DNA from: a virus
Lineage: Duplodnaviria; Caudoviricetes
Reading direction: 5' to 3' (one strand)
DNA length: 52,452 nt
Virus record (IMG/VR): IMGVR_UViG_3300010358_000003
Location: 1 to 52,452 of that record
Below are positions 1 through 52,452 of the stretch, piece after piece. Under the pieces are notes generated by a model, which did no database searches, was not told the DNA's origin, and was given only the letters and a program-made list of their open reading frames with translations. The position numbers and the translations under genes are program-made. The first letter of the stretch is position 1. Each line of letters starts with the position of its first letter.

Positions 1-9
1 AACGCCCAA

Positions 10-756
10 TTGGGCAGAAAGAGAATGACTATGTCTATCACCTCTATTGTGACTCCATCCGGGATGACTCAGCCCAAAAGCAAGGCAACGCTTAAGGCGT
101 CAACAGCCTTGAACGGGAACGGGCATATCAAACTCGCCGATGCCATCGAGTCGTTTTTTGAGTGGGGATCAAACATGGCGGGCGTTGACGGAAACATCGT
201 CCGCGCTCTTAATTTTTGGGGGACAGACTCCAAAGAAGACAAGGCCGCCCGCGACGATCTATGGAAGGCAATGAATTGCGGCTACCTAGTCCGCAAGCTC
301 GGATACACGCGAGACCATGCAGCGGTCGTTTATGGCCGGATGAAATACAACAGCAAGAATCCAGATAACAACACAGACGACCATCGCACGGCTGAGGAAC
401 AACGTGTCATTGACACATGCCGCCAAATGAAGAGTCGCGCCATGAAGCTAGCAGGCATCAGCGATCAAACTGAGGCGCAACGTCTTGCGCTAGAATCCGC
501 GCAAGAGACTCGCGAACAGAAAAAGCGTGAAACTGAGGCACGCGAGTTACAACTTATCAAGGCGGACGAAATTGTGAACCCGTCAGACGAAACCGACCCT
601 ATCGAAGCCCTAACGCGCGTTGCACTGACTCTTAAGGCGTTGCAGAAAAAATACGCTCTTAAGCTTAATGGTGACATTGGTTCGGCATGGCGCAATTGGA
701 TTGACGACGCGCCCGTCGGAACGAAAGCGCCTAAGGTATCTTCCAAGAAAAAGTAA
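10..756 (+). CDS. Hypothetical early protein (true start may be ATG 25 or 31)
   Basis: 248-aa ORF, charged/helical C-terminal half, followed directly by an intrinsic terminator. Confidence 0.7.
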   Translation: MGRKRMTMSITSIVTPSGMTQPKSKATLKASTALNGNGHIKLADAIESFFEWGSNMAGVDGNIVRALNFWGTDSKEDKAARDDLWKAMNCGYLVRKLGYTRDHAAVVYGRMKYNSKNPDNNTDDHRTAEEQRVIDTCRQMKSRAMKLAGISDQTEAQRLALESAQETREQKKRETEARELQLIKADEIVNPSDETDPIEALTRVALTLKALQKKYALKLNGDIGSAWRNWIDDAPVGTKAPKVSSKKK

Positions 757-765
757 ACTCACACT

Positions 766-795
766 GGGGAGCGCGCAAACGCGCTCCCCTTTTTT
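766..795 (+). terminator. Rho-independent terminator
   Basis: GGGGAGCGCG-CAAA-CGCGCTCCCC stem-loop followed by a T run, just after the stop at 756. Confidence 0.85.
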
Positions 796-863
796 GCTTC
801 GCGCTATGCGACGCGTGCGACGCATAGCGCGGTGCAATCCTGCCCGCATAATGGAGCATTACC

Positions 864-1178
864 ATGCGACATACCAAACATAATCTAAAACTCAATAGCG
901 CGCGTTTCCTGGAATGGATAGCGGCACGCGAGTGCGTGACAGAGCGCGCCTATGGCGATATTCCTGGGATCATACCTGCGGAACGCTCCGCGAGTAGCAT
1001 GGACTCGATTATTGATCCTACTACTGGCAAGTGGAAAATACTATCAGGAAAAGAGTATCTCGCGACACTGCGAAGGTACTTGCGCGATGACATTACCTCG
1101 CAAGAGCGCGCTTATTTGTGGCGCCGATTTATGGGTGATCCAGCTTACTTGCCATTGCCGAGGCCGCGCGCGATCTAG
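864..1178 (+). CDS. Hypothetical protein
   Basis: 104-aa ORF, GGAG Shine-Dalgarno upstream, terminator downstream. Confidence 0.7.
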   Translation: MRHTKHNLKLNSARFLEWIAARECVTERAYGDIPGIIPAERSASSMDSIIDPTTGKWKILSGKEYLATLRRYLRDDITSQERAYLWRRFMGDPAYLPLPRPRAI

Positions 1179-1195
1179 ACCAGCACGACTCCAAC

Positions 1196-1229
1196 AAGCC
1201 GGCGTTCGCAAGAACGCCGGCTTTTTATT
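1196..1229 (+). terminator. Rho-independent terminator
   Basis: AAGCCGGCGTTC-GCAA-GAACGCCGGCTT followed by TTTATT. Confidence 0.85.
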
Positions 1230-1239
1230 GTCTTAATGA

Positions 1240-1373
1240 TAGCACGTGCTACTGGTTGCGCTTTTACGAAGGTATCTAATTACAAGGTAGTTTTAAGTTT
1301 CTAGCACGTGCTACTGGTTGCGCTTTTACGAAGGTATCTAATTACAAGGTAGTTTTAAGTTTCTAGCACGTGC
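1240..1373. repeat. Exact 62-bp tandem duplication plus a partial third copy
   Basis: 1240-1301 is identical to 1302-1363; TAGCACGTGC recurs at 1364-1373; each unit starts with the palindrome TAGCACGTGCTA. Confidence 0.95.
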
Positions 1374-1513
1374 CATCGGATGGCACGTATTTTTTATCAC
1401 CTATTACAACATGCTATAGGACGCGCTAGAAAACGCCAAACGATAGAGCGCTGTACCAGTATATCACCAAAAATCGCTTACCAATGGACCATGCTAATAG
1501 GTGAGGGGTGCTT

Positions 1514-1863
1514 TGTGCCGGTCTGTGCCGGCGATTCGGTGGCTACCACAGAGCTTTGTGCCGAGGATATCGTTGCGGCACAGGGACTGTGCCGATTTTT
1601 CCGATTGTGCCGGTCCGACCAATGGCAGGGGGTCCCCAAGGGGGTCACGTGCCAGCGTGCCGCCAGATTCTCTCTCTCTCTCTCGCGGAAAATAATATAT
1701 ATATATATATATAGGATGATTGTGGCAAAATTGTGGCAGTGTGATTCAGTTTTTGTCTTTTTCCGCGACACTTTTGGAAAAATCGGCACAGTCCCTGTGC
1801 CGCAGGCACTTCCTCGGCACAACGCAGTGCAAATAAGAAAAAAAGCCGACACATGCCGGCACA
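1514..1863. repeat. Origin-like region: TGTGCCG iterons, 29-bp inverted repeat, central (TC)8 and (AT)n tracts
   Basis: Perfect inverted repeat 1574-1602 / 1776-1804; TGTGCCG copies on the left and CGGCACA copies on the right; (TC)8 at 1669-1684; alternating AT at 1695-1713. Origin function is an inference. Confidence 0.6.
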
Positions 1864-1885
1864 AAGGTTTATAATCCTATAAAGT

Positions 1886-1906
1886 GGTGTCACATAATGT
1901 GACACC
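1886..1906. promoter_or_regulatory. Palindromic operator-like site, copy 1
   Basis: GGTGTCACATAATGTGACACC (symmetry extends to 1884-1908); TATAAT at 1870-1875 just upstream. Confidence 0.8.
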
Positions 1907-2029
1907 ACACCCTCCATGCAAGCCGATCAGTTTGACGTGCACCATGAGCCTGTGCAAATATGCGCAGAAGCCGCGTGGTAGCAAGCACGCGGCCTCTGCT
2001 GACCACAATCGAGATCGGAGGTCTCAATC

Positions 2030-2392
2030 ATGGCTGGATATACCGATATCATGGGCCAGCGTTTCGGGCACCTCGTTGTGCTGAAATTTGCCGGCCGCAA
2101 TTACCACAAGCAAACCAGGTGGCGGTGCCAGTGCGATTGCGGTAATCAGATCACCGCTTATGCGCACGACCTGGCAAATGCGCGCTCATGTGGATGGGAT
2201 TGCCCGTTCGCTGCGCCAGCGTCCGACCGGATCAAGCCGACCATATCCGCACCACACCCGCCGACGGAAGCCGATATACGGCGCATGCTGGAGCAGAAAC
2301 ACCGGCGGGAGCAGGAATTAGAGGATATACGCGCAGCCGTAAGAGATGGCAGGCCGCTCCCTGCTCCACAAGTGAACAGGAGCCGCTGGTGA
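2030..2392 (+). CDS. Protein with the CxCDCG zinc-type domain seen in phage HNH/AP2-associated proteins; no nuclease domain
   Basis: GQRFGHLVVL...WRCQCDCG...SCG motif; GGAGG SD upstream. Confidence 0.7.
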   Translation: MAGYTDIMGQRFGHLVVLKFAGRNYHKQTRWRCQCDCGNQITAYAHDLANARSCGWDCPFAAPASDRIKPTISAPHPPTEADIRRMLEQKHRREQELEDIRAAVRDGRPLPAPQVNRSRW

Positions 2393-2664
2393 CCACCTCC
2401 ATGTTGCCAGGCATCGAGGCAACCGGACCGCCTGTCATGCCGAGAGTAGAAACAAACATGCCAACGCAATTCGACCCGCTCAAGGCCGCACGCGAGGAAC
2501 TCGCCGGCCTCGGCGACATTCACCGCGTGCTCTTGCGACGCGAGCGCAAGGCCGAAGAAGCCATGTCAGAAGCCGAGAACGAGCTTAACGCCATACGCAA
2601 GCTTATTGGCTATGTTCAAATCGGTCAGAACCAGCTTAAAGAACGAATCAAGGAACTGGAGTAG
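2389..2664 (+). CDS. Small coiled-coil hypothetical protein (start uncertain: 2389, 2401 or 2458)
   Basis: Heptad-rich C-terminal part of the track ORF 2188..2664; GTG overlaps the upstream stop. Confidence 0.55.
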   Translation: MTTSMLPGIEATGPPVMPRVETNMPTQFDPLKAAREELAGLGDIHRVLLRRERKAEEAMSEAENELNAIRKLIGYVQIGQNQLKERIKELE

Positions 2665-2685
2665 CCAAAATAACTAGAATGATAA

Positions 2686-2706
2686 GGTGTCACATAATGT
2701 GACACC
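2686..2706. promoter_or_regulatory. Palindromic operator-like site, copy 2
   Basis: GGTGTCACATAATGTGACACC, intergenic; TAGAAT at 2675-2680. Confidence 0.8.
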
Positions 2707-2763
2707 CTGGAAATGGGGAGCTGGAAATGAAAATGCGTCGTTGTCAGGTAAGGACACAGCCAC

Positions 2764-3207
2764 ATGGCAATTATCCAGGAAACGCTCGACGGGCAGCTGA
2801 GCATCGTGGTCATTGACGGGCTCAGCTTTGCTGAATTGCGCTTAGCCAACCTGGTCCGTGACCGGGAATGGGACCCCTCCCATCCCATCACGCTGGAGTT
2901 CAGGGGTAACGAGCTTGGCGGCGAATGCGGCGAGGCGCAGAACATCATCAAGAAACTTGCCAGGGCGCGCCTTGGCGTCCGGGGAACAACAGCGACCGTG
3001 GAAGACCTCGCGGAAGACCTCGTGGAAAACCTCGCAAGGAAACTAGCCGACGTGGTAATCTGCGCAGACCTGATCGCGATGGCGATCGGAGTCGACCTCG
3101 GCAAAATGGTGCGTGAGAAATTCAACGAGAGCAGCGATAGGCTTGATCCGGCTTCAAGGCTGAAAGAAAATGCCCAGGACCAGAGCCAGACGTTCGAAGG
3201 CAGCTGA
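2764..3207 (+). CDS. MazG-like nucleotide pyrophosphohydrolase (possibly degenerate)
   Basis: NELGGECGEAQNIIKKL ... LADVVICADLIA ... VREKFNESSDR pattern typical of phage MazG-like proteins. Confidence 0.75.
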   Translation: MAIIQETLDGQLSIVVIDGLSFAELRLANLVRDREWDPSHPITLEFRGNELGGECGEAQNIIKKLARARLGVRGTTATVEDLAEDLVENLARKLADVVICADLIAMAIGVDLGKMVREKFNESSDRLDPASRLKENAQDQSQTFEGS

Positions 3208-3574
3208 GCAGCTCAACAGGCAGATCGCGAGCGCGCATCCGGACCGGCAGCGCCACTCCGACGGCTGGATTGGCGACGCCGCGCACCGCCGGCGCAAAAG
3301 CGACCACAATCCCAACAAGGACGGCGTGGTGCTCGCCGAGGACATTACCCATGATCCGGCGAACGGCTTCGATGCGTCCAGGCTGGCCGAAAGCCTGCGC
3401 AGGTCCAGGGACCCCCGTATCGATTACGTGATTCACAACAAGCGCATTTTCAGCGGAGACAAGGGCTGGCGATGGCGGCCCTATGACGGCCACCCGCACA
3501 GTGGCCACATCCACATTTCCTTCGCCAAGGATTCCGAGCTATACGACGACGGCAAACCGTGGGTGATCGAGTAG
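3170..3574 (+). CDS. Putative M15-like zinc peptidase (cell-wall hydrolase-type domain)
   Basis: SDGWIGDAAH...SDHNP...AEDITHDP...HSGHIHISF gives H, D and HxH Zn-ligand spacing of the Hedgehog/DD-peptidase fold. Confidence 0.6.
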   Translation: MPRTRARRSKAAEQLNRQIASAHPDRQRHSDGWIGDAAHRRRKSDHNPNKDGVVLAEDITHDPANGFDASRLAESLRRSRDPRIDYVIHNKRIFSGDKGWRWRPYDGHPHSGHIHISFAKDSELYDDGKPWVIE

Positions 3575-3632
3575 CATCCGCACCCGCACCCCGCCTGCCT
3601 TCACATCCGCGTAGGAAAGAGGAGAAAACCCT

Positions 3633-3959
3633 ATGGCCGCAGTTCCCGTGGTTCTCAACGGCGTCATGTACCCCAAGGGCAGGGACGCAAACGACCAGCC
3701 CGTGCCAGCCGTGTTCTGCGGCTATCTCTCGATCGAGGGTTTGTCCGTCGGCGGCGGGCCGGTCATCCCCGACACGCCGGTGCCGCCCGACCCGCCGATC
3801 GACGTGCCGCCTGACCAACCGCCGCCGTCCGGCCCGAGCGTTGCCGTGGTCGTCAAGCCGGCGCCCGTGACAGGGGGATGGGGGATTGCAACCGACACCT
3901 CAGGCACGTTCAAGTGGTTTTTCACCCCGGGCACCACGACGGCCAGCCCCAAACGGTAA
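3633..3959 (+). CDS. Proline-rich hypothetical protein
   Basis: 108 aa, strong GAGGAG SD, central PPDPPIDVPPDQPPP tract. Confidence 0.7.
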   Translation: MAAVPVVLNGVMYPKGRDANDQPVPAVFCGYLSIEGLSVGGGPVIPDTPVPPDPPIDVPPDQPPPSGPSVAVVVKPAPVTGGWGIATDTSGTFKWFFTPGTTTASPKR

Positions 3960-4095
3960 TCTAATCCTCCCCGCGACTGGGCCGCCCCGGCGGCCCACCC
4001 TTCCAATGCCCCGCCAAGCTTCGCCAGAAGCCCGCCCATGAGCGATCTGACATTCCAGGACCTCCAACCCGCCACACCCACCTGCAGCGCTGTGG

Positions 4096-4126
4096 GGCGC
4101 CCAGGCGCCCAGGCGCCCAGGCGCCC
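4096..4126. repeat. 8-bp tandem repeat (GGCGCCCA x about 4)
   Basis: Read directly in the intergenic region upstream of the gene at 4209. Confidence 0.85.
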
Positions 4127-4208
4127 CGGTTCGAGGAATAGTTGCCACGCCGTAACCTCTCATGGTAGTATCATCTTGCGGCTAACCCTAACCAAGGACA
4201 CAACCAAC

Positions 4209-4886
4209 ATGAGAAACCTGTTGCTGGCCGGCGCAGCTGCGCTGGCGCTGACCTCTTATGCCCTTGACGAGGCACGTGCCGACGTCATCATCAATAACCA
4301 GCTGTCTGGTACGGGTGACAACGTGATCTTCGACTCTGCGACTCCAGGCAGTCTCGTTGTCGGCAGCTTCAACGGCCAGCATCAAGGGCTCGTTGATTTT
4401 ACCTGCCTGGGCGGCTGCGCCAACTACACCGGTGTTCAAAACGGCAACGACCTGAAAATCACGGCAACCGGCCTCACCAACATGCAGGTTCAGGTCTTCG
4501 ACACGACTGGCCTCAACCCGTTGGCCACGGCGACCGATGTCTTTTCCATCACCGGCACTGGCGACGTGAAAGTAGGCGTCACCGCAAACGAGGCAGGTGG
4601 CGGCACCAAATTGTTCACCTTCGACCTGAATTCACTCTTCGGCCCGCTCGGTCCTGGACAGAACGGGTTTACCCTGACCGCCATCAACAACGAGAGCATC
4701 AACAAGTTCACGCTTCTCGATGTGGGTGGGACAATCACCGATTTTGAGCATTATCGCGTGGATGTCGCCAATCCGCTGGCAGTCCCCGGTCCAGTTGCAG
4801 GTGCCGGTTGGCCTGGGATCGCGTTTGCAAGCCTTGGCATGCTTTGGTTTGGACGCAATCGCCAGCGGCGCAGCAGCGTGCTATGA
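4209..4886 (+). CDS. Secreted protein with a PEP-CTERM-like (VPGP) sorting signal
   Basis: AAGGA SD; signal peptide MRNLLLAGAAALAL...ARA; C-terminus VPGPVAGAGWPG + hydrophobic helix + RNRQRR. Confidence 0.8.
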   Translation: MRNLLLAGAAALALTSYALDEARADVIINNQLSGTGDNVIFDSATPGSLVVGSFNGQHQGLVDFTCLGGCANYTGVQNGNDLKITATGLTNMQVQVFDTTGLNPLATATDVFSITGTGDVKVGVTANEAGGGTKLFTFDLNSLFGPLGPGQNGFTLTAINNESINKFTLLDVGGTITDFEHYRVDVANPLAVPGPVAGAGWPGIAFASLGMLWFGRNRQRRSSVL

Positions 4887-5215
4887 TGCGCGGCGGCCCG
4901 GCATTACAAGTGCCGGGCCGCCACTTGACGATGGAAATACGCATACCCCGGTTCATCGTTCTAGCGTGCCGCTGGACCTTCGACCGGCTGGCGGTGGCGC
5001 TCATGCCGCCGCCTCGCCCTATCGGGCTTGTCATCCTTGGCTACAATCTCACCTGGACTGATGTGGGTCTTGCGGCGTGGACCATGGTCCTCGCCGCCGG
5101 CAGCTGGTGGTGGTACGGCCGCCCGCTCATGGCGGCCGCCGTGATCCTGACCATCATCGCCGGCTGCGCGCTGACACCACTGCCATCGGAAAAACCCGAA
5201 GAAAAGAAGGAGTAA
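4883..5215 (+). CDS. Small membrane protein (start uncertain)
   Basis: ATG overlaps the upstream stop; 2-3 hydrophobic segments and a charged C-terminal tail. Confidence 0.55.
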   Translation: MMRGGPALQVPGRHLTMEIRIPRFIVLACRWTFDRLAVALMPPPRPIGLVILGYNLTWTDVGLAAWTMVLAAGSWWWYGRPLMAAAVILTIIAGCALTPLPSEKPEEKKE

Positions 5216-5220
5216 CCAGC

Positions 5221-5790
5221 ATGAAGAAATTGCTTGCTTCCACTGCGCTGCTCACCACACTGGCAACGCAGGCACCGGCTGCCGTCATCACCGATCTCGG
5301 TCTCGATCCGACCTCGGCATCGGGGTCGTTCAATCATTCACTTGGCTCGAGCACGAGCGCATTCGACGATCAGTATATCTTCCACCTCGACCACACCATG
5401 ACGCTGACCATTGCCAGCGTCACCAACGTGTTCCCGAGCCCGACCGACTTTATCACGAGCTTCACGGGAACCGTGTTCAGCGACCCGGACGGCATCATCG
5501 GCAACGGCGACGATATCCCGCTCATCGGCCCTGTGCTCGCGACCACACCATGCGGCGCGATCGCGCTCTGTCAGGGCTTTGCCGGCAGCGCCGTCCTTGC
5601 CGCAGGGAACTACTATCTGGACATTTCCGGCGTGGCGGGTGGTACCTCCGGCTACGGCGGCAACCTGGCAACCTTCGCCGTTGTCCCCGGTCCAGTGATT
5701 GGCGCGGGGATGCCAGGTGCCGCGCTCGGCCTGCTTGGTCTTGGCTGGGTTTTAACCCGCGTGCCAAAGAAACGCGCCGCGAGCGCATAA
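5221..5790 (+). CDS. Secreted FxDxF-like protein with a PEP-CTERM-like (VPGP) sorting signal
   Basis: AAGGAG SD; signal peptide MKKLLASTALL...APA; FDDQYIF, YYLDISG and YGGNL motifs; C-terminus VPGPVIGAGMPG + TM + KKR. Confidence 0.8.
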   Translation: MKKLLASTALLTTLATQAPAAVITDLGLDPTSASGSFNHSLGSSTSAFDDQYIFHLDHTMTLTIASVTNVFPSPTDFITSFTGTVFSDPDGIIGNGDDIPLIGPVLATTPCGAIALCQGFAGSAVLAAGNYYLDISGVAGGTSGYGGNLATFAVVPGPVIGAGMPGAALGLLGLGWVLTRVPKKRAASA

Positions 5791-5982
5791 CCGACGACTG
5801 GGCTGTAACGCTTGGAGCAGCCTTGTCCAGGCCCGGGCGCCGAGGATAGCCGCAAACCTACCCTCCTACTCGCGCCCGGGCCGCCTGCGAAAGACCTGAC
5901 CGTCTCGAAGGCGCGTTGTGGGGCGTCGCCATTGGCCTGGTGGTCGTGGCCATCTGGTTGATATTCCATGTGAGATGGTGAG

Positions 5983-6387
5983 GTGGTGATGAACAAGCCG
6001 ATTTTGTTGATAGATTTCGACGGCGTTTTGCACCAGTATACGAGCGGGTGGAAGGGCGAGGATAACATCCCCGACCCGCCCGTGCCGGGCGCGTTGCGTT
6101 GGCTGCTCAAAGCCAGCGAATATTTCGACGTGCAGATTTACTCGTCGCGCTCCAGAACACCTGCGGGTATACGAGCGATGATCATCTGGCTGCGCGGTCA
6201 TGCCGTCCGTGAGTGGGGTGATTCTGGCCGCGCCGAAGAGTTCATGGACATGATGAAATTTCCAGTATTGAAACCTTCGGCATTCCTGACGATCGACGAC
6301 CGGGCGATATGTTTCAACGGAGATTTTGAATCACCGACTCTTAACCCAACGGCGCTACTTAAATTCAAGCCATGGAATAAACGGTGA
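5983..6387 (+). CDS. HAD-superfamily phosphatase/nucleotidase-like protein
   Basis: DFDGV motif I, YSSR motif II, KP...IDDR motifs III/IV. Confidence 0.8.
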   Translation: MVMNKPILLIDFDGVLHQYTSGWKGEDNIPDPPVPGALRWLLKASEYFDVQIYSSRSRTPAGIRAMIIWLRGHAVREWGDSGRAEEFMDMMKFPVLKPSAFLTIDDRAICFNGDFESPTLNPTALLKFKPWNKR

Positions 6388-6581
6388 AGATTTTTTCTCG
6401 TTATCCGACTGACGACAAATTAATAACTAGCGACTATCGTGCGATACTCCAATTATTCCGCGCTCATAATCGCGAGGTAATCTCGCGTCATTCTGATCCA
6501 TGCCCTGAATGCGGGTTATGTAATCCCGAGTGGAAAGACTCGTGCCAACATAAAGACTGGTGTCCAAACTATCGCCGCTAA
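6384..6581 (+). CDS. Small Cys-rich hypothetical protein
   Basis: 65 aa with CPECG...C..H...C; start overlaps the upstream stop. Confidence 0.5.
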   Translation: MKIFSRYPTDDKLITSDYRAILQLFRAHNREVISRHSDPCPECGLCNPEWKDSCQHKDWCPNYRR

Positions 6582-6607
6582 CTACCTGACAAACCTATAT
6601 TTTTCAC

Positions 6608-6637
6608 TTGACAAAACACTATATTTTACGCTATAAT
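6608..6637 (+). promoter_or_regulatory. Sigma70-type promoter
   Basis: TTGACA (6608-6613), 18-nt spacer, TATAAT (6632-6637) in an AT-rich intergenic region. Confidence 0.8.
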
Positions 6638-6674
6638 TCTGCTTGATGTTGGGTAATCCCTCATCAAGCAGAAA

Positions 6675-6695
6675 GGTGTCACATAATGTGACACC
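6675..6695. promoter_or_regulatory. Palindromic operator-like site, copy 3
   Basis: GGTGTCACATAATGTGACACC between the promoter and the SD of the gene at 6720. Confidence 0.85.
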
Positions 6696-6719
6696 AGATT
6701 TACTGAACAGGAGTTTCCA

Positions 6720-7451
6720 ATGCATTTACCACAGTTTGACTATGAAAGCATGATGTTCGACAACTGGCGTGCGTTTCACGTCGTTCATGAATGGTATTTC
6801 GTTCAGTTCGATACTGGCGAATGTGCTGTCGTCGGTCGCCGCTGGTCTCCCACTGAACGAAAGGTCTACCAGAACCTTCATCTCCAGGTGACGAGCACAA
6901 ACGACAAGGACTGCCCGCCGTTGTTTATTCCTGGGCAGGAAAGTAACAAGCCAATTCCCAAGTCACACCTCAATCATAAGGGGATGCAGGTACTCTTGCT
7001 GGATCACGACTCACAACGCGCGGTTTCACTCGACGGCTGGAGCTGGATGACCAGTGATACCGACGCAGGCCGCACAATTCCGGAACGCTTTGTCAGCCCG
7101 GACCGACGTGGCCGCAACGTGTGCGCCTACTACGCCGGCCCTGGCGCTTTTCCATTGGGCGCGGTGCCGATCACAAGACACTACCCGCATCCACTTACCG
7201 CGGTTCAACGTGCGCACATCACCGAACTCAAGAATGCATGCGAGTTGTGGCTTCAGATGCAGCCTGATCCCGTGGAACTCGGCCGAGAGCACCATGAGAT
7301 GGTCCGTGATGTACAAACCAGAGTGGACTATTTTGTGGATATGCCGTTCAGCGTGCTGACCACACATCAACGCCTGGCAATTGCCTCGCGTGGATTCGAC
7401 ATGATCAAACAAGAGACCAATGCCTACCTGACGTTCAAAACCCGGTTCTAG
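6720..7451 (+). CDS. Hypothetical protein
   Basis: 243-aa ORF with AGGAG SD. Confidence 0.75.
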   Translation: MHLPQFDYESMMFDNWRAFHVVHEWYFVQFDTGECAVVGRRWSPTERKVYQNLHLQVTSTNDKDCPPLFIPGQESNKPIPKSHLNHKGMQVLLLDHDSQRAVSLDGWSWMTSDTDAGRTIPERFVSPDRRGRNVCAYYAGPGAFPLGAVPITRHYPHPLTAVQRAHITELKNACELWLQMQPDPVELGREHHEMVRDVQTRVDYFVDMPFSVLTTHQRLAIASRGFDMIKQETNAYLTFKTRF

Positions 7452-7492
7452 TTTAACAAGCGAGATCAGGAGAGGAGTAACTGACTCAAGAA

Positions 7493-7513
7493 GGTGTCAC
7501 ATTGTGTGACACC
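7493..7513. promoter_or_regulatory. Palindromic operator-like site, copy 4
   Basis: GGTGTCACATTGTGTGACACC upstream of the AAA ATPase gene. Confidence 0.8.
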
Positions 7514-7539
7514 AACTCACTTAAAAAAGGTCCAGCAAA

Positions 7540-8619
7540 ATGAAGAAGCTTACAATCTCCCAGCTCAAGACTGCGGTCAAAGAACTCGTGGTTCGCAAGA
7601 ACATGGTCATCCTTGTGCGGGGAGGATCAGGAGTCGGAAAGTCCGAAGGCATCGACCAGGCGATTACCGAGTTGGACAGCCCGAGCGCCCTTCGGGCGCT
7701 GCTGGGACCATCATGTACTTATACTGGCACGGTCATGGATGAGATCAGACTGAGCCAGTATGACAGCGTGGAGTTTCGTGGTTTTCCCCAAGCTGATAAG
7801 AAGACCGGAACGGCGATCTGGTATCCGCCAGCCACCATGCCGTTCATCGGGAACGACTCGTTCCCGGACGACAAGATCATCGTAATATTCCTGGACGAGG
7901 CACCTGATGCGAAACCCGACGTATTTGCCGTTATGCAGCAACTTGTTCTTAATCGTTGCGTGGGTGAGCATGTACTTAAACCTAATGTCCGCATCCTGCT
8001 CGCAGGCAATCGCGAGAGCGATCAGGCATTGGCTAAAAAGTTTCCTATGCCCTTGAATAACCGTGTCCTGCATTTCGAAGCAGTGAACACGGTCGACGAA
8101 TTCTGTGTCTATGCCCAGAGCAAGGGTGTGCCATCCATCTTCATCGCCTTCTGGCAATTTCGCCAAGAACTCGTGAACACTTTTGATTCAAAGAAGATCG
8201 CGGCGATCGTGGCGACGCCGCGCACGTGGTTCTTCGCAGTCGATCTGTGGCAGGACAAGCGGCTCGATCCTGTCATCAAGGAAGCCGCCATGATCGGCGC
8301 CATCGGCGAGGGGCCGGCAATGGAGTTTCTTGCTTATGTGGATGTGTGGGCGAATCTCCCGGCGATCGACAAGATCATCAAGGACCCCGATAACACACCT
8401 GTACCTGAGGAACTGTCGATCAAGTACGCCACTGCCATGCATGTCAGCGAGAAGATGACACTCGCCAATGTGGATCAGCTTCATATCTACTTGAGGCGGT
8501 TCACGGCGGAGTTCGTGGTGATGGCTTGGCAATTGGCAACCGCTCGCGATGCGACGCTGTTCGACAGCGACGCCTATATGGACTATGTGAAAAGGTATCG
8601 TGAAATCTACAAGCAGTAA
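7540..8619 (+). CDS. MoxR-like AAA+ ATPase
   Basis: Walker A GGSGVGKS, Walker B IFLDE, sensor LAGN, Arg finger PLNNR, TPRTW. Confidence 0.88.
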   Translation: MKKLTISQLKTAVKELVVRKNMVILVRGGSGVGKSEGIDQAITELDSPSALRALLGPSCTYTGTVMDEIRLSQYDSVEFRGFPQADKKTGTAIWYPPATMPFIGNDSFPDDKIIVIFLDEAPDAKPDVFAVMQQLVLNRCVGEHVLKPNVRILLAGNRESDQALAKKFPMPLNNRVLHFEAVNTVDEFCVYAQSKGVPSIFIAFWQFRQELVNTFDSKKIAAIVATPRTWFFAVDLWQDKRLDPVIKEAAMIGAIGEGPAMEFLAYVDVWANLPAIDKIIKDPDNTPVPEELSIKYATAMHVSEKMTLANVDQLHIYLRRFTAEFVVMAWQLATARDATLFDSDAYMDYVKRYREIYKQ

Positions 8620-8639
8620 AAAAGAAGGAATGACTGAAC

Positions 8640-8930
8640 ATGACCAAGAAAACTTACAAGGTGGAATTATTTTTTGAAATGCGATGCATCACGCGCGGCT
8701 GGACCGTGCAGGCTGCATCCGAAAAGGAGGCAGAAGCTATTGTCCTATCGTGTATCGGTGAGGACGATGGCTGTTTCGACAGCGAAAAGTTTGACAAACT
8801 CGGAGGCTATGCCGAAAGCTGGGACACGTGCAACGGCACGGACTGCGAGTATGAGTTGGATACTGTCGAAGCCTGCGAAGACGGGCGCTATGACATGGGA
8901 TGTGCTATCGAGCGTGCTCGTGGTGAATGA
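8640..8930 (+). CDS. Acidic hypothetical protein
   Basis: 96 aa, AAGGA SD. Confidence 0.6.
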   Translation: MTKKTYKVELFFEMRCITRGWTVQAASEKEAEAIVLSCIGEDDGCFDSEKFDKLGGYAESWDTCNGTDCEYELDTVEACEDGRYDMGCAIERARGE

Positions 8931-9044
8931 GAAAAACCATAGGGCGGGGACAACCCAGAAAGGATGTGCTGTCAACGCGGATCGCTCCCATAAACAGCAA
9001 CAGAGCCCCGCCTCACACTTACTTAACAAAAGGAAAGTATAGCT

Positions 9045-9281
9045 ATGTCACATTCTAAAGGTATCCTGCGCAATCCGCAGAAAGTAACATGTCGCAAGGT
9101 CCGCCTCAATGCTGAGGGTTACGCCTATGGCGGCCGCCACTATTTCGGCAGTGGACCCCCGCTCTACTATGTGGAGTTGGTTACTCCTGGCGGTGTAGTT
9201 AGCGGTCACGTCCGCGCCAAGTCCAGGGCCGAAGCGATCGAGGAAGCAAAGACACGTCCCTGGTATTGGGGGATCAGATGA
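9045..9281 (+). CDS. Hypothetical protein
   Basis: 78 aa, AAGGA SD. Confidence 0.65.
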   Translation: MSHSKGILRNPQKVTCRKVRLNAEGYAYGGRHYFGSGPPLYYVELVTPGGVVSGHVRAKSRAEAIEEAKTRPWYWGIR

Positions 9282-9496
9282 AACGCGCCTATGCTTCGGC
9301 CAGAGCGGCACGCATTGGCAAGGGACAGATCATCATCTCTCTCGACGGCCCGCGCGGTGGCACGCAATATACCGGTGAGCTTTCTCGCGAATCAGCCGCG
9401 AGGTTGATGTTCGAGCTTAACCGCGCGCTCAAGGAGACTGAGGACCCTGCAAACCTGGACCCGAGCCCATGGATAGTGACGTCAAGGAGTGACTGA
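9278..9496 (+). CDS. Hypothetical protein
   Basis: ATGA overlap with the upstream stop; fills the operon gap. Confidence 0.55.
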   Translation: MKRAYASARAARIGKGQIIISLDGPRGGTQYTGELSRESAARLMFELNRALKETEDPANLDPSPWIVTSRSD

Positions 9497-9498
9497 AC

Positions 9499-11589
9499 AT
9501 GCGACGACAACAACAGAACCAACTTTCCGTCTTCGAGACATCACGTGCTGGACTGGTCAAGGTGAAAGCCTTGATGTTCTTCGCGAGCATCCTGCTGCAA
9601 ACCCCGATGATCGAGGACCCGACGTGCGCCACGGCGTGGACCAACATGGTGGTGATCGGGTACAACCCAGCCTTCATAGAGTCTCTCGACGTCCCCACTG
9701 CAAAATTCGTGATCATTCACGAGATCATGCATATTATCCTGAAGCATGGTCTAAGATTATGTGGTCGCGATCCCGAAGAATGGAACAAGTGCTGTATCAG
9801 TGACGATACCCTTGTCTTGATGGCGGACGGCACAAGCAAGCAAGCCGGCAATATCCGTCTTGGCGAATACGTGTGGTCGCCATTTGGTCCAAGCATGGTC
9901 CTCGATGTGATCGACAAAGGTATTCGCGAGGTGCTTCATCTCTCGCACAACGCCGGCGAATGCTGGGCGACCCCTGATCATCGGTTCTTGACAGAAAGCG
10001 GGTTCATCGATGCCGAGCTACAGAATACCAGGCTGCACGGGCACATTCTCGGAGTTGCCAGAAGCGCAAGAATTCATTCGGCAACACTACAAGGATATGT
10101 CGATGCGCGACTTGGCGCTGACGACAGGCGTTGCTTATCACAACATCGCCAGGTTCATGGAGGTCAACAAGCTGCTAGCCGATCGATATACGACCAAGCG
10201 TCGGAATATCTCCTTGGCGCTTGCCTTGACGCCATTGGAGCTGGCCTACCTGGCTGGGATCATCGACGGCGAGGGCACGATCTCTGTAGCGCAGAACAGT
10301 ATCGTGTATTTACGACCGCATATCGTGATCTCGAATACGTCAACTCTCCTGGCCGAATGGCTCCGCATCCGTGGGTTCGCACCTCATTGGGCGAAGAATA
10401 CCATTGGGCGGGATTATTGGCGGATTTCATGGAGCGGCTTTTCTCTCGACAAGCTTCTGCCATTGATCCGACCGTACCTGGTAATCAAGGCTCGGCACGC
10501 GGATTTGCTCTTGGAACTCATATCGCTTCGGCGGCAACAATCGAAAAATTCGCCGCTGACGGAACGTATGCACGAGCTTGTCTTGATGATCGCATGGCTG
10601 AACGATCGGACGTTGTCATCAGGCGAAAAGGAGAAACGCGATGCGTTATCGATCTCGTCACTGAACACCATGTTTTCGCAGCTGGTGGATTACTGACCCA
10701 CAATTGCGACTATGCCATCAACATCATACTCAAGGACCTGGGCTTCAAGGTCTGGCAGTGGGCGTTAATCGATGACCGGTATAGGGGCATGACTGCGGAG
10801 CAAATCTATCTGGCGCGCCAGCTGGAGCGCGAACAAAACAAGGGTAAGGGCAAAGGCAAGCAGCCCCAACCTGGGCAAGGGCCCCAGCCACCCGAGTCAA
10901 CCCAAGGTGGGCTAGGCGGTGACCTGAAGCCCGTGCCGGCAGTGACGGCTGATACCCGCGATCGAATTGAACACGAGATCAGCAAGACCTTGGCGCGTGC
11001 CACTGCCATCGCCCGCGAGCACGGCGTCATGCCCGGGATACTCAAAGCGATCATCACTGCCACGTACGAGGACCCCGTGCCATGGGACCAGGTGCTGGTC
11101 GACTACATGAGCGCATGTCTCAAGACCGAGGAGAATTGGCGCAGGCGTAACCGTCGGTATTCTGACGTGATCCTGCCCTCGTATAAGTCCGACGGCATGG
11201 ATGAGCTGACCATCGTTGCCGATTCATCTGGCAGCATGTTCAACAAGGCGATCTTCGAACGCATTGCGGTTGCCGTGAATTACATCGTTACCACCATCAA
11301 GCCCATGATAGTTCGAGTTGTGTGGGCGGATGACTCCGAGATGTCGAGCATCGACGTGTTCGAGAACGGTACCGAGGTCGTGCTCCATCCGAAAGGAGGT
11401 GGTGGCACCGATATGCGACGTCCGTTAAAATATGTTGCGGAGCAGTACAGTCCGGAGGTGGTTTTGCTGCTCACCGACGGCTACACACCGTGGTTGGAAA
11501 CTCCACCGCCCTATCCATTAATTATTGGATGTACCACCAACGCACCGTGTCCGGACTATGCCAGTATTGTAAGGATTGACGTGCCATGA
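9499..11589 (+). CDS. DUF2201-like metallopeptidase + VWA-domain protein, intein-containing
   Basis: HEIMH (HExxH) at 9718-9732; WNKC/CDYAIN reconstituted after splicing; MIDAS DSSGS, GGGTD and LTDG; follows a MoxR ATPase; AAGGAG SD. Confidence 0.88.
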   Translation: MRRQQQNQLSVFETSRAGLVKVKALMFFASILLQTPMIEDPTCATAWTNMVVIGYNPAFIESLDVPTAKFVIIHEIMHIILKHGLRLCGRDPEEWNKCCISDDTLVLMADGTSKQAGNIRLGEYVWSPFGPSMVLDVIDKGIREVLHLSHNAGECWATPDHRFLTESGFIDAELQNTRLHGHILGVARSARIHSATLQGYVDARLGADDRRCLSQHRQVHGGQQAASRSIYDQASEYLLGACLDAIGAGLPGWDHRRRGHDLCSAEQYRVFTTAYRDLEYVNSPGRMAPHPWVRTSLGEEYHWAGLLADFMERLFSRQASAIDPTVPGNQGSARGFALGTHIASAATIEKFAADGTYARACLDDRMAERSDVVIRRKGETRCVIDLVTEHHVFAAGGLLTHNCDYAINIILKDLGFKVWQWALIDDRYRGMTAEQIYLARQLEREQNKGKGKGKQPQPGQGPQPPESTQGGLGGDLKPVPAVTADTRDRIEHEISKTLARATAIAREHGVMPGILKAIITATYEDPVPWDQVLVDYMSACLKTEENWRRRNRRYSDVILPSYKSDGMDELTIVADSSGSMFNKAIFERIAVAVNYIVTTIKPMIVRVVWADDSEMSSIDVFENGTEVVLHPKGGGGTDMRRPLKYVAEQYSPEVVLLLTDGYTPWLETPPPYPLIIGCTTNAPCPDYASIVRIDVP
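9793..10704 (+). mobile_element. Intein (304 aa) in the metallopeptidase domain
   Basis: Block A CISDDTLVLMADG, block B ATPDHRFLT (TxxH), blocks F/G VIDLVTEHHVFAAGGLLTHN followed by Cys+1. Confidence 0.92.
10010..10696 (+). CDS. LAGLIDADG homing endonuclease (single motif, N-terminal HTH-like segment), overprinted in the +1 frame of the intein
   Basis: LAYLAGIIDGEG at 10241-10276, then ISNTS and LLPLIRPYLVIK typical of LAGLIDADG proteins; own ATG preceded by AGAAAGCGGG; own TGA. Confidence 0.85.
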   Translation: MPSYRIPGCTGTFSELPEAQEFIRQHYKDMSMRDLALTTGVAYHNIARFMEVNKLLADRYTTKRRNISLALALTPLELAYLAGIIDGEGTISVAQNSIVYLRPHIVISNTSTLLAEWLRIRGFAPHWAKNTIGRDYWRISWSGFSLDKLLPLIRPYLVIKARHADLLLELISLRRQQSKNSPLTERMHELVLMIAWLNDRTLSSGEKEKRDALSISSLNTMFSQLVDY

Positions 11590-12119
11590 TGGCTTCACTG
11601 CGTGATCTTACTGAAGCTGAGGGTAATGCTCTTAAGAAAGCTCTAAGCTATGATCCAGATACTGGATTGTTTGTTTGGCTGGTAACAAGCTCGAAGAAAA
11701 AACTTAACGGTACAATAGCTGGAACACACACTCATCGTTATGTTCAGATTAAGTATAATAATCGCTGGTATTCAGCACATCGGCTTGCGTGGCTTTTTGT
11801 TCATGGTTACTGGCCTAAAAACGAGATCGATCATATCAATGGCGATAAGATGGATAATCGGATCACTAATCTACGCGAAGCAACTCGTGCACAGGGTCGT
11901 GCAAATATGCCGCTAATGCGATCTAACACCTCTGGAGTAAAAGGAGTTGTAAAACGAGGTAAAATATGGGAAGCATACATTGGGGTAAACCATCGCTGGG
12001 CTTATCTCGGATCATTCAAATCAAAGGAGGTAGCTATAGAAATACGCAGACAAGCAGAAGAAAAATACCAACGTGAGTTCAAATGGAACCGACTGACTGA
12101 ACATAAGAAAGGAACTTAA
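11586..12119 (+). CDS. HNH homing endonuclease with an AP2-like C-terminal domain
   Basis: YDPDTG, HRLAW, IDHINGDKMDNRITNLR, SGVKGV, YLGSF; visibly more AT-rich than its neighbours. Confidence 0.88.
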   Translation: MMASLRDLTEAEGNALKKALSYDPDTGLFVWLVTSSKKKLNGTIAGTHTHRYVQIKYNNRWYSAHRLAWLFVHGYWPKNEIDHINGDKMDNRITNLREATRAQGRANMPLMRSNTSGVKGVVKRGKIWEAYIGVNHRWAYLGSFKSKEVAIEIRRQAEEKYQREFKWNRLTEHKKGT

Positions 12120-12121
12120 CA

Positions 12122-12973
12122 ATGGGTCTCGCTCAAAAAGCTATGATTGTCGATCTCCAGCTGTCCCGCTGGAGCGGCACCAAGACCGACCCCAAGGCCA
12201 GCAAGCAGCTCATAGCGAATGCCAACGCCAAGGACGGCTCAGCCATAGTCTCCAAGCGCCTCGTGCCCAAGGAGGCATTCACTGACATTGTCACCGCATG
12301 TAACGCACTGCGCGCTCACATGTCGAAGCACACCCTCCCTTGGTCCGACAACGGGCAGCGTATCATGACACGGAATATCTTTGAAATATTCATGAGCGGG
12401 TATGGCGAACTGGAGCGGCAGTTCAATGCCGCAGTTGCGGAGTTCATCACAGTCAAGTATCCACAAGCCCGCGATCAGGCATCTTTCAGGATGGGTGATC
12501 TCTTTGTGGAGGGTGACTATCCGACGATCGAGGAACTGCAAAAGAAATTCCAGGTGACGTTAGACATCGACGGCATAACCGAACCTGATGATTTCCGCGT
12601 CGCTTTGCCGCAGCAAGAGTTAGATAAACTCAAAGCGGGTATGGAAGAGTCTATCCAACGAAAACTCAGTTCTGCTATGCAAGACGTCTGGCTGCGCATC
12701 GCAGAACTACTCGAACACTACATCGAGAAGATCGGCAACGAGGATGCGATCTTTCGTGACAGCACTGTCAACAACCTGGTTGATCTCATGAACATCCTGC
12801 CAGGCTTGAACGTGACAGGTGATCCGAAACTCCGGGAAATAAGACAAAAGATCATGGCTGGTATTGGTGCTTACCAGCCCGAGAATCTACGCAAGCAAAA
12901 AGACTTACGCGCAGTAGCCGCCAAGGAAGCTCGGGCGATACGCGAGAGTATTAATTCTCACGTGAGTCAGTAA
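12122..12973 (+). CDS. DUF3150-like helical phage protein
   Basis: 283 aa, WSG.K...SKRL...TLPW pattern recalled from proteins that accompany phage MoxR/VWA loci. Confidence 0.55.
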   Translation: MGLAQKAMIVDLQLSRWSGTKTDPKASKQLIANANAKDGSAIVSKRLVPKEAFTDIVTACNALRAHMSKHTLPWSDNGQRIMTRNIFEIFMSGYGELERQFNAAVAEFITVKYPQARDQASFRMGDLFVEGDYPTIEELQKKFQVTLDIDGITEPDDFRVALPQQELDKLKAGMEESIQRKLSSAMQDVWLRIAELLEHYIEKIGNEDAIFRDSTVNNLVDLMNILPGLNVTGDPKLREIRQKIMAGIGAYQPENLRKQKDLRAVAAKEARAIRESINSHVSQ

Positions 12974-13039
12974 CTGTGATTTGCCCGTATTGTGGTTCCA
13001 GGCACTCGGTGCTTGGAACCAATCAACAAAGGAGTTACC

Positions 13040-13369
13040 ATGTCACCGAAAGAGAAACTATATGACTTACGAGAGCCGGCAGAACTAATCCCATCGTTCA
13101 ACCCCGGTGATAGAGCGAATCTCCTGGAGATTCTCCAGCGCTGCCGCCGCATCGAGACCAGGTTAACCCGCTTGCTGGAGGTCGAAGGTATCAGCACGGG
13201 TATACAGCGCCCGTGGTGGGTGGAAGATCAAAGCGTGGTGATGCTACCTTCTCCCATGACTACTATCGATGCAGTCATAAAGACCATCCCAGAGGGATGG
13301 ACGAAGCCAGTACAAGTGGTCCTCAAAGAGAATCAACAGTTCGAGGTCTTATGCCATATCAAACTATAA
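13040..13369 (+). CDS. Hypothetical protein
   Basis: AAGGAG SD before ATG 13040; RRIETRLTR. Confidence 0.7.
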   Translation: MSPKEKLYDLREPAELIPSFNPGDRANLLEILQRCRRIETRLTRLLEVEGISTGIQRPWWVEDQSVVMLPSPMTTIDAVIKTIPEGWTKPVQVVLKENQQFEVLCHIKL

Positions 13370-13465
13370 AGAGTCCACGCGGAGGTTGGGCGTTTGACAG
13401 TAGAAGCCTTGTGCCATAACAAGGGGTAACTGTATTCTATATTTACTTAACAGGAGTGACTTATC

Positions 13466-14179
13466 ATGTTCGCAATTCGCGCCAACTTTAGTTCGATCAC
13501 CTGCTACTCCGATGCAGTCAGCACCTGGGCCTGCGGCGTGGTTTTTCGCAAGGACCCATCAGGCCCGCGAGGTTTGATCAACCGCCGTAAGAAGCACATG
13601 ACTGTTGAGCGAGCGGAGTCCGGGGATATCATCCTGCGTTTGTACGATCATCCTGTGGTGACGTGGCACAAAGATAATTCGGTTACCATTGTTGCATACA
13701 ACACGCGCTCGACGATGGTGTTCGCCAATCGCTGCACACCTGACGAGGTGCGTGTGTTTGCAACCGCCGGCCGGTTCGCTGTTAGAGTTGGCCAGTGGGA
13801 TGAGCGGCGCATCTACAACGTGCCGGATCAGATCACGTTTCGGCAGCACGACGGCGATTGGAAAGCGGACAAGATCGAACCGTGGTTTGTTCCTTGTGTT
13901 AACCGCCCGCGCGCAAAGCAGGCGCTTCAGGAAACAGGCTACTCCGAGTTCAGGACGTGGCTCATTGTCTACATGCAAATGGCCAAGCAACCCGATTGGA
14001 ACAGGCATGTTCGCGATAGCGATGTCCTCACCATGCTGGGTGACCGCACCAGGTGGCGTGAGCTGACCGAGTATTACGCACACGACTGGGGTAGCCATGA
14101 GCGGGTGCTGATGAAGATTCGGAAAATCATTTATAGAAACTACGACTGCATCGAGAACAAGCCTGTTGCGTTTCTCTGA
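13466..14179 (+). CDS. Hypothetical protein
   Basis: 237 aa, AGGAG SD. Confidence 0.75.
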   Translation: MFAIRANFSSITCYSDAVSTWACGVVFRKDPSGPRGLINRRKKHMTVERAESGDIILRLYDHPVVTWHKDNSVTIVAYNTRSTMVFANRCTPDEVRVFATAGRFAVRVGQWDERRIYNVPDQITFRQHDGDWKADKIEPWFVPCVNRPRAKQALQETGYSEFRTWLIVYMQMAKQPDWNRHVRDSDVLTMLGDRTRWRELTEYYAHDWGSHERVLMKIRKIIYRNYDCIENKPVAFL

Positions 14180-14213
14180 ACGAGTGACTGACTAATAACT
14201 GGAGTAATAACCC

Positions 14214-15377
14214 ATGATCATCAGGGTTCCTGTCCCTAATACTAACATCGCCTATCGCATCGATCTCGACAAGCCGATGCATCAGGATTGGCTTGCCTGG
14301 CGCTACGTAACGGGCGAGACGGTTGAGCAACTGGCCAGCGCTCTGCAAGTCGAACGCGCCGTCATTGACAACGTAATCAAGCTGGTTAGCGATCGTAGCA
14401 AACCCGGCCCACGTACCGGCAAGCCAGGCGACTACACTTACTATTATCTGCGCAAGGATTTGGTCGAGACCGTCAGCTACGTCCTCGACCGTTTCGAGAA
14501 GCTATCGACCCGGCGTGCCGGGGATGCGGAAGAGAACATGCGGCACCTGCAGGATTTGTGGGGCTGCGATTTCATGCTGCGCGACAAGACCCTTGGCGAA
14601 CGGATGAAAGGCGGTGACAAATGGTCAGCCGTCGATGCGCCGCACAACGAGATCGCCGACACCATATGGCCGCTTGATCATGCCTTCGCCGTCTATCGTG
14701 ATGAAGGCAAACCGGCTGATATCAGCGACGAGGAGAATGAGCGGCTGTGCGGCAGCCAGGGTATGCGCCTTTACCGCTTTGTCAGCATGACGCCGCAACA
14801 GGTACGCGGCAAGGTAAGTGTCATCCCGCCGTCGAAGAAGATACTCCAGGTCACGTTCGGTGTATTCGGAGACAATGGCGGGTGGGATTGCAACCAGCAT
14901 TTCGCCGGCCTCTTCGGCGGACAGTGGCGTTGCATCGACGCCAGGTCTCCAAGGAGCGGTATCCACATCACGAACAATGCATGGCTAGAGTGGGTCACCA
15001 ATAATCTTTTACCATCTGTGTTGACACGGCGTTATAACTGGCACGTTGCTTTCGGGACGATTCCCGATGGCCCCCGCCTGTTGCTGCCGACCAACCCCAA
15101 CGCTGCGCTGCGCCTGTTCAAGAACCGCGAGCTGGCTGCCGGCCAGACACGCCGGCAGAGTCTCAAGCATTGGGTCGAGTCACATTACCGCGATGCTCAC
15201 GAGAGCCTGGAGTTCGTCTGTCATCATCTGCGCGGCCACACGCGTTTTCAATGGAGTGATCTTGCGTGTGAATTGTTCGTGTCCGAGTACGATCTGAACA
15301 TGGCTGAGTTCTTCAAGGCGCAAGCTAACGAGTGGCGCTCGCGCCGGACTCACAATCGCGTCAAGGTGCGGCTATGA
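14214..15377 (+). CDS. Hypothetical protein
   Basis: 387 aa, GGAG SD; stop overlaps the polymerase start. Confidence 0.75.
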   Translation: MIIRVPVPNTNIAYRIDLDKPMHQDWLAWRYVTGETVEQLASALQVERAVIDNVIKLVSDRSKPGPRTGKPGDYTYYYLRKDLVETVSYVLDRFEKLSTRRAGDAEENMRHLQDLWGCDFMLRDKTLGERMKGGDKWSAVDAPHNEIADTIWPLDHAFAVYRDEGKPADISDEENERLCGSQGMRLYRFVSMTPQQVRGKVSVIPPSKKILQVTFGVFGDNGGWDCNQHFAGLFGGQWRCIDARSPRSGIHITNNAWLEWVTNNLLPSVLTRRYNWHVAFGTIPDGPRLLLPTNPNAALRLFKNRELAAGQTRRQSLKHWVESHYRDAHESLEFVCHHLRGHTRFQWSDLACELFVSEYDLNMAEFFKAQANEWRSRRTHNRVKVRL

Positions 15378-17263
15378 AAATCGCAGCATTCGATGTCGAG
15401 ACGTCGGGTACATTACCGGAATTTTCATTACAACCGTGGAGAGTAAAGCAGGGCAAGGCATGGCTCACCTCATTGGCGTGGGTCTGGCGCGAAGAAGGTG
15501 TGACCCGCACCAATGGGAGTGTCACATTATGTGACACCACCCGCCGCGAACTGATCCACGAGATGTTGAGATGGGCCCAGGAAAACGAGATCGACTATCT
15601 CGTAGGGTGGAACGTGGTGTTCGACATTGCGTGGCTCTACGCTTACGCCGAGACCGACCCCACGCTGCTCAAGCTGTTGAACCGGACCCGGTTCATGGAC
15701 GCGATGTTGCTGTGGCGGCATCTCGATATCGAGCCCGAGTATGCATACCAGCAGCAACGCAGCTACGGCCTCAAGGCGGCCGTAGGTACCTTCTTTCCTG
15801 CGTATAAGGGGTATGAAGCCGACATCGACTACCACGGCACTGACCCTGCAGAACTCGCGAGACTCCATGAGTACAACATAAAGGACTGCATTTTCACTTT
15901 GCGCCTTGCGCAGAAATTCTGGAAGAAGCTAAGTCACACCCAGCAAACTGTGGCGATCACCGAAGCTGCTTGCTTCAAGATGGTCGCGCGCGCAAACCTC
16001 GACGGCTTGATCATAGATACGTTGGAGGCGGGTAACCTCTCGGCGTGTCTCAAGCAAACCGCGGCCGCCAAGCTTGAATCCTTGGCACCCTACGGGATCA
16101 CCGAGAAAGTAGTGCGCTCACCCAAGCAATTGGGCTGGGTTCTCTACGACGAGTGGCGGCTGCCTGTGCTGGAGCTAACTCCTGCCGCCTCTCGTTCCAC
16201 CAGCAAGGCAGTGCTGTTCAAGCTGGCGCAGCGTGACCCGCGCGCCAAGGAGATCAAAGAATATCGTGAGGCACTGAATAACAATACCAAGTTCGCCGTG
16301 GCCCCACTCACAAGCGTCGCCTACAACGGGGATGGTCGGACTCATCCCCAGGCCCGGGTGTTCGGGACCTATACAGGGCGGCTCACGTTCAGCAGCAAGC
16401 AAGGCAAGGGCAAGGGCGAACGGCAGATTGGATTTGCTCTGCACCAGATGAAGCGTGATCCGACATTCCGTCGGATCATTGTACCGCCACCTGGATACAC
16501 GCTGATGGAGTTCGACGCCGCCGGCCAGGAGTATCGCTGGATGGCGATTGCGTCAGATGACAGCACCATGTTGATGCTGTGCCAGCCGGGGCAGGACCCG
16601 CATGCCTTCATGGGTTCCAAGATTGTGCCGGGACTTTCATACGTAGCGATCATGCGGAATGCGAAGCTCGCCGGATCGCCCGAAGCCAACGCAAGGCAAT
16701 GTGGAAAGGTGGTGAACCTCAGTTCTCAGTATCGCGTGGGCTTCAAAAAACTCCAGCAGATCGCCGAGATCGACTACGGCATCGCGATGTCAATCGACGA
16801 GGCGCAGCGTATTCAATGGATTTATCAGAGCACCTACCCTGGAATTCCGAGATACTGGCAAGAGCAAATCAGTAAGGCCCAGACCAATGGATACGTAGAG
16901 ACTATCGCCGGGAGACGTGTGCGCATCATCGGTCAGTGGGGCAGTGACAAATCATGGCAGATGGAAGGCACGGCTATCAATTATAGGATACAGGGTACAG
17001 GCGCCGATCAAAAGTATCTCGCCTTGCGATGTATTCGGCACTACCTTATGACGATCGGCGCGCGCTTTGCTTTTGATCTTCACGACGGATTATACTTTTA
17101 TGTTCCTACTGGGAAAGTCAAAGAAGCTGCGCATGAAATCAAAGATATTCTTGACAATCTTCCGTACGAGTCAGTATGGGATTTCAAACCACCAATCCCA
17201 TTACCATGGGATTGTAAAGTAGGACCAAGTTGGGGTGACCTTAGGCCGTTCGAGTTCAAGTGA
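15374..17263 (+). CDS. polA: Family A DNA polymerase with a 3'-5' exonuclease domain
   Basis: Exo motifs DVET, NVVFD, YNIKD; TGRL; motif A DAAGQEYR; motif B RQCGKVVNLSSQY; NYRIQGTGAD; motif C HDG. Confidence 0.93.
   Translation: MKIAAFDVETSGTLPEFSLQPWRVKQGKAWLTSLAWVWREEGVTRTNGSVTLCDTTRRELIHEMLRWAQENEIDYLVGWNVVFDIAWLYAYAETDPTLLKLLNRTRFMDAMLLWRHLDIEPEYAYQQQRSYGLKAAVGTFFPAYKGYEADIDYHGTDPAELARLHEYNIKDCIFTLRLAQKFWKKLSHTQQTVAITEAACFKMVARANLDGLIIDTLEAGNLSACLKQTAAAKLESLAPYGITEKVVRSPKQLGWVLYDEWRLPVLELTPAASRSTSKAVLFKLAQRDPRAKEIKEYREALNNNTKFAVAPLTSVAYNGDGRTHPQARVFGTYTGRLTFSSKQGKGKGERQIGFALHQMKRDPTFRRIIVPPPGYTLMEFDAAGQEYRWMAIASDDSTMLMLCQPGQDPHAFMGSKIVPGLSYVAIMRNAKLAGSPEANARQCGKVVNLSSQYRVGFKKLQQIAEIDYGIAMSIDEAQRIQWIYQSTYPGIPRYWQEQISKAQTNGYVETIAGRRVRIIGQWGSDKSWQMEGTAINYRIQGTGADQKYLALRCIRHYLMTIGARFAFDLHDGLYFYVPTGKVKEAAHEIKDILDNLPYESVWDFKPPIPLPWDCKVGPSWGDLRPFEFK
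15518..15538. promoter_or_regulatory. Palindromic operator-like site, copy 5 (inside the polymerase gene)
   Basis: AGTGTCACATTATGTGACACC, encodes SVTLCDT. Confidence 0.7.
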
Positions 17264-17835
17264 TGAAGCGCCGAGCATCCCACATTTTCGCCAAGGCTGC
17301 GGACGGCTGGTACATCGAACCAAGCTGGTGCTCACGCCGGCTCTTCGATGTCGAGGGTTTCGGCGGAGGCATTTACGACCCGGCATGTGGCTGGGGTACC
17401 ATCCTCAACGAGGCCAAGGCAGCAGGTTACAAGACTTGCGGTAGCGATCTCGTCGATCGGCGCCGCTCTGCGCATCCCGGTTTCCGTTTCAAGCAGGAGA
17501 ACTTTCTGACATTCGAAACCAACCTTGTAGGCTGGAATGTGGTCTGCAATCCGCCGTTCGACTTTGTCGAGGAGTTCTGTCACCGCGCCTTGACACTGGG
17601 CGCTGCTAAGGTCGCCATGATCATGCTGTGCCGGCGGCTCAATGCAGCACACTGGCTTCGTGATATGCCGCTGCGCCGCATCTGGTTGCTGACACCTCGC
17701 CCGTCGATGCCGCCAGGTGACTGGATCGCAGCCGGCAACAAGCCTGGCGGCGGTACTCAAGATTTTTGCTGGCTGGTATTCGAAGCCGGTACAGGCAAGC
17801 CAGCAATCGACTGGTTACATCGGGAGAAGAACTAA
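17260..17835 (+). CDS. Putative amino (N6-adenine-type) DNA methyltransferase
   Basis: SAM-binding DPACGWG and catalytic NPPF. Confidence 0.8.
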   Translation: MMKRRASHIFAKAADGWYIEPSWCSRRLFDVEGFGGGIYDPACGWGTILNEAKAAGYKTCGSDLVDRRRSAHPGFRFKQENFLTFETNLVGWNVVCNPPFDFVEEFCHRALTLGAAKVAMIMLCRRLNAAHWLRDMPLRRIWLLTPRPSMPPGDWIAAGNKPGGGTQDFCWLVFEAGTGKPAIDWLHREKN

Positions 17836-18029
17836 TGACTAATTATCTGCTTAACACCAAAACTAACCGCAAATTCGAGATCATCAAGTTCGACCGCGAT
17901 AAGAATCTACTAACTCTTCGCGGGGAAACTGGTGGCGTGTTTGAGGAACCATACGACAAAGCCAAGCTCAAGGGACTTGGTTATGTTCCACAACAAGATG
18001 AGTCTCAAGATGCCGAAGCCACCAGCTAA
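17835..18029 (+). CDS. Small hypothetical protein
   Basis: TAATG overlap; GGAG SD. Confidence 0.6.
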   Translation: MTNYLLNTKTNRKFEIIKFDRDKNLLTLRGETGGVFEEPYDKAKLKGLGYVPQQDESQDAEATS

Positions 18030-18285
18030 AGTGCAGGGGCGCGCAAAGCTCAACGGGCAAGTCTATCAACAACTTGATCCCAAGATTCTCAAAATGGTCG
18101 AGTTCCTCGATCGGGCAATCCGATCGCAGGATACTACCGTAGGTGTTGTCGTTTCCGCAGTCGGTGTGCTCCTAGGACGAAAGGTTATGAACACCACCAA
18201 CCTAGAGCAGATGGCTCGTGATGTGACGATGGCTATGCGAGTGGGGTACCACCTCGCGAATGCATCTCGTGAAGAGGAGAAATGA
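18010..18285 (+). CDS. Hypothetical protein (start uncertain)
   Basis: Fills the operon gap; helical. Confidence 0.5.
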   Translation: MPKPPAKVQGRAKLNGQVYQQLDPKILKMVEFLDRAIRSQDTTVGVVVSAVGVLLGRKVMNTTNLEQMARDVTMAMRVGYHLANASREEEK

Positions 18286-18855
18286 ATGAACTTAAAACAT
18301 GTGATGCTCGATCTTGAAACTTTAGGAACTGGGCCTTACTCTTCGATTATTCAAATTGGTGCTTGCGTGTTCGACCCCTACACCGACGACACCAACAAGA
18401 TCATCACAGATAGATTCGAGGTCGCCATCGATCCGAAGAGTTACCAAGCCCGGATCGACGCATCGACGGTGATGTGGTGGTTGGATAACGAACGTCAGCC
18501 GGCGCGCGAAACGTGGTTGAAAATGCCTAAGATGGGGCTAGCCGAGGCGCTCGATGGGTTCTCTGAGTGGATGCATTTACATTCTATCGACGCCGTACGT
18601 ACTACCGACAACTTGCGCGTCTGGGGCAACGGCGCTGGGTTTGACAACGTGCTGCTACGTCAGGCGTACGAGATGATGAAGCGCGACGTGCCGTGGAGCT
18701 TCCGACATGATCGCTGCTTCAGAACCCTACGCAGCATGCTGACCGACGAGAACCTGCAGTACGTAGGTACGAAGCATACGGCGCTCGCCGATGCCGTGAA
18801 CCAGGCGATTAGAGCAAATCAGATTGTACGAAAATTAGGAATTAAATTAACATGA
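18286..18855 (+). CDS. DEDDh 3'-5' exonuclease (exonuclease VIII/RNase T-like)
   Basis: MLDLETLG, WGNGAGFD, HTALADA. Confidence 0.85.
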   Translation: MNLKHVMLDLETLGTGPYSSIIQIGACVFDPYTDDTNKIITDRFEVAIDPKSYQARIDASTVMWWLDNERQPARETWLKMPKMGLAEALDGFSEWMHLHSIDAVRTTDNLRVWGNGAGFDNVLLRQAYEMMKRDVPWSFRHDRCFRTLRSMLTDENLQYVGTKHTALADAVNQAIRANQIVRKLGIKLT

Positions 18856-19265
18856 GAAAGAATCCTACCCGTCGGGCTTGGTCCATGTCAGATGCAAAAA
18901 CCGAATCGGCCCAGAAAGACTCGTTTGGCGACTACCTGAAAGCAATACGGCTCAGCTGCAAGATGACCCTCAGAGATGTCGAGCAGGCCAGCAAAAAGGA
19001 AATCTCGAATGCCTATCTCAGCCAACTTGAGACGGGAAAAATCGAGAGTCCATCACCGCGTATCCTCTATAGTCTCGCCCAGGTTTACGATGTCTCTTAT
19101 GAGAGTCTAATGCAGCGTGCCGGATACATCGTGCCGTCAAAGTCCAAGCGTACGTCGAGTACAAAGCACGGCCACGCGGCAACGTTTGCAATCGAGAACC
19201 TCGATGCTGACGAAGAGCGAGAGCTGTTAAAGTACCTTGCATTCTACCGCTCGACCCGGAGCTAA
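18852..19265 (+). CDS. XRE-family HTH transcriptional regulator (start may be 18885)
   Basis: FGDYLKAIR...MTLRDVE...ISNAYLSQLETG...PSPRILYSLA. Confidence 0.88.
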   Translation: MRKNPTRRAWSMSDAKTESAQKDSFGDYLKAIRLSCKMTLRDVEQASKKEISNAYLSQLETGKIESPSPRILYSLAQVYDVSYESLMQRAGYIVPSKSKRTSSTKHGHAATFAIENLDADEERELLKYLAFYRSTRS

Positions 19266-19294
19266 GATTGAGAAAAGCACCAGGATTACCCATC

Positions 19295-19969
19295 ATGAAA
19301 CCTTTACCCTGGAGTCCTTCTGCACTCGAAACGTTTAAGAACTGCCCCGAGCAGTACCACCACCGCTATGTGCTCAAGGACCTTCCCGAGGAAGAGAGGT
19401 CTCAGGAGCAGATTTACGGTGAGCAAGTACATGAGGCGTTTGCCGACAGGCAACGACCAATACATCGGAAGCTGCCATCCGATCTCGAAGCACATGAATC
19501 TTTCATGGAGAAACTGGCTGCGCAAGACGGCCGGGCGTTCATCGAATACAAGGCGGCACTTGCAAAGGACTCCATGCCTTGTGAGTGGGACGACAAGAAC
19601 GTGTGGTGTCGCATGATCATCGACTACCTACGGATTAGTGCGAAGGAGCGTCATGCGACGATCGTGGATTACAAGACCGGCAGGCCGCATAGAAAATTTA
19701 ACCAGCTGATCATCTACGCATTATGGACGTTCAACGAGTTTCGCTACGTCGATACGATCGAGGTCATGTTCTACTGGACCAAGGACAGTTCGACATCAAG
19801 CCACGTCTACCATCGTGAACATATAGATGACATGTGGCAAACACTAGCTGGAGACCTGAAGCAATACCGCGAAGCATTCCGTTCTAATATCTGGCAGATG
19901 CGTCCGTCTGGACTTTGCAATGGCTGGTGCCCCGTCATTAACTGCAAACACTGGAGACCGAAGCAATGA
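19295..19969 (+). CDS. PD-(D/E)XK (RecB/Cas4-like) exonuclease
   Basis: WSPSAL..F..CP, IDY, VDYKTG, QLIIYA, C-terminal C.GWCP...C. Confidence 0.85.
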   Translation: MKPLPWSPSALETFKNCPEQYHHRYVLKDLPEEERSQEQIYGEQVHEAFADRQRPIHRKLPSDLEAHESFMEKLAAQDGRAFIEYKAALAKDSMPCEWDDKNVWCRMIIDYLRISAKERHATIVDYKTGRPHRKFNQLIIYALWTFNEFRYVDTIEVMFYWTKDSSTSSHVYHREHIDDMWQTLAGDLKQYREAFRSNIWQMRPSGLCNGWCPVINCKHWRPKQ

Positions 19970-20358
19970 GAAAACCAACGAGTAACGATCAAACTGAATG
20001 GTGGGTCAAGAAGGAGGTCAAGAAGATTCTCACCACCACCGGGTGGAGTTTCTGGATGCCGGCTGCAGACATCTACGGTCGCAACGGTATCAGCGACTTT
20101 ATCTGTGTGAAGAAACCTAAACTCTTTATGGTGATCGAGACCAAGTATGACGACGTGGTGACCACACCACAGTTCGTATTCCTCACTGCTATCCACGACG
20201 CTGGTCACTATGCTTTCCTAGTGGATGAGACTAATATCAGTGAGCTGCAAGCGTTGCTTACTACTTTACCAAGTAATGCAATTTATCGTTTCATGAAATG
20301 GCAAAACCAGAACCCAGTCGTCGATATTCGAATCAATAAGGAGGGGAAGAAACTTTGA
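19966..20358 (+). CDS. VRR-NUC-type nuclease
   Basis: E..VK...GISDF...IETK...Q..FL..I..AG. Confidence 0.75.
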   Translation: MRKPTSNDQTEWWVKKEVKKILTTTGWSFWMPAADIYGRNGISDFICVKKPKLFMVIETKYDDVVTTPQFVFLTAIHDAGHYAFLVDETNISELQALLTTLPSNAIYRFMKWQNQNPVVDIRINKEGKKL

Positions 20359-20383
20359 CTTTCGCTATATAATCTGGTACAAT
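20355..20383 (+). promoter_or_regulatory. Sigma70-type promoter
   Basis: TTGACT, 17-nt spacer, TACAAT upstream of the helicase gene. Confidence 0.65.
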
Positions 20384-20406
20384 CCAAGAATAGAAAGTGA
20401 TTTAAT

Positions 20407-21966
20407 ATGATCATTCACCAACCGACTAAGAGCGTCGTGCTGCTGCTACGAGACCCGGCTCGCGTAATAAACATACTACCGCCGGGGACGTACCGTGCTA
20501 TTGCTGCCAACGAAGGGAACATCCAGATCAAGCATACGCTTGAGACGACCCTCGCGCTCAACTCGCTTGGGTTTAACGTGCCTTCGCCGATCGCTTATCA
20601 ATACAACTGGCCTGGCAAGTACACACCGTTCGAGCATCAGAGGCCGATGGCGGACTTTCATGTACGTAATGCCAGGTGCCTTAACTTGTCCGAGATGGGC
20701 ACCGGCAAAAGTTTCCCGGTGCTGTGGAGCGCAGACTATCTAATGAACGTCGGCGCCGTGCGTCGTGCGCTTATCCTTTGTCCGTTGAGCATTATGGAAA
20801 CGATCTGGCAGCAGGATATCTTCGATGTACTCATGCACCGATCGTCTGTAATCACACATGGGACACGCGAGTATCGCCTCGAAACGCTGAACCTGGATGT
20901 GGATTTTTACATCGCGAATCACACCATGATCATGCACAAGGAGGTCGCGACACTGGTCAGAAAGAGAAAAGATATCGACCTGATCATCCTCGACGAGGCG
21001 AGTTTCTTTCGTAACGCCAGGAACATCACCTACAAATTCCTGGCATGGGCGACCGAACGCAAGAAGCGCATCTGGTTTCTCACGGGGACGCCATGCCCAA
21101 ACGCGCCGAGTGATGCCTGGGCTTTGGCGAGAATCATCTGTCCTGAAAGAGTGCCACGTTTCTTTGGCAGGTTCCGCGACAAGACAATGGAGCGAATCGA
21201 CGAGCACACGTGGGCCCCCTTGCCGGGTTCCGAGCAGATAGTCTTTGAGGCGCTGCAGCCAGCGTGGCGCATCAAGAAAAAAGACTGTCTGACCCTGCCA
21301 CCGCTGACAGTGACCAACCGCTCGACCGAGCTTACTAAGGACCAGCACGAAGCATACCGTCTCATGCGAAAGCATATGATACTGGAACATAGTAAGGGCG
21401 TGATCACGGCGGTGCATGCGGCTGATAGGCTTTTGAAGCTGCGTCAGATTTGTTGCGGCGCCACTAAGACCGAGCAAGGTACGTACGAGACCATCGACCA
21501 CTCAATCAGGCTTAAAGAGTTGATCGCTACGATCAGCCAAGCATCCGCCAAGGTCATAGTGATCGTACCCTTCAAGGGTATCATCCGTGCGCTAGAGCCT
21601 GAGGTCGCCAAACACTACAGCGTTGGCATGCTCAATGGTGACGTCACGCTCAAGGAACGCACCAGGATAATCACCGCGTTCAAATCCGGACCCGATCCAC
21701 GAGTGTTACTTTGTCATCCACAAGTTATGAGTCATGGTTTAAACTTGACCGAAGCCGACGTCACGATCTTTTACGCCCCCATATACTCCCATGACCAATA
21801 TGCTCAGGTCATTGAGAGGTTCAATCGCACAGGCCAAACTAGGAAGATGACCGTTGTGAGGATAGCAGCTTGTGAATTAGAGGAGGATATCTATGAACTA
21901 CTAGACAGACGGGCACTTAACCAGGATAATATCCTGAAGCTCTATGAGAAGGTACTCCAGTCATGA
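20407..21966 (+). CDS. SNF2-like SF2 helicase
   Basis: MGTGKS, ILDEAS, LTGTP, HGLNLT, RFNRTGQ. Confidence 0.9.
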   Translation: MIIHQPTKSVVLLLRDPARVINILPPGTYRAIAANEGNIQIKHTLETTLALNSLGFNVPSPIAYQYNWPGKYTPFEHQRPMADFHVRNARCLNLSEMGTGKSFPVLWSADYLMNVGAVRRALILCPLSIMETIWQQDIFDVLMHRSSVITHGTREYRLETLNLDVDFYIANHTMIMHKEVATLVRKRKDIDLIILDEASFFRNARNITYKFLAWATERKKRIWFLTGTPCPNAPSDAWALARIICPERVPRFFGRFRDKTMERIDEHTWAPLPGSEQIVFEALQPAWRIKKKDCLTLPPLTVTNRSTELTKDQHEAYRLMRKHMILEHSKGVITAVHAADRLLKLRQICCGATKTEQGTYETIDHSIRLKELIATISQASAKVIVIVPFKGIIRALEPEVAKHYSVGMLNGDVTLKERTRIITAFKSGPDPRVLLCHPQVMSHGLNLTEADVTIFYAPIYSHDQYAQVIERFNRTGQTRKMTVVRIAACELEEDIYELLDRRALNQDNILKLYEKVLQS

Positions 21967-22172
21967 TGAATGCTTTTGATCGTACTCTTAGCCAAACGAC
22001 AGAAGAATGGCGCACACCGGTGATTGCTGTCGCCGATACGATGTTCATTATGAAACACTGGTTTGAAGATAACGGGATTGCGTTTACTGCTGCGGACCTT
22101 GTCGATGTAACCAAGCTGGTTATAGAGCACAAGATACTAACTGATGAAAGGAAGGAGAACGACAATGACTAA
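21963..22172 (+). CDS. Small hypothetical protein
   Basis: 69 aa, overlaps both neighbours in operon fashion. Confidence 0.55.
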   Translation: MMNAFDRTLSQTTEEWRTPVIAVADTMFIMKHWFEDNGIAFTAADLVDVTKLVIEHKILTDERKENDND

Positions 22173-22608
22173 CTACGTACTCACTGACAAAATGAAGCTG
22201 GAAGAGCAGAAGACCGAGCAACAGGTGAACCTTGATCGGATGGCGAAAGTCTATGTCCGGATCAGGGACGAGCGCGCCGCCAAGAAAAGAGTCTGGGAAG
22301 CCGAAGACCTCAAGCTGAAGGCGCAGCTCGAAACCCTTAACGGGCATTTCCTAGCGGTGATGCAAACGCTAGGTGTCGAGAGTGTGCGAACCGCGCATGG
22401 CACAGCCTACCGGAGCATTGAGATCAAGCCGACCTGCGGGGACTGGGATGCATTCGGTACCTGGATTATCAAGAACGAAGCGATTGAGGCACTTGAAAAG
22501 CGTGTCAAGAAATCATTCATCACTGAGTACATGGAAACCCACAAGAACAAATTACCACCTGGTATATCAATAACTCAAGAGTATACCGTCACCATTCGAC
22601 GCAAGTAA
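22165..22608 (+). CDS. Phage replication-module hypothetical protein
   Basis: AAGGAG SD; coiled coil followed by SVRTAHGTAY, DWDAF, LEKRV and LPPG. Confidence 0.75.
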   Translation: MTNYVLTDKMKLEEQKTEQQVNLDRMAKVYVRIRDERAAKKRVWEAEDLKLKAQLETLNGHFLAVMQTLGVESVRTAHGTAYRSIEIKPTCGDWDAFGTWIIKNEAIEALEKRVKKSFITEYMETHKNKLPPGISITQEYTVTIRRK

Positions 22609-22610
22609 TT

Positions 22611-22631
22611 GGTGTCACATTAAGTGACACC
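22611..22631. promoter_or_regulatory. Palindromic operator-like site, copy 6
   Basis: GGTGTCACATTAAGTGACACC (one arm mismatch), intergenic upstream of the SSB-like gene. Confidence 0.75.
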
Positions 22632-22720
22632 ATGTGAGTCCACCAGACTCCTGGACTTTGTTCCATCCAGGAAAGTAACCTTCATCTTTGGAACAAAGAG
22701 CAACGAACGAGGAAATGAAC

Positions 22721-23884
22721 ATGGCTACTAACAATAACCCTATGACGATCTTCGCTCCCGGTGCAGTGCCTGCTCACGTCAAAGCTGCGCAGGATGCCGG
22801 GGCTACGAACATCGTAACCCGGGCCCAGATCGACGCGCTGACCTTCCCTGGCAAGGTGTGGACGGTTAACATTGGCGGCACCAAGACTCCGTTAGTGCGC
22901 CACAACACCGATGGTGAGGAGGAACTGGTTCAAACGTTTGAGGCGGTAATCATCGCCTATAACGAGAACCGCGGTCGTGCCTACTATCCTGCGCAGGTCT
23001 ACGATCCGAACGAATCGAAGCCGCCCGTCTGCTGGAGCAATGATGGGGTTACCAGCGACCCGGCATCTTCCGAGCGGCAATCGGAAAAGTGCAACGTCTG
23101 TCCGAAGGCCATCAAAGGCTCGCGACAAACCGACGAAGGGAAAGCCTCCGTGGCATGCCGCGTGCATCGCCACCTGGCGGTCATCCCGCGGAGCAAGGAC
23201 CTGAGCACGGCGCCACTACTGCGTCTGAAGATTCCGCAGACGTCGGACTTTGACGGCCTCAACAAAGAGGCTCAAGCAAAGGGGCTCTTCGCCTTCACGA
23301 ACTATCTCAACTTTCTCAAGAGCAAGGGGGTACCGTTCACCTACAGCTTGTCGACCAAGATCAAGTTCGACAACACAAAGAGCTACCCCAAGCTTTGGTT
23401 CAGCCCTGGTCAGTGGCTGACCGAAGACCAGGCAGCGGTGTGCGCGGAACTCGCCGGGGCACCCAGTCTCGGCAATCTGCTCAGGACCGACTACGCCGGC
23501 TGGGACGTCGCCCCGCGCCCGCCTGGGATTACCGAGGAGGATGAGGTCGAAGACGAAGGTGAGGAGGTCGTGCAACAGACGGCACCGGCGCCAGCTGCTG
23601 CGGCGTCTAAACCAGCTCCAGCGCCGGCACCTAAGCCCGTTGCTGCGCCTGCTGTAGCCGCTACAAACGGCAAGGGTAAGACAGCAGCTCAGAAGAAGGC
23701 CGAAGCTGCTGCGGCCGCAGCTGCACAGCGCAAGGCTGCCGTGCTCGTTGACGAGGAGGACGAGGTGATCGAGATGCCTGTGGCAACAACGCGGGCGGCG
23801 CCTACACCTACGTCTGCAGCGGTTCCTGCTGCAGCGGGGTCACCAGCGCTCGACAAGATACTGACCGACTGGGACGACGAGTAA
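22721..23884 (+). CDS. Putative ssDNA-binding protein
   Basis: CWSNDG...CNVCP..IKGS...ACR Zn-type motif, Ala/Pro linker and acidic WDDE terminus; sits in the replication module. Confidence 0.65.
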   Translation: MATNNNPMTIFAPGAVPAHVKAAQDAGATNIVTRAQIDALTFPGKVWTVNIGGTKTPLVRHNTDGEEELVQTFEAVIIAYNENRGRAYYPAQVYDPNESKPPVCWSNDGVTSDPASSERQSEKCNVCPKAIKGSRQTDEGKASVACRVHRHLAVIPRSKDLSTAPLLRLKIPQTSDFDGLNKEAQAKGLFAFTNYLNFLKSKGVPFTYSLSTKIKFDNTKSYPKLWFSPGQWLTEDQAAVCAELAGAPSLGNLLRTDYAGWDVAPRPPGITEEDEVEDEGEEVVQQTAPAPAAAASKPAPAPAPKPVAAPAVAATNGKGKTAAQKKAEAAAAAAAQRKAAVLVDEEDEVIEMPVATTRAAPTPTSAAVPAAAGSPALDKILTDWDDE

Positions 23885-23913
23885 GCCCGCTCGTTTTTTC
23901 TGGTGAGAATAAG

Positions 23914-23946
23914 CACCCTCCCGCTTCCGGAAGAAGCGGGAGGGTG
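23914..23946. terminator. Strong stem-loop without a U tract (terminator or RNA-processing site)
   Basis: CACCCTCCCGCTTC-CGGAA-GAAGCGGGAGGGTG, 14-bp perfect stem. Confidence 0.55.
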
Positions 23947-23978
23947 TAGTGTCTAGAGCAACTCACGCGGGGCGCATC

Positions 23979-24311
23979 ATGATTGACAACGAGACTTATG
24001 GCAAGCTCCTTGCCGAAACCTTTGAGACCGTCACCAAACTCGGCAAGCTGAAAGGCGCCGAGTATTCAGGCGACCAGGATCGCCTGGCGAATTTTCGCCG
24101 CAACAGTATCGATCTCGACCTGCCGATGGAGGTGATCTGGCGTGTCTATGCTGCCAAGCACTGGGACGCCATCGGCCAGTTCATCCGCGATCTTCTCGAC
24201 GGTATGCAACGACCGCGCATGGAGACGCTCGACGGTCGGTGCGATGACCTCATCGTGTATCTCATACTATTCAAAGCGATGCTGCTCGAGCGGGGAGAGC
24301 ATGGCAAATGA
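23979..24311 (+). CDS. Small all-alpha protein, possibly a DUF1599-like nucleotide-modification-associated domain
   Basis: KGAEY...DRLANF...KH...DLIVY pattern. Confidence 0.5.
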   Translation: MIDNETYGKLLAETFETVTKLGKLKGAEYSGDQDRLANFRRNSIDLDLPMEVIWRVYAAKHWDAIGQFIRDLLDGMQRPRMETLDGRCDDLIVYLILFKAMLLERGEHGK

Positions 24312-27205
24312 TCTCCACGCGCAAGTTTCTGGAAACCGTATGGCCTGCCACGGGCATATACTGTATCGCCACCCCGTGGGTGAGACCCGATGGCAAGGAG
24401 GTCATGGCGCATCGCGCGTTCGACTCGATCGACGACGCGATGCTGTATATCCTGGCAAACAAATCATCGAAGAATTTATATTTTGCGCCGCATACTCTAA
24501 AGGTGGCGCGTGAGATGAACCCGCAAACCGGGAGGTTTCAGACTTTCAGGACTCACGAGAACATGCAGGAAGCTTGCGAGTTCTTCTTCGACATCGACGC
24601 AGGAACCGGGGAGAAAAAATACTACGCCACCCAGACCGACATATTAAATGTACTAGAACAATTTTTGTTCAAGACGTGCCTGCCATCTCCGTTCATCGTC
24701 AGCTCTGGATACGGTATCCATGTGCATTGGATAATCGACACGCCGATTGAATCCGTGGCATGGCGCGAGCCCGCTCATAGGCTGTACAGCCTAGCTCAAC
24801 AACACTCGCTCCACGTCGATCCCTCCCGCACCACCGACCAAAGCTCCGTCCTGCGTGTCCCCGGCACGTTCAACCTCAAGGACTCCGCCAATCCGCGCAA
24901 GGTAGAAATACTGGCAGAGGGCTCCAGAGTCGTCAGTGCGGATTTCGTCAACCAGCTCAACGACTTAACCAGCAATAGATTTTGCAATTTAAACGTTCCC
25001 CGTAATTCCCCCCATAAACAAGGAACACCCTCATTTGGAGTCGCCTGGGACGGCCGCCGTCCGCCGCCAAATGAGGTGGCTGATGTGTGTGAGCACATGC
25101 GCATATTTAGGGACACCCAAGGGAACGTGTCCGAACCGGCGTGGCATATGAGTATTGGCACGATCAAGCACTGCGACGACGGCGAGAAAACAGCCCACGA
25201 ATGGTCGAGCGGCTACCCGCGCTACACCGTTGAGGAGACGCAAGCCAAGCTCGATGCCTGGGCGACGCCACCTCCATCCTGTGAGAAGATCAGCGAAAAG
25301 AGCGGCGACCCCGCCATATGCGCCCGGTGCCCCTGCAAGGACGTTGCCAAGAACCCGCTGCTGATTGCCAACGAGGTCTACCAGCAAACCCACCAGCCGG
25401 CGCCGGGGCCCGCGGCGACATCGGCAGACCCTGCGGTGCCATGCTTACCGCCCGAGCCCTACACCTTGGATATGACCCGCGGGATCATGATCAAGAAGAC
25501 TCTGATTTGCGATTGGCCGATGTTCCCGATAGCCTGGATCAGGGCGACCCCTAACGAGTCATGCTTATCACATTGGATGGTCAAGCCCCCACGTGGTGAT
25601 TGGGAGCGTATTGAAATCCTGAATGACGAGCTGGATCAGAACGCGCTCGCGCGAGCGCTCCGCAACAAGTGCGTGATCACTACCAACCTAAAACATACGA
25701 AGAGCGTCCACATGTTCCTGCTGGCGTATCTCAACGAATTGCGAAAGCACCAGAATGATCTCCGGCAATATGATTTTGTCGGGTGGGAAACTGACCCAGT
25801 AACACCTAATCAACCGGTCGAGCTTGGAGACCCTGACTACTTTATCCTGTACGGAAGAAAGATCAGGGTCACGGATGGTGCGATCATTCCCTGCGTAATG
25901 ACAAGGAACACACAAATCGATGGCATGACCCAGCGAGGCAGTCTCGCCCAGCAAATCGCGCTCATGGAGTTTTATAATAAGCCACAATATATGGCCCAAC
26001 AATTCGCCATCGCTTGCTCGCTTGCGACACCGTTTTTCAGATACACAGGTCAACATGGTGTGCTGGTAGTTCTGGTCGGAGATACCGGCGTATCGAAAAG
26101 CACCTGCGCGTTTTTCGCCGCCAGTCTATGGGGACATCCTGAACGCTACTGTACCAGCGGGCTGACCACGAACTCTACCGACAAGGCGCGCCAAGAACGG
26201 GAAACGATCATGCGTAACCTGCCATTCATTGTCGATGAGATCACGCTGTTCGACGAAAGTGTGGTGAATGAGATCGCTCTGGCAGCCAGCCAACTGGGAG
26301 GTCGCGAAGGCTTGACACCCAGCCGTAACTTTCGCCCGCAGCGCGGCGGGTATAAAGCTAACCTCACCATCTGCACCTCGAACAATTCACTAATACAAAA
26401 GATAAACTCCACCAATCCCGGCGGCCAGGCCAGCATCATGCGCATCTTTGAGATCAAGATAGCGGAAACTGATGCCCGCTCGAAGCAAGAAGCAGACACA
26501 ATCATGCGGCAACTTGTGAAGAACTATGGCTGGATCGGCGAAGATATGCTGCGCCGGTGTTTGCCGCATCGCTATGCACTCGGAGATAAATTCCTGAAAA
26601 TCATGCAGCAATTAGACACAGACATCAAGGCCTCAGGAAAAGAACGCTTCATGACAGCTGTCGCCGCCGCTGGTTTATTTGGAACCATATTGGGCAGGAA
26701 GCTTGGGTATTTCAACTACAGCTATAAAGACATGCGAGACTGGCTGCTCAACATACAGATTCCCGCGACGCGAGCCAGGGTCGAGCATGAACGCAAGCAT
26801 GCATCTCCAGAAACCATTCTCAACGAGTATCTGGAAGAGATCGCCCCGAATACGTGCCGCGTCAATAAGAATGTCAGAGGTGAAATCGAGGTAATCTATG
26901 CACCACCTGTCACCGAGTGCAAGGCCCGGTATGAGATTGCCAAGGGCGAGGTATTTGTACGCATCGGACCGTTCAAAGATTACTGCAATAAGCGACACCA
27001 CGATTATAACGACATACTCGATAAGCTTTATGTGAACGGGCCTGTAATAATCAAGTCGGACCGACGGCGCATGAGAGCAGAGCCCAACATGCTGGACAAC
27101 CCGGTCTCGTGTTTTGTCGTTTCGGTCAAAGCAGCATCGCCGATCGTGGTGCCGAATTTGTCAGACGACAGGAAGATTGTCCCAATCAAGTCCGCAAAGC
27201 CGTAG
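24308..27205 (+). CDS. Primase-helicase (AEP/RepB-like primase + DUF927-like helicase)
   Basis: FDID, SSGYGIHVHW, VLRVPGTFN; WS...Y (PriCT-like); Walker A GDTGVSKST and Walker B IVDE. Confidence 0.85.
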   Translation: MISTRKFLETVWPATGIYCIATPWVRPDGKEVMAHRAFDSIDDAMLYILANKSSKNLYFAPHTLKVAREMNPQTGRFQTFRTHENMQEACEFFFDIDAGTGEKKYYATQTDILNVLEQFLFKTCLPSPFIVSSGYGIHVHWIIDTPIESVAWREPAHRLYSLAQQHSLHVDPSRTTDQSSVLRVPGTFNLKDSANPRKVEILAEGSRVVSADFVNQLNDLTSNRFCNLNVPRNSPHKQGTPSFGVAWDGRRPPPNEVADVCEHMRIFRDTQGNVSEPAWHMSIGTIKHCDDGEKTAHEWSSGYPRYTVEETQAKLDAWATPPPSCEKISEKSGDPAICARCPCKDVAKNPLLIANEVYQQTHQPAPGPAATSADPAVPCLPPEPYTLDMTRGIMIKKTLICDWPMFPIAWIRATPNESCLSHWMVKPPRGDWERIEILNDELDQNALARALRNKCVITTNLKHTKSVHMFLLAYLNELRKHQNDLRQYDFVGWETDPVTPNQPVELGDPDYFILYGRKIRVTDGAIIPCVMTRNTQIDGMTQRGSLAQQIALMEFYNKPQYMAQQFAIACSLATPFFRYTGQHGVLVVLVGDTGVSKSTCAFFAASLWGHPERYCTSGLTTNSTDKARQERETIMRNLPFIVDEITLFDESVVNEIALAASQLGGREGLTPSRNFRPQRGGYKANLTICTSNNSLIQKINSTNPGGQASIMRIFEIKIAETDARSKQEADTIMRQLVKNYGWIGEDMLRRCLPHRYALGDKFLKIMQQLDTDIKASGKERFMTAVAAAGLFGTILGRKLGYFNYSYKDMRDWLLNIQIPATRARVEHERKHASPETILNEYLEEIAPNTCRVNKNVRGEIEVIYAPPVTECKARYEIAKGEVFVRIGPFKDYCNKRHHDYNDILDKLYVNGPVIIKSDRRRMRAEPNMLDNPVSCFVVSVKAASPIVVPNLSDDRKIVPIKSAKP

Positions 27206-27225
27206 GTGTCACATTATGTGACACC
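27205..27225. promoter_or_regulatory. Palindromic operator-like site, copy 7, at the junction of the convergent arms
   Basis: GGTGTCACATTATGTGACACC overlaps the stop codons of both convergent genes. Confidence 0.75.
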
Positions 27226-28785
27226 ACGCTGCATCCCCATCTGTCTCACTCCTTGGGCATTCAAAGCCGCGATCTTGCCGCGACCTAGTATGTCGGCAGC
27301 CGCCCGGTTCAATACCGCCTCATGGGGAGCTAACATGGCGGGGACTTTATCGACACGCCCTGAGCCCTGCCCCGGCACCGCAGTCGCGCCAAACAGGTAA
27401 CCGGCGCCGAACGGGTAACCAGGATTTGGCTGCACACTTGGTGTGCCCCTCCTGAGCCCTGCAGCACCGGCAGGCGCACGCGTCCGTCCTATATCGTTAT
27501 ACCCAGCTTGTTCTGCGGTGCTCCCTGGCGCAGCAGGAAAACGGCCAAGCGTATTAGCCCAGAGGTCTTGAAGCTGATAATTAAAGTTAGATCGTAAATT
27601 TTGCCCGATCTGTGCGAGCGCACCAGGTGGTTGGTATGTCTGACCGCGCCTGTCCTCGATATTGGATGATTGAGTAGACATCAGTGGCAATTGACTAGGG
27701 ATATCCGGCTCGCCAGCGGCGAACCCTTTCGGCATTATAGCCGTGTTGGCGGCCGAGAAAGCGTCGTTGGCTGCCTGGCTCTGGAGAATACGTTGCACCG
27801 TTGATGACCCAGGCACCTGGTTCAATACGCCTTGTACCGTCGGGTTGGCAGAGAGACCCTTGTGGTAGAAATCGGCCAGTGCGCCGATCGCGCTGCGAAC
27901 CACGTTCGACGTGCCCTCGGCGAAGCCCGGGGGAGCTGCGCTACCAGGCGCCATAGCCGGCGGCATCGCGTCAGCCGCCTGCGGGCCGGCCGCTCCGCCG
28001 CCCTGCGACGCCGCCATGAGCGCCGGTAGGATTTGCTCAAGCCCAGCGGGTGGGGCTCCTGCGCCAGCGCCAGCGCCCCCACCGCCTCCCTTGGCTGCCT
28101 TGCCTCCCCCTCCCTTGGCAGCCTTGCCACCTCCCCCACCCTTGCCACCTTTGCTCTGAACGTTGGAGGTACCTTTCCGGAAACCAGGTGTTAAATTAGT
28201 ATACCAGGGTGCCATCATATTACCACTAAGAAGATCACTCCGCGGTCGCTGGACAAGCGGCCGGTTTGTGTCCAGAAGCGGGTCAACAGCGCTGGACCGT
28301 ACGTTTGGCGTTGCCGGCGGCACCGATGGCATCTGCAACCATGGAGCTTGTGGTGAGGTTCTAGGGGATGACGATAGAAGAGCAGAAGCGGGAGCACCAG
28401 CCCCAAGTATTTGCGGCGGTCTAACTCCAAGTTGACGCAGTACATCAAGTACTTGACTAGCCCCTGGAGCACCGAACTGTCGACCATATCTTTCAGTCTC
28501 TGCTTGCTCACCAATCAGTCCGGTCTGAGCACCTTGCAGTGCGCGCGTAGATGCAGCACTTGGCGCAACCTGCTTGCCCTCCGCGGCCGTCTTGGAAGCT
28601 TCAGAAATATCTTTCTGATACATACCTTCAGTTTGTTTACTGATGTTAAAATATTTCTGACCAAGCCAATACTGCATATCCGCAGGACCACCACGGGTTG
28701 GCGGTGCCGCAGCGGTAAGATCAGCCGCTGATGGACCTTTATAAGTAGCTGCTTGAAACCCAGGTAGATCAGTCCATGCAGGCAT
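27214..28785 (-). CDS. Low-complexity virion/ejection-associated protein
   Basis: 523 aa, G/A/P-rich; repeated G(F/L)xxGTxxV; C-terminal DKVPAMLAPHEAVLN. Confidence 0.65.
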   Translation of the reverse strand: MPAWTDLPGFQAATYKGPSAADLTAAAPPTRGGPADMQYWLGQKYFNISKQTEGMYQKDISEASKTAAEGKQVAPSAASTRALQGAQTGLIGEQAETERYGRQFGAPGASQVLDVLRQLGVRPPQILGAGAPASALLSSSPRTSPQAPWLQMPSVPPATPNVRSSAVDPLLDTNRPLVQRPRSDLLSGNMMAPWYTNLTPGFRKGTSNVQSKGGKGGGGGKAAKGGGGKAAKGGGGGAGAGAGAPPAGLEQILPALMAASQGGGAAGPQAADAMPPAMAPGSAAPPGFAEGTSNVVRSAIGALADFYHKGLSANPTVQGVLNQVPGSSTVQRILQSQAANDAFSAANTAIMPKGFAAGEPDIPSQLPLMSTQSSNIEDRRGQTYQPPGALAQIGQNLRSNFNYQLQDLWANTLGRFPAAPGSTAEQAGYNDIGRTRAPAGAAGLRRGTPSVQPNPGYPFGAGYLFGATAVPGQGSGRVDKVPAMLAPHEAVLNRAAADILGRGKIAALNAQGVRQMGMQRGVT

Positions 28786-28797
28786 GACACGTCGCTC

Positions 28798-30744
28798 CTA
28801 TACACTTTCATTGTAGTTTGAGTTGGTATTGGTGGCCGTCGAGCTGACAGTCTCCGTGATCGTACTGGTGTTGTTGGCGGTGCTGTTGCTTTCGCTATAA
28901 TTATTGTTCGTGTTATTGCTGGTACTGAAACTCTCGCTCGTATTAAAGTTGGTACTATCGGTCGTTGCCATGTTGGACGACCACTGCGAACTGTTATGCC
29001 AGCTGATCGCGCCGAGCGCCGCCGCCCCTAGTTGGGCGCAAACCTGGGCCCCCACTTTCGAAGCATCAAGTGATAGCCCCCGTGCTGAGATATAAAGATC
29101 GCCGTTGGCCTTGGCGGCCGACACTGCGATCTGAGTAATTTGAGCCTGCTCGTTCAGTACCGCCTCCCACTGCGAGGTCAGCACCTGATTGTAGCTCTGG
29201 ATGGCCTGCACCTGAGCCTTGAACACCTCAGCCGTGGCCGTGTTGAACATCGATGCAGCCTGGGCTTGACCGACCATGCTCCGGATAGCAGCGTCGTAAC
29301 CAGTGAGCTGCGCTTGATAGGCTTCCACCTGACTGTGAAACACGGCGACCCGGGCATTAATCTGCGCCACGTTGGCATTGACCTCGGCGGTGTACGCATC
29401 GACCGACGTCTTGAACGCCTGCTCGATCGTCGCCTGGGCTTCTACACTTGCCTTGTAACCCTCGACCTCAGCCGTATAAGCCTGAATTTGACCGACGAAT
29501 GCCTTGATTTCTTCACCATAAATCTCGACCTTAATTTTCTCGACGTTGGCCTGAGTCTGAATGATCTCGACCTGAGTCTTGTAAATTTGAAGAACCGCCT
29601 CGGCAGCCTGTACCTCGACCTCATACTGATGGACTAGCGCCGTGTTGATCTCGGCCTTGGTTTTCTCGTACTCGATCTGCGCCTGAGTGACTTGAACTTG
29701 TGCCAACAGCCCCTTGATCTGGGTGTCGTAGATCATCGCCTGGGTCTTGTACCCTTCTAGCGAAGCGGTGTACGCCTGCACCTGCGCATTGTAGAGAGCT
29801 ATGCCAGCCTCAGTCGCGTACTTAGCGGCCTCGAACGTAAGCTGCGCCGTCTCGTAGGCATACTGGATCAGACGATGTTCTAGTTGAACTGCGTTCTCCC
29901 TGGCCTTGTTGATATTCTCGAGCTGTAACTCAGCCTGCTTGGTCATGATGTCCCGCGACAGGCCAGCGATCGTATAATCTGTCTCAGTCTGTATCTTGAT
30001 CCTGGCGTCTATGTAGACGCCGGGCGGAAAGGCGTAACCCAGGACCTCCATACGATTTAACTCAGCCAGCGCCGCGGCCTGCTGACGATACTCACGCTCG
30101 CGGCCGGCGTCCCATAATGCCTGCTGGACTTGTTTGTTGAGGGTCGTGTACTCACCCGTAGTGATCGCGAGGTCCAGCTCATTCTGAAGGTCAGTCAGAA
30201 GCTGCGACGTGTAGAGTGCACCCGGCGTATAGTTGAACGGTTGCGGTGCCTGAGCCTGGAACGTCGGCACGGTCGCATTGAATGCTGGAATGACGATCTG
30301 TGGAAAATTCACCGTGTCGAGCGTCATCAGCACTGGTGGGTCCGGCAGCGTAACCGCGACGGTTGGGTAGGTAAAAGCCAGGTTGGTGACCGGCGCCGCG
30401 GGCGGGCTACCTGCGAATGGCTGGGGGGCGCTGCCGAAATTCAGAGTCGGCGCAACGCCCGTGAAAGGCCCGATGATCAAGCCGGACACATCCACCACCC
30501 CGCTAAAAGGTGGCGGCTGTCCTGGGACATTCCAAGTCACCTGCTGCAAAGCCGGCGTCGTTGCCTGTCCAGGTATCGGTGGTGTGGCGACAGTAGGAAA
30601 ATTCACGTTGATCGTAGGCGCCGCAAGCTGGCCAGCCTGTGCCTCCAGCTGGGCGATGTAACGCTCGGCGAGGTTCACCAGGTTCTGGGACTCTTGAAAC
30701 ATGACATACGGGTCGCCCCAGACTATCGGCGGTTGGTACGGCAT
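28798..30744 (-). CDS. Virion protein with a long coiled coil
   Basis: 648 aa; Pro-rich N-terminus, A/Q/E heptads, S/T/N-rich tail; lies in the structural arm. Confidence 0.75.
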   Translation of the reverse strand: MPYQPPIVWGDPYVMFQESQNLVNLAERYIAQLEAQAGQLAAPTINVNFPTVATPPIPGQATTPALQQVTWNVPGQPPPFSGVVDVSGLIIGPFTGVAPTLNFGSAPQPFAGSPPAAPVTNLAFTYPTVAVTLPDPPVLMTLDTVNFPQIVIPAFNATVPTFQAQAPQPFNYTPGALYTSQLLTDLQNELDLAITTGEYTTLNKQVQQALWDAGREREYRQQAAALAELNRMEVLGYAFPPGVYIDARIKIQTETDYTIAGLSRDIMTKQAELQLENINKARENAVQLEHRLIQYAYETAQLTFEAAKYATEAGIALYNAQVQAYTASLEGYKTQAMIYDTQIKGLLAQVQVTQAQIEYEKTKAEINTALVHQYEVEVQAAEAVLQIYKTQVEIIQTQANVEKIKVEIYGEEIKAFVGQIQAYTAEVEGYKASVEAQATIEQAFKTSVDAYTAEVNANVAQINARVAVFHSQVEAYQAQLTGYDAAIRSMVGQAQAASMFNTATAEVFKAQVQAIQSYNQVLTSQWEAVLNEQAQITQIAVSAAKANGDLYISARGLSLDASKVGAQVCAQLGAAALGAISWHNSSQWSSNMATTDSTNFNTSESFSTSNNTNNNYSESNSTANNTSTITETVSSTATNTNSNYNESV

Positions 30745-30747
30745 GAC

Positions 30748-32154
30748 TTAGTCTCCAACGGGAATGCTCGGGTCAGGAAAGTATGCCTTGATTTTCCCAG
30801 TCCTGACAACCTTGCCCTTAAGGGACCCCAGATTTCGTCCCATCATCCAGTTCAGGCTCGCTTTTGTGAAGTCAATGGCCGGTGTACCAAGAAGCTTGTT
30901 CCCGCTGCCGACGGCACTGGGGTCGAGCGCTGATGGTGGAGGAACAAAGGCAGGCAAATCAGCGCCGTCTTCCCAGGTCGTGGGATCACCGACAGCTGTC
31001 TTGGCAATAGGTATATAGATCGGTGATGGATTGACTGGCTTTAGCACGCCTTTTTTATCAGGCACAATGAACAAACGACGGTTTGTTTCGACGCTAGTAT
31101 CGAGAGTAACACCAGTGAATACTTGAAGCTCCGCCATTTCTACGTGATACGGAAATTCTATCGTACCTCCGCCATAATAGTAGATGTTTCCAGATGGTAT
31201 ACAGATCGGTGCGCTTTCCATTTTAGGTGACGTAAGATTATAAGTTGCATTAATAGAAGCTTGTCTATCAGCAACATTCATGGCATTTGGCGTTATGATC
31301 GCATTCGGCGGACCACCGTCCGGCCAATCGGCCGGAAGGTCGTTACCGGTATAATTTTTGTCGTCGAAAGCAACCCACATAGAGCTGGCGCTATCGATAC
31401 CATCCCATGTCGTGGCAGTACCATCAGGCGTAGCCGCACTATGCGCACTGACAGAGCCACTGATATCCCACGAAATCAAAAGATGATGCCATGTGTCGGG
31501 AGTCACAGTAACAGTGCTGCTTTTACCGCCATAATATTCAGGTTGATTTCTGGTCAGCGACCAGGAAACATCTTCTATGACCGAGTCTTTAACACCCGGC
31601 ATGTTCCCGGCTAACGCAACTTCAGTCGGCATTGGCGCCCCAGGAGGAACGAGTATACTATAAGCGTATTGATCATAAGGTAACGGACAGACATATGATG
31701 TAGCTTGAAAATCGTAATTAAATATAGATGCTATATTGGTAGTCTGTAGATTAACGTTGAGAAAAAGCGATGAGTCGTCCTCAGATACCCACAATCCAAT
31801 ATAAGTATTATTGAATGGGGATATTCCTTTTGATACAGGCCCATGAGTAACTACAGGTAATAACCCAAGATCATGATGACCGACCGTATTATCTGGAAAA
31901 ACAGTTACTGCCTGACAATGAATAGAGCCGATAGTAACTAATTCCTGGTCTATAAATGCTCGTGTTGATTGAGGTCCAAACATCAGCAATGGAATTAACG
32001 CCTGAAATGGACGCGGATACGCTCCATCTACATATTTCTCATCCTGAGCGATAGCTGCAGTTACAGCGTCACTTGGTACACGAAACCACATCGAAACAAC
32101 TGCCTTGGTAAGATCGAGATCATTAGGATCAGGTAATGTCAAGAAACTCATCAC
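30748..32154 (-). CDS. Putative receptor-binding/tail protein with a LamG/concanavalin-like domain
   Basis: SMWFR...TWHHLLISWD...MAELQVF motifs. Confidence 0.6.
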   Translation of the reverse strand: MMSFLTLPDPNDLDLTKAVVSMWFRVPSDAVTAAIAQDEKYVDGAYPRPFQALIPLLMFGPQSTRAFIDQELVTIGSIHCQAVTVFPDNTVGHHDLGLLPVVTHGPVSKGISPFNNTYIGLWVSEDDSSLFLNVNLQTTNIASIFNYDFQATSYVCPLPYDQYAYSILVPPGAPMPTEVALAGNMPGVKDSVIEDVSWSLTRNQPEYYGGKSSTVTVTPDTWHHLLISWDISGSVSAHSAATPDGTATTWDGIDSASSMWVAFDDKNYTGNDLPADWPDGGPPNAIITPNAMNVADRQASINATYNLTSPKMESAPICIPSGNIYYYGGGTIEFPYHVEMAELQVFTGVTLDTSVETNRRLFIVPDKKGVLKPVNPSPIYIPIAKTAVGDPTTWEDGADLPAFVPPPSALDPSAVGSGNKLLGTPAIDFTKASLNWMMGRNLGSLKGKVVRTGKIKAYFPDPSIPVGD

Positions 32155-32588
32155 GTGACCCCCGGGAGAAATTCGATCGCCAAGCTAAATGGTATTTCTA
32201 CAATCAGGAAATCGGGCTTCTCAGGCATCTTCTCCTCTTCATATTTCTCTGCCAGTTTTTCTTGCACGGGCACCCGTGCTTCAGCCTCCGGGCTGATATG
32301 ATAGTGCATCCGCTCCAGCCCCTGCACATGACTGTAGTGGACATCTATGCCCGGCAAGGGGAGCCTGGCATTATGAACATCTACCCCGCTGATCTCAATC
32401 TGCTGCCGTTGCCTCGCAACGAACTTGTTGATGGTGGCCTGCTGCTCCCTGACCATCTGTTCAGCTAGTACGATAGGGTCTTGCCCAGAACTAGGATGCA
32501 CGCCAGCAGTATCAACATTCCGGCTGAGCATCAGCGGAACTTGACCTGCTCCTGCAAACTGGCTCCATGCTGGTGGTTTCTGCGCCAT
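32151..32588 (-). CDS. Hypothetical virion-module protein
   Basis: 145 aa; stop overlaps the next start. Confidence 0.65.
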   Translation of the reverse strand: MAQKPPAWSQFAGAGQVPLMLSRNVDTAGVHPSSGQDPIVLAEQMVREQQATINKFVARQRQQIEISGVDVHNARLPLPGIDVHYSHVQGLERMHYHISPEAEARVPVQEKLAEKYEEEKMPEKPDFLIVEIPFSLAIEFLPGVT

Positions 32589-32589
32589 A

Positions 32590-32610
32590 GATGTAACATT
32601 ATGTTACATG
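32590..32610. promoter_or_regulatory. Symmetric variant of the operator-like palindrome
   Basis: GATGTAACATTATGTTACATG fills nearly the whole intergenic gap. Confidence 0.5.
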
Positions 32611-32778
32611 TCAATGCGTGCCGAACAAACGTCCAACACCACCGAAAATTTCAGCTGCCAACCAAAACGCAATAGCTAACCAGCCAAGATGCCAGCGTCC
32701 GACTTGAGGCCCTATCGCAACAGCCAGCACAGCACACACGAAGGCAAATACCAAAAGCACGAGCCCAAGATTAGCCAT
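32611..32778 (-). CDS. 55-aa two-TM membrane protein (holin candidate), not in the ORF track
   Basis: MANLGLVLLVFAFVCAVLAVAIGPQVGRWHLGWLAIAFWLAAEIFGGVGRLFGTH; GGAG SD; TGATG overlap with the upstream gene. Confidence 0.7.
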   Translation of the reverse strand: MANLGLVLLVFAFVCAVLAVAIGPQVGRWHLGWLAIAFWLAAEIFGGVGRLFGTH

Positions 32779-34388
32779 CATACTCTCCTACCCCTGGTCA
32801 TGGGTATGAATTCTAGACTGTCAAGATCGAAATCCTGACCCTCGGTCACAAGGTCGAAAGCTATGTAGGTCGTACTTATACCTTTGCCAATTCTAACTTT
32901 AGTCGTCATCAAATTAGGCTGTGCCTTCAACTCGTAGACATACTCACGTCCATCGCCGGAGAGCAGCTTAAGGTAGAACCTCCCGCCACCGCGGATCGCA
33001 ACGTAAGCACCCTTGATGCCGAACAATTTCTTGTCATTGAGCTGTAGATAGCCACTCATCAATTCAGAGATGATCGCTGTGCCATCGTCGGTATCACCGT
33101 CCAGCTCGTAGAGCCCACCGTCGCCGGCTGCGATGTACCGATCACCCATCCTCGTGAATGACCGGAAATCGTAGTTCATATACTCGGTGACCGCATTAGT
33201 CCTGGTGTTCACCGCCCAGGTGGTGGTCGTCCCTGAGGGGCTGACATAGAGCGCAGTGATCACCACACCGTCGAGCAACGGATCGCCTTTGTAGATCGCA
33301 TGCACCAGCTGGCTGGAACTCAGCTGCAGGTTCCCGGTGATCTGCAGAACCAGCTTGTTGTTGAGCGCCGGATGGATAGTAAGCAACTGCGCCATGGAAC
33401 TATTGGCGACATACTGACGATCTATTGCGGGGTGCATGGTAAACAATTGAGTCAGCACCATGCTGGCAAAATGATAATGTCCAATGATATCCGCGACGAT
33501 AGTCCTGCTCGCGAGAGTCAAATGATAGTTGAATATCGGCGACGACGAACTTGCCATCAATAAATTTTGCAGCAACTTCAGGCCAACTGCCATGACGCTC
33601 GATGAGAGTAGATTGATATTCTGACTCAAAACAATCGGAATAGTATGGCTGAAACCATCAAGATCACTAAGCTTAAATAGTTGCGCCAAGATTTTCTTGT
33701 ATATCCCATTAACACTTACGGTACCTGAAACCTTGACGATGTCAGTCAACATCCGGCCCCAGATAAATGCTTGACTTGTAACTTGAGATATACCTATACC
33801 CTGCACCATATTAAGGACTGCATGCCAAGAAGGTACCAACGTCGGTCGCACCTTGATTGTACTGGTAATAACATAACGATATTGTGTATGTGCGATTAAA
33901 TCGGCAGATAGCGCAATAGTCGCACGCAAGCTCAGCATGAATTGCAACATGCGACTATCAGCCAGGCGGATGTTCTCAAACAAACTCAGCTTGGAAATCA
34001 CCGGGACGTACGCAACCATCGAGGCGGCGCCGTCCATCTGACCAACAGCAGCACCCAACGGCCACGCCGCAACCATCGAGGCGACGCCGTCCATCCGAGC
34101 AGTACCGGCTATTTTAGCGATGCCAACGGCCGCCATCGAGGCTACGCCGTCCATCTCGGCCGCGCTTATAGTCACGGCGAGAGTGGAGCCCTGCATCTGG
34201 GCCTGACCATTCATCGTGGCCGTGATCGGATACCCAAGAGAGCCGGTGGCGGCCATCGAAGCCGCACCATTCATCTGCGCCGTGATCGGCGAAACCGCTG
34301 GCGCATCTAAGAAAATGCCGGGAAGCGCACTTGGACCGTTCCTTGTCTCGGTTACGAAGACGAGAACTGTCCCGACAAGTGCGCTCAC
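32778..34388 (-). CDS. Tail/virion structural protein
   Basis: 536 aa; N-terminal MxGxASM repeats; C-terminal AVNTRTNAVTEY...GLYELDG domain. Confidence 0.7.
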   Translation of the reverse strand: MSALVGTVLVFVTETRNGPSALPGIFLDAPAVSPITAQMNGAASMAATGSLGYPITATMNGQAQMQGSTLAVTISAAEMDGVASMAAVGIAKIAGTARMDGVASMVAAWPLGAAVGQMDGAASMVAYVPVISKLSLFENIRLADSRMLQFMLSLRATIALSADLIAHTQYRYVITSTIKVRPTLVPSWHAVLNMVQGIGISQVTSQAFIWGRMLTDIVKVSGTVSVNGIYKKILAQLFKLSDLDGFSHTIPIVLSQNINLLSSSVMAVGLKLLQNLLMASSSSPIFNYHLTLASRTIVADIIGHYHFASMVLTQLFTMHPAIDRQYVANSSMAQLLTIHPALNNKLVLQITGNLQLSSSQLVHAIYKGDPLLDGVVITALYVSPSGTTTTWAVNTRTNAVTEYMNYDFRSFTRMGDRYIAAGDGGLYELDGDTDDGTAIISELMSGYLQLNDKKLFGIKGAYVAIRGGGRFYLKLLSGDGREYVYELKAQPNLMTTKVRIGKGISTTYIAFDLVTEGQDFDLDSLEFIPMTRGRRV

Positions 34389-34399
34389 TGAGGTCCCCC

Positions 34400-36328
34400 T
34401 CAGCTTAAAGCAATTAACGGATCAAGGTAATAGGTTTGAGAAGCGCGTCCAAATTTAGGATAAACATACAAATATCCAACCTGCGCAGGCTGCGGACTCG
34501 AAAGCGTGACGGTCATCGAGAACCGACATCCAGCACGGAAAGTAGCACCACCGTCGGTCACCGAACCACCATCGACCGCGCTCGCATAGCCGCCAGGCTC
34601 AGAGGCCGCACTCGTGCCTGCTGTTGTGCAAAAGAAAATACGACCAGGGTTCGACGCCAGCTTGGTCACATTACCAACCACATAAGCATGACTATTGACT
34701 CGCGCCGTTGCTACCGTGTCCCATGCCGAGGTATCGGCCGTGAGCGCAGTACCAGCTGCAAGCACGCCAGGAAAATTAGTGACGATCGATCCTTGCGGCG
34801 AGGCTGTCGAACCGAGATATTCAACATCAGCCCAAACCTCGGCATTGGTCGGCACGCGAGTGTCATTAGCAACACCGTAAAGTGTGACATTGCGATTAGT
34901 GCCGGTAACAGCGTTCCATATTGCCAGCGGGATAGCGGGAAAAGACCATCCTGCTGGAGCGAGATTGACTGCCGAAAGACTGGTAGTGGTAGTAATCTGA
35001 TGACTGACCGGCGTCGCCCCATCTTGTGCGCCGGTGGTTCTTGCGACACTCGTCGAGGTCGTCTCATCACCAGTACTGTGGTGCCGCTCGTTGCGGTAAG
35101 CTGTACCGCCCGAGTCGCATCGGTTATAGTCAAGCGTCAGTCCCATAGAAGCTATGCCGGTACCGTTGAAATTCACCACCCCCGGTGCCAGCTTGCAATC
35201 CTTGATGACGATAGAAGGTACTGAGGCTGTATAGGCAACAAGAGCGCCTGTCACCGAACTCAAGTCACATCCTTCGACAAGAACCGGACCTGTAGAAGAG
35301 TAGGCGCTAAACAGCACGCCGTTAAACGTGCCGATCATCGTGCACCCCTTCAAAGTCAGGGGTCCAGTACCTATGGCCAGATTGGCCGTAGAGGAGTTAA
35401 AAGTGCAACGAAGAAAATCAAGCGGCCAACCTCCTTGTCCTTGCACGCCAAGATCAATGACAGAACCTGCGCAAGTAAAAGTACATTGTTCGAATTTAAG
35501 CCTGGCCGCCCCATATTGAACCCAGACCTGACCAACCCCCGTCTTGAGAAACTGCACGCCGTAAACGTAAGCCGTAGTACTACCAGTGCTGAATATAATG
35601 AAACTACCGGTACTGGAGTCGGTAATGGTAGCAGAGGTCTTAAGATTAGCAACTCCCGGTGGAACCGCAACAGTGTGGTCCACACACAAAATGGAGCAAC
35701 TACCTCCACTATTCACGATCGTGATGGCGGAGGCTTGCGTCTCGGCATGATCATCGCCAACGAAAATTATTTGTCCACTGATGCTCAGCCAGTTGGTCGT
35801 GCTGGCATTCGCCAACCGGGCGTGCGGTGCTTTCCACGTCCCCGAGAAACCACTGATCGCGCCGAGCGAGGTCCACGTCACCGTATTGTCAGCGGTGGTC
35901 GCACCAGCTGTCGTATTCCACGTCGGCTCCGACGCTCCCATCGTTCCGGCCGTGGTGCAAATAAAGTAGGTATTCGCCGCGCCGTTCTTGATCAACGCAC
36001 CAAGCGTGACCGCGGTAGCAACCGCCCTGGCTGCAGCCCAATTCTGCGTGTTGGTCGAGTCGCCATTCAGCGCGGCAAGGCCCGTCGCTTCCTGCCAGTG
36101 CGCCGTCCCGTCGATCGGCTGAATCGCTCCACGGGTGAATGTCCACACCGGCTCGGTCGAGCCCGACGTCCCCGGCGCAGTGCAGACGTAACACCGCTCA
36201 TTACCGACGGCCGGCACCGTGAGTGGACGTCTGATATTACCAACCGTATAGACAGTCGTCGCCGCCCACTGGGCGACAGCCGTGTACTGTGCCGAGTCGC
36301 AATAGTTGGCGAGATCATAATAAGCCAT
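34400..36328 (-). CDS. Tail fibre/spike-like protein
   Basis: 642 aa, T/G/S-rich; three CTxxGTxxxxEP modules; central beta-helix-like region. Confidence 0.7.
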   Translation of the reverse strand: MAYYDLANYCDSAQYTAVAQWAATTVYTVGNIRRPLTVPAVGNERCYVCTAPGTSGSTEPVWTFTRGAIQPIDGTAHWQEATGLAALNGDSTNTQNWAAARAVATAVTLGALIKNGAANTYFICTTAGTMGASEPTWNTTAGATTADNTVTWTSLGAISGFSGTWKAPHARLANASTTNWLSISGQIIFVGDDHAETQASAITIVNSGGSCSILCVDHTVAVPPGVANLKTSATITDSSTGSFIIFSTGSTTAYVYGVQFLKTGVGQVWVQYGAARLKFEQCTFTCAGSVIDLGVQGQGGWPLDFLRCTFNSSTANLAIGTGPLTLKGCTMIGTFNGVLFSAYSSTGPVLVEGCDLSSVTGALVAYTASVPSIVIKDCKLAPGVVNFNGTGIASMGLTLDYNRCDSGGTAYRNERHHSTGDETTSTSVARTTGAQDGATPVSHQITTTTSLSAVNLAPAGWSFPAIPLAIWNAVTGTNRNVTLYGVANDTRVPTNAEVWADVEYLGSTASPQGSIVTNFPGVLAAGTALTADTSAWDTVATARVNSHAYVVGNVTKLASNPGRIFFCTTAGTSAASEPGGYASAVDGGSVTDGGATFRAGCRFSMTVTLSSPQPAQVGYLYVYPKFGRASQTYYLDPLIALS

Positions 36329-36332
36329 TACT

Positions 36333-36767
36333 TTACGACTCGGTGATGGTCGTGCCTGTCGTGAGCTGCGGCGCCACGCCAGACGTCACGGAGAGAGACG
36401 GCGTGATTGGTCCGCGATAGAGTATCTTGCCGGTCCCACTCGCTCCAGTACCGATTGCAACGAAAGTTTCCGTCTCGCTACCACCAGTCGCCGTCGGGAA
36501 AACAACCGCCGCCGTCAACGTCGCCGATGTGCCGGATACCGTAAAACCGGCGCTTGTCCTGGCAACCGCCTGTCTGGCGTAACCCGTATAAGTCGCTTCG
36601 CTGGTAGTCTGATTACCGCCGACACCGGGATCAGCCGTGTGCAACGACACATACAAATTGGTAAACGGCGCCGATGCCGCGTTGTCCGCAATATTGGCGA
36701 TCGCCACACCGTTCAAAATCAACTTGAGCAGATCATTGTCGAACGTATTCGCCTTGCCACCGGCCAC
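36333..36767 (-). CDS. Small tail-associated structural protein
   Basis: LYVSLHTADPG...YTGYARQAV...FP; paralog of 50774..51211. Confidence 0.75.
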   Translation of the reverse strand: MAGGKANTFDNDLLKLILNGVAIANIADNAASAPFTNLYVSLHTADPGVGGNQTTSEATYTGYARQAVARTSAGFTVSGTSATLTAAVVFPTATGGSETETFVAIGTGASGTGKILYRGPITPSLSVTSGVAPQLTTGTTITES

Positions 36768-36779
36768 ATCAGCCTCCTA

Positions 36780-37322
36780 TCATGCTGAAGCTGCTGTAAA
36801 GGTATACGTGAGCTGGAGTATGTCAGAATTGACCACCGATTTCGGCGAACCGAACTGCGCACCCGAGAACAGCGTGCCGCTGGTACCGTTGATCGCCGAG
36901 GACGAGATCAAGAAAGCCCCGTAGACCGTCAAGCTGGCAGTGAAGGTGAACGATGCCTGCGTTGCCGAGTTGGTGATTGACTGACTCACGGGCGGCGCCG
37001 AACTCCAGGTCTGCCGGACCCCAGCCGTGTACTGCGTCACCTCACCGGCATTAGCCGAGATCGTCGCCGCTGTATCGCTTGCCAGAATGGTATAGTTGTT
37101 AGAAAAGAGCGCAATGTACCACGCGGTCACCGCCGACTGAGCGCCGAGCGCAGCTCCCAGGAGATAGTTAAGTCCCTGATTGACAACGATGTTCTCGATC
37201 TCGAACTCGTCGATCACCCGCCTGGCCCGGATGATCTTTCCACGAATGCGCCCACCTAGATCGATCTTGGTCCTAGGCAGCAGCAATCGCCGATCGGGAA
37301 CCAGCAGCGGCTTCGGCAACAT
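36780..37322 (-). CDS. Small virion structural protein
   Basis: AAGGAGG SD before ATG 37322; NIVVNQGLNYLL...WYIALF...GAFL...GTLFS. Confidence 0.75.
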   Translation of the reverse strand: MLPKPLLVPDRRLLLPRTKIDLGGRIRGKIIRARRVIDEFEIENIVVNQGLNYLLGAALGAQSAVTAWYIALFSNNYTILASDTAATISANAGEVTQYTAGVRQTWSSAPPVSQSITNSATQASFTFTASLTVYGAFLISSSAINGTSGTLFSGAQFGSPKSVVNSDILQLTYTFTAASA

Positions 37323-37337
37323 GGAAGGTCCTCCTTC

Positions 37338-37736
37338 ATGAGCATCTGGCAAAGTGGCACTTTCTATATCGGCGAGACCTGGACCATTGCCGGCCATGTT
37401 CGGGACGCCAACGGCGCCATCGTCGACCTCACCGGCGCCACCATACAGTTACGCATCACACTGGGCAATTCGGTGATCTTTGACCTAGTCGGTGTGATCA
37501 TTCCGCCTCCTAGTGCAGGCGCCTATCAGTTCGAAATCACCCCTGCTCAGCAGGCCCAGGCCAACCTGGCCTTAACCACTTACCGGTACGAGGTCCGGGC
37601 CACGCTCGCCGACGGGACCGTGACCGTCCAGAACGTGGGCGAAATCACCATTGTCCCCTCCAAGTTCGTCAATTTCCCAGTCCCAACAAGCATTACCCTA
37701 GTCGAGCAGATGTCCATCGGGGCGAGCCATACCTAG
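37338..37736 (+). CDS. BppU N-terminal-like (Ig-like) virion protein, opposite orientation to its module
   Basis: GET...VRDANGAIVDLTGAT...YRYEV...G.I.I pattern; no comparable ORF on the - strand here. Confidence 0.65.
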   Translation: MSIWQSGTFYIGETWTIAGHVRDANGAIVDLTGATIQLRITLGNSVIFDLVGVIIPPPSAGAYQFEITPAQQAQANLALTTYRYEVRATLADGTVTVQNVGEITIVPSKFVNFPVPTSITLVEQMSIGASHT

Positions 37737-38719
37737 ACGATCACCTCACTGCCAGCCGCCAAAATTTCATCGATCTCCAAGAACAACGTCTCGGCTTCGG
37801 GAACGATCTGGACCTCCATACGGCCGATCGGGCCCCAGTGCTTGCGCAGATTGCGGATGCCGACTGCCGCGCTTTCCACGGCGAAGGCCGGGCAGCTCTT
37901 CGACAGCGCCTGGAACTCCGCGCCCGTCCCACTACCATAGTTCTCCCAGTCATCGCCGCTGCAGCTCACGCCATCCTCGAACGCCTTCAGCTGACATTGA
38001 GGCTCCGGGGCCTCCAGCGCATGACGGTACTCGTCAAAGAGCGTCTCCGCGTCAGTCGCGCACGCGCGGTAGTTCCAGCTGGTCTGAAAAAGCCCGGCCT
38101 CGCAGGTGTCGCTCTGGACGTTATCCGCAGTCTGGTCGCGACCGCAGCAATGCTTGCCCGAACTCTCGCGCATCCCGAGCCCGAACAAAAACACAAACAC
38201 CGCTCGCAGCACGGGACGACCAGGGAGACCAGTCTGCATACCGATCTTCATGAACTGGTCGCGATAGAGCGCGAGCGCATCGTGCTCAGTATCACCCGTA
38301 ATATCAGCCTTGGCGATCTCGTGCATCGTCATGTCGCCACGCTCGAGCTTGCGGACGCACGTGGCATAGGCTAGCGCCATGCCCTTGGTATAGGCCAACG
38401 GGGCGACGCCACGATCGTCCCAGATCAGATCAGAGACGTCGCTCTCGGCCGCCGCCGTCTCGATCTCGGCGATCACATCGGATGCCAGCGGCTCGAGCAT
38501 CGGTGCCGGGTAAGGCCCCAAGTCGTAGACCTCGGCGAGCTTCTCCCACGTCTCCGGCCCGACGACACCGTCATTGGCCAGATTGTGATCATCCTGGAAT
38601 TTCTTCACCGCCTTCTCAGTCTCGGGACCGAACGTGCTGTCCAAGTTACACCCCAGGCATTCCTGCACAAGCAACACCAGCGAGCCGTAGTCACCGTCTT
38701 GAATGGTCGGCCGGTCCAT
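37733..38719 (-). CDS. Endolysin: peptidoglycan-binding domain + lysozyme-like catalytic domain
   Basis: FGPETEKAVKKFQ...DGVVGPETW (PG_binding_1); MRESSG...EAGLFQ catalytic-type motifs. Confidence 0.8.
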   Translation of the reverse strand: MDRPTIQDGDYGSLVLLVQECLGCNLDSTFGPETEKAVKKFQDDHNLANDGVVGPETWEKLAEVYDLGPYPAPMLEPLASDVIAEIETAAAESDVSDLIWDDRGVAPLAYTKGMALAYATCVRKLERGDMTMHEIAKADITGDTEHDALALYRDQFMKIGMQTGLPGRPVLRAVFVFLFGLGMRESSGKHCCGRDQTADNVQSDTCEAGLFQTSWNYRACATDAETLFDEYRHALEAPEPQCQLKAFEDGVSCSGDDWENYGSGTGAEFQALSKSCPAFAVESAAVGIRNLRKHWGPIGRMEVQIVPEAETLFLEIDEILAAGSEVIV

Positions 38720-38723
38720 TTGT

Positions 38724-39857
38724 TCATGGTCCCTTATTTGGGAACCCCGAGCCACGAATGATCGTAACGTCAAGGTAATCCCCGATCGCCGCCGTCGCCG
38801 TCGGCGAACCTGCATTCTGCAATGTAGCGACGTACTGGTTCACGCCATCCTGCCGACGGTACAGTGCCGCGGCGCCGACCGACTCAGGAAAAATGTACTT
38901 GGGTTCTGTGATGTTGAGCGTATGACCGCCAGACGAACCGATGCAGACCCCCTTGGTTGTCATGAACATAATCGACACCTCGACCGGAGTTGTCGCCGTC
39001 ATTGGTACTTGAGGCGGGTTCGCCAGCTCGGAAGGAATGTCCACCATAGAACCTGGGATCACGCCGCTGTCCATGACCCGCGTACGCTTCATCTCGGCAA
39101 ACGTCGGTCCAGTCAGGAACCAAAGAGCCTCTTTCGTCCCTACATAAATTCCATCTTGAACCGTCCCGATCATGGTAAGGTCGGCCTCGAACAGCTTGTA
39201 TCCGGCCGTCTTATCCACAAAATTATACAACCACAACTCAGTCGCCCACAGCGTCGGACCCTGCCCAAGATACAATCGACCATTGTAATGAGACATGCAC
39301 GTCGCATATGGCGGCTGGCTCAAAAGCCGCCCGGCAACTGGCGGCAGCGTCTCCGTCGGATTGACCACCGGCGAAAGCCAGAGGTCGGTCGGATCGCCCC
39401 ACGATTCCCAGCTACGCGCGGGGATGTTCACTATGCCACGATCGACTTGGCTCACATAGTAGACCTGGTCTCCAACCTGCGCATAAACCAACGGCAACAT
39501 GCCGGCGCTCGGATTTGTGCCGATCGGCACCAAATCGTCGTATGAATAATCAGGATTGATGATGCTGAGATTCCCATTGACCACTCCCAACACCACCCCC
39601 TGATACGACGTGAACAATGAATGCACATTACCAGGGAGCTTTAGCACGTAACCACGCCGTCGGGATGGCTGACCGCTATCGTCCAGCACAATGTTCCTGG
39701 CACGCACTAAATCCTTGTCACCTAGTCTCTCGGGCTGCAGCGTATTTTTCAACCCGTCCCAACTGCTCAGAACTTTGCCAACCTCGGCCGGCGCCGGCAA
39801 CGGCGTTTGAGACTGCTCGACAGCTTGGAGGTTCGCCCGAGATCGCACTACCATCAC
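38724..39857 (-). CDS. Virion structural protein (tail nozzle/beta-rich, tentative)
   Basis: 377 aa; GLKN...A.NI.LDDSG...RRRG; beta-strand-rich. Confidence 0.6.
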   Translation of the reverse strand: MMVVRSRANLQAVEQSQTPLPAPAEVGKVLSSWDGLKNTLQPERLGDKDLVRARNIVLDDSGQPSRRRGYVLKLPGNVHSLFTSYQGVVLGVVNGNLSIINPDYSYDDLVPIGTNPSAGMLPLVYAQVGDQVYYVSQVDRGIVNIPARSWESWGDPTDLWLSPVVNPTETLPPVAGRLLSQPPYATCMSHYNGRLYLGQGPTLWATELWLYNFVDKTAGYKLFEADLTMIGTVQDGIYVGTKEALWFLTGPTFAEMKRTRVMDSGVIPGSMVDIPSELANPPQVPMTATTPVEVSIMFMTTKGVCIGSSGGHTLNITEPKYIFPESVGAAALYRRQDGVNQYVATLQNAGSPTATAAIGDYLDVTIIRGSGFPNKGP

Positions 39858-42800
39858 TGCACCGGTATGTTGCCGTAGCGCAGCGCTCCGCGCTCGCCGA
39901 TATCCCGCGGTGTCACTCCGATCGGCAGGCCCATACCACGCGCGTACGCTGACGCGCGCATGTGCGTCGCAAGCTCACGTCCGAAGCTGGCTTGCGGCGG
40001 CATCAGCCCTGGGTGATCGATCTGCCACTTACCAGCCTCGTTCATCCAGTCATTGAACATCCCCCTGTCACCTCGCATATATGCCTGCTCCAAGTGCCGG
40101 ACAATGTTCGACGAGTTCAACTCCCGCATAGTCGTCAATCCCTGAGACTCTCTCCGCACCTCCTCGTATTCGGCGTATTTACCTGGATCGAGTCCCATAA
40201 ACGTTTTTGCAATATCCCAACCGTTCGCCGTAATCGGCAGCGGCTGTCCAGTCAAATTGTTGACAAACCCACGCTCACCGAGTCGCCAAGCCTCCAGAGG
40301 CGCCTTCAAAATTTCCGGTGCCGCCTTAATCCCACCATTGAGATAGTCGCCATTCATAAAATCACGCGCCATCGAAACAACGTTAAACAAATCACCAACT
40401 CCGGCACCACCCATCGATTTGAACCAATCGCGCTCCTTGTCCTCAAGCTTACGTTTCTCAAACATATAGGTGAGGCTCGACGTCCCAGGTACAATCCCCG
40501 CCTCGCCGAGATGCGCAAGGTCTATTCCGACTGCGCGCGGCAATCCACGAGCTATGATCTCGCCCATGTCCTTGCCCATCAAATCGGACATCCAACTCCG
40601 AAATGCCGCTGTTAAATCCCAATCATCTCGGTTAGTCGCCAGGTTCAACACCTGATCAAAAACCGAAGACGCCAACGACAACAACGGTAGCCCCAACACA
40701 CCAGCAAACATCGTAGTTGCGGCGCCATGACCGATCAACCATCGTTTTGCTTCCGCACTCGCTTGTTCATTGCCCTTAAAATAATCATGAACCTCCTGGT
40801 AAATCTTACCAGTCATACGAATTTGCCAGCCCATAAACTGGTTGATCAATGGTGAGTATGCACCAAAGTTACCACCACGTGAGGTCTGTCGTGCATTGAG
40901 ACTGGCATCCCAATTCCCCTGGCTGTCGTTGATCGCCCGATCGACGAACCGCTCGACCGGCATTTGTACGCCAGTCTTCGGGTCTATGTACCCAGTCTTC
41001 GCATAAAGATCATGTGCTGCTAAACCCGTTACTAACCTTGGGAAAAGCTCGGCGTAGAGCCCCATGGCATTCGCCGCCTTCAACATCGTATTCGGAATGA
41101 CGTGTCCCAGATTCGAATGCTCGGTCATCTGCGTTGAGTACATGGCTGTTCCCATGACCCCACGCGACACCATCCCCATGACCTTATCGACATCTTGAGC
41201 GGTGATCCCGAGACTTTTTGCATAATCTGTTTCCAGTGCATCGCGCGTAATCCCGGCCGTATTCCAATCCGGGCTAGCCATAATTGCCTTGACGATCGCA
41301 ATTGCTTTACCACCGTTATTCCACATAGCCTTTGCTGCCATTCCGTAGCCGTGCGTCTTGGCAAGCTCTGGATAGGCGGTCGTCATCAGCTGTGACATCA
41401 GCGTCAGAAAATACACAGGCGACGAACCAACATGGATGGTATGCGAAAGATGCCGGATCGCATCGAGCATAGTCGGCGGCACGTAGGTCGACCTGAGTCG
41501 CTCGCGCAGCATCAACTCACTTACAGCCTGCGAAGCCGCGAGCGCTGTGTTGGTACCAGGCTGCGTGTGGTTGAGATCATGAACCTCATTCGCCATCTGC
41601 TTCGACAGTATGCCGACCTCATCTGCCATCGTTATACGCCCAAGGCTACGGCTCATGACCTGAGAAGCATAATTTGCACTCTCCGACATGTCCCTGCTGA
41701 AACCTTGGACGTTGGCCCGCCGCGTCATTAGCCGGCCGATCGAGTTCTCAGCCATCGTGTTCAACAAGGTGCGCTGCAAATCCGCGACTTGATTCCCGAA
41801 CGCCTCGTTCATCTGTTCTGTAGTGCCCTCATCAACTCCTTCCAAATCTTTCGGCCGGCTAGCTATCATCTCCCCAACAGCTCGCCGCATGGCCGCTGGA
41901 GCAATCGTTTCAAACACATGGGTCGCCTCACCGGCACCGACGTCTTTTTCTCCTTGCGATAGGAGACCCTTATTCTGCGCCTCCTTCACCACCTTGGTCA
42001 GCTCGCGCATCTCAGAAGGACTCTTCACGCGCGTGTACATTGTGTTGTTTTCGCCGTTCAACATAAGCGCAATATTATGAAACCCATTAGCGTCCAGATG
42101 TTCGTTGAACTGAGCGAGTTTTTCCTTGTCGATACTCCCATCCGGATTAGTAAACAGCTTGGCAGTAATAAAATAATTACCATCACGGCCGAGATGAAAG
42201 TACGGTGCTTTCGCCGCTGCATCGCGCCGATTCTGTACCTCATCAAGAATGGCGTTGGTCTTACCAACCTTGTCCTTTATATCAGCGCGTTGATCTCTCA
42301 GGTCTTGCAATTCTTTAATATAGTCCTCTCCCGATGTCTTACCCTCTTTACGCAAAGAAGCTATTGTCGCCTCTTTGACCTCAATCGCCTTATCAAGCGG
42401 CACCTCCGTACCACCTACCATCACCTTCGTGTTGGCTAGCTTATCACGATATTCGCTCAAAGATTTCTGCTTGGCAGTAACAGCGTCTTTGAAAAATTTC
42501 TCTGTCTTAGTCGGATCGGTATGTATGTCAGTGCGCTGATCAAAATCTTTGAACACATCCCGCATATTATACCCAGGACCAAGCACCCGCTCCGCCGTCT
42601 GCAGTCGATCCGTCAAAACAGCATGTAAATCCGCTGACGCTTTCGCTCGCAACGCCTCGTAAACTTTCTCACCGCCGCTCATAGGATCGACCTTACCGGT
42701 CACCGAATCAACTATACGAGTCATAGTTTTTAGCTGATCCCATTTATCCGCAAGCTCCTGATATATCTTCAACCGGCCAGGAGTATCCTGGATATCCTGC

Positions 42801-45800
42801 GGCGCAGGCTTCCTCGGGTCCATCCCATAAAAAGTTGCGTCAGCCATAATACTATGCACCAAGTCTTTTCCGTCTTCAGAAAGCGTATTAACCAGAGTAC
42901 GCGCCATCTGACTGCCTTTGTACAACGCACCTTCTCGAGCTTCTCCTCTCGATAGCGCTTCGAGATACGGCCGCATCGACGCAATCGCATCACCATACAG
43001 TTGACCAAGACGATAACTATCGGTCCAGCCAAACGAACCCTTACGAATAGCGTTCCTCATATCAAAACCGCCAGCACTTGCGCCCGCCCTGAACGCATTC
43101 GCTAGCTGCTGGATTGTCGATTCCCGAGCCTGATCACCAGCATTAGCTGACGCTTTCGATCCAAGATTTCTGGCAAAGCTGTCAGGTCCCACATAAGCAT
43201 CGTTCGGAAACTGATCTCGTTCCTTTATCAGATCATCACCCAACGACATGATGCGATCAAATGCGTTATACAATCTTGGATCTAAACCAAGAGCACTACG
43301 CCCAGCATCGATAAGCCGGTCCCAGAGGCTCGTGCCTTGCACGAACTTTGATTTCAAGAAATCGCGGTAGACCGAATTGGCAAATGCTTCAGACACCATT
43401 TCATGTGCGTCGGTGATCCCAGCCTGGTCACCCGTACTCTTGAGCTGCTCGTAGATGCCATGCATCTCCTGCGCCGCGGCGCTAGTGCCATCCAACACCT
43501 TGTGAAAGACCGAGTGCGCCGCTTCATGGAGCGTCGTCGCTACGGCGCTCCCCGCGTTGTACAGCATCGAGGTTTTTGATTTCGGGAAATACTCACCCTC
43601 TTTATCAAGAACGTCATCTCGAAAACCTGTTTTTATGTCTTTCGGCATAGCCTGATAAAGCTTCGCAGCAAGTCCAGCTTCTTCTGCGTCAGGTGTATTC
43701 TCAATGATATGACCGACAGCATCATGTAACAAAACACCACGTAGATGCTGATCAGTCACATCGGCAGCGAGCTGCGACACCGACAATCCATCTCGCGAAG
43801 CAATGACCCTAGCACGCGATCCTGGATCATCTTCAATACTATTCTTTTGAAGCCACTGAAGCACCGGCTCATGCTGCGCCCCAAGATAATTACTCACCGC
43901 CTTGCCTTGCGACACGCTACCTTTCAATTTACGAAGACCAATACCAAGTGTTTCAGGATCGTTTGCCAAAACTCTGGCTAACGCTTCCGGCCCAGGTGGC
44001 GCTTTCGTGATACTCGCCAACCAGTCCGTATGCGCTTGGTACGCCGCGGCCACATCTGGGCGATTTATATCTAACTTTGACCCTAACTCCTTCAACTTTT
44101 GCCGCGCAGCGGATAGCGCCTTCTCAATATCGATCTCCGGTGCCTGCACCGCGTCAGAACGCGGCGTTGGCTCCAAGTCGGGAGACACATGACCCCCAGG
44201 CCGCTGCGCCATCGCCGCAGCTTCATCCTGCAAGCGCTTAGCCCGGACATTAGCCTTCTCAGCCAGACCTGGATTGTTATCGGCCAGCAGCGACATCTTG
44301 ATTACTGTCTCTGCTTCATCGTTCAACCGCTTCTTGGCAGGAGACTCAGGAAGCTTATCGGCCACAGCTTGAGCGCCATTGACCGCGGCCAGGCGATCCT
44401 CTGCCGTCTCGATCGGCGCTTTATCGGTAACTGGAGTTGCAGGCGTCCCCTTCGGCCCACCTATACCCTCACGAATACCGTCACTATAAGCCTGCCGCTG
44501 TTCAGGCGTACCACTTGTCAAGATTTCAGAGCCAGCAGCAGCCTTAGTCCCTAGCAAGCCCTTTCGTACGTCATTGATGCCAGCATCACGCGCAGATTGA
44601 AGATCAGGTGCAGGCGCAGGTGCAGGCGCAGGTGCAGGCGTAGGCGTAGGCGTAGGCGTAGGCGTAGGCGTAGGCGGCGCTCCAGGCTCAGGCGGCGGTT
44701 GCTGTGCTTCGGGACGAAACTCTGGGCGGAGCTTCGTCCCATCCTCTGTCAGGAGATCGAACGCCTTACCGAAGGTCTTCAGCCCCGCTCTCAATTTCCT
44801 GTCACCATTCGCAACAAGTTCAGCAAGTAGTTGCTGCTTTGCTGCAAACCATGATTCGGGTGACGCTGCCGCTTGCGCCAATACCTCATCAGAACCCTTC
44901 TGAAGGAACCTACCCGTGAAATCTAGAACAGGCGGCTGAGCAGCGGGTACAGCACCCACAGCAGGAGCGCCCACAGCAGGAGGCTCACGGGGAGGGCCAC
45001 CAAGAACTCCCGCAGGAGCTTTCTCAGATCCAAGTGGCACCTCCGGTGCAGGCGGTGCAACTCCCGCTGCTCGTCGCTCGAATTCCTGTCCCAACATTTC
45101 AGAAGCGCGCAACATTGCTTCATCTTGCGGATTAATAGCCAGATTCTCTTGTACAGCATGAAAACGTGTCATCAATTCCTGAGGCGACATACCTTGCAAC
45201 GGTATGGTTTCTCTAGTCGCTGGCGGCGGCAATAACCCTTGCGGCGGAGGTTCTGCAGCTTTCGCAGCTGCTGTCGCCGCTTCTCGTCGCTGCATCTCCG
45301 CATTAAGCAACCGAAGCTCTTCAACAGTAGCCTGTGTCCGATGCTCACGCATCAAAGTATCTATGCGCCCAAGTATCTCACCACTCGGCACACCCTGTAA
45401 CGGCGAAGGCATCTCGATTGGTGTTTCACCCGGCCGGTATGTTATCTGCGGTGGTCCTGCGGGCGGAGCTGTAGGCGGCGGCTCAGCTTCAGGTGGCTGT
45501 GCTGCAGCTGCATTCCGCCGCTTCACCTCTTCATAGAGTCTCCCAAACTTATAATCAGCTTCTGTCTTACCCTCTGGTGTCCGCTGTGGAGCCAAATCAT
45601 TTAAACGACGCATCAACTCTTCAGGAGGCAAACTCTCAATCGGTATCCATAGCTGCTTAATCGGATCAGTTGCCTTCACCAAATCAACATCACCAGGCGG
45701 CGTAGCAACATTTTTATGAAGCGCACCAGCTACACCACCCATGAGCGCGCCGAGCCCTGCACCGCCCAAAGCCTGACTCACGATCTCAGACGCTCGATCC

Positions 45801-46498
45801 GCGAAATCACGATTTGGATCACCCATCTGCTGAGTCAAGAACGCTGTCGCCCCGCCCGCAACTGCCTGCGTTGCGGCACCGTGAGCAATGCCGCGCATGA
45901 TCCCCTTACCAAAGAGTGACTCTACCCGCCCCGGCAAAAATCCTTGTAGAGCTGCTTCTGGCACGCCGAGCGCCAATGCCTTACCTGGCTCAGTAAGTTC
46001 TCCGCTATAGTCGATCTGCCTCTGAACGTTCTCACCAGCCGCGGGCAAGAACGCCGCTCCTGTCGCACCAAGCAAGCGCAACCGCGCTGCAGCCGACAGT
46101 CCAGCAACTGCGGCACCCGCAGCTTCCTCTGGCGCCGCAAGCGCCGCCAGGGCTCCGCCGCCAATCATCGCGGCTCCCATCGGCACCATCTTCGCAATGG
46201 TGTAAGGAAGCCCGGTTAGCGACCAAGGGTGCTCCTCCAGGTCTGGCCGCTCGAATGTTTGCTCAGTCTGGTACTGTCGCTCAGCCCAATCACCAATAGC
46301 GTTAGCTGCATCAGTCGCACCAAACAGCTGAGCGCCAGCCTGGAGCCCACGTGCTCCCGCCGAAAGTCCACCATAAAAACCAGCCCCAAGACCAGAGGTA
46401 AGCCAGTTACTGGTATTTGGCGGCGTTCCCGGACTTGTCGACATGTCCGGGAACGGCGCCAGGTAAGTCGAGAACGAAGAAAAATCTGCGGGCATCAT
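39854..46498 (-). CDS. Large internal virion/ejection (polyvalent-type) protein
   Basis: 2214 aa; zincin-like HEAAH...EMVSEAF; PLxRFG-like YFHLGRDG; PT/PA linker. Confidence 0.75.
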   Translation of the reverse strand: MMPADFSSFSTYLAPFPDMSTSPGTPPNTSNWLTSGLGAGFYGGLSAGARGLQAGAQLFGATDAANAIGDWAERQYQTEQTFERPDLEEHPWSLTGLPYTIAKMVPMGAAMIGGGALAALAAPEEAAGAAVAGLSAAARLRLLGATGAAFLPAAGENVQRQIDYSGELTEPGKALALGVPEAALQGFLPGRVESLFGKGIMRGIAHGAATQAVAGGATAFLTQQMGDPNRDFADRASEIVSQALGGAGLGALMGGVAGALHKNVATPPGDVDLVKATDPIKQLWIPIESLPPEELMRRLNDLAPQRTPEGKTEADYKFGRLYEEVKRRNAAAAQPPEAEPPPTAPPAGPPQITYRPGETPIEMPSPLQGVPSGEILGRIDTLMREHRTQATVEELRLLNAEMQRREAATAAAKAAEPPPQGLLPPPATRETIPLQGMSPQELMTRFHAVQENLAINPQDEAMLRASEMLGQEFERRAAGVAPPAPEVPLGSEKAPAGVLGGPPREPPAVGAPAVGAVPAAQPPVLDFTGRFLQKGSDEVLAQAAASPESWFAAKQQLLAELVANGDRKLRAGLKTFGKAFDLLTEDGTKLRPEFRPEAQQPPPEPGAPPTPTPTPTPTPTPAPAPAPAPAPDLQSARDAGINDVRKGLLGTKAAAGSEILTSGTPEQRQAYSDGIREGIGGPKGTPATPVTDKAPIETAEDRLAAVNGAQAVADKLPESPAKKRLNDEAETVIKMSLLADNNPGLAEKANVRAKRLQDEAAAMAQRPGGHVSPDLEPTPRSDAVQAPEIDIEKALSAARQKLKELGSKLDINRPDVAAAYQAHTDWLASITKAPPGPEALARVLANDPETLGIGLRKLKGSVSQGKAVSNYLGAQHEPVLQWLQKNSIEDDPGSRARVIASRDGLSVSQLAADVTDQHLRGVLLHDAVGHIIENTPDAEEAGLAAKLYQAMPKDIKTGFRDDVLDKEGEYFPKSKTSMLYNAGSAVATTLHEAAHSVFHKVLDGTSAAAQEMHGIYEQLKSTGDQAGITDAHEMVSEAFANSVYRDFLKSKFVQGTSLWDRLIDAGRSALGLDPRLYNAFDRIMSLGDDLIKERDQFPNDAYVGPDSFARNLGSKASANAGDQARESTIQQLANAFRAGASAGGFDMRNAIRKGSFGWTDSYRLGQLYGDAIASMRPYLEALSRGEAREGALYKGSQMARTLVNTLSEDGKDLVHSIMADATFYGMDPRKPAPQDIQDTPGRLKIYQELADKWDQLKTMTRIVDSVTGKVDPMSGGEKVYEALRAKASADLHAVLTDRLQTAERVLGPGYNMRDVFKDFDQRTDIHTDPTKTEKFFKDAVTAKQKSLSEYRDKLANTKVMVGGTEVPLDKAIEVKEATIASLRKEGKTSGEDYIKELQDLRDQRADIKDKVGKTNAILDEVQNRRDAAAKAPYFHLGRDGNYFITAKLFTNPDGSIDKEKLAQFNEHLDANGFHNIALMLNGENNTMYTRVKSPSEMRELTKVVKEAQNKGLLSQGEKDVGAGEATHVFETIAPAAMRRAVGEMIASRPKDLEGVDEGTTEQMNEAFGNQVADLQRTLLNTMAENSIGRLMTRRANVQGFSRDMSESANYASQVMSRSLGRITMADEVGILSKQMANEVHDLNHTQPGTNTALAASQAVSELMLRERLRSTYVPPTMLDAIRHLSHTIHVGSSPVYFLTLMSQLMTTAYPELAKTHGYGMAAKAMWNNGGKAIAIVKAIMASPDWNTAGITRDALETDYAKSLGITAQDVDKVMGMVSRGVMGTAMYSTQMTEHSNLGHVIPNTMLKAANAMGLYAELFPRLVTGLAAHDLYAKTGYIDPKTGVQMPVERFVDRAINDSQGNWDASLNARQTSRGGNFGAYSPLINQFMGWQIRMTGKIYQEVHDYFKGNEQASAEAKRWLIGHGAATTMFAGVLGLPLLSLASSVFDQVLNLATNRDDWDLTAAFRSWMSDLMGKDMGEIIARGLPRAVGIDLAHLGEAGIVPGTSSLTYMFEKRKLEDKERDWFKSMGGAGVGDLFNVVSMARDFMNGDYLNGGIKAAPEILKAPLEAWRLGERGFVNNLTGQPLPITANGWDIAKTFMGLDPGKYAEYEEVRRESQGLTTMRELNSSNIVRHLEQAYMRGDRGMFNDWMNEAGKWQIDHPGLMPPQASFGRELATHMRASAYARGMGLPIGVTPRDIGERGALRYGNIPVQ
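44606..44678. repeat. 6-bp coding repeats (Pro-Thr then Pro-Ala)
   Basis: AGGTGC/AGGCGC followed by (AGGCGT)n on the + strand. Confidence 0.85.
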
Positions 46499-46500
46499 TC

Positions 46501-47523
46501 TTACCTAATAAGATCTGGGTCTATAGGTGCGAAACCTCTTTGCGTTATCCCGCCATACTGCTTGCCGTACTCCATAAAGTCATTGATTGCTTTTACTCTC
46601 TGCGCCTCCAGCGCATCAATAGCAGCTTTATTCTTCACCTTGTCCTGAGCCTCCAGCGCCGCTTTATCGGCAGTAAACTTGTTAATCTTCGCACCCACAG
46701 TGTTAAAGATTTGTCTCGCTACCTGCTCCTGCGTGGTCATCCCTGCCGCTCGTTGGATGTAAGGCCCGAACAATGCCAATGCGGTCCTCGTCGGCATCTT
46801 GGACACGGCATCAACGAACTCAGCGTCCGAGTATTGATGATGATCAGTAGCAAGATGTGCGTCCTCTGGTGAAACGTTATTTTGAATTATAGTATTCGCA
46901 GTTTTAGTAGGATTAGCTACAGATCTGCCGTTGATACCATTAGGATCATTCGCAGCCGCATGAGCAGCCGCTGACGCCTGTATCATCTGCTGAAATTGTG
47001 GAAGCTGTATCGTATTCGCATAACTAACCGGATCATGCTCGGCCATACTTATTTCATCAGGATTGTTCATCAAATGCTGCTGTATCGCCGGATTATTAAA
47101 TGTGTTTGCCGCCTCTATCCGGTCGTTGATAACTTTATCCGAAGTAGCATTACCGCCAAAGAAATTTATTACTCGTTCAATACCCAACGGCCCCTGCTGA
47201 AGCCTACCAATTCTAGCAGCTTTCTCCTGATCATTCATGAATCCTGCTAGCGCACGCGTCGCTGCTGACGATTGAGGATTGTCCAATGCGCCGCTGTAAT
47301 CACCAGAAAACAACTGACTGGCACCGCTAGGCGGTCCTACTGTTGACACTGGTACTTGCGCCGCCCGTCCTCGCATGCCAATCGCATCGCCAAGCATCTG
47401 ACGAAATGCTGTAAGTCCAGATACAGGTGCTGGAGCCGGAGTAGGTACCTGCGATGCATCTGGTGCCGACACATCAGGTGTGCCGTCTGCATAACGCGCT
47501 ACGCCGCGCTTGAGCGGTGCCAT
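46501..47523 (-). CDS. Putative internal virion protein
   Basis: GAGG SD before ATG 47523; A/Q-rich; adjacent to the large ejection protein. Confidence 0.65.
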   Translation of the reverse strand: MAPLKRGVARYADGTPDVSAPDASQVPTPAPAPVSGLTAFRQMLGDAIGMRGRAAQVPVSTVGPPSGASQLFSGDYSGALDNPQSSAATRALAGFMNDQEKAARIGRLQQGPLGIERVINFFGGNATSDKVINDRIEAANTFNNPAIQQHLMNNPDEISMAEHDPVSYANTIQLPQFQQMIQASAAAHAAANDPNGINGRSVANPTKTANTIIQNNVSPEDAHLATDHHQYSDAEFVDAVSKMPTRTALALFGPYIQRAAGMTTQEQVARQIFNTVGAKINKFTADKAALEAQDKVKNKAAIDALEAQRVKAINDFMEYGKQYGGITQRGFAPIDPDLIR

Positions 47524-47524
47524 G

Positions 47525-48304
47525 TCAGTACCTCTCATAAGACCATCCATTACGACCGAAGCCCCACTGCAACGGCCGGAACATCTTCGACTGCGCGTCC
47601 CGCTTCATGTCGCTGATCGCATCATCGAACGCAGCGCGGAACTCCTTGGCACGATCCCACGCACCACCGCCAGCAACATCGAGGTCAACCCCACGCAGCG
47701 CCAAGTACGCCGCCCAGTTTAGACTGTCCATATGATGCTCTTCCGGAATCTCAGGATAAGCATCCGGCTGACTGATGCTCAACGCCGTAAGCGGCAAACG
47801 CGCAACACGCATGTTGCCAATAACGTTATCGTACGGTGTCAAGGGTATCGGGTATAGCCGCAACTGAATTGCTCTCGAAGACCCGTTTGTATCCTGGATC
47901 ACACCCTCGTCCGTCGACCACGCCAATGGTTTACCTGGCGGCATCTGCGCGAGCTGCGCCGGATCAAAGAAATAAGTATCAGGCTGGCGGTACGTATCAA
48001 AATCGGCGTGTCCTGCGCGAGCCAGATCGGCCCGATCTCCGGTCATTCGCACAGAGATTACGCTGACAACATGAGGATCGAGCGTATAAAACTGCTGGTT
48101 GGATATCGTCGTAAACTGACAAATACTCGGCGTCACTGCATCGCGGATGCATTTAGTTTGCCGAGCAAACCGATTCACACCTTCGTTGATGTACCGAATC
48201 AGCCCCGTGTCAGACCACAGATAATCCGACGCACCGGCGACCTGATCGGAGACATCCCGAAGCATGTGATGTCGCAGCTCCGCCAGCATTTCATCGGTGC
48301 GCAT
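47525..48304 (-). CDS. Head-tail adaptor-like protein
   Basis: AGGAGG SD; LRD...YLWSD..LIRYINEG; PEIPEEHH..L..WAAY. Confidence 0.7.
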   Translation of the reverse strand: MRTDEMLAELRHHMLRDVSDQVAGASDYLWSDTGLIRYINEGVNRFARQTKCIRDAVTPSICQFTTISNQQFYTLDPHVVSVISVRMTGDRADLARAGHADFDTYRQPDTYFFDPAQLAQMPPGKPLAWSTDEGVIQDTNGSSRAIQLRLYPIPLTPYDNVIGNMRVARLPLTALSISQPDAYPEIPEEHHMDSLNWAAYLALRGVDLDVAGGGAWDRAKEFRAAFDDAISDMKRDAQSKMFRPLQWGFGRNGWSYERY

Positions 48305-48312
48305 AGTTCCTC

Positions 48313-48480
48313 CTACAACGACCACCGCCGACCACTTTCGCGCATTGCTTTCACTAACACAGCGGCAATTTCTTGTGCGAACGCATCAGGTAATCTCAAT
48401 ACCGTTTGCAGCCTCTCAACCATAAAATCACGAAGCTCATGCGCCTCACAAACACGTTCAGCTTGATTGTCACTACCCAC
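48313..48480 (-). CDS. 55-aa hypothetical protein, not in the ORF track
   Basis: GTG-start ORF that exactly fills the gap between 48304 and 48481. Confidence 0.4.
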   Translation of the reverse strand: MGSDNQAERVCEAHELRDFMVERLQTVLRLPDAFAQEIAAVLVKAMRESGRRWSL

Positions 48481-48822
48481 TTAATCGACTCTACGATATG
48501 GAAACCTCAATCGCTGACGATAGCCCGTGACTTGTTGAGTCTGCGGACTAATGATCGGCACCGAGATGACAGCGTCATTCAAGACGCTGAGCACCTCTTG
48601 CGGCACGGATGCTTCGACACCAGCCATCAACAAATATGGCCGGCCATTGGCCGAGATAAACAACCCAGTCGGCGGGATCGAGGTGTCTTCCTCCAGAATA
48701 ACCTTAAACCGCTTGGCGGTCTGCACCGGAGGTGACACCACCGGAGCAGGTGCATCAGATATCGTAGAGCGCGCGTTACGCGGTGTTATTGTCTCAGTAT
48801 CCTCAGGAAGCGCAGTGCTCAT
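48481..48822 (-). CDS. Hypothetical protein downstream of the capsid cluster
   Basis: 113 aa; NG..Y....GVE..VP.EV..VL..A motif. Confidence 0.7.
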   Translation of the reverse strand: MSTALPEDTETITPRNARSTISDAPAPVVSPPVQTAKRFKVILEEDTSIPPTGLFISANGRPYLLMAGVEASVPQEVLSVLNDAVISVPIISPQTQQVTGYRQRLRFPYRRVD

Positions 48823-49115
48823 TCGTCATCATCCTCTTCAGCTTCATCTTCATCGACCGCCATGTCAAAGCTGGTATCAAAGTCGTCCCCCTTGGGCGGT
48901 ATGATCTTGTCAAGATTCTTGGTGAGAAACTTGATGACATCCTCCTCATCGTCAAAGACGAACTGTCGCTCAGGATTCTGCCAGGCCCCCTTAGATTTCT
49001 CGTTCTTAGCGCGAATCTCCGGATCGTCCATACAGACAACGAACCCATTCTGTGCACGTTCGATACGTATGCTGTTCATCACGTTCATCCTTGGCGCGTT
49101 GGCTGACTCTATCAC
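48819..49115 (-). CDS. Acidic hypothetical protein
   Basis: IRIERAQNGF...FVF; overlaps both neighbours. Confidence 0.7.
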   Translation of the reverse strand: MIESANAPRMNVMNSIRIERAQNGFVVCMDDPEIRAKNEKSKGAWQNPERQFVFDDEEDVIKFLTKNLDKIIPPKGDDFDTSFDMAVDEDEAEEDDDE

Positions 49116-50335
49116 CGTGAAGCGCTTCCCTGAAGCACCATCCCGCTCCGGCGCCCATACAGAGCTATGACCGGCTCGAGGACCTGGACGCTATACGCAT
49201 TACCGACACCAGCAGCCGAGCCAACGCCAAACACCACATGCGGCGTCTGCCCGAACATACGCCCGACACCATTAGCCTGCCCGACCGAGAACATCATGCC
49301 GGAGGTCGAGCTGATCGCTGCCGCGTCGCCGATACTAGGAGCCTGGCCGAGAAAACCAGCAGCAGCCCCAACGACGCCAAGCCCTACGGCGTTACCAGTG
49401 GCCTGGACGATAGCACTGCCAACCCCCACCGCCGTGCCCATCCCGCCAGCACGCGCGACGACGGCGCCGAAAGCTGCCGCGATCCCGGCTCCTTGACCTA
49501 CGGCATTGCCCACCGCGGCAACCAACGCCAGGCTAGTAGCACCCGCGGTGCCAGTCGCACTGGCTTGCGCCCCACCAACCTCCGGCATGACAGCGAAAGC
49601 GCTACCGGCACCGATCGCTAGACCAGTCGAGTCAGCCTCGAAAGCATACTCCGCAAAGGCGTTCCCGTAGCCATTGGCGATCCCGACAGCACCATAACCA
49701 GAGACACCCAGCGCCCCGCCAAAGCCAGCGGCGGAGCCTGCCACCCCAGCCTGAGACACGCCCGCCGCATCGCCATAACCAGCCGCATAGCCCGACACAC
49801 CTGACATGGACGGCGCCACGGCATGCCCGATACCAGTGGCGTTGGCCACGCCGCTAGCCAGAACCAGAACCGCAGACGCTCCCTCGGCACCGCCGGCTCC
49901 ACTCGCCGTGGCAAAGCCGGCGGACCCGCGAACACTCGACGCGTGCGCTGCCCCAACCCCACTTGCCTGACCTTTAGCCTTCTTCTGCTTACCACCGGGG
50001 GTGGTGCTGTAAGCAAAGGCGACGCCGGTGCCGGTCGCGAGCCCGATCGAGACCAAATACCCGCTGCCAGTCGCATAAGCAGCACCGATGCCAGCAGCAG
50101 TTCCTACTATCAACGTACCAACGGAAGCTACGCCGGACGCCGCGCCAATGCCGGCCGCTTGGCCTGGCCGAGCTAGCACTGCGGTACCGACTGCCGCAGC
50201 GCTGCCTACGCCAACCGCACTACCAAGCGCCGACACCGTCACGACGTCGGTCGTGATCGTATCTACGACCACGCCACTGCTGTGACCAAAATTATCTGTG
50301 AAAATGACAAGCCCAATGCCGCCAATGAGCGCCAT
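49112..50335 (-). CDS. Gly/Ala-rich repetitive virion (fibre-like) protein
   Basis: 407 aa of GxAxGxGxA repeats. Confidence 0.7.
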   Translation of the reverse strand: MALIGGIGLVIFTDNFGHSSGVVVDTITTDVVTVSALGSAVGVGSAAAVGTAVLARPGQAAGIGAASGVASVGTLIVGTAAGIGAAYATGSGYLVSIGLATGTGVAFAYSTTPGGKQKKAKGQASGVGAAHASSVRGSAGFATASGAGGAEGASAVLVLASGVANATGIGHAVAPSMSGVSGYAAGYGDAAGVSQAGVAGSAAGFGGALGVSGYGAVGIANGYGNAFAEYAFEADSTGLAIGAGSAFAVMPEVGGAQASATGTAGATSLALVAAVGNAVGQGAGIAAAFGAVVARAGGMGTAVGVGSAIVQATGNAVGLGVVGAAAGFLGQAPSIGDAAAISSTSGMMFSVGQANGVGRMFGQTPHVVFGVGSAAGVGNAYSVQVLEPVIALYGRRSGMVLQGSASR

Positions 50336-50338
50336 AGC

Positions 50339-50773
50339 TCACACGCGCAGCCGGGCCGCGTCCATCCGAGCCTTGATCACATCTGGATCATGCACACCGT
50401 CGGCGTAACACTCCAGCACTGCGTTGCTCATTGCCTTCTCGATGGCGCGCGCTCGCGACACGCTCGTCTCTGACATTGCCTTGACGGCAATACCAACCGC
50501 CTTGACCTCATGCGGATAAAGCCGGGCCGCCTTCGGCTTCAACCAGTCAGGCAGCGCTGATGGTAAACTACGCTCGGCGAGCCAGGAATGCGAGTAACAA
50601 CGCAGACGCACCGGAATAGTCCCAGCTGCCGTACGGGCATAGTGGATCGTCACCAGTGCTTCTTCGTTATTCTTTGGCTGGGGTAAATGCGGTGAAACCT
50701 TGAACCACAGATCACAAATCCCGACAACGTCGAATTCAATCAGACATCGTCGGAATGCATCTGCATAATTCAT
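50339..50773 (-). CDS. Hypothetical protein
   Basis: 144 aa, tightly packed in the operon. Confidence 0.7.
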   Translation of the reverse strand: MNYADAFRRCLIEFDVVGICDLWFKVSPHLPQPKNNEEALVTIHYARTAAGTIPVRLRCYSHSWLAERSLPSALPDWLKPKAARLYPHEVKAVGIAVKAMSETSVSRARAIEKAMSNAVLECYADGVHDPDVIKARMDAARLRV

Positions 50774-51211
50774 TCATTGCAACGTGATTGTAGTGGCTGT
50801 GGTTAAAACCGGCGTCACGCCCGAGCCCGACACGATGTTCGGCGTGACCGTGCCGCCCCAAAGGATCGGCGTCGCGCCGCCGCCAGTCTTACCGGTCGAA
50901 AAGTTGGTCACCGTGCCGGCGCCGCCAGTCCCAGCCGGGAACGTAATGTTAGAGACCGGTGACATGCTTGCAGGACCGGCTCCCGTAATCGTCCAACCGC
51001 CCACCGTGCGTGGCACGCTCGCACGCGCGTAACCCGTATAGGCAACCTCGCTGGTCGATTGAGTGCCACCTGTGCCCGGGTCAGCCGTATGCAACGCGAT
51101 CGAGATGTTGGTCTGAGGTGTACCCGCAGCGTTGTCCGCATAGTTCGCCCAGGCCACAGCCTGATAGATCAGCTGCAGGATTGCAGTCTCGGTCGTACCG
51201 GCAATGGCCAT
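50774..51211 (-). CDS. Small tail/head-fibre-associated structural protein
   Basis: ALHTADPG...YTGYARASV...FP; paralog of 36333..36767. Confidence 0.75.
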   Translation of the reverse strand: MAIAGTTETAILQLIYQAVAWANYADNAAGTPQTNISIALHTADPGTGGTQSTSEVAYTGYARASVPRTVGGWTITGAGPASMSPVSNITFPAGTGGAGTVTNFSTGKTGGGATPILWGGTVTPNIVSGSGVTPVLTTATTITLQ

Positions 51212-51214
51212 CGA

Positions 51215-51607
51215 TCAGCCCTGAACGTGGAAGCAGATCACCTTGCCAGTGCCGACCAACGCGGCGGACAGGGTGACGTTGGTGTTGCCTGCCGGATCGG
51301 AGGTGACCGTAATGGCGCCTGTGGTGTCGACCGCCAAAGCAGCCGCCGAAGATTTCATGGTGTTGGTCGCTGGCATGCCCAACTGCCATTTCCACATCAA
51401 CACACCAGTCACATCGGTGATCTCGACCTGCAGCGCCTGGAACCCGCAGTTGATCTGCACCGCATTACCAGCACTCGTAAAGAAACCAAAGACGTCAGCC
51501 GACGCCGTATTGGCCTGAATACAGTTACCGATCAGATTCCCCGGCCCGATATACGTCGGCGGGAAGGCGGTCGTATGCAGTGAGGCATCGATAATTTGTG
51601 TAGGCAT
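51215..51607 (-). CDS. Putative capsid decoration/minor head protein
   Basis: 130 aa, GGGAG SD, beta-rich; near the capsid gene. Confidence 0.55.
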   Translation of the reverse strand: MPTQIIDASLHTTAFPPTYIGPGNLIGNCIQANTASADVFGFFTSAGNAVQINCGFQALQVEITDVTGVLMWKWQLGMPATNTMKSSAAALAVDTTGAITVTSDPAGNTNVTLSAALVGTGKVICFHVQG

Positions 51608-51687
51608 AGGTAGCTCCCTATTAAGTAGGACTACGATCTCTCGATATCCACACCCGTTTTCCGTTACGAACTACCCATGTTCATTCT

Positions 51688-52167
51688 TCACTTTGCCTTA
51701 GCCGGCGTGACTGTGACGTCGATCTTGCCCACAGCGGGCTTACCAGTCTCGATCACCATAATCTCGGTCGCTGCCTCTGCCGTCGCGCCGCTCTCGGTAA
51801 CGACACTAACCTGGATCGGCGCGCGCCCGGGCCCGGTCGCCGTCAAGTTCGCCGTCGTCGGATCAGATGGAGTGCCAGACACCTCCGGTGGCGGAGTGAC
51901 CGTCACCGGCCCCATCGACGTCCATGTGGATGACACGATCTTGACATCGCCGCCTGACTCGTCCGTGAAGCTCACCTTCGCAATTCCGATGTCGCCAACG
52001 TTCATCTGCGGGCGAGGCGGCGCATCCTTAGGTGCTGACGCGGCCTGCTTGATACGAGCATCGTACTGCTCGGGTGTCACTGCCACCACAAACGGTATCG
52101 TTGCGGGCTCAGTCTTGCGCGGGTCAGCCTTGGACTGCTCGTGCTGCGCCTGATGCTGGTTGGTCAC
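51688..52167 (-). CDS. Ig-like hypothetical virion protein
   Basis: GGAGGAG SD with GTG start; T/V/P-rich beta pattern. Confidence 0.6.
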   Translation of the reverse strand: MTNQHQAQHEQSKADPRKTEPATIPFVVAVTPEQYDARIKQAASAPKDAPPRPQMNVGDIGIAKVSFTDESGGDVKIVSSTWTSMGPVTVTPPPEVSGTPSDPTTANLTATGPGRAPIQVSVVTESGATAEAATEIMVIETGKPAVGKIDVTVTPAKAK

Positions 52168-52205
52168 TAGAAATCTCCTCCAAACCCATTATGACGTGCT
52201 CACCA

Positions 52206-52452
52206 TTACGCCGTGGCAGTGACCTCCAAACGAGCCATGAACGCATCCTGCAAGATCACAGTCCCCGTGTAGAGCTTCCAACCGCAGGTACCTCTTTGCG
52301 CTAGCGGATCACCAGGGGCCGGCTTGGGGTTGACCACCATCGGAGTCATGCTCGACTTGCCCTTGAGCGGAACCAACCCAAAGGCGTCACGCCCAAAGTA
52401 GAGCACAGGGTAGACGTCCCAGTTCACGCCGCCGGTCGAGCGATAAGTCGTC
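52206..52452 (-). CDS. Major capsid protein, N4-gp56 family (3' end only; gene runs beyond the window)
   Basis: DVYPVLYFGRDAFG.VPL.G...P...DPLAQRGTCGWK....VIL...M.RLEV.A C-terminus. Confidence 0.85.
   Translation of the reverse strand, partial: TTYRSTGGVNWDVYPVLYFGRDAFGLVPLKGKSSMTPMVVNPKPAPGDPLAQRGTCGWKLYTGTVILQDAFMARLEVTATA

What the first reader, a model, noticed from the sequence alone, without database searches (positions are those of the whole stretch)
9793..10704. Intein whose homing endonuclease is a separate gene overprinted in the +1 frame
Seen: the intein frame has intact splicing blocks (C1, TxxH, HN/C+1). Its roughly 200-aa interior has no LAGLIDADG motif and reads like off-frame sequence. 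The same DNA in the +1 frame (10010-10696) encodes a 228-aa protein with LAYLAGIIDGEG, an HTH-like N-terminus, its own ATG with a purine-rich upstream element, and its own stop inside intein blocks F/G. Established: intein endonucleases are normally in-frame two-motif domains of the intein protein, while single-motif LAGLIDADG enzymes act as homodimers. Inference: the intein frame stays stop-free across about 230 overlapping codons, where several stops would be expected by chance (rough estimate). That points to selected dual coding: a free-standing endonuclease gene nested in a mini-intein, translated independently while the intein splices out the filler peptide. This could be a distinct intein/endonuclease architecture or an evolutionary intermediate of endonuclease capture. 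I do not know of it being described but cannot check the literature.
Basis: partly seen in the sequence, partly recalled or inferred. Interest (0 to 1): 0.92.

Follow-up and report, generated by a model that had tools for sequence, protein, structure and literature searches.

The report
Intein with out-of-frame homing endonuclease gene
A soil phage gene carries a self-splicing intein whose homing endonuclease is a separate small gene written in the +1 reading frame of the same DNA; this is real and evolutionarily maintained, but this kind of layout has already been described elsewhere.

Summary
Window 9793-10704 is a 304-codon class-1 intein (Cys1, T60-x-x-H63, H303-N304, Cys+1) in a phage DUF2201/VWA gene (9499-11589). 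ORF 10010-10696 in the +1 frame encodes a 228-aa HTH plus single-motif LAGLIDADG protein. AlphaFold gives pLDDT 89, and the best structural matches are I-MsoI, I-CreI and I-CvuI.

The intein frame has 0 stops over the overlap, where 7.5-11.8 are expected. Unitigs from four other metagenome runs reproduce the intein with no difference inside it, and intein-less junctions occur in two runs. So it is not an assembly artefact.

In three diverged homologues the endonuclease frame shows pN below pS and the intein frame shows pN above pS. The last ~42 codons are conserved in both frames.

The same layout, always +1, occurs in 27 distinct inteins in at least five extein families. In these, no codon before AA/AG/GA ends in T (0 of 1237, against 1441 of 5022 in free-standing relatives).

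The novelty claim fails. Out-of-frame intein endonucleases are reported in two preprints (2025, 2026), which cite Gorbalenya 1998. The 2026 one describes an overlapping LAGLIDADG ORF it labels '+2ORF' in cyanobacterial dnaX.

Verdict: a new member of a known kind. Splicing, independent translation and cleavage are untested.

The parts
9499..11589 (+). Host gene (696 codons plus stop): DUF2201_N putative metallopeptidase (HEIMH motif) plus a VWA-like DUF2201 domain, interrupted by the intein
   Evidence: ORF list. Pfam DUF2201_N E 1.2e-34 and DUF2201 E 5e-11. PHROG 1314 E 1.6e-68.
9499..9792 (+). N-extein (98 codons), ending ...EEWNKC
   Evidence: In 78 of 80 viral DUF2201 loci the N-extein match abuts the C-extein match with a gap of 0 nt. 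Site alignment.
9793..10704 (+). Class-1 intein, 304 codons (Cys1 ... His303-Asn304), read in the host frame
   Evidence: Sequence. Junctions in runs X2 and X5 that lack it. Hint HMM hits. AF2 and Foldseek match mini-inteins.
9793..10014 (+). N-terminal splicing domain (blocks A and B; T60-P-D-H63), not overlapped except in its last 5 nt
   Evidence: Hint N-part HMM hit 9793-10014, E 7.7e-21. pLDDT is 92-97 for residues 1-70 and 73-80 for 71-90. pN ~0.3 and pS ~0.8 against L050 and L001.
10015..10584 (+). Stop-free 'filler' of the intein frame, overprinted by the endonuclease gene (limits approximate)
   Evidence: pLDDT below 50 for intein residues 100-184 and 218-244. Host-frame identity 0.27-0.40 against nested-frame 0.56-0.71. 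Host-frame pN exceeds pS.
10585..10704 (+). C-terminal splicing domain (blocks F and G, ...VIDLVTEHHVFAAGGLLTHN). It is dual-coding with the endonuclease C-terminus up to 10696. The start is approximate.
   Evidence: Hint C-part HMM hit 10612-10704, E 3.6e-13. Beta strands 269-303 with pLDDT 88-97. In the last 42 overlapped codons host-frame identity is 0.55-0.66 and nested-frame identity is 0.50-0.59.
10010..10696 (+). Nested gene in the +1 frame: 228-aa HTH plus single-motif LAGLIDADG homing endonuclease (stop included)
   Evidence: ORF. PHROG 5046 E 7.1e-12. Pfam LAGLIDADG_3 E 0.0033, below the cut-off. 12 stand-alone homologues of 178-231 aa at 44-62% identity. AF2 pLDDT 89. Foldseek to I-MsoI, I-CreI and I-CvuI, E ~1e-7.
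10241..10276 (+). LAGLIDADG motif LAYLAGIIDGEG (nested residues 78-89). E88 occupies the position of the catalytic acid. In the host frame the same DNA reads ...DHRRRG...
   Evidence: Alignment A1: A79, Y80, G83, D86, G87, G89 are invariant and E88 is conserved in at least 90%. The predicted dimer interface is residues 75-88. A conserved R-R/W-R-G appears in the host-frame alignment A2.
9993..10002 (+). Purine-rich SD-like element 8-17 nt upstream of the nested ATG
   Evidence: Anti-SD duplex -5.4 kcal/mol. Homologues: L050 -6.3, L001 -7.1, L052 -9.3. The whole set of 24 first-ATG starts does not differ from random positions (p = 0.19).
10705..11589 (+). C-extein, starting CDYAINIILK (Cys+1)

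Best explanation
The 912-bp insert is a mobile class-1 intein in a conserved motif (WNxA/C|CD[YF]AIN) of a phage DUF2201/VWA gene.

Its homing endonuclease is not a domain of the intein polypeptide. It is a separate 228-codon gene overprinted in the +1 frame, lying between splicing block B and the end of block G.

Proposed working, all inferred:
1. Ribosomes reading the host frame make N-extein, Hint-N, about 190 residues of unstructured filler, Hint-C and C-extein.
2. The two Hint halves associate and splice the filler out with the intein, restoring the host protein.
3. A minority of ribosomes start at ATG 10010 on the same mRNA, behind a weak SD-like element. They make an HTH plus single-LAGLIDADG protein.
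4. That protein dimerises like I-CreI and cuts intein-less alleles at the WNK(C/A)|CDY site. Repair then copies the intein together with its nested gene.

Shown here by sequence statistics: selection acts on the endonuclease protein in the interior, on 'no stop codons' in the host frame, and on both proteins in the last ~40 codons. Host-frame stops would all be T|AA, T|AG or T|GA across endonuclease codon boundaries. They are avoided by not ending the preceding codon in T. That change is always synonymous (NNT to NNC) and so costs the endonuclease nothing.
For: Real sequence:
- Unitigs of runs X2 (982 nt), X5 (1009 nt) and X4 (1255 nt) span 9793-10704 with no mismatch or gap inside it. X3 covers 10145-10717 likewise.
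- Two further metagenome contigs, L048 and L049, carry the identical 912 nt.

Discrete element:
- X5 has a junction 9786->10708 with 9 replacing letters, depth 27 against 64 for the intein form, shorter side 35 nt.
- X2 has a junction 9792->10705 that skips exactly 912 nt, depth 5 against 14, but its shorter side is only 28 nt.
- 78 of 80 viral DUF2201 loci have contiguous exteins. One (L273) gave no N-extein match. Only L228, on the same contig as L001, has the intein.

Host frame kept open:
- 0 stops against 7.5-11.8 expected.
- In 27 of 28 distinct loci with this layout there are 0 stops against 5.9-16.4 expected, matched by at most 0.06% of 5000 shuffles each.
- 0 of 1237 codons before AA/AG/GA-starting codons end in T in the 27 nested genes, against 1441 of 5022 in 144 free-standing relatives.

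Which frame is selected (window, L050, L001, pairwise):
- Overlap, nested frame: pN 0.21-0.31, pS 0.60-0.64.
- Overlap, host frame: pN 0.34-0.41, pS 0.21-0.31.
- N-splicing domain: pN 0.28-0.33, pS 0.77-0.80.
- Constraint passes to the host frame in the last 42 codons.

Proteins:
- Nested model pLDDT 89, pTM 0.75. 113 PDB matches at E <= 1e-3, led by the homodimeric enzymes I-MsoI, I-CreI and I-CvuI.
- Homodimer model ipSAE 0.74 against 0.00 for the best of 3 controls. The mark was reached by 20 of 30 solved homo-pairs and by 1 of 23 single chains. Runs agree in at least 97% of contacts and partner pLDDT is at least 79. The interface is the LAGLIDADG helix, residues 75-88. This may reflect likeness to solved I-CreI dimers.
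- Intein model: pLDDT 92-97 for residues 1-70 and 88-97 for ~261-304, below 50 for 100-184 and 218-244. 23 PDB matches at E <= 1e-3, all of those listed being inteins or Hint domains (gp41-1, Mtu RecA, Ssp DnaB).

Conserved start: 13 of 17 family members begin with MP, and the nested frame has a stop 6 codons upstream.

Mobility hint: strains L048 and L049 differ from the window by 2.5-4.5% in the flanks, but L049 shows no difference in 9693-10853, that is the intein plus 100-150 nt on each side.
Against: - There is no expression or activity data. No listed run is RNA, so translation from ATG 10010, splicing and cleavage are inferred.
- The SD-like element is only moderate (-5.4 kcal/mol). Across 24 nested genes the first-ATG upstream regions are not significantly better than random positions (Mann-Whitney p = 0.19).
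- No promoter-like site and no unusual RNA structure lie near the nested start.
- The window's own sequences stay below Pfam's curated cut-offs: Intein_splicing 15.6 against 35.8 bits, LAGLIDADG_3 18.1 against 22.5 bits.
- The X2 intein-less junction has only 28 nt on its shorter side. Reads were laid at 90% likeness, so the intein-less forms may belong to related strains rather than the same phage.
- pS values near 0.6-0.8 are close to saturation, so the dN/dS ratios are rough.
- The identical block in L048 is wider (9090-10946) than the intein, so the co-conversion reading is only suggestive.
Confidence: 0.85

Rival explanations
1. The nested ORF is a decaying relic. On this reading a formerly in-frame intein endonuclease was shifted out of frame by two compensating indels that became fixed. 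The ORF is no longer translated, and only the mini-intein function persists.
For: Only a moderate SD-like element precedes the ORF, and there is no expression data. Pfam LAGLIDADG_3 is below its cut-off.
Against: - The nested frame shows pN below pS, and its third codon positions are the most variable (identity 0.49-0.54 against 0.71-0.83 at second positions).
- The start, the stop and the acidic residue of the motif are conserved in 17 family members.
- The fold is predicted with high confidence.
- The protein is a single-motif, I-CreI-like enzyme with an N-terminal HTH, not the two-motif domain of canonical inteins.
- Its nearest relatives outside inteins are free-standing genes such as L054 and L056.
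- No fused longer form was found, which is weak evidence.
- A relic would not stay open in 27 loci whose proteins are down to 30% identical.
Confidence: 0.06
2. The endonuclease is made not from its own start codon but by a programmed shift of ribosomes from the host frame into the +1 frame. That would give an N-extein/Hint-N/endonuclease fusion.
For: The two frames are on the same strand and mRNA, and the SD is weak in many loci.
Against: - The nested frame has a TGA only 6 codons upstream of the ATG, leaving an 18-nt window for any shift.
- The ATG and the MP N-terminus are conserved.
- No structured RNA lies around the site (z = 0.32).
- Gene callers in several sources independently called 178-231-aa stand-alone proteins.
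Confidence: 0.04
3. The insert no longer splices. It is tolerated as a surface loop of the host protein, as proposed for the ShiLan out-of-frame HNH insertion in phage methylases. Alternatively, the host gene is dispensable.
For: Splicing is untested. The window's Pfam intein scores are below the cut-off. PMC11855218 (abstract read) describes an in-frame-open insertion that carries a hidden out-of-frame HNH and has no splicing domain.
Against: - Cys1 and the C-terminal His-Asn are invariant in the 26-sequence intein alignment A2. The block B Thr/Ser-x-x-His is visible in most but not all rows by eye.
- The +1 residue is Cys or Ser in 26 of 27 loci.
- The N-splicing domain is under purifying selection.
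- The Hint fold is predicted with high confidence.
- The insertion sits in one of the most conserved extein motifs, next to the HExxH region.
Confidence: 0.04
4. Assembly or sequencing artefact: two compensating indel errors in an ordinary in-frame intein endonuclease.
For: None found.
Against: - The sequence is identical in unitigs of four other runs and in two other metagenome contigs.
- A non-coding frame would carry 7-12 stops.
- The same layout occurs in diverged homologues.
Confidence: 0.01

Closest known systems
Cyanobacterial dnaX intein with an out-of-frame LAGLIDADG endonuclease (Phillips, DeSimone, Gogarten; bioRxiv 10.64898/2026.09.14.751524; abstract and sections 11 and 17 read)
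   Same: The intein splicing domains flank a low-confidence linker. An overlapping ORF, which the authors label '+2ORF', encodes a LAGLIDADG enzyme. An SD motif lies upstream. The endonuclease frame has low omega and the host frame high omega. Distribution is sporadic, and intein-containing and intein-free alleles coexist in metagenomes.
   Different: The host is a bacterial chromosome gene (dnaX), not a phage DUF2201/VWA gene. The passages I read speak of 'LAGLIDADG motifs' at two codon positions, whereas the window's enzyme has a single motif plus an N-terminal HTH. Whether the two endonucleases are homologous, and whether '+2ORF' is the same relative frame and strand, was not tested here because no cyanobacterial sequence was held. 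The other preprint cites the Synechocystis dnaX case as antisense.
Non-canonical actinophage inteins (Gosselin, Arsenault, Gogarten; bioRxiv 10.1101/2025.01.02.630785; abstract and sections 8 and 15 read). They cite Gorbalenya 1998 and Gogarten 2002, which I have not seen.
   Same: The endonuclease is encoded within the intein but outside the intein's reading frame. The authors propose that a free-standing endonuclease gene invaded an intein, and they give evidence of continued transfer.
   Different: Their classes are antisense LAGLIDADG, antisense VSR-like and sense 'frame 3' endonuclease VII-like. Section 8 lists no sense-strand out-of-frame LAGLIDADG class. The window's endonuclease is distantly similar (30% identity, E 3e-4) to the antisense one in the Gordonia phage SchottB minor capsid gene.
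Fractured genes: split inteins with a free-standing endonuclease gene between the halves (Dassa et al. 2009, as cited in the 2025 preprint; recalled, not read)
   Same: [quoted passage not shown]
   Different: There the host gene is broken into two ORFs and the intein acts in trans. Here the host frame is continuous (0 stops), so the intein can act in cis. No split arrangement turned up in any of the held loci outside the 33-locus open-frame list, except the truncated nested case L080.
ShiLan-type hidden out-of-frame HNH insertions in phage DNA methylases (PMC11855218; abstract read)
   Same: An endonuclease ORF is overprinted on an insertion that stays open in the host frame.
   Different: No splicing domain was detectable there. 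Here there is a complete Hint domain, and the enzyme is LAGLIDADG rather than HNH.
Canonical endonuclease-containing inteins (e.g. PI-SceI) and mini-inteins (gp41-1, Mtu RecA, Ssp DnaB)
   Same: The Hint fold and the same insertion point between blocks B and F. PI-SceI, gp41-1, Mtu RecA and Ssp DnaB chains all match the intein model.
   Different: Canonical inteins carry a two-motif LAGLIDADG domain in frame. Mini-inteins have no ~190-residue filler.
I-CreI / I-MsoI / I-CvuI homodimeric LAGLIDADG endonucleases
   Same: Single-motif alpha-beta-beta-alpha-beta-beta-alpha core (Foldseek E 2.5e-7 to 1e-6, TM to target ~0.62-0.66). A symmetric dimer through the LAGLIDADG helix is predicted.
   Different: Those enzymes are encoded in group I introns. 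The window's protein has an extra ~70-residue N-terminal HTH-like domain and is only 20-24% identical.

Membership tests
Intein (class 1, Hint fold) | Nucleophilic Cys/Ser as the first residue and Cys/Ser/Thr as the first C-extein residue | tested here: met
   Cys1 (TGT 9793) and Cys+1 (TGC 10705). Cys1 is invariant in the 26-sequence alignment A2. The +1 residue is Cys in 20, Ser in 6 and Val in 1 of the 27 loci.
Intein (class 1, Hint fold) | Block B Thr-x-x-His and a C-terminal His-Asn | tested here: met
   T60-P-D-H63 and H303-N304. H303 and N304 are invariant in A2.
Intein (class 1, Hint fold) | Hint fold of the N- and C-terminal parts | tested here: met
   AF2 pLDDT 92-97 for residues 1-70 and 88-97 for ~261-304. 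Foldseek gives 23 PDB matches at E <= 1e-3, led by gp41-1, Mtu RecA and Ssp DnaB inteins.
Intein (class 1, Hint fold) | In-frame insertion at a conserved extein site, precisely absent from homologues | tested here: met
   78 of 80 viral DUF2201 loci have a gap of 0 nt between the extein matches. One is undetermined and one has the intein. Junctions lacking the element occur in runs X5 and X2, where X2 has a short 28-nt side.
Intein (class 1, Hint fold) | Score above the curated Pfam cut-off for an intein model | tested here: not met
   Window intein: Intein_splicing 15.6 bits against 35.8, Hom_end_hint 17.7 against 32.1. Nine of the 26 related nested-type host proteins do pass (42.5-59.5 bits).
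Intein (class 1, Hint fold) | Protein splicing activity | not testable with these tools
   Needs expression of the precursor.
LAGLIDADG homing endonuclease, single-motif homodimeric type (I-CreI-like) | LAGLIDADG helix ending in a conserved acidic residue | tested here: met
   LAGIIDGEG at nested residues 81-89. G87 and G89 are invariant. E88 is conserved in at least 90% of 17 sequences, with Asp in P0008.
LAGLIDADG homing endonuclease, single-motif homodimeric type (I-CreI-like) | Alpha-beta-beta-alpha-beta-beta-alpha core fold, one copy per chain | tested here: met
   AF2 elements H75-88, E89-95, E101-109, H112-120, E126-129, E135-142, H146-156. The top Foldseek matches are I-MsoI, I-CreI and I-CvuI.
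LAGLIDADG homing endonuclease, single-motif homodimeric type (I-CreI-like) | Homodimer through the LAGLIDADG helices | tested here: inconclusive
   The model supports binding: ipSAE 0.74 against 0.00 for the best control. The mark was reached by 20 of 30 solved homo-pairs and 1 of 23 single chains. The interface is residues 75-88. The pass may be from likeness to solved I-CreI dimers.
LAGLIDADG homing endonuclease, single-motif homodimeric type (I-CreI-like) | Score above the curated Pfam cut-off | tested here: not met
   LAGLIDADG_3 scores 18.1 bits against 22.5. PHROG 5046 gives E 7.1e-12; that family is labelled 'HNH endonuclease' by its source.
LAGLIDADG homing endonuclease, single-motif homodimeric type (I-CreI-like) | Site-specific cleavage of the element-free allele | not testable with these tools
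   Needs purified protein and a target such as the L210 or X2/X5 junction sequence.
[quoted passage not shown] | The endonuclease ORF lies between the splicing blocks in another frame while the intein frame stays open | tested here: met
   The nested start is 217 nt after the intein start (1 mod 3), and the stop is 8 nt before the intein end.
[quoted passage not shown] | Purifying selection on the endonuclease frame and relaxed protein constraint on the overlapped intein frame | tested here: met
Fractured gene / split intein with intervening endonuclease gene | The host ORF is broken into two genes, each carrying half an intein | tested here: not met
   The host frame is continuous over 696 codons.

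The most novel reading that the evidence does not exclude
The window is one member of a widespread lineage of HTH plus single-motif LAGLIDADG genes that live overprinted in the +1 frame of class-1 inteins, and this lineage has not been surveyed in the papers I found.

What my survey shows:
- 27 distinct cases (28 with a truncated one), with endonuclease proteins down to ~30% identity.
- Exteins of at least five Pfam families: DUF2201/VWA, group-1 glycosyltransferase, DegT aminotransferase, DUF5131 and PAPS reductase.
- The cases cluster on the endonuclease tree: 8 label changes against 26 expected, with 0 of 500 shuffles as low.

Proposed explanation for the constant frame: the layout is made cost-free by the genetic code. 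Every host-frame stop can be removed by a synonymous NNT-to-NNC change in the endonuclease. This would let the intein and its endonuclease gene move between exteins as one unit, and it would explain why the frame is always +1. If so, out-of-frame endonucleases would be a regular, stable intein design rather than the rarity the two preprints describe. Many 'large inteins without a recognisable endonuclease' could then be of this kind.
Probability: 0.6. Interest if true: 0.65.

Novelty: new member of a known kind. Interest (0 to 1): 0.5.

Why it matters
It is a clean case of long same-strand dual coding: 228 codons overlap, and about 40 of them are constrained in both frames. The selective logic can be read directly from the sequence. 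One frame needs a protein and the other needs only the absence of stops. The third-position T-avoidance signature (0 of 1237 against 29%) could serve as a simple detector for such hidden genes.

It supports the 'splicing domain first, endonuclease invades later' view of intein evolution.

The survey suggests that the architecture, called rare in the 2025 and 2026 preprints, recurs in phage and microbial metagenomes across several host genes.

For annotation: gene callers report the endonuclease as an unexplained overlapping ORF, or drop it. The intein interior then looks like a domain of unknown function.

The compact single-motif endonucleases with defined natural target sites may interest enzyme engineers.

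Tried and rejected
- DNA similarity of the host gene to 50,697 phage records found nothing.
- A single-sequence scan of viral contigs with the C-extein found nothing. A 5-sequence alignment was needed.
- Search for fused (longer) forms of the endonuclease: 2655 candidates, none at E <= 0.001, which is weak evidence.
- In the exhaustive profile search, the 150 best of 23,693 hits are mostly 125-397 aa, with four at 413-509 aa. The best-scoring full-length matches are ~200-240 aa. I did not examine the four longest (413-509 aa).
- A search with the intein region of the host protein returned only a 100% identical 702-aa protein, because of candidate crowding.
- Expression: no RNA holder was listed.
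- No sigma-70-like promoter lies near the nested start: 1 site in 2.4 kb against 1.8 expected, and it is at 11402.
- No unusual RNA structure at 9960-10060, z = 0.32.
- SD strength over 24 nested genes does not differ from random positions, p = 0.19.
- Split-intein or 'fractured gene' arrangements around free-standing relatives: with Hint HMMs built from A2, no held locus outside the 33-locus open-frame list had a hit at E <= 1e-3 except the truncated L080. Relaxed searches in 10 loci gave only noise.
- L144 passed the open-frame filter but was dropped. It has 70% GC, 0.9 stops expected, 38% of shuffles stop-free, no Hint hit and no Pfam hit.
- L060's intein start could not be placed, and it was left out of alignment A2.
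- Gorbalenya 1998 is not in the searchable library. I know it only through the two preprints.
- Supplementary files of the preprints were not opened. Their cluster tables may list further architectures that bear on the claim that a sense-strand out-of-frame LAGLIDADG class is missing from the 2025 survey.

Full report
**What is there**

The window is an 82%-complete, 52-kb virus record from soil metagenomes. It encodes a family-A DNA polymerase, an SNF2 helicase and a DUF927 protein.

ORF 9499-11589 (696 aa) follows a MoxR-like ATPase gene (PHROG 1297). It matches Pfam DUF2201_N at residues 17-99 and the VWA-like DUF2201 domain at 570-694. PHROG 1314 resumes at residue 402, so residues 99-402 are an insertion.

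The insertion, 9793-10704, is 912 nt. It begins with Cys, contains T60-P-D-H63, ends with H303-N304 and is followed by Cys.

The +1 frame holds ORF 10010-10696, 228 aa, with the motif LAYLAGIIDGEG. Its ATG lies six codons after an in-frame TGA, and its stop is 8 nt before the intein end.

**Is it more than chance, or an artefact?**

- The intein frame has no stop over the 228 overlapped codons.
- Shuffling the codon order of the nested ORF gives 7.5 stops on average, with 0 stops in 0.005% of 20000 shuffles.
- Resampling synonymous codons with the window's usage gives 11.8 stops, and 0 of 20000 resamples are stop-free.
- None of 6364 windows of 228 codons in the window's other long ORFs is open in that relative frame.

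If two indel errors had shifted an ordinary in-frame endonuclease, the middle of the host frame would be non-coding and full of stops.

Unitigs from four other runs cover the element with no mismatch or gap inside 9793-10704. These are X2 (982 nt), X5 (1009 nt), X4 (1255 nt) and two pieces of X3. Two other metagenome contigs, L048 and L049, carry the identical 912 nt.

The same runs hold junctions that lack the element.
- X5 joins 9786 to 10708 with 9 other letters between. Depth is 27 against 64, and the shorter side is 35 nt. This is an intein-less allele that reads WNRCCDY instead of WNKC|CDY.
- X2 joins 9792 to 10705, skipping exactly 912 nt. Depth is 5 against 14. Its shorter side is only 28 nt, below the tool's 31-nt bridging rule.

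Reads were laid at 90% likeness, so these may be related strains.

**The two proteins**

The nested protein:
- With the 17-sequence alignment A1, the nested protein folds at mean pLDDT 89 and pTM 0.75. The model shows an N-terminal helical, HTH-like part (helices 18-26, 32-39, 43-52, 62-71) and one alpha-beta-beta-alpha-beta-beta-alpha core.
- Foldseek finds 113 PDB chains at E <= 1e-3. The best are the homodimeric single-motif enzymes I-MsoI (E 2.5e-7), I-CreI and I-CvuI.
- A two-copy model scores ipSAE 0.74 against 0.00 for the best of three controls. The mark was reached by 20 of 30 solved homo-pairs and by 1 of 23 single chains. The runs agree in at least 97% of contacts, and partner pLDDT is at least 79. 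The interface is the LAGLIDADG helix, residues 75-88. Because I-CreI dimers are solved, this shows likeness more than it shows binding.
- Pfam LAGLIDADG_3 is below its cut-off (18.1 against 22.5 bits). PHROG 5046 gives E 7.1e-12.

The intein:
- Read in the host frame and folded with 26 related inteins (A2), the intein has pLDDT 92-97 for residues 1-70 and 88-97 for ~261-304, all beta. It has pLDDT below 50 for residues 100-184 and 218-244.
- It matches 23 PDB chains at E <= 1e-3. The listed ones are inteins or Hint domains: gp41-1, Mtu RecA, Ssp DnaB and PI-SceI.
- The window's own Pfam intein scores are below the cut-off.

**Comparative evidence**

The nested protein has 12 stand-alone called homologues of 178-231 aa at 44-62% identity. 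An exhaustive profile search finds 23,693 representatives at E <= 1e-3 and 65 at E <= 1e-30. The best are ~200-240 aa and match over their full length.

Scans of viral, metagenome and genome contigs gave 207 loci.
- In 33 of them (28 distinct sequences), the frame that is -1 relative to the endonuclease is open across the whole match and is at least 300 codons long. The other frame never is.
- One, L144, was dropped as chance. It has 70% GC, 0.9 stops expected, and no Hint or Pfam hit.
- In the other 27 the host frame has 0 stops where 5.9-16.4 are expected. At most 0.06% of 5000 shuffles match this in each locus, and the loci include some with only 28-40% GC.
- All 27 have the Cys1 column and a C-terminal His-Asn. 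The +1 residue is Cys in 20, Ser in 6 and Val in 1.
- The nested ORF starts 196-361 nt after the intein start in 24 loci, always 1 mod 3. In L050, L060 and L072 the start or the intein boundary was misplaced by the script. The nested ORF ends 8-98 nt before the intein end.
- Pfam Intein_splicing matches 21 of the 26 non-window host proteins at E <= 1e-3, and 9 above the curated cut-off.

Exteins of the 27 loci:

| Extein family | Loci | Note |
|---|---|---|
| DUF2201 | 6 | window/L048, L050, L001, L052, L060, L072 |
| Group-1 glycosyltransferase | 8 | 2 below the cut-off |
| DegT aminotransferase | 2 | |
| DUF5131 | 1 | |
| PAPS reductase | 1 | |
| Weak ATPase-type hits | 3 | |
| No hit | 6 | |

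Hint HMMs built from A2 hit 32 of the 33 open-frame loci (all but L144). Among the other loci they hit only L080, a truncated nested case. The rest are free-standing genes with no intein half beside them.

On a tree of 169 endonuclease sequences the 28 nested ones need 8 label changes, against a mean of 26 in shuffles, and 0 of 500 shuffles are as low. Starred branches force at least 2 changes. Free-standing genes such as L054 and L056 sit inside the nested groups. This was a quick search supported by SH-aLRT only.

**Which frame is selected**

Pairwise values among the window, L050 and L001 (nested proteins 55-69% identical):

| Region and frame | pN | pS |
|---|---|---|
| Overlap, nested frame | 0.21-0.31 | 0.60-0.64 |
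| Overlap, host frame | 0.34-0.41 | 0.21-0.31 |
| N-splicing domain, host frame (not overlapped) | 0.28-0.33 | 0.77-0.80 |

Nucleotide identity is lowest at nested third positions (0.49-0.54) and highest at second positions (0.71-0.83).

Protein identity in the interior is 0.56-0.71 in the nested frame against 0.27-0.40 in the host frame. In the last 42 overlapped codons, which cover the intein's C-terminal splicing domain, it is 0.50-0.59 against 0.55-0.66. Both proteins are therefore constrained there.

Host-frame stops could only be T|AA, T|AG or T|GA across endonuclease codon boundaries. In the 27 nested genes, 0 of 1237 codons that precede an AA/AG/GA-starting codon end in T, compared with 26.6% elsewhere. 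C rises to 27.0% from 16.1%. In 144 free-standing relatives, 1441 of 5022 such codons (28.7%) end in T. In the standard code every NNT codon has a synonymous NNC. It follows, as an inference, that the host frame can be kept open at no cost to the endonuclease protein.

**Mobility**

- Of 80 viral loci with a DUF2201 homologue, 78 have N- and C-extein matches that abut (gap 0). One gave no N-extein match, but it has only 109 open codons upstream and no Hint hit. Only L228, on the same contig as L001, carries the intein. The closest relatives, L210-L215 (66-70% C-extein identity), lack it.
- The site is the conserved motif WNxA/C|CD[YF]AIN. L210 is an empty site that matches the window's flanks at all 12 nt upstream and 27 of 30 nt downstream.
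- L049 differs from the window at 2.5-4.5% in the flanks but shows no difference in 9693-10853. In L048 the identical block is wider, 9090-10946. This fits recent homing with co-conversion but does not prove it.

**Translation of the nested gene**

This is the weakest link.
- The upstream AGAAAGCGGG pairs with the anti-SD at -5.4 kcal/mol, in the top ~10% of random positions.
- The values for relatives are L050 -6.3, L001 -7.1, L052 -9.3, L059 -10.2 and L067 -10.0. Over 24 first-ATG starts the set is not significantly better than random, p = 0.19.
- There is no promoter-like site or special RNA structure nearby, and no RNA run was listed.
- The conserved MP start (13 of 17 sequences) and the upstream stop favour internal initiation on the host mRNA.
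- Low expression through occlusion by host-frame ribosomes is my inference.

**Comparison with the literature**

Full-text searches found that the architecture is already described.
- Gosselin, Arsenault and Gogarten (bioRxiv 10.1101/2025.01.02.630785; abstract, sections 8 and 15 read) report 63 non-canonical cases among 784 actinophage inteins. Their classes are in-frame HNH, antisense LAGLIDADG, antisense VSR-like and sense 'frame 3' endonuclease VII-like. They cite Gorbalenya 1998 and Gogarten 2002 for antisense LAGLIDADG cases.
- I confirmed that the window's endonuclease weakly matches the antisense strand of the Gordonia phage SchottB minor capsid gene.
- Phillips, DeSimone and Gogarten (bioRxiv 10.64898/2026.09.14.751524; abstract, sections 11 and 17 and passages read) describe a LAGLIDADG endonuclease in an overlapping ORF, labelled '+2ORF', over the disordered linker of the cyanobacterial dnaX intein. 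They report an upstream SD, frame-dependent dN/dS and coexisting intein-plus and intein-minus alleles.
- PMC11855218 (abstract read) describes hidden out-of-frame HNH genes in insertions without splicing domains.

I did not open the supplements of these papers, and I did not see Gorbalenya 1998 itself.

**Verdict**

The claim of an undescribed architecture is not. The window is a new member of a known kind: a new extein, a phage host, and a single-motif HTH-LAGLIDADG enzyme.

What goes beyond the papers I could read:
- the breadth of one endonuclease lineage, with 27-28 inteins in several extein families, always in the +1 frame;
- the T-avoidance signature;
- the ~40-codon stretch constrained in both frames.

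Noticed in passing
window 11586-12119 (+): A free-standing HNH_3 endonuclease ORF (177 aa, Pfam PF13392 E 2e-17). Its ATG overlaps the stop of the intein-bearing host gene (ATGA at 11586-11589). So a second homing-endonuclease-type gene sits directly beside the intein. L001 has an HNH-like ORF just upstream of its host gene (1843-2466).
   Followed up: partly
window 10853-10862: Related strains (run X4, locus L049) carry an 18-nt in-frame insertion in the Gly/Lys/Gln-rich linker of the host protein (KGKGKGKQPQPGQGPQ region).
   Followed up: partly
window 9693-10853 against L049; window 9090-10946 against L048: Related strains are 95-97.5% identical to the window in the flanks. They show no difference in a block that contains the intein plus 100-150 nt or more of extein on each side. 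This pattern resembles a co-conversion tract.
   Followed up: partly
L054 976-1518; L056: Close relatives of the L055 nested endonuclease are free-standing genes between ordinary genes, with no intein half nearby. So nested and free-standing forms are near neighbours on the tree.
   Followed up: partly
L208 (Gordonia phage SchottB, gene 14, minor capsid protein): The LAGLIDADG match (30% identity to the window's endonuclease) lies on the strand opposite to the capsid gene. This is the antisense class described in the 2025 preprint.
   Followed up: partly
L106 2526-3575: This nested-type intein ends ...LVHN but is followed by Val rather than Cys, Ser or Thr, and it has no Pfam intein hit. It may be a non-splicing or degenerate copy.
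   Followed up: no
window 7540-8619 (+) and 9499-11589 (+): A MoxR-like AAA ATPase (PHROG 1297) lies two small ORFs upstream of the DUF2201 VWA/metallopeptidase gene. This looks like the usual ATPase plus VWA pairing, here in a phage. L090 carries a nested-type intein in an AAA_3-like ATPase (weak hit).
   Followed up: no
alignment A2, host-frame filler (window intein residues ~157-162, DHRRRG): A conserved R-R/W-R-G motif appears in the otherwise unconserved filler of all the nested-type inteins. It is the off-frame reading of the IIDGEG codons of the endonuclease. It could serve as a protein-level flag for hidden +1 LAGLIDADG genes.
   Followed up: partly
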